Positions 1-15,350 of a DNA stretch of 15,350 nucleotides are shown in pieces. How positions within the stretch are numbered: the first letter of the stretch is position 1; each line of letters begins with the position of its first letter. The position numbers and the translations under genes are program-made. This stretch comes from Candidatus Heimdallarchaeota archaeon. GTDB lineage: Archaea; Asgardarchaeota; Heimdallarchaeia; Heimdallarchaeales; Heimdallarchaeaceae. Under the pieces are notes generated by a model. It saw only the letters and a program-made list of their open reading frames with translations. It searched no databases and had not been told where the DNA came from. Location of the stretch: contig JAAFKJ010000056.1 in NCBI GenBank assembly GCA_021399395.1, positions 1 to 15,350 on the forward strand, written 5' to 3'.

Positions 1-134
1 ATAGTTGTACCAAGAGTAATTTTGTATGATGGATCGAACATATTTGTGACGAATCGTCTAACTAGAGAGGTCTTCCCCACCCTTGCATCTCCTATTAGAA
101 CAATCTTGTTTGTAATGTAGTTTTTCTTAGACAC
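1..134 (-). CDS. Rab-like small GTPase (Ras superfamily), N-terminal part only; continues off the left edge
   Basis: Manual minus-strand translation from GTG at 134: MSKKNYITNKIVLIGDARVGKTSLVRRFVTNMFDPSYKITLGTT. It contains a G1 P-loop (GDARVGKTS) and a Rab-type switch I (YKITLG, cf. YxxTIG). A Shine-Dalgarno-like AGGTGA (145-140) lies upstream; an alternative in-frame GTG is at 143. Confidence 0.88.
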   Translation of the reverse strand, partial: MSKKNYITNKIVLIGDARVGKTSLVRRFVTNMFDPSYKITLGTT

Positions 135-202
135 CAGACTCACCTTTTGTTATTATGGTATAATTGTGCTAATATTGGTTTCTATGCCGACAATCCAGAA
201 TT

Positions 203-1051
203 TTACTTGTAAAACATAGCTGAACCATACCCCACAACTCGATTCCTGTCTCCTGAAACATCACCAGAGGTTGCATAATTCAATATTTTACTATTGATAC
301 GATTTGTTTGTTTTGCAGCTTCTAATGTTGCAGCAATAGGACCATATCCACACATCGAAACATTTAGCTTGAATTTGATTTCATACATTGATTTTGCATC
401 CATTTTTCCTATCGCATCAAGTACCTGGTTATCCTTCTTTTTAGCATTGTCATGAGTTTCAAAATGTGTGAAGTCACTGCTTGCAATAACAACTGTATTT
501 TCATTTTGAATCAGTTTTGCTAAAGTTTCACCAAGAAGCAAGCTTGAATCATAACTTTGATTCATCATAGCAATTGGAACAAGTTGAAACGGTTCACTCA
601 AAATATATTGAAGAAATGGGAGTTGCACTTCTATAGAATGTTCTCGTGCATGAGAAGAGTCATTCTTACGTACTTGACTATTTAGTTCCATTAATTTATC
701 AATAAACTCATGATTAATCTTAACTGAACCTAGTGGAGTTTCCCATTCAGTCATTTTATCTGGGACACCTATATCTGCACCAAAACCGGTATGGTTAGGA
801 CCAATTATAACTATAGTTTCAGGAGATTTGTATTTGCTCATTTCAAAAAAACTACTTGCAGCTATAGGACCACTGTACATAAATCCGGCATGTGGGACTA
901 AGAAATATGGTATAGGAGAATCAGGGTATTGAACTCCTTCCGGTAAACTTTCAGGTCCAAGATCATTTTTGAAACAATTTTCAATCGATTCTATCAGATT
1001 TTTTTCTCGTCCATCATAAAAGGATCCAGCATAAACAGCTTGACGTCTCAT
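203..1051 (-). CDS. MEMO1-family protein (AmmeMemoRadiSam protein B / LigB-like dioxygenase fold)
   Basis: Motifs RQAVYAGSFY, VPHAGFMYSG, IGPNHTG, WETPLG, EHSIEVQLPFLQ, IASSDFTH, SMCGYGP, YATSGDVSGD..VVGY. Start moved from 1102 to ATG 1051 because family members begin near RxxxxAGxFY and an AT-rich TATA-like element lies about 26-30 nt upstream. Confidence 0.93.
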   Translation of the reverse strand: MRRQAVYAGSFYDGREKNLIESIENCFKNDLGPESLPEGVQYPDSPIPYFLVPHAGFMYSGPIAASSFFEMSKYKSPETIVIIGPNHTGFGADIGVPDKMTEWETPLGSVKINHEFIDKLMELNSQVRKNDSSHAREHSIEVQLPFLQYILSEPFQLVPIAMMNQSYDSSLLLGETLAKLIQNENTVVIASSDFTHFETHDNAKKKDNQVLDAIGKMDAKSMYEIKFKLNVSMCGYGPIAATLEAAKQTNRINSKILNYATSGDVSGDRNRVVGYGSAMFYK

Positions 1052-1111
1052 GAAATTACGTTGACTTTGAAGATGATTAATTTTTCTGACTCTTTCTGAC
1101 ATGTTGTGGAG

Positions 1112-1119
1112 TTTATATA
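1112..1119 (+). promoter_or_regulatory. TATA box for tnpB
   Basis: TTTATATA ending about 22 nt before ATG 1142, consistent with a leaderless archaeal transcript. Confidence 0.55.
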
Positions 1120-1141
1120 ATAAAAAATATGTGTGAAAGTG

Positions 1142-2341
1142 ATGACTACTGTCTTAAGGACTGAGCGGATAAAAGTGCGAACAAGTTTCACACTAATGCA
1201 GTTGGCAAGACAGAGCAAAAACCTGTACAACTATGGAAATTATATTATCAAAAAGCAACTGAATTATAACAATTATATGACCTCAGAGTATGAGTTGGTG
1301 AATATGGTACGTTATCATCCTTGCTACACTAAGTTCATCCCTCATTCAGCACAGCAAACCATTAAATTTTTAGCAAAAGACTGGAAAGCTTACTTTCGTG
1401 CAAAAAAAGAGTACCAGAAGAACCCCACCAAGTTCTTCTCTAAACCTAAAGCACCGAAATACAAGAACAAACAAGGGTTCCACACAATCTACCTGACTGC
1501 TAACCAAGTGAGATTGAAGGGTGAAGGATGGTTACATTTTCACAAGAAAATCGGTCTAAAAGTAAAAACAAGACTAAATGAGAGGACAAAAATCAACCAT
1601 GCTCGCTTACTCCCAAGGGGAACATGTTTTATCTTAGAGATAATCTATGAACAGAAACTAGATCCCCCCTCCTCATCTCAACCTACAAATATCCTTGCCA
1701 TAGATTTGGGAGTGAATAACCTTTTGACTTGTGTTAGTAATGTTCTTCCCCCTTTCCTTGTCAAAGGAAGGAAAATTAAGGCTATCAACCAGTGGTACAA
1801 CAAGGAACGCTCTCGTCTCCAATCTATCTACGACCTGCAAAGGTTAAACGAGTATGGTCAAAAAATGAAGAAGATCATAGATAAACGTTGCCAACAGGTG
1901 GAATATTACCTGCATAAAGCTTCACGTCTTATTATTGACAATTGTCTGAAGTATGGGATCGACACTATAGTTGTTGGTTATAACAAGAAATGGAAGCAAA
2001 GGAGTAAGATGGGAAAGAGGAATAACCAGAATTTTGTCAATATACCCTTCTTAACTTTATTGCGAAAACTCCAGTATAAGGCAGAAGAAGTAAGTATTAC
2101 GGTCATACCTATAGAAGAGAAATACACCTCTAAATGCTCTTTCTTAGATAATGAATCTATCCGCGAACATTCTAAGTATTTAGGACGAAGGAAGAAACGA
2201 GGTCTATTCAAAAGTTCAAAAGGTGTGTTGCTCAACGCTGATTGCAATGCAGCAGGCAACATCGGCAGAAAAGTATTCCCGCTGGTCTTCACCTCCGGGA
2301 CAGTGGATGCTGTGAGTCATCCTACCTGTTTGACTGTCTAG
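1142..2341 (+). CDS. tnpB: TnpB RNA-guided endonuclease (rearranged RuvC-II type)
   Basis: N-terminal SKNLYNY, SAQQTIK and PKYK motifs; RuvC-I ILAIDLGVNN (Asp 1703-1705); YLHKASR; IVVGYNKKWKQ; NNQNFVNIPF; EEKYTSKCSFLD; RuvC-III NADCNAAGNI (Asp 2240-2242). Start is ATG 1142 or GTG 1133. Confidence 0.95.
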   Translation: MTTVLRTERIKVRTSFTLMQLARQSKNLYNYGNYIIKKQLNYNNYMTSEYELVNMVRYHPCYTKFIPHSAQQTIKFLAKDWKAYFRAKKEYQKNPTKFFSKPKAPKYKNKQGFHTIYLTANQVRLKGEGWLHFHKKIGLKVKTRLNERTKINHARLLPRGTCFILEIIYEQKLDPPSSSQPTNILAIDLGVNNLLTCVSNVLPPFLVKGRKIKAINQWYNKERSRLQSIYDLQRLNEYGQKMKKIIDKRCQQVEYYLHKASRLIIDNCLKYGIDTIVVGYNKKWKQRSKMGKRNNQNFVNIPFLTLLRKLQYKAEEVSITVIPIEEKYTSKCSFLDNESIREHSKYLGRRKKRGLFKSSKGVLLNADCNAAGNIGRKVFPLVFTSGTVDAVSHPTCLTV

Positions 2342-2412
2342 GGTAACCGAAGCAGAAATGAGAACAGGTGCAAGATAGTTCAAATCGGAAACGGTGGGAA
2401 ATATCACTCATA
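2299..2412 (+). ncRNA. Predicted TnpB omegaRNA (right-end RNA) scaffold overlapping the tnpB 3' end
   Basis: Nested stems GACAGT(2299-2304)/ACTGTC(2333-2338) and GGATG(2305-2309)/CATCC(2318-2322), plus pseudoknot-compatible ACCTGTT(2324-2330)/AACAGGT(2363-2369). The location matches known omegaRNAs; the 5' and 3' limits are uncertain. Confidence 0.6.
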
Positions 2413-2417
2413 AAAAA
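2412..2417 (-). terminator. Oligo-T terminator of the lhr / AlkZ-repeat transcription unit
   Basis: TTTTTT on the minus strand about 16 nt after the stop codon at 2436-2434. Confidence 0.4.
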
Positions 2418-2433
2418 GATATCTCCTTATTTG

Positions 2434-4773
2434 TTAAAGAATCTGGTAATCTATTTGCATATTGTTCAAAAGATTCATATATTCTCTACCACTTTCGGTT
2501 GTCAAAGCTGTTCCATTAATTTGTTTAATCCTTAATATGCGATTATGCTCTTCTTTGGTTTTAATGAAGTATTCTTGAATCGAACTAAGTATGAGCATAA
2601 GAGTATGAGAATCAGTAAACTCTGGAAGAATCTCTATATTATTGACATATTCTATTTTATCTGCCTTCTTAATATGTAGAGCAGCTATTGGCTCACCATT
2701 CATTAAGATGATTTCACCAAATTCCGTTGGGAGGGGTCTTGAAAAAAGTGATCTAAGTCTGAACCGTTTAAGCAAATAATTCTTGTATAGAATGAGTAGA
2801 GGATCATTTCGAGAGAGATAAGTTAGGTTTACATCTTCAGAACTTGGATCCTCTTCTTTTTGATAGATATATCCTATAATTTTCTTTTCAATTTCCTTAG
2901 TTGTAAACTTAACCTCAGACTCATCTTCGAAGAATTTTCCAGAACGGATACCTTTAGAAGCAATTAATTCCTTAAGATATACTTCCAATTGAGTATTTGA
3001 TAGACCAGTAAGATTGGCCAACTGTCTGATGCTTAGAGGTAAATTAGTTGAGAATATCCTATAAAGAACTTCTAACCAAGCTTCTCTTTGTGTTTTCACA
3101 GATTTTGTTGCAGTAGTAGCTAGGAACTTTGAAGTTAATTCCCAAACTATCTGTTTGGAAACCGATTTAGTTTGAACTATTTCATGAGCTATTTCTAACC
3201 TTTGTAGAGCAGAGAGTAACACTCTGTTTGATAGGTTCAGCGATGATTTCAATTGCGAGAAATTTATACGTTCTTTTTGTTTAATCAAATTTAGTACTCG
3301 TTCTTCTAGAACACCATAATGTCTTGAAGGGCTTAATTTAGCAAAAACCATGTAATCTACGGACACTATATTTCCCCTATAAAATGCGCCGTACTTTCCA
3401 GTAACCACTTGTTTATTGATTATTAAATCATCAACAATTGAGTCTTTCTTTGATGAAATTCGTGCTAATAACGAATTTAAGGGGAGTGGTATTCCTAAAG
3501 AAGTTAATCCATTCATAACACCTTTTTTACTCAAGAAGTTGTATTTTTGACTCAGATGTTGTATATCGAGAAGAAGAGGAAAAACATCTCTTAAGAAGAA
3601 TAACTGACTTTCTTCATCAGTTTGAGGTTTTGCGGTAAGATGGGATACTAAACCTGAAGTGCGCACTTGGTATCCTCTCTTTGATAGTATATTCGCAAGA
3701 ATCTTAGATTGGCTTTCAATTGCTTCTGATTGGAGTTCAGGAAAAACAAGTATCTTACCTTTATTTTCTGCATACTCTTGAATCTTATTTCTTATTTCTA
3801 GCTCATTATTTGTAAATTCAGGTGTTTTAACAAGATTAGTGATATGTAAATTATCTCCATCTACTTTGTATTCAAAAGAACAAACAGGCTTACCATTAAC
3901 CAAAACCAATTCATCTAGTACTTCGTCAAGATTTAGAAAATCTGCAGAAGACCAGTATTCAGCAAGTGGATCGGATAGTGGGAGTATTTCTTTATTCATT
4001 GTTTTTTTCTGATCGTATTTCTCTAAGAAAGAATCTAGATACTCAAGCTCATCAGATACCATAAATGCTTCATAACTTGAATTTTCTATGAAATTACCTC
4101 TGACTATTTTCTTATTCTCATAAAGTTCAATTATGCAGGTGCTTATTCTACCTCCACTCATATTTAGAATTCTAATTATCTGAGGAACTGTAATTGGACC
4201 AAAGTTTTTGATGACTAAGTAGATAAGGTCGGAAGTAGCTAAAGCTTTACTCGACTTCGATTCATCTAAAAGTAATTTACTTGAGAATATCGTCCAGTAT
4301 GTTCCATCATAGAACATATAAATTTGAAAGTTTGTACGAAGTTCTGTTAGTATCTCCATAACTTCTTCTTTTGAAATTTCAAACGTTTCCATGATTTTCT
4401 GACGAGTTGATGATCCCCCTTCTTGTAAGAATTCAAGAACTGTTTTGGTCAAAGGTTTCTTGTATTGAATAGTATCTTTAGCGTAGATTTTGCTATAAAT
4501 GTGGAGATTATCTCGACCAACATAAGCAAGTTTACCTTCCTTAAATGGGGCATGAACAAGATGTTTATTCTTAATTAGAGAATTTACTAAACCTGAGGAG
4601 AACGTTCTCATTCTAACAAAAAGTGATTCAATATCTTGGAACACTATTACATTGTTAACTATCGTAATAGCATGACTATAATTTACACCTTTATATTCAC
4701 CGTCAATATTTTGTTTTTCTACCAGATATCTGGCAAGTTGATCCAATGAAAGAGAATATTTTGTTATTGACAT
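2434..4773 (-). CDS. Protein with two tandem AlkZ/YcaQ (HTH_42)-like winged-helix repeats, paralogous to the Lhr C-terminal extension
   Basis: Repeat A: FQDIESLFVRM..LIKNKHLV..GKLAYV, KNFGPITVPQI, ILPLSDPL, VLVNGKPVC. Repeat B: NSLLARI..LIINKQVVTG, LPLSIRQLANLTGL, YLSRNDPL, ILMNGEPIA. These resemble AlkZ/YcaQ signatures (GPxT, LLxxxDP, hhhDGxhhG) and match segments of the adjacent Lhr tail. Confidence 0.7.
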   Translation of the reverse strand: MSITKYSLSLDQLARYLVEKQNIDGEYKGVNYSHAITIVNNVIVFQDIESLFVRMRTFSSGLVNSLIKNKHLVHAPFKEGKLAYVGRDNLHIYSKIYAKDTIQYKKPLTKTVLEFLQEGGSSTRQKIMETFEISKEEVMEILTELRTNFQIYMFYDGTYWTIFSSKLLLDESKSSKALATSDLIYLVIKNFGPITVPQIIRILNMSGGRISTCIIELYENKKIVRGNFIENSSYEAFMVSDELEYLDSFLEKYDQKKTMNKEILPLSDPLAEYWSSADFLNLDEVLDELVLVNGKPVCSFEYKVDGDNLHITNLVKTPEFTNNELEIRNKIQEYAENKGKILVFPELQSEAIESQSKILANILSKRGYQVRTSGLVSHLTAKPQTDEESQLFFLRDVFPLLLDIQHLSQKYNFLSKKGVMNGLTSLGIPLPLNSLLARISSKKDSIVDDLIINKQVVTGKYGAFYRGNIVSVDYMVFAKLSPSRHYGVLEERVLNLIKQKERINFSQLKSSLNLSNRVLLSALQRLEIAHEIVQTKSVSKQIVWELTSKFLATTATKSVKTQREAWLEVLYRIFSTNLPLSIRQLANLTGLSNTQLEVYLKELIASKGIRSGKFFEDESEVKFTTKEIEKKIIGYIYQKEEDPSSEDVNLTYLSRNDPLLILYKNYLLKRFRLRSLFSRPLPTEFGEIILMNGEPIAALHIKKADKIEYVNNIEILPEFTDSHTLMLILSSIQEYFIKTKEEHNRILRIKQINGTALTTESGREYMNLLNNMQIDYQIL

Positions 4774-7700
4774 TTATTTCACCAGAGAGTGTGATGGCAT
4801 ACCATTTATCTTCTCAACAACTATTGAATTGACATCTATATTTTCAAGATTAGGTATTGTTTCCATTGCATTTATCACATAGTTTAGAGAACTATCAGCA
4901 TGAATCCAAGGTGCTAGTATAATGTTTTTCATAATCATCCGTTTCTGATTCATACTATCAACATTACATTGAGCAGCAATTTTCTGATCAAGAACTATAA
5001 TGTAATTCTCATCAGATACACCAAATTGCTCGTAAAGATTGGCTTTCAACACAACAGTCGCTAAATCTTTTGGATTCAGCAGGTAATATCTTTCTCGCTC
5101 CTCCTTTTTAGAATAGTCCACTTTACTATCGTCTTTTTTCTCTAACATAATAAGAGAGTCATAATTTTCTTGTGTTGTATAAAAGAATCTTGTATCGTTT
5201 TCTACGAACCGTCCGCCTAGAATCCTTTCTTCATCAATCAATGACGCTAATACCTCTTTGACTCTTATTTTAGTTAGAACACCTGGTATTACAGCTCGCT
5301 GTGAAATTTGTCCCTCCGAAATGACTCCTAAGCTCCCCATAATATCATAGACATACTCTTTTCTAACAACAGAGATATCCTTGTTAATTTCAGGAATAAA
5401 GGAATCAATGTCCCAATATTCTTGGGGTTCAAAGAGATTATTGATAGATTCAATTCCAATAAGCATATTCTCTTCTAGAATTCGAAGCGCAGCCTTAAAT
5501 GTAGCAGCAGTTCCTTCCCAATTATCTAAGAGGCTCTGTTTGTTTGCTATACCTTTCTTGATTCTGTTGTATATTTTTTCTGATTCACCTTTCATCTTTC
5601 TTCTAATTCTTATACCGCTTTTCCTATATCTTGCGAATTGAATCGAGTAAAATACATTATTCTGACAAATAACATCTCTATTTTTTAGAAGTTGATTTAG
5701 AAGATAGACTATAACTGAAATCATATTTTCTGGATATCTTGAAATAATTTCTTTGAGATCAATGAATCCAAAGTGACTAATCATTTGTAGAAGATTTTCC
5801 GAGTTTAATGCTGGAGTCTGTTTCTTTAACCACAGGTTCTCCATTATATTCCGGTCTATCAATCTTCGAGAGAAGACTTTAGTTACAGTATCTCCACCAA
5901 TCAGAGTGTCCTTTACTAATTTGAATCCAGTTTTGATTAGGGTATCACGTATGAATTGATTACTTTTGGAAAGAACTGATTTACCATTTATGTCCTCGAT
6001 TTGCAGACTAAGTACTCTATGAATCTTTCTTGTATAATTAACAAGTTCTGCTGCCAGTTTCTGTATTATTATTGAGTTGTAAATGATGGAATTGTTTAAT
6101 TTTAAGTCGTAAACTTGAAGATATTGTCCCTTGTGTAGCTTATATTCAATTGAGCCAACCATTTCTCCGTCCAATAAAACTGGGTCAATCTGACCTTCAC
6201 CATAGATATCTCTAAGATGCAACCTCATACCTAATTTTGTGAAAGGATCGTCTCGCGGAAGGATGACTATTTTCTCTTCTTCACTCAGGGCTATGTTAAT
6301 AAGATCTGTTTTAATCTTTACAATCTCATCAAATCTTTCATTGGTCATGTAATAGTTGGTTTCTCTTTCTGTTAGCTTTTTCTCGATAATTTTATTGCTC
6401 TTGAGAAGGTTTTTGATAATTTTCTCAGTATCATTATATCTAAGTCCCAATAGATGGGTAAGTTCTATTAGAGAAACAGGTCCTAAAGAGCGAATGGATT
6501 TTAACATTATAAATTCTTGACTTTTGTCAATTGAAGGTAGTTTATCTACAGTAACATATCTCTCAGAGATATCATACACATTTGGAATAAACTGACGAGG
6601 AATAAATGTCTCAGATGTTACAGATTTTCTAACTAAATATAGCGTTTTATCAAGAATCATTAAGCTCTCTTGAACAATATCATCATCTAAATCTGTTAGC
6701 TCTTTTACTTCTCTTTTAGTCAGAGGCCCATATTTTCTAATGGTTGAAATAATCTTCTCTTCAACTTTAGTTAACTGAAAAGGTTCCCTATAAACTACAT
6801 AATAGTATTGAAACATTTCTCGACTGACATATGCAAGCCTTCTGTGGCTAAATCTCCCTTGTATAATCTCGTTCTTCTCAATCAAATCTCTAATCCAATC
6901 TATCTCATAATCTTGTATGCGAACTGAAAGAGAACTTAAGTCTTCGATTGTACCAAAATTATTCAAAAGGTTCAGAATATTATCTTTTCCTATCAATTTT
7001 GCTTTCAGAAAATCATCTACCGCAAATAGATAGTGGATGAAATTTAGTTCTTCAGGAGTGAGAATTATAGAATCAGGTTTTCTGTTGCTTAAGTTCCTAA
7101 GAAGTTCTCTATCTTCTAGTCGGATATATTGGTCCTCTAGTGAAGACTCAATTATCTTCCCCTTCAATACACGATTTTGACTTTGTAATTCAGAGAGAGC
7201 TCGTTGTACTTTTTCTTCTTCAATACGAAGATATTCCAAAATCTGGTGCAATGTTGAAGGTCCATTAACTTTCAAAAATCTTAGGAGTACCTTCTTCAAA
7301 CATTCTTCAGGGTCAAGTTTCTTTGCTTCTTGAAACAGCTGTTTAGGGATAACTTTCTCTGCTAAGGCATACTTGTTTCTCACTCTTCCCCCATACAATT
7401 CATAATCTGTTCTGGTTATGAGCATAGCTCTTTCAAGCTTCTCAATATGTTTTTGTAAAGTTTTGATGGGGACATCTGTTTCTTCTGATAAATTGTTAAG
7501 TGAAATCGGAGATTTATCTTTCAGAACCTCTAGAATTGTTTTATCAATTTCGTCTTCATCTAGTGTTTTTACATATAAATTCCAATATAGTTGAAAATTA
7601 TTAATTGGTATTGAACGTCTGTCACCTTTTGCTACATAAATTTCAACAAATTCACCAGAGTTGTGTAAAGCTAAAGACCAAGCTTGAATCTGCTTTGCGT

Positions 7701-10500
7701 CAACTATGCTTAGATGATAAATACTAGGAGAAACACTTTCTAGTGTCTTTACTGGTGCAACAGATTTTATGGCATTTCTCAGATGTTTCACCGAAGAAAT
7801 CGGTAAATCTTTGTTTTTGTAGCTACGATTATTGAATATCCTTGTGACTAGCTCCTCATTAAACAAAGTCTCTTTTGTTCCTTCTTTTCCAAATACTTTA
7901 GCTAGTACTTGTTGGTGGAGTTCTCTTAATAGTGCGCTTCTATCTGAAATTTGGACAATATCTGAGACTCCTAATAATACTATACCATGAGCAAAGGGGC
8001 TTGGTATATCTGACAGAGGTGTAATCACATATTCAAATTCGTTTTTCTGTAATTTTTCAAGAACCACTAAACTATTAGTTAGATCCATGTAATCTCTTAA
8101 TATTTCTCTATAAGTTTCTTTGATAACACAGAAATCATCCATGTTTCTCAAAGTAGTAAATATCCTTCGTGCATACATGGTTTGTCGAGATACAGGAATG
8201 GTTCTATCTCTGATTCTTCTCAGAATCATTAGTGCTCTATTCGCAACATGCCTAAAACGGGTCAAGAAGAGTTCAGTATTAATTATGGCAGTCTTTAGTA
8301 TATTCTCAAGATTGTCTACTTTTATCAGACCCGGAATAATTGATGTATCAACAATCTTGTCAGCAGGTAGCATCAAAACAAAACCATTATCATTCACAGC
8401 TGAACCAACATCTGAGTCAAGTTGGGAACCTATTGCATATGCGAACGCCCTTGAGAGAGCATCGTTTACTCTTCGTCCATAATAGCCATGAAATACAAGA
8501 ACCATTCTTCCTTGTGGATCGATAAAAGATTCTACCAAGAGTTTCTTATCACTCGGAGTTACATTCAGAAACATGAGCTGTTCTTTGACATAATCTACAA
8601 TAGTTTGAGCTATAACATTATCTACTTGGAATGACCTTTCTATCCACTCGGTGACAGTTTTCTCCTCTTCCTTTTGTACTTTCTGAGCTACAACTTCAAT
8701 GAACCGCCCAATTTGTTGTGATAATTCAAAAGATCTAGGTAATTCTTCTCCAACCCAGTTCGGTATAGTAGGACGTTTACCAAATGCTTCAGACACAACA
8801 ACTTTGGAGCCTACAGTTCTTTTGAATTGATATGTGTGGCTCCCCAGTACAAATACATCTCCTGGTGTCAGTCTTTCTACAAAGCCCTCTGATAGTCTAC
8901 CTAGCCTTGTTCTATAAGTTTCTAATTCCACTCTATAATCAGCATTTTCTGGAATTGTTCCAAGGTTTGTATAAAAAGTCAATCGTGATCCTTTCTTTTT
9001 ACCAAAAGCATTTTCCTTGTGATCATACCAGATTTTTCTGTAAATCTTTCGTTCTTCAACCTCTAAGTTGTAGCCACCTAAATATTCCAGAACCTTTTGA
9101 TAGTCATCAAAATCTAGTGAATGATAATTGTATGATTTTCTTATTAAGGAGTAAGCTTCATCCACACTCCATCTTTTCATCAAGGAGATTCCAACAATGA
9201 ACTGTGAAAGAACATCTAAACAATCATGTGGTATCTGAACTTTGTCAATCTCTCTACTGTATGCACTCTTCGTTAGTACTGCACATTCAACAGCATCATC
9301 TCTATCAGTAGTTATTAGTCGTCCTTTAGCTATACGGTCTAATGAATGGCCACTTCTCCCTACTCTTTGAAGATATTTTGCCACTGTCTTCGGTGACCCT
9401 ATCTGGGCTACCAATTCAACACTACCAATATCAATCCCTAACTCTAAAGATGTTGAAGTGACTGCTGCAAGTAATTCATTATTCTTCAACCTATCTTCTA
9501 CATCTAGCCTGATTTCCCTTGAAAGACTGGAATGATGAACTGCTATAGAAGAAGAGTATTCATCTCCTAAGTATTCCTTAAGTTTGAATGAGACATTCTC
9601 GGCACCTTTACGAGTATTTGTGAAAACTATAGATGTTTCATGATCCATAATAAGATCAGAAAGCAGATTGTAGATCCCTTCCTGAATCATGATGTAAGGA
9701 GTGTGGAGGATGTCTTGAACTGGACTTTTTACCTCCAAATCCAATTTCCTTTGAGGAGGTAAATTCGCTATGTAACAGTCATTTTCTTTTCCTTTCTCAT
9801 CCATTCCTACAAGAAATCTAGCTATTTCTTCAATTGGTGCTTGTGTTGCAGATAATCCTATACGAGTAACATGTTTCTCTGCAATCTCTTGCTGTAAGTA
9901 TTCTAGAAATAAGGATAGGAATACCCCCCGTTTATTAGAACTAACCTCATGAATTTCATCTAGCACTATCCATCTGACACTCTTGAGATGTAGAGAGAAT
10001 TTTGGGGAAGTAAGTATTAACCCCAGACTTTCTGGTGTTGTAATCAAGATATGAGGGGGCTTCTTTAGCATACTTGACCTTTCAGCTTGACTTGTATCAC
10101 CTGTTCTAACTCCAACACGAATCTTAGGAGTAACCAAGTTATTTGAGGCTGCTAGTTCTTGAATGCCTTGCAAAGGTTCTTCTAGATTTTTCCTTATATC
10201 ATTTCCTAAGGCTTTCAATGGAGAGATGTAAAGAACGTATATTTCATCCTTCAATGTTCCTGCTTTAGCTTCAATGAAGAGCTCGTTTATAGCTGCTAGA
10301 AATGCTGCAAAGGTTTTCCCAGACCCAGTTGAACTAAAAATCAATGTATTTCTTCGATCATGAATAGAAGGTATAGCATACAATTGAGGAGGAGTAAAAC
10401 CACCAGGAAACTTAGATGTGAACCAATCCCTAATTTCATCTGCTAAGAAGGAATGAATGGAAACTGATGAAGATGGTTCATCTAAGTAATGGATGGTCAT
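4774..10500 (-). CDS. lhr: Lhr-family SF2 DNA/RNA helicase with a C-terminal extension of about 1040 aa made of AlkZ-like winged-helix repeats
   Basis: Q-motif FTPPQ, I SSTGSGKT, Ia YISPLKALGNDI, RTGDT, Ib ITTPESL, II DEIH, III GLSAT, IV VFTNTR, HHSSLS, V TSLELGIDIG, VI LQRVGRSGH. Lhr-typical GTIP, PTIPNWVGE, GRRVNDALSR and PSPFA are also present. The core ends near nt 7900. Confidence 0.95.
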   Translation of the reverse strand: MTIHYLDEPSSSVSIHSFLADEIRDWFTSKFPGGFTPPQLYAIPSIHDRRNTLIFSSTGSGKTFAAFLAAINELFIEAKAGTLKDEIYVLYISPLKALGNDIRKNLEEPLQGIQELAASNNLVTPKIRVGVRTGDTSQAERSSMLKKPPHILITTPESLGLILTSPKFSLHLKSVRWIVLDEIHEVSSNKRGVFLSLFLEYLQQEIAEKHVTRIGLSATQAPIEEIARFLVGMDEKGKENDCYIANLPPQRKLDLEVKSPVQDILHTPYIMIQEGIYNLLSDLIMDHETSIVFTNTRKGAENVSFKLKEYLGDEYSSSIAVHHSSLSREIRLDVEDRLKNNELLAAVTSTSLELGIDIGSVELVAQIGSPKTVAKYLQRVGRSGHSLDRIAKGRLITTDRDDAVECAVLTKSAYSREIDKVQIPHDCLDVLSQFIVGISLMKRWSVDEAYSLIRKSYNYHSLDFDDYQKVLEYLGGYNLEVEERKIYRKIWYDHKENAFGKKKGSRLTFYTNLGTIPENADYRVELETYRTRLGRLSEGFVERLTPGDVFVLGSHTYQFKRTVGSKVVVSEAFGKRPTIPNWVGEELPRSFELSQQIGRFIEVVAQKVQKEEEKTVTEWIERSFQVDNVIAQTIVDYVKEQLMFLNVTPSDKKLLVESFIDPQGRMVLVFHGYYGRRVNDALSRAFAYAIGSQLDSDVGSAVNDNGFVLMLPADKIVDTSIIPGLIKVDNLENILKTAIINTELFLTRFRHVANRALMILRRIRDRTIPVSRQTMYARRIFTTLRNMDDFCVIKETYREILRDYMDLTNSLVVLEKLQKNEFEYVITPLSDIPSPFAHGIVLLGVSDIVQISDRSALLRELHQQVLAKVFGKEGTKETLFNEELVTRIFNNRSYKNKDLPISSVKHLRNAIKSVAPVKTLESVSPSIYHLSIVDAKQIQAWSLALHNSGEFVEIYVAKGDRRSIPINNFQLYWNLYVKTLDEDEIDKTILEVLKDKSPISLNNLSEETDVPIKTLQKHIEKLERAMLITRTDYELYGGRVRNKYALAEKVIPKQLFQEAKKLDPEECLKKVLLRFLKVNGPSTLHQILEYLRIEEEKVQRALSELQSQNRVLKGKIIESSLEDQYIRLEDRELLRNLSNRKPDSIILTPEELNFIHYLFAVDDFLKAKLIGKDNILNLLNNFGTIEDLSSLSVRIQDYEIDWIRDLIEKNEIIQGRFSHRRLAYVSREMFQYYYVVYREPFQLTKVEEKIISTIRKYGPLTKREVKELTDLDDDIVQESLMILDKTLYLVRKSVTSETFIPRQFIPNVYDISERYVTVDKLPSIDKSQEFIMLKSIRSLGPVSLIELTHLLGLRYNDTEKIIKNLLKSNKIIEKKLTERETNYYMTNERFDEIVKIKTDLINIALSEEEKIVILPRDDPFTKLGMRLHLRDIYGEGQIDPVLLDGEMVGSIEYKLHKGQYLQVYDLKLNNSIIYNSIIIQKLAAELVNYTRKIHRVLSLQIEDINGKSVLSKSNQFIRDTLIKTGFKLVKDTLIGGDTVTKVFSRRLIDRNIMENLWLKKQTPALNSENLLQMISHFGFIDLKEIISRYPENMISVIVYLLNQLLKNRDVICQNNVFYSIQFARYRKSGIRIRRKMKGESEKIYNRIKKGIANKQSLLDNWEGTAATFKAALRILEENMLIGIESINNLFEPQEYWDIDSFIPEINKDISVVRKEYVYDIMGSLGVISEGQISQRAVIPGVLTKIRVKEVLASLIDEERILGGRFVENDTRFFYTTQENYDSLIMLEKKDDSKVDYSKKEERERYYLLNPKDLATVVLKANLYEQFGVSDENYIIVLDQKIAAQCNVDSMNQKRMIMKNIILAPWIHADSSLNYVINAMETIPNLENIDVNSIVVEKINGMPSHSLVK

Positions 10501-10527
10501 TTTGATAATGATTGACTCAGTTTTCAG

Positions 10528-10535
10528 TATTTATA
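10528..10535 (-). promoter_or_regulatory. TATA box (with purine-rich BRE-like sequence) for lhr
   Basis: Minus strand reads AAAGAGA-TATAAATA, ending about 27 nt before ATG 10500. Confidence 0.6.
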
Positions 10536-10579
10536 TCTCTTTATTACGAAGAAACAATTTCGAGAAAAAATTTTGGAAA

Positions 10580-11095
10580 TCAGAGTAAAGATTTCTCTTC
10601 TTCAATTTCTTCATTTGCTTGTTTTTGACCCCATTCCATTACATAAGCTGATTCCCCATCTCTATAATAATGCTTAAACTCCCGTTTGACATAGAAGCCG
10701 AGTTTCTTGTACATTTCAACAGCAGCGATATTCGAAACTCTTACTTCTAAATAAATAGTCTCGACATTATTTTCGATGAGTTTCTGTATCCCATATTTCA
10801 TAATTTTTACCCCCAGTCCTTTTCTTCTGTTTTCAGGGAGTACAGCTATTGAGATTACATGTCCTTTTGCTGGATTTAAGCCTATAAATGTTGAAAAAGG
10901 TCTTTCAACTCTTGAAAGAAGATATCCTAAAACTTTACCGTCTTCTATTCCCACAGCACAAGCAAAGCCAAATTCAGTTAATATTCTATAGAAGAAATCA
11001 AATGAATAGTTTTCTGGGAGACATAACCTATTTATCTTTATGATATCGTTGATGTCGCCAAGTTCTGCTTGTCTTACAATAGTAGATGGTTCCAT
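10580..11095 (-). CDS. ard1: Ard1/Naa10-like N-terminal acetyltransferase (GNAT; often annotated RimI)
   Basis: NRLCLPENY (cf. Naa10 NLxCLPENY), GHVISIAV, acetyl-CoA-binding RRKGLG, LEVRVSN, YYRDGESAY. Confidence 0.92.
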   Translation of the reverse strand: MEPSTIVRQAELGDINDIIKINRLCLPENYSFDFFYRILTEFGFACAVGIEDGKVLGYLLSRVERPFSTFIGLNPAKGHVISIAVLPENRRKGLGVKIMKYGIQKLIENNVETIYLEVRVSNIAAVEMYKKLGFYVKREFKHYYRDGESAYVMEWGQKQANEEIEEEKSLL

Positions 11096-11211
11096 TCTAT
11101 TCTCGGTTTGAATTTAATGAACTCTTTTTTCAACTTTTTGTTGAAGCTTTAAATCGATTACTCGTTTGTAATAATATTCTTAAAGCTAAAAAATGGAAAT
11201 TTCATACCACA

Positions 11212-12489
11212 ATGAACTCTGAGAATGAATCAAGTGAAGATGTAAGTATCTTCCATGAATTAATGAGAAAATTCAGTTATGCAGGGAGTCTTTACGAACA
11301 TTGGATAGACGTATTTGGAATTGAGTACATGTTCAAGTTGATCGATCATCTTCGAATGCCAATGAAATCATTGTGGATACAAGTCAATACAAATAAGATA
11401 GATTTTGATTCTCTTTTGGAGATTTTTGATGACCAAGGGTTTGTGGCTAGAAAACATGAATTATTTGATGATTTCATTAAAGTTGATATTGAGAAAAGAG
11501 AATTTGACGACAAACTAGAAGAAGACATACCAATTATCAAAGTTGACCATGAATCATCTACTGGAATTGCACTTGGTAAAGATGTTCAGACAGCAAATGT
11601 AACAAGTTATGATGAGTTCAATACTGGAGATAAACTGTGTATTTTAGATGGAGCTAGCAATCTGATTGCTAAAGGAGTAGCAGATGTAAATAGTTCAGAG
11701 ATATTGACGTTACCCCAAAGAAATGTTGTTAGTGTCAAGGATTCTATAGCTTATGCACCTCCTTTGACGGAAATGAGGGTTTATCGAAGAGGGTATTTCA
11801 ACATCTTGACTCCCATACAAGCAATTGGAGTGAAGTCTTTACCTTTAGGAATGAAAGATAATATTCTAGTAATGTCAACTGACAAAGGTAATGTTGCGAG
11901 CTACATAGCTGAATTAACCAAGAATAAAGTTCCAATTACAGTTGTAGCTCAAAATGAAATGCAAGTCAAAGCTATTAGAAAAAATCTTGAAAGAGCAAAG
12001 TCAAAAGCTATAAGAGTCCATCACACATCTTTTGGTGCATTTCTGAATGAACGTCATGAACTAAAATATACGGCAGCGTATGTTGAACCTCAAAATTCTC
12101 GAACAGCAATCATACCCGTATTTTCTTCAAATCTTGGATACGGATTATTAAAGAATTTAGCTGAGAAACAGAAGAGAATAATCACCAATCTTTACAAATG
12201 TCTACATAAACAAGCATCCATAGCTTATGTAACACATTCAATAGATTATTTTGAAAATGAAGAAGTTTTCAAAAGCATTTCAGAGAAAGCGTACTACAAG
12301 GTTGTTAAGCACAACGAAGAGATTAACAAACTGAAGGAACAAAACAAAATAAGTTCAAGAGAAATTCCAAAACAATATGCAAAAATTGGAGCAAAACTAA
12401 AGAAATCGACAATATATTTAGATCCAATTACAACAAATAATTCTGGTGGATTTGTAGCTAATTTCAATTTGAAAGAGAAATTAGATTAA
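11212..12489 (+). CDS. PUA-domain RsmB/NOP2/NSUN6-like protein, predicted catalytically inactive
   Basis: N-terminal IQVNTNK (cf. hRVNTLK), PUA-like segment VDHESSTGIALGKDV..GDKLCILD..LIAKG, then a Rossmann methyltransferase layout with degenerate motifs ILVMSTDKGN, VEPQNS, YVTHS..FENE and GGFVA. Start moved to ATG 11212 because the 11086 start overlaps the ard1 start and the divergent promoter. Confidence 0.8.
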   Translation: MNSENESSEDVSIFHELMRKFSYAGSLYEHWIDVFGIEYMFKLIDHLRMPMKSLWIQVNTNKIDFDSLLEIFDDQGFVARKHELFDDFIKVDIEKREFDDKLEEDIPIIKVDHESSTGIALGKDVQTANVTSYDEFNTGDKLCILDGASNLIAKGVADVNSSEILTLPQRNVVSVKDSIAYAPPLTEMRVYRRGYFNILTPIQAIGVKSLPLGMKDNILVMSTDKGNVASYIAELTKNKVPITVVAQNEMQVKAIRKNLERAKSKAIRVHHTSFGAFLNERHELKYTAAYVEPQNSRTAIIPVFSSNLGYGLLKNLAEKQKRIITNLYKCLHKQASIAYVTHSIDYFENEEVFKSISEKAYYKVVKHNEEINKLKEQNKISSREIPKQYAKIGAKLKKSTIYLDPITTNNSGGFVANFNLKEKLD

Positions 12490-12519
12490 CACAACAAAAG
12501 CAATTATTGCAAAAAATAA

Positions 12520-13095
12520 TTATTGTAAATGAGTATCAAGTTCATTTACTAGCCAGATAAATGCTTCTTTAATCCCTTTTCCATGTAGAATACTTGTGTC
12601 AAAAACTGCAAATGTTCTATCTTTTAGATCAAGATGTAATCCTAGCATCTGAATAAGCAAAGGAGCCTCAACCGCTCCAGGAAGATCCTGTTTATTGGCC
12701 ATGATGAGTGTTGGAACATTCTCCATATACGGATTGTTAAACACGTGTGTTTTGAGAACATCTCTTGCTTCAGGTAATCTTTCAATGTCTGCAGCATCGA
12801 TAACAAAAATAACAGCACTACATCCAGGATAGTGAGCTTCCCATAAGAAACGAAAGTGTGACTGCCCCGCCACATCAATAGCAGTAATAGTCCAACCTTC
12901 AAATTCAAACGACTCAATATTTTGTCCTATGGTTGGAGTTAGATTTTCAGCGAATTTACCAAACCTCATAAATCGGGTTAAGGTGGTCTTTCCTGCTGCG
13001 TCTAAACCCAATATCAAGATCTTTGCTTTCTGCTCTTTCTTAAGCTTCGCTCTCAACCATGAGGAAAAGGACCCGAACATACTCATGTGTGCCAT
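12520..13095 (-). CDS. Arf/Arl-family small GTPase (Asgard Arf-related type)
   Basis: G1 GLDAAGKTT (Arf signature), G2 PTIG, G3 DVAGQ followed by RFLW..Y, G4 ANKQD, G5 DTSI. The N-terminal segment MFGSFSSWLRAKL looks amphipathic. Possible starts are 13095, 13086 and 13080. Confidence 0.93.
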   Translation of the reverse strand: MAHMSMFGSFSSWLRAKLKKEQKAKILILGLDAAGKTTLTRFMRFGKFAENLTPTIGQNIESFEFEGWTITAIDVAGQSHFRFLWEAHYPGCSAVIFVIDAADIERLPEARDVLKTHVFNNPYMENVPTLIMANKQDLPGAVEAPLLIQMLGLHLDLKDRTFAVFDTSILHGKGIKEAFIWLVNELDTHLQ

Positions 13096-13127
13096 TCCGT
13101 GTTGTTATTTTACTTTTAGTAGTTGTT

Positions 13128-13135
13128 TTATAAAT
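13128..13135 (-). promoter_or_regulatory. TATA box for the Arf-like gene
   Basis: TTTATAAA on the minus strand about 32 nt upstream of ATG 13095. Confidence 0.5.
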
Positions 13136-13427
13136 CTTATTCTCTATTGCCTATGTCTGATTAATCTGGAGTTAAATTCTTATTAAAGTTTTTCCAGATA
13201 TGCAAGCGAGTTTAAGTGCACTAAAACCCCTTATACAATCCTTGACTTATTTTCTTGCTTTTTTGTCGGTAATAAAAAAAATTTGTTACAACTTCCATTA
13301 TTAACCTAGAGAATAAGTTAAATAAAAGACGTCTTTTCGGCAAGTTGGTTTTACCCTAATAACTAAATATTTTTAAGATGAAGCTAAGCTTGAATGTTGT
13401 AGCATTTAACGAGTTTTAGTGATTTAT

Positions 13428-13739
13428 ATGGCTCTTGAAACAATTGAGGACGAGGAACAAAAGGAAATTGTTTCCAAACAGATTAAAGTTGGTCCAGATC
13501 GACTAACTCGTTTTGAACGAGCTCGAATAGTTGGTGCTCGTGCATTACAACTTAGTATGGGCGCTCCGATTTTATTTGAAATTGAAAATGTTGAAAATAA
13601 ATCTCCGCTAGTTATTGCTGAGTTGGAATTAAGATCCAAAGTTCTGCCTTTAAGTATCCGAAGAACACAACCAAACAAGACATATCAGGTCATTGCTCTA
13701 CAAAGGTTAAGAGACATACAAGCTCTAAGAGAAATCTAA
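13428..13739 (+). CDS. rpoK: DNA-directed RNA polymerase subunit Rpo6/K (RPB6 homologue)
   Basis: LTRFERARIVGARALQLSMGAP, IAELEL and LPLSIRR. ATG 13428 is preceded by SD-like AGTGA; the ORF track uses GTG 13419. Confidence 0.96.
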   Translation: MALETIEDEEQKEIVSKQIKVGPDRLTRFERARIVGARALQLSMGAPILFEIENVENKSPLVIAELELRSKVLPLSIRRTQPNKTYQVIALQRLRDIQALREI

Positions 13740-13803
13740 TATTGATTCTCTAAAAAGGAAACAAATAAAAACTAGAACCATAGCGAAAGGATGAGTGATA
13801 CAA

Positions 13804-14109
13804 ATGGTCAAAATACCAGAAACAATGTTCAAATACTGTCCAAAGTGCGGAAAACATAAGACTATGAAAGTAAAACATGAAAAGTCTGCCAGAAGAAAAG
13901 GTGGTATGACTGCAATGGCACGTAGAGAAAAACGCACACGAAGAGGTTATGGTAATCAAGGTAGATTTAGCAAACGTCCAGTCACTCAAACCAAAATGGC
14001 ATCAAAGACTTCTAAGAAAGTTGATTTAAGAATGACTTGTGCTGACTGTGGTAAGAAATGGGTGTTTTCATATCCAAGAACAAAAAGAGTTGAAATGGTT
14101 AAGAAATAA
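13804..14109 (+). CDS. rpl42e: 50S ribosomal protein eL42 (L44e)
   Basis: Zn ribbon YCPKCGKH ... CADCGK, GYGNQGRFSK and KTSKKVDLR; very basic. ATG 13804 follows SD-like GAGTGAT. Confidence 0.95.
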   Translation: MVKIPETMFKYCPKCGKHKTMKVKHEKSARRKGGMTAMARREKRTRRGYGNQGRFSKRPVTQTKMASKTSKKVDLRMTCADCGKKWVFSYPRTKRVEMVKK

Positions 14110-14112
14110 CTA

Positions 14113-14169
14113 TTTCTAAGTTTTTTAATGAATTTTCTTTCCCTTTATTTTTAACAATTTTCTCTATTT
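14113..14169 (+). terminator. T-rich terminator region after rpl42e
   Basis: Several consecutive T-tracts directly after the stop codon at 14107-14109. Confidence 0.45.
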
Positions 14170-14221
14170 CTAAGCTCACTTCAAAGACCTTAAAAGGACA
14201 TCCAAGCCAGTTGGTCATAAT

Positions 14222-15350
14222 ATGCCAATGCTTTATGAAATTGAGGGCAAACAACTGTTCAAAGAGAACGGTATCCCAGTTCCTAAATTCAGAGCTTACG
14301 ATGGTCCAGAGAGCATCAAAGCTTTTGTTGAAGAACTTGGTAATGATATTATGATGGCTAAGGCTCAGGCTCTTTCAGGTGGAAGAGGTAAAGCCGGATT
14401 AATTAAAAAAGTATCAGCTGCTGAAGCAGATGAATATATCCAAAGTATTCTTGGAAGAGATCATAGAGGAAAACCAATTGAAATTGTTATGCTCGAACAA
14501 CCACTGGAAATTTCCAATGAGATTTATCTGTCAGTTATGTTAGACAATGCTTCCGGTAAATATCTAGTTCTTGCTAGTTTGAGAGGTGGAGTAGATATTG
14601 AAGAAGTCGCAGAGAAATATCCTGATGAAATAGTCAAAGAATATTTTTCAGTTTTTGTTGAACCTCTACCATCTATGTTCATGGATTTAGGGAAGAAACT
14701 TGGTTTCGAAGCTCGAACCTTAGCTTCTTTTGCTAACATTATGACTAATATGTTTAAGATGGCTCAAAAGAGAGATCTAACTCTAATAGAAATCAATCCT
14801 CTTATTCTTACACCAGATAAACAGATCATTGCAGCTGATTCCAAAGTAGTGAGTGATGGTAGTGCAGATTATCGCCAATCTGATATCGCTGGTCTTAAAT
14901 CGCAACGTGCTAGACACACAGACTTAGAATTTGAAGCAGACCAAGCAGGTATTAGTTATGTTCAGCTCGATGGTGAGATTGGAATTATTTCTGGTGGTGC
15001 AGGTCTCGCCATGGCTACTTGCGATTTACTAGAATTCTATGGTAGTTCTCCAGCAAACTTTCTAGATGTTGGAGGAGGAGCAGATGAATCAAAAATTGAG
15101 AGATCTCTCGAGATTCTCTCCAAACAAGATATCAAAGGGATTTTTGTTAATTTCTTCGCAGGAATTACAAGATGTGACGATGTAGCAAATGGAATAGTCA
15201 ACGCATCTAAAAAATTCGATATCAAAGTACCAATGGTTATTCGTTTAGTTGGAACAAATGATGATGAAGGGATACAAATTCTTGAAGATAATGGTATTAA
15301 CGCATATGGTAAAATGGAACCTGCTGCGAAACGTATAGTTGAGCTTGTAA
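14222..15350 (+). CDS. sucC: Succinyl-CoA synthetase beta subunit (ADP-forming acid-CoA ligase beta); stop codon lies beyond the right edge
   Basis: Manual translation: MPMLYEIEGKQLFKENGIPVP, KAQALSGGRGKAG, GGVDIEEVA, EINPL, ADSK, YVQLDGEIG, GAGLAMAT, PANFLDVGGGA, GITRCDDVANGI, IRLVGTN, MEPAAKRIVELV. It is missing from the ORF track because no in-frame stop falls in the window. TATA-like CTTAAAA at 14189-14195. Confidence 0.93.
   Translation, partial: MPMLYEIEGKQLFKENGIPVPKFRAYDGPESIKAFVEELGNDIMMAKAQALSGGRGKAGLIKKVSAAEADEYIQSILGRDHRGKPIEIVMLEQPLEISNEIYLSVMLDNASGKYLVLASLRGGVDIEEVAEKYPDEIVKEYFSVFVEPLPSMFMDLGKKLGFEARTLASFANIMTNMFKMAQKRDLTLIEINPLILTPDKQIIAADSKVVSDGSADYRQSDIAGLKSQRARHTDLEFEADQAGISYVQLDGEIGIISGGAGLAMATCDLLEFYGSSPANFLDVGGGADESKIERSLEILSKQDIKGIFVNFFAGITRCDDVANGIVNASKKFDIKVPMVIRLVGTNDDEGIQILEDNGINAYGKMEPAAKRIVELV

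Follow-up and report, generated by a model that had tools for sequence, protein, structure and literature searches.

The window analysed here, a 15,350-nt stretch from a Candidatus Heimdallarchaeota archaeon, carries two abutting genes on its reverse strand, to which all coordinates below refer. The first encodes a 1908-aa Lhr helicase (4774-10500) and the second a 779-aa protein (2434-4773), referred to here as the partner; both open reading frames lie exactly where the initial annotation had placed them. The Lhr protein consists of a helicase core (aa 1-873, 7882..10500), made up of RecA1, RecA2, a winged helix and domain 4 (DEAD_assoc), followed by a 1035-aa tail. Its identification as an Lhr helicase, made earlier from the sequence, is borne out by NCBIfam and Pfam models: NF010338 scores 1066.7 bits over aa 6-873 (cut-off 849), and Pfam recognizes DEAD (aa 36-223, E 3e-29), Helicase_C (aa 278-384), WH_Lhr (aa 415-577, E 8e-31) and DEAD_assoc (aa 649-837, E 5e-50). 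The translation contains the Walker A motif GSGKT and the DExH-type motif DEIH, so that both the RecA1/RecA2 pair of superfamily 2 and the Lhr-specific winged helix with domain 4 are present. Lhr proteins are widespread, but their cellular role and the purpose of their AlkZ-like domain are debated, with oligomerisation, crosslink sensing and uracil excision all having been proposed.

The signals around the two genes are consistent with a single promoter and a single terminator. A TATA-like box, ATATAAATA (10528..10536), lies approximately 28-36 nt before the Lhr ATG and is a putative archaeal promoter element, and a T6 run (2412..2417), located 17-22 nt downstream of the stop codon of the partner, probably represents an oligo-T archaeal terminator; both were read directly from the sequence. 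At the gene junction, GGTGAAATAAATG (4771..4783), a Shine-Dalgarno-like GGTGA (4779-4783) precedes the Lhr stop codon TAA (4774-4776), which is followed by the partner ATG (4771-4773) with a spacer of 0 nt. Among the 10 genes of the window, GGTG at position -10 is seen only before the partner. Rfam and tRNA scans of the window returned no matches.

The Lhr tail and the partner are composed of related modules. Tail unit T1 (Lhr aa 875-1174, 6979..7878) comprises three winged-helix units but no beta-barrel and represents a partial AlkZ-like module; accordingly, the secondary structure that AF2 assigns to residues 1-295 of the tail consists of winged-helix units only. Each of the other four modules, namely T2 (Lhr aa 1175-1564, 5809..6978) and T3 (Lhr aa 1565-1908, 4777..5808) in the tail and P1 (aa 1-389, 3607..4773) and P2 (aa 390-779, 2437..3606) in the partner, shows three winged helices plus a beta-barrel in the AF2 models, which gives the Lhr tail a total of about nine winged-helix units and two barrels. 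T2 is a paralogue of P1 and T3 a paralogue of P2. The "about five repeats" counted in the initial annotation are therefore correct, as four complete modules and one barrel-less unit. The partner model has an overall pLDDT of 83.7 with a low-confidence linker at residues 376-389, and T3, the most divergent module, is modelled mostly at pLDDT 82-94. The third winged helix of P2 contains a near-invariant stretch (aa 577-595, with invariant columns N577-Q595).

AlkZ and YcaQ/AlkX are interstrand-crosslink glycosylases of the HTH_42 family (PF06224). In Foldseek searches of the PDB, the whole partner model matched the AlkX/YcaQ-DNA structure 9zd6 (E 1.9e-11, target TM 0.64), the mycobacterial Lhr C-terminal domain 7lhl (4e-11, close to the best) and AlkZ 5uuj (1e-10), and the whole tail model matched 7lhl as the top hit (3.7e-12), followed by 9zd6 (2e-10) and 5uuj (1.9e-9); these searches were run with whole proteins and their output does not indicate which module is aligned. 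Sequence evidence for the same fold is uneven. PF06224 scores above its gathering threshold in Lhr over T1 alone (aa 983-1109, profile positions 86-212 of 329, 37.9 bits against 25.9), where AlkZ-rel (PF24741) also matches with 36.5 bits. The Pfam AlkZ-like model finds no match in the window's partner at E<=0.1 and matches 6 of 19 partner orthologues at E<=1e-3. The partner is instead linked to AlkZ indirectly through two single-module relatives, P0073 and P0082, which pass this Pfam model at 76-79 bits and align by hhalign with T1, T2, P1 and P2 at E 1e-9 to 1e-18 (P0073/P0082 with T1, 1e-12/3e-13; with T2, 3e-16/5e-16; P0082 with P1, 7e-14; P0073 with P2, 1e-18) and with T3 at just 1e-3 to 4e-3. 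Profile searches of PDB sequences retrieved generic winged-helix proteins only, and not AlkZ, YcaQ or Lhr; comparisons of module profiles with the single sequence of Escherichia coli YcaQ were not significant (E 0.08-0.6), and those with the E. coli Lhr C-terminal domain were weak (5e-4 to 0.05). In this domain, T1 aligns weakly with the WH2-WH3 region (E 9e-4), and P1 and T3 with the last winged helix and the start of the barrel. Direct reading of the sequences revealed two family hallmarks, namely an (I/L)LPxxDP stretch and, after it, a VLxxGxxVG strand.

The tail and the partner are also collinear with one another. The ten peptide motifs quoted in the initial annotation are all present in the same order (Lhr 1186, 1206, 1338, 1413 and 1441; partner 46, 66, 190, 263 and 290) and are aligned to each other by BLASTP. 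Pairwise comparison matched Lhr 1168-1778 with partner 28-627 (20% identity, E 2e-10) and, in a second alignment, Lhr 1166-1454 with partner 410-702 (E 6e-8). With profiles built from 18 tails and 19 partners, hhalign produced 687 collinear columns (probability 99.6, E 3e-24) between tail positions 301-1031 (Lhr aa ~1175-1905) and partner positions 35-760. Among individual modules, the closest pair is T2 and P1 (E 6e-18), followed by P1-P2 (8e-13), T2-P2 (7e-11), T1-T2 (3e-10), T1-P1 (6e-10), T1-P2 and T3-P2 (3e-9 each), T3-P1 (2e-7) and T1-T3 (2e-5); the similarity of T2 to T3 was not significant (0.03). Profile alignment, module comparisons and Foldseek thus agree that the tail and the downstream protein share modules of the AlkZ/HTH_42 fold, as had been suspected. 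The proposal that the partner arose by duplication of the Lhr tail fared less uniformly: the paralogy stands, whereas a recent copy of the neighbouring tail does not. In the phylogenetic tree, a branch with support of 100/100 divides the stand-alone two-module proteins (all 18, very distant ones among them) from the Lhr-tail units (all 13), and the copy must therefore be old. As judged from the sequences, the partner and T2-T3 are collinear paralogues of ancient origin, for which movement from the tail to a free gene and fusion of a free gene to Lhr are both possible. The two proteins diverge at similar rates (44% identity for the tail and 42% for the partner in the most distant orthologues).

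Pairing of the partner with Lhr is conserved in all 26 testable loci, all of them in Heimdall-type genomes. A full Lhr orthologue of ~1908 aa (56-92% identity) lies directly upstream on the same strand in 24 of 28 loci; in two others the Lhr orthologue is cut by the contig end, and the remaining two have no upstream DNA. The paired loci include two complete Candidatus Heimdallarchaeum genomes, in which the partner is 42% identical. However, Heimdall-type genomes share their gene order throughout the neighbourhood (SucC, L44e, Rpo6, Arf, RsmB-like, GNAT, Lhr, partner, Memo), and within this single clade adjacency by itself therefore argues only weakly for a functional link. At the junction, TAA is directly followed by ATG in 20 of 26 loci, as well as in the window; a 1-nt spacer is found in two loci (L004 and L021), the arrangement TAA-ATT-TCA-GTG in three (L009, L010 and L026) and an apparent 8-nt overlap with a TGA stop codon in one (L022). 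The Shine-Dalgarno-like motif is kept at the junctions, in the form of GGAGAG in the overlapping variant. Such junctions point to co-production, and genes joined in this way often, but not always, encode subunits of one complex.

The partner family is small. A profile search for matches of all lengths among 1.84 billion representative proteins yielded 55 at E<=1e-3. Stand-alone relatives of 700-814 aa occur, and both two-module and single-module stand-alone forms are known. P0060, P0063 and P0065 are among the distant relatives; a homologue search with P0063, a member of a distant stand-alone group, returned the query alone. Lhr forms of ~1800 aa and 2344 aa also occur. The nearest Protein Atlas clusters are archaeal and mostly labelled Thermoplasmatota (score 0.94, with recognition below the usual mark, hence a lead only), and they include a cluster of 709-aa "hypothetical proteins" in which AlkZ-like is found on 39% of members. 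So far, its members come from genomes of Asgard type and, probably, of Thermoplasmatota type. Pfam PF27303.1 is pre-computed for the cluster of the window's partner, and curators may already recognise this family.

The catalytic motif in the first winged helix, QxQ in AlkZ-like and QxD in YcaQ-like proteins, is absent from all five modules. In a gapless register counted from a conserved Arg (R54 in YcaQ and P1), the equivalent positions are occupied by F45-Q46-D47 in P1, I-E-D in T2, P-L-P in P2 and F-I-S in T3, and none of the registers within one residue yields QxQ or QxD; this Arg is anchored by eye, because similarity to YcaQ is not significant and that to the Lhr C-terminal domain is weak. 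The Q-equivalent position of P1 is an invariant Phe (19/19), and the position of YcaQ D47 is acidic, being D in 16 of 19 P1 and 16 of 18 T2 sequences. Given this acidic residue, P1 and T2 may contain a non-canonical catalytic site. The C-terminus of P2, Q-(L/I)-D-(F/Y) with D in 16/19, resembles by eye the G-L-D-W-G of E. coli Lhr, and K-D-T-L of T2 (D in 15/18) was likewise compared by eye with E. coli D1536, a region of the E. coli Lhr C-terminus that is covered by no significant alignment; T3 stops immediately behind the barrel, without a C-terminal D segment comparable to D1536. The canonical motif thus gives no support to the glycosylase or crosslink-unhooking function suggested in the initial annotation, and its absence makes a role in DNA binding or as a scaffold more likely than AlkZ-type catalysis.

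Taken together, the architecture, the paralogy and the operon are in our view highly probable. The complete proposal, that of a conserved two-gene operon in which the partner and the Lhr tail form a DNA-binding platform, has about an even chance of being correct, and a stable physical assembly of Lhr with the partner stands at even or slightly below. The first gene supplies the superfamily-2 Lhr helicase, with T1 followed by T2 and T3, and the second, beginning at the Lhr stop codon behind the Shine-Dalgarno-like GGTGA, adds P1 and P2, the two proteins presumably being made together and in similar amounts. The partner would dock on the Lhr tail by analogy with bacterial Lhr, whose C-terminal domain has been reported to nucleate a homo-tetramer via its AlkZ-like part (PMC8053096), and one helicase motor would acquire a platform of four AlkZ-fold modules, the number found in the bacterial tetramer. 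This platform is predicted to bind duplex or damaged DNA, such as stalled forks, crosslinks and abasic or bulky lesions, and to hold or guide the core, with its predicted 3'-to-5' translocation, at the lesion; it would serve as a DNA-binding scaffold or sensor and not as an AlkZ-type glycosylase. Complex prediction for T3 (tail alignment 668-1034) with P2 (390-779) scored 0.00 in two runs without controls, which speaks neither for nor against binding. Possible, but somewhat doubtful, is an obligate hetero-oligomer in which four modules around one motor mimic the bacterial homo-tetramer and at least one module carries a non-canonical lesion-recognition or base-excision site; the candidate carriers would be the F-Q-D of P1, the I-E-D of T2, or the T2 barrel loop, which is conserved and has low confidence in the AF2 model. 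If true, this would constitute a new helicase-coupled machine for the repair of crosslinks or other lesions.

The partner could also act in the same pathway without entering a complex, as a free lesion-binding protein or a non-canonical DNA glycosylase co-expressed with Lhr that would, for example, unhook or mark damage before or after the helicase acts. We consider this unlikely, although several observations point that way: AlkZ and YcaQ/AlkX, which have the same fold, are described as monomeric enzymes (PMC8053096; PMC13303869), uracil-DNA glycosylase activity without QxQ has been reported for the E. coli Lhr C-terminal domain, dependent on D1536 near its C-terminus (PMC10953399), two-module and single-module proteins exist on their own, and P1 and T2 keep F-Q-D and I-E-D at the motif position, as P2 keeps its C-terminal D. 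However, the absence of QxQ/QxD from the five modules and the invariant Phe of P1 argue against such an activity, the YcaQ and D1536 registers were set by eye from the conserved Arg and the C-terminal patterns without significant alignment, and the abutting stop and start codons with the retained Shine-Dalgarno-like motif point to co-production.

It is quite improbable that the partner regulates transcription as a winged-helix protein, for instance as an autoregulator of the lhr operon. Three homologues are named "DNA-binding transcriptional regulator GbsR (MarR family)" by one source, and Pfam HTH_24 and MarR_2 match marginally in the winged-helix units (HTH_24 at E<=1e-3 in 15 of 19 orthologues), but these names reflect generic winged-helix similarity. 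At 779 aa, the partner contains two full three-winged-helix-plus-barrel modules and is collinear with a helicase tail, and the structures that it matches best are those of AlkX, AlkZ and the Lhr C-terminal domain rather than of regulators. Even less credible is a single gene, either a ~2687-aa Lhr produced by stop-codon read-through or one that appears split through an error of assembly or as a pseudogene. In its favour, a single TAA is all that separates the two ORFs, which share a frame, in the window and in 20 of 26 loci. In three of the 26 (L004, L021 and L022), however, the frames differ; we therefore reject a read-through fusion and regard the pair as two coupled genes. In addition, the Lhr stop codon is present in all 26 independent assemblies, an ATG or GTG start with the Shine-Dalgarno-like motif is kept, the stand-alone relatives fall on their own side of the tree, and no fused ~2690-aa form was found among 22 tail matches (1049-3339 aa) or the 55 all-length matches. 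Least probable, and rejected, is a role of the pair in anti-phage defence or DNA modification, with Lhr acting as a helicase of the DpdJ or BrxH type: the PADLOC matches to DpdJ (E 1e-149, aa 19-600), SngC and BrxHI are confined to the shared helicase core, NCBIfam DpdJ reaches 41 bits against a cut-off of 800 whereas the Lhr model exceeds its own, no defence model matches the partner to a notable degree, and the surrounding genes, which have housekeeping functions, keep their order in all loci and include no dpd or brx genes.

The pair of Lhr and an AlkZ-fold partner is thus conserved and previously undescribed in the literature searched, where we found no description of this gene arrangement. 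Its host belongs to the Asgard archaea, the archaeal lineage closest to eukaryotes. Multiplication of the modules and their partial transfer to a separate, coupled gene amount to a natural dissection of the Lhr C-terminal domain, and the split permits direct study of module association, of DNA or lesion binding without QxQ/QxD, and of the effect on the helicase. A set of Heimdall proteins so far labelled "hypothetical" or "MarR-family regulator" can be recognised as paralogues of the Lhr tail. Because the family is small and tied to Asgard-type and, probably, Thermoplasmatota-type genomes, the impact of these observations is specialist rather than broad.

Among archaeal proteins, the closest precedents are the aLhr2 proteins of Hajj et al. 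2021, who reported an HTH_42 extension in Methanomassiliicoccales aLhr2 and extended Thermoplasmatales aLhr2, and listed four Heimdallarchaeota aLhr2 proteins (PMC8301817). The window's Lhr appears to resemble these in its C-terminal HTH_42-type extension; the available excerpts of that paper do not refer to a tail of several modules or to a paralogous gene downstream. According to a review, archaeal Lhr proteins have no such C-terminal domain as bacterial Lhr (PMC7437997), a general claim that fails for the Heimdall lineage.

AlkZ (5uuj) and YcaQ/AlkX (9zd6) have their fold in common with the Heimdall modules (target TM 0.64-0.67, E 1e-9 to 2e-11). Unlike these enzymes, in which the module is single, the Heimdall modules occur in tandem (2 + 2, plus one partial), are attached to a helicase or encoded beside it and lack QxQ/QxD, and the window's partner stays below the Pfam PF06224 threshold.

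The nearest known system is bacterial full-length Lhr (bLhr-HTH) of Mycobacterium smegmatis and E. coli, which has the same Lhr core and, like the Heimdall protein, C-terminal winged-helix units and an AlkZ-like subdomain of three winged helices and a barrel without the AlkZ QxQ. The isolated bacterial domain reportedly showed no stable DNA binding in gel shifts (PMC8053096; PMC10953399). In contrast to the bLhr-HTH pattern of five winged helices (WH2-WH6) and one barrel after the core, which the Heimdall tail does not follow, this tail is 1035 aa long, as opposed to ~610-660 aa in bacterial Lhr, and has two complete AlkZ-fold modules instead of one. Finally, no separate partner has been described for bacterial Lhr, whereas the Heimdall genomes encode two more modules on a separate, translationally coupled protein.

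The Lhr gene (4774–10500, minus strand) encodes a helicase of 1908 aa and abuts, within the interval 2434–10500, the ORF of its 779-aa partner (2434–4773, minus strand). The helicase core (aa 1–873) scored 1066.7 bits against NF010338 (cut-off 849) and contains the Pfam domains DEAD, Helicase_C, WH_Lhr and DEAD_assoc, and it is followed by a tail of 1035 aa. All ten motifs that the initial annotation had quoted for Lhr and the partner were found in the order in which it gave them, and those of the two proteins are aligned with each other by BLASTP, which matched Lhr 1168–1778 to partner 28–627 (20% identity, E = 2e-10). Another BLASTP alignment of the same proteins, in a shifted register (E = 6e-8), already shows the internal repeat. 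When profiles of the orthologues (A2, 18 tails; A1, 19 partners) were compared using hhalign, tail residues 301–1031 matched partner residues 35–760 over 687 collinear columns (probability 99.6, E = 3e-24), so the whole partner corresponds, end to end, to Lhr aa ~1175–1905.

AlphaFold models made from the orthologue alignments (pLDDT 83.7 for the partner and 81.0 for the tail) resolve the partner into two modules, P1 (~1–375) and P2 (390–779), with a low-confidence linker between them. In the tail model, T1 (Lhr 875–1174) comprises three winged-helix units without a barrel, and T2 (Lhr 1175–1564) and T3 (Lhr 1565–1908) each consist of three winged helices and a beta-barrel. The 'about five repeats' proposed from the sequence alone are thus four complete modules and a partial one. 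In pairwise hhalign comparisons, the strongest match was between T2 and P1 (E = 6e-18), followed by P1 and P2 (8e-13), T2 and P2 (7e-11), T1 and T2 (3e-10), T1 and P1 (6e-10), T1 and P2 and T3 and P2 (both 3e-9), T3 and P1 (2e-7), and T1 and T3 (2e-5); the match between T2 and T3 was not significant (E = 0.03). The barrel region of T2 (window 5869–6294, minus strand; Lhr aa ~1403–1544) is among the most conserved stretches of the tail, with invariant columns that include, in tail numbering, D544, P545, F546, G550, Y559, G560, G562, D565 and P566. It also has the lowest AlphaFold confidence of the tail (pLDDT 46–70), whereas the matching region of P1 is modelled confidently; the T2 barrel may, on the basis of these models, depend for its folding on a partner chain or on DNA.

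The AlkZ-type fold that had been suggested for both proteins was recovered in Foldseek searches of the PDB, although the queries were the whole partner and whole tail models and the matches are not assigned to single modules. The top matches were AlkX/YcaQ on DNA (9zd6; E = 1.9e-11 and target TM 0.64 for the partner, E = 2e-10 for the tail), the C-terminal domain of mycobacterial Lhr (7lhl; 4e-11 and 3.7e-12, respectively) and AlkZ (5uuj; 1e-10, with target TM 0.64, and 1.9e-9); generic multi-winged-helix proteins rank below these, with far weaker scores. The Pfam AlkZ-like model passes on Lhr over T1 only (37.9 bits); it does not match the window partner, and 6 of 19 partner orthologues reach E ≤ 1e-3. 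The partner profile also retrieved P0073 and P0082, two single-module relatives of 386 aa that score 76–79 bits with this model. T1, T2, P1 and P2 match these relatives with E-values of 1e-9 to 1e-18; T3 does so at ~1e-3 only and is tied to the family via P2. The pre-computed annotation of the partner's own cluster, P0003 (2434–4773), gives the Pfam accession PF27303.1, so the partner may already be covered by this curated family.

Among 1.84 billion representative proteins, a search with the profile returned only 55 matches at E ≤ 1e-3, which comprise stand-alone proteins of 700–814 aa covering the profile nearly end to end, single-module proteins of 386 aa, and Lhr proteins of 1700–2344 aa. 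The 2344-aa Lhr, P0060, which lies outside the window, adds to the core and a T1-like unit both a two-module unit and one more complete AlkZ-like module, and matches the Pfam AlkZ-like model over four stretches (E = 4e-42); its architecture indicates that the number of modules in the Lhr tail varies between lineages. An unrooted maximum-likelihood tree of the two-module units (817 columns) included 18 stand-alone proteins and 13 Lhr tails, hand-picked from the homologue searches with short fragments excluded and with the fragments P0068 and P0069 labelled as tails by architecture. Stand-alone proteins and tails fall on opposite sides of one branch, supported at 100/100 and found in all 200 bootstrap trees, and the nearest relatives of the partner are other stand-alone proteins, not the neighbouring Lhr tail. 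Judging from this tree, the split between the two groups is old. The partner had been proposed to arise by duplication of the Lhr tail: the hhalign matches bear out the paralogy, but, given the 100/100 branch, the partner is not a recent duplicate of the neighbouring tail.

The catalytic motif in the first winged helix is QxQ in AlkZ-like and QxD in YcaQ/AlkX-like enzymes (PMC13303869); in the K-12 record of E. coli YcaQ it is Q45-I46-D47. We set the register by the conserved Arg nine residues downstream, which is R54 in both YcaQ and P1. The motif position is occupied in P1 by F45 (19/19), Q46 (17/19) and D47 (16/19), in T2 by I, E (16/18) and D (16/18), in P2 by P-L-P and in T3 by F-I-S. Neither QxQ nor QxD occurs in P1, P2, T2 or T3 in any register within one residue of the Arg anchor. 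At the level of sequence, the canonical glycosylase motif is absent from all modules, which leaves a glycosylase role without its expected motif. P2 ends in Q-(L/I)-D-(F/Y), with D in 16/19; by eye only, this is reminiscent of G-L-D-W-G at the terminus of E. coli Lhr. The F-Q-D, I-E-D and C-terminal P2 D residues are candidates for mutagenesis, not evidence of catalysis. The partner could still act freely, as a lesion-binding protein or glycosylase of a non-canonical kind. Alternatively, though with low probability, it could be a winged-helix regulator.

A defence module is a further, very unlikely reading of the pair. The flanking genes are archaeal and Asgard-typical, and G+C content across the window is ~32–38%. 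The neighbours encode an Arf-family small GTPase, RNA polymerase subunit Rpb6/K, ribosomal protein L44e, a GNAT acetyltransferase, a PUA/RsmB-like protein, a Memo-like protein, a succinyl-CoA-synthetase-like ATP-grasp protein and TnpB (IS605 OrfB). The tnpB gene (1133–2341, plus strand; Pfam OrfB_IS605 and Cas12f1-like_TNB) lies on the strand opposite to the partner, between it and the Memo-like gene. Of 28 related loci, 25 have a Memo-like gene no more than ~80 nt downstream of the partner and in the same orientation, so TnpB is an insertion specific to this genome, and the transcription unit may reach Memo. TnpB homologues (37–39% identity) occur elsewhere in L002, L012 and L025, and an Rfam scan of the window gave no match to a TnpB-associated guide RNA. 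The Arf GTPase (12520–13095, minus strand; Pfam Arf, E = 2.5e-43) occurs in 19 loci, with an identity of 97.9–99.5% in 16 of them and 86–90% in the three most distant, whereas the genes around it in these loci reach just ~45–90%; such conservation is unusually strong for this Asgard GTPase. The 5' ends of the GNAT ORF (10580–11095, minus strand) and the divergent PUA/RsmB-like ORF (11086–12489, plus strand; marginal matches only, Methyltr_RsmB-F with 31.6 bits and PUA with 22.8 bits, below the cut-off) overlap as listed by 10 nt, so the plus-strand gene probably starts further downstream.

In a database of 90%-identity clusters, 33 relatives of the partner reach E ≤ 1e-3 (42–100% identity; ~615–789 aa, except one fragment of 429 aa); those that carry a name are labelled Heimdallarchaeota, apart from one Thorarchaeota. 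Scanning a single genome for each species identified 28 partner loci, including two complete Candidatus Heimdallarchaeum chromosomes. A full ~1908-aa Lhr orthologue (56–92% identity) lies upstream on the same strand in 24 loci; in two others the contig ends within Lhr (L006, L014), and the remaining two have no upstream DNA (L003, L027). The pairing therefore holds in all 26 testable loci. Since these genomes are collinear across the entire neighbourhood, adjacency inside a single clade says less about a functional link than the count suggests. The tail search recovered 18 clusters of full-length giant Lhr (1905–1916 aa), one 1256-aa protein and three distant Lhrs of ~1804 aa, and no fused Lhr–partner form of ~2690 aa was among its matches. 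In the window and 20 of 26 loci, the Lhr TAA is followed without spacer and in the same frame by the partner ATG and preceded by TGGTGA(A/T)N. The GGTGA lies 5 nt upstream of the ATG and would be complementary to the 3' end that archaeal 16S rRNA usually has. GGTG near −10 is unique to the partner among the ten window genes; the others are A/T-rich upstream, several with TATA-like sequences. Junctions L004 and L021 have one extra base, L009, L010 and L026 read TAA-ATT-TCA-GTG, and in L022, which has a TGA stop and a GGAGAG motif, the two ORFs apparently overlap by 8 nt. Three of the 26 junctions are out of frame, which excludes read-through fusion of the two ORFs as a general mechanism and suggests translational coupling of two genes. 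Lhr is preceded by ATATAAATA ~28–36 nt before its ATG, and a T6 run lies 3' of the partner stop.

These data show a conserved, tightly coupled operon in which Lhr, whose tail has several AlkZ-fold modules, is paired with a two-module paralogue, a finding of moderate specialist interest; the initial observation is confirmed and its interpretation partly supported. Lhr and the partner would be made together, and the partner would assemble with the Lhr tail, so that one helicase motor would carry four AlkZ-fold modules, the number in the bacterial Lhr tetramer. This platform would serve to bind duplex or damaged DNA and to position the helicase.

In the portions of the literature on Lhr, AlkZ, HTH_42 and Heimdallarchaeota/Asgard that were accessible, we found no description of a stand-alone Lhr-tail paralogue. 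According to one paper, archaeal Lhr lacks the C-terminal region (PMC7437997); in another, Hajj et al. mention that aLhr2 of Methanomassiliicoccales carries an HTH_42 extension, and they include four Heimdall proteins in their aLhr2 list (PMC8301817). In bacteria, the C-terminal domain of Lhr is described as five winged helices and a barrel, of which the last three winged helices and the barrel resemble AlkZ, and as nucleating a homo-tetramer (PMC8053096). The lack of QxQ and QxD in the modules is in line with the E. coli Lhr C-terminal domain, which itself lacks QxQ and for which D1536 is reported for uracil excision (PMC10953399).
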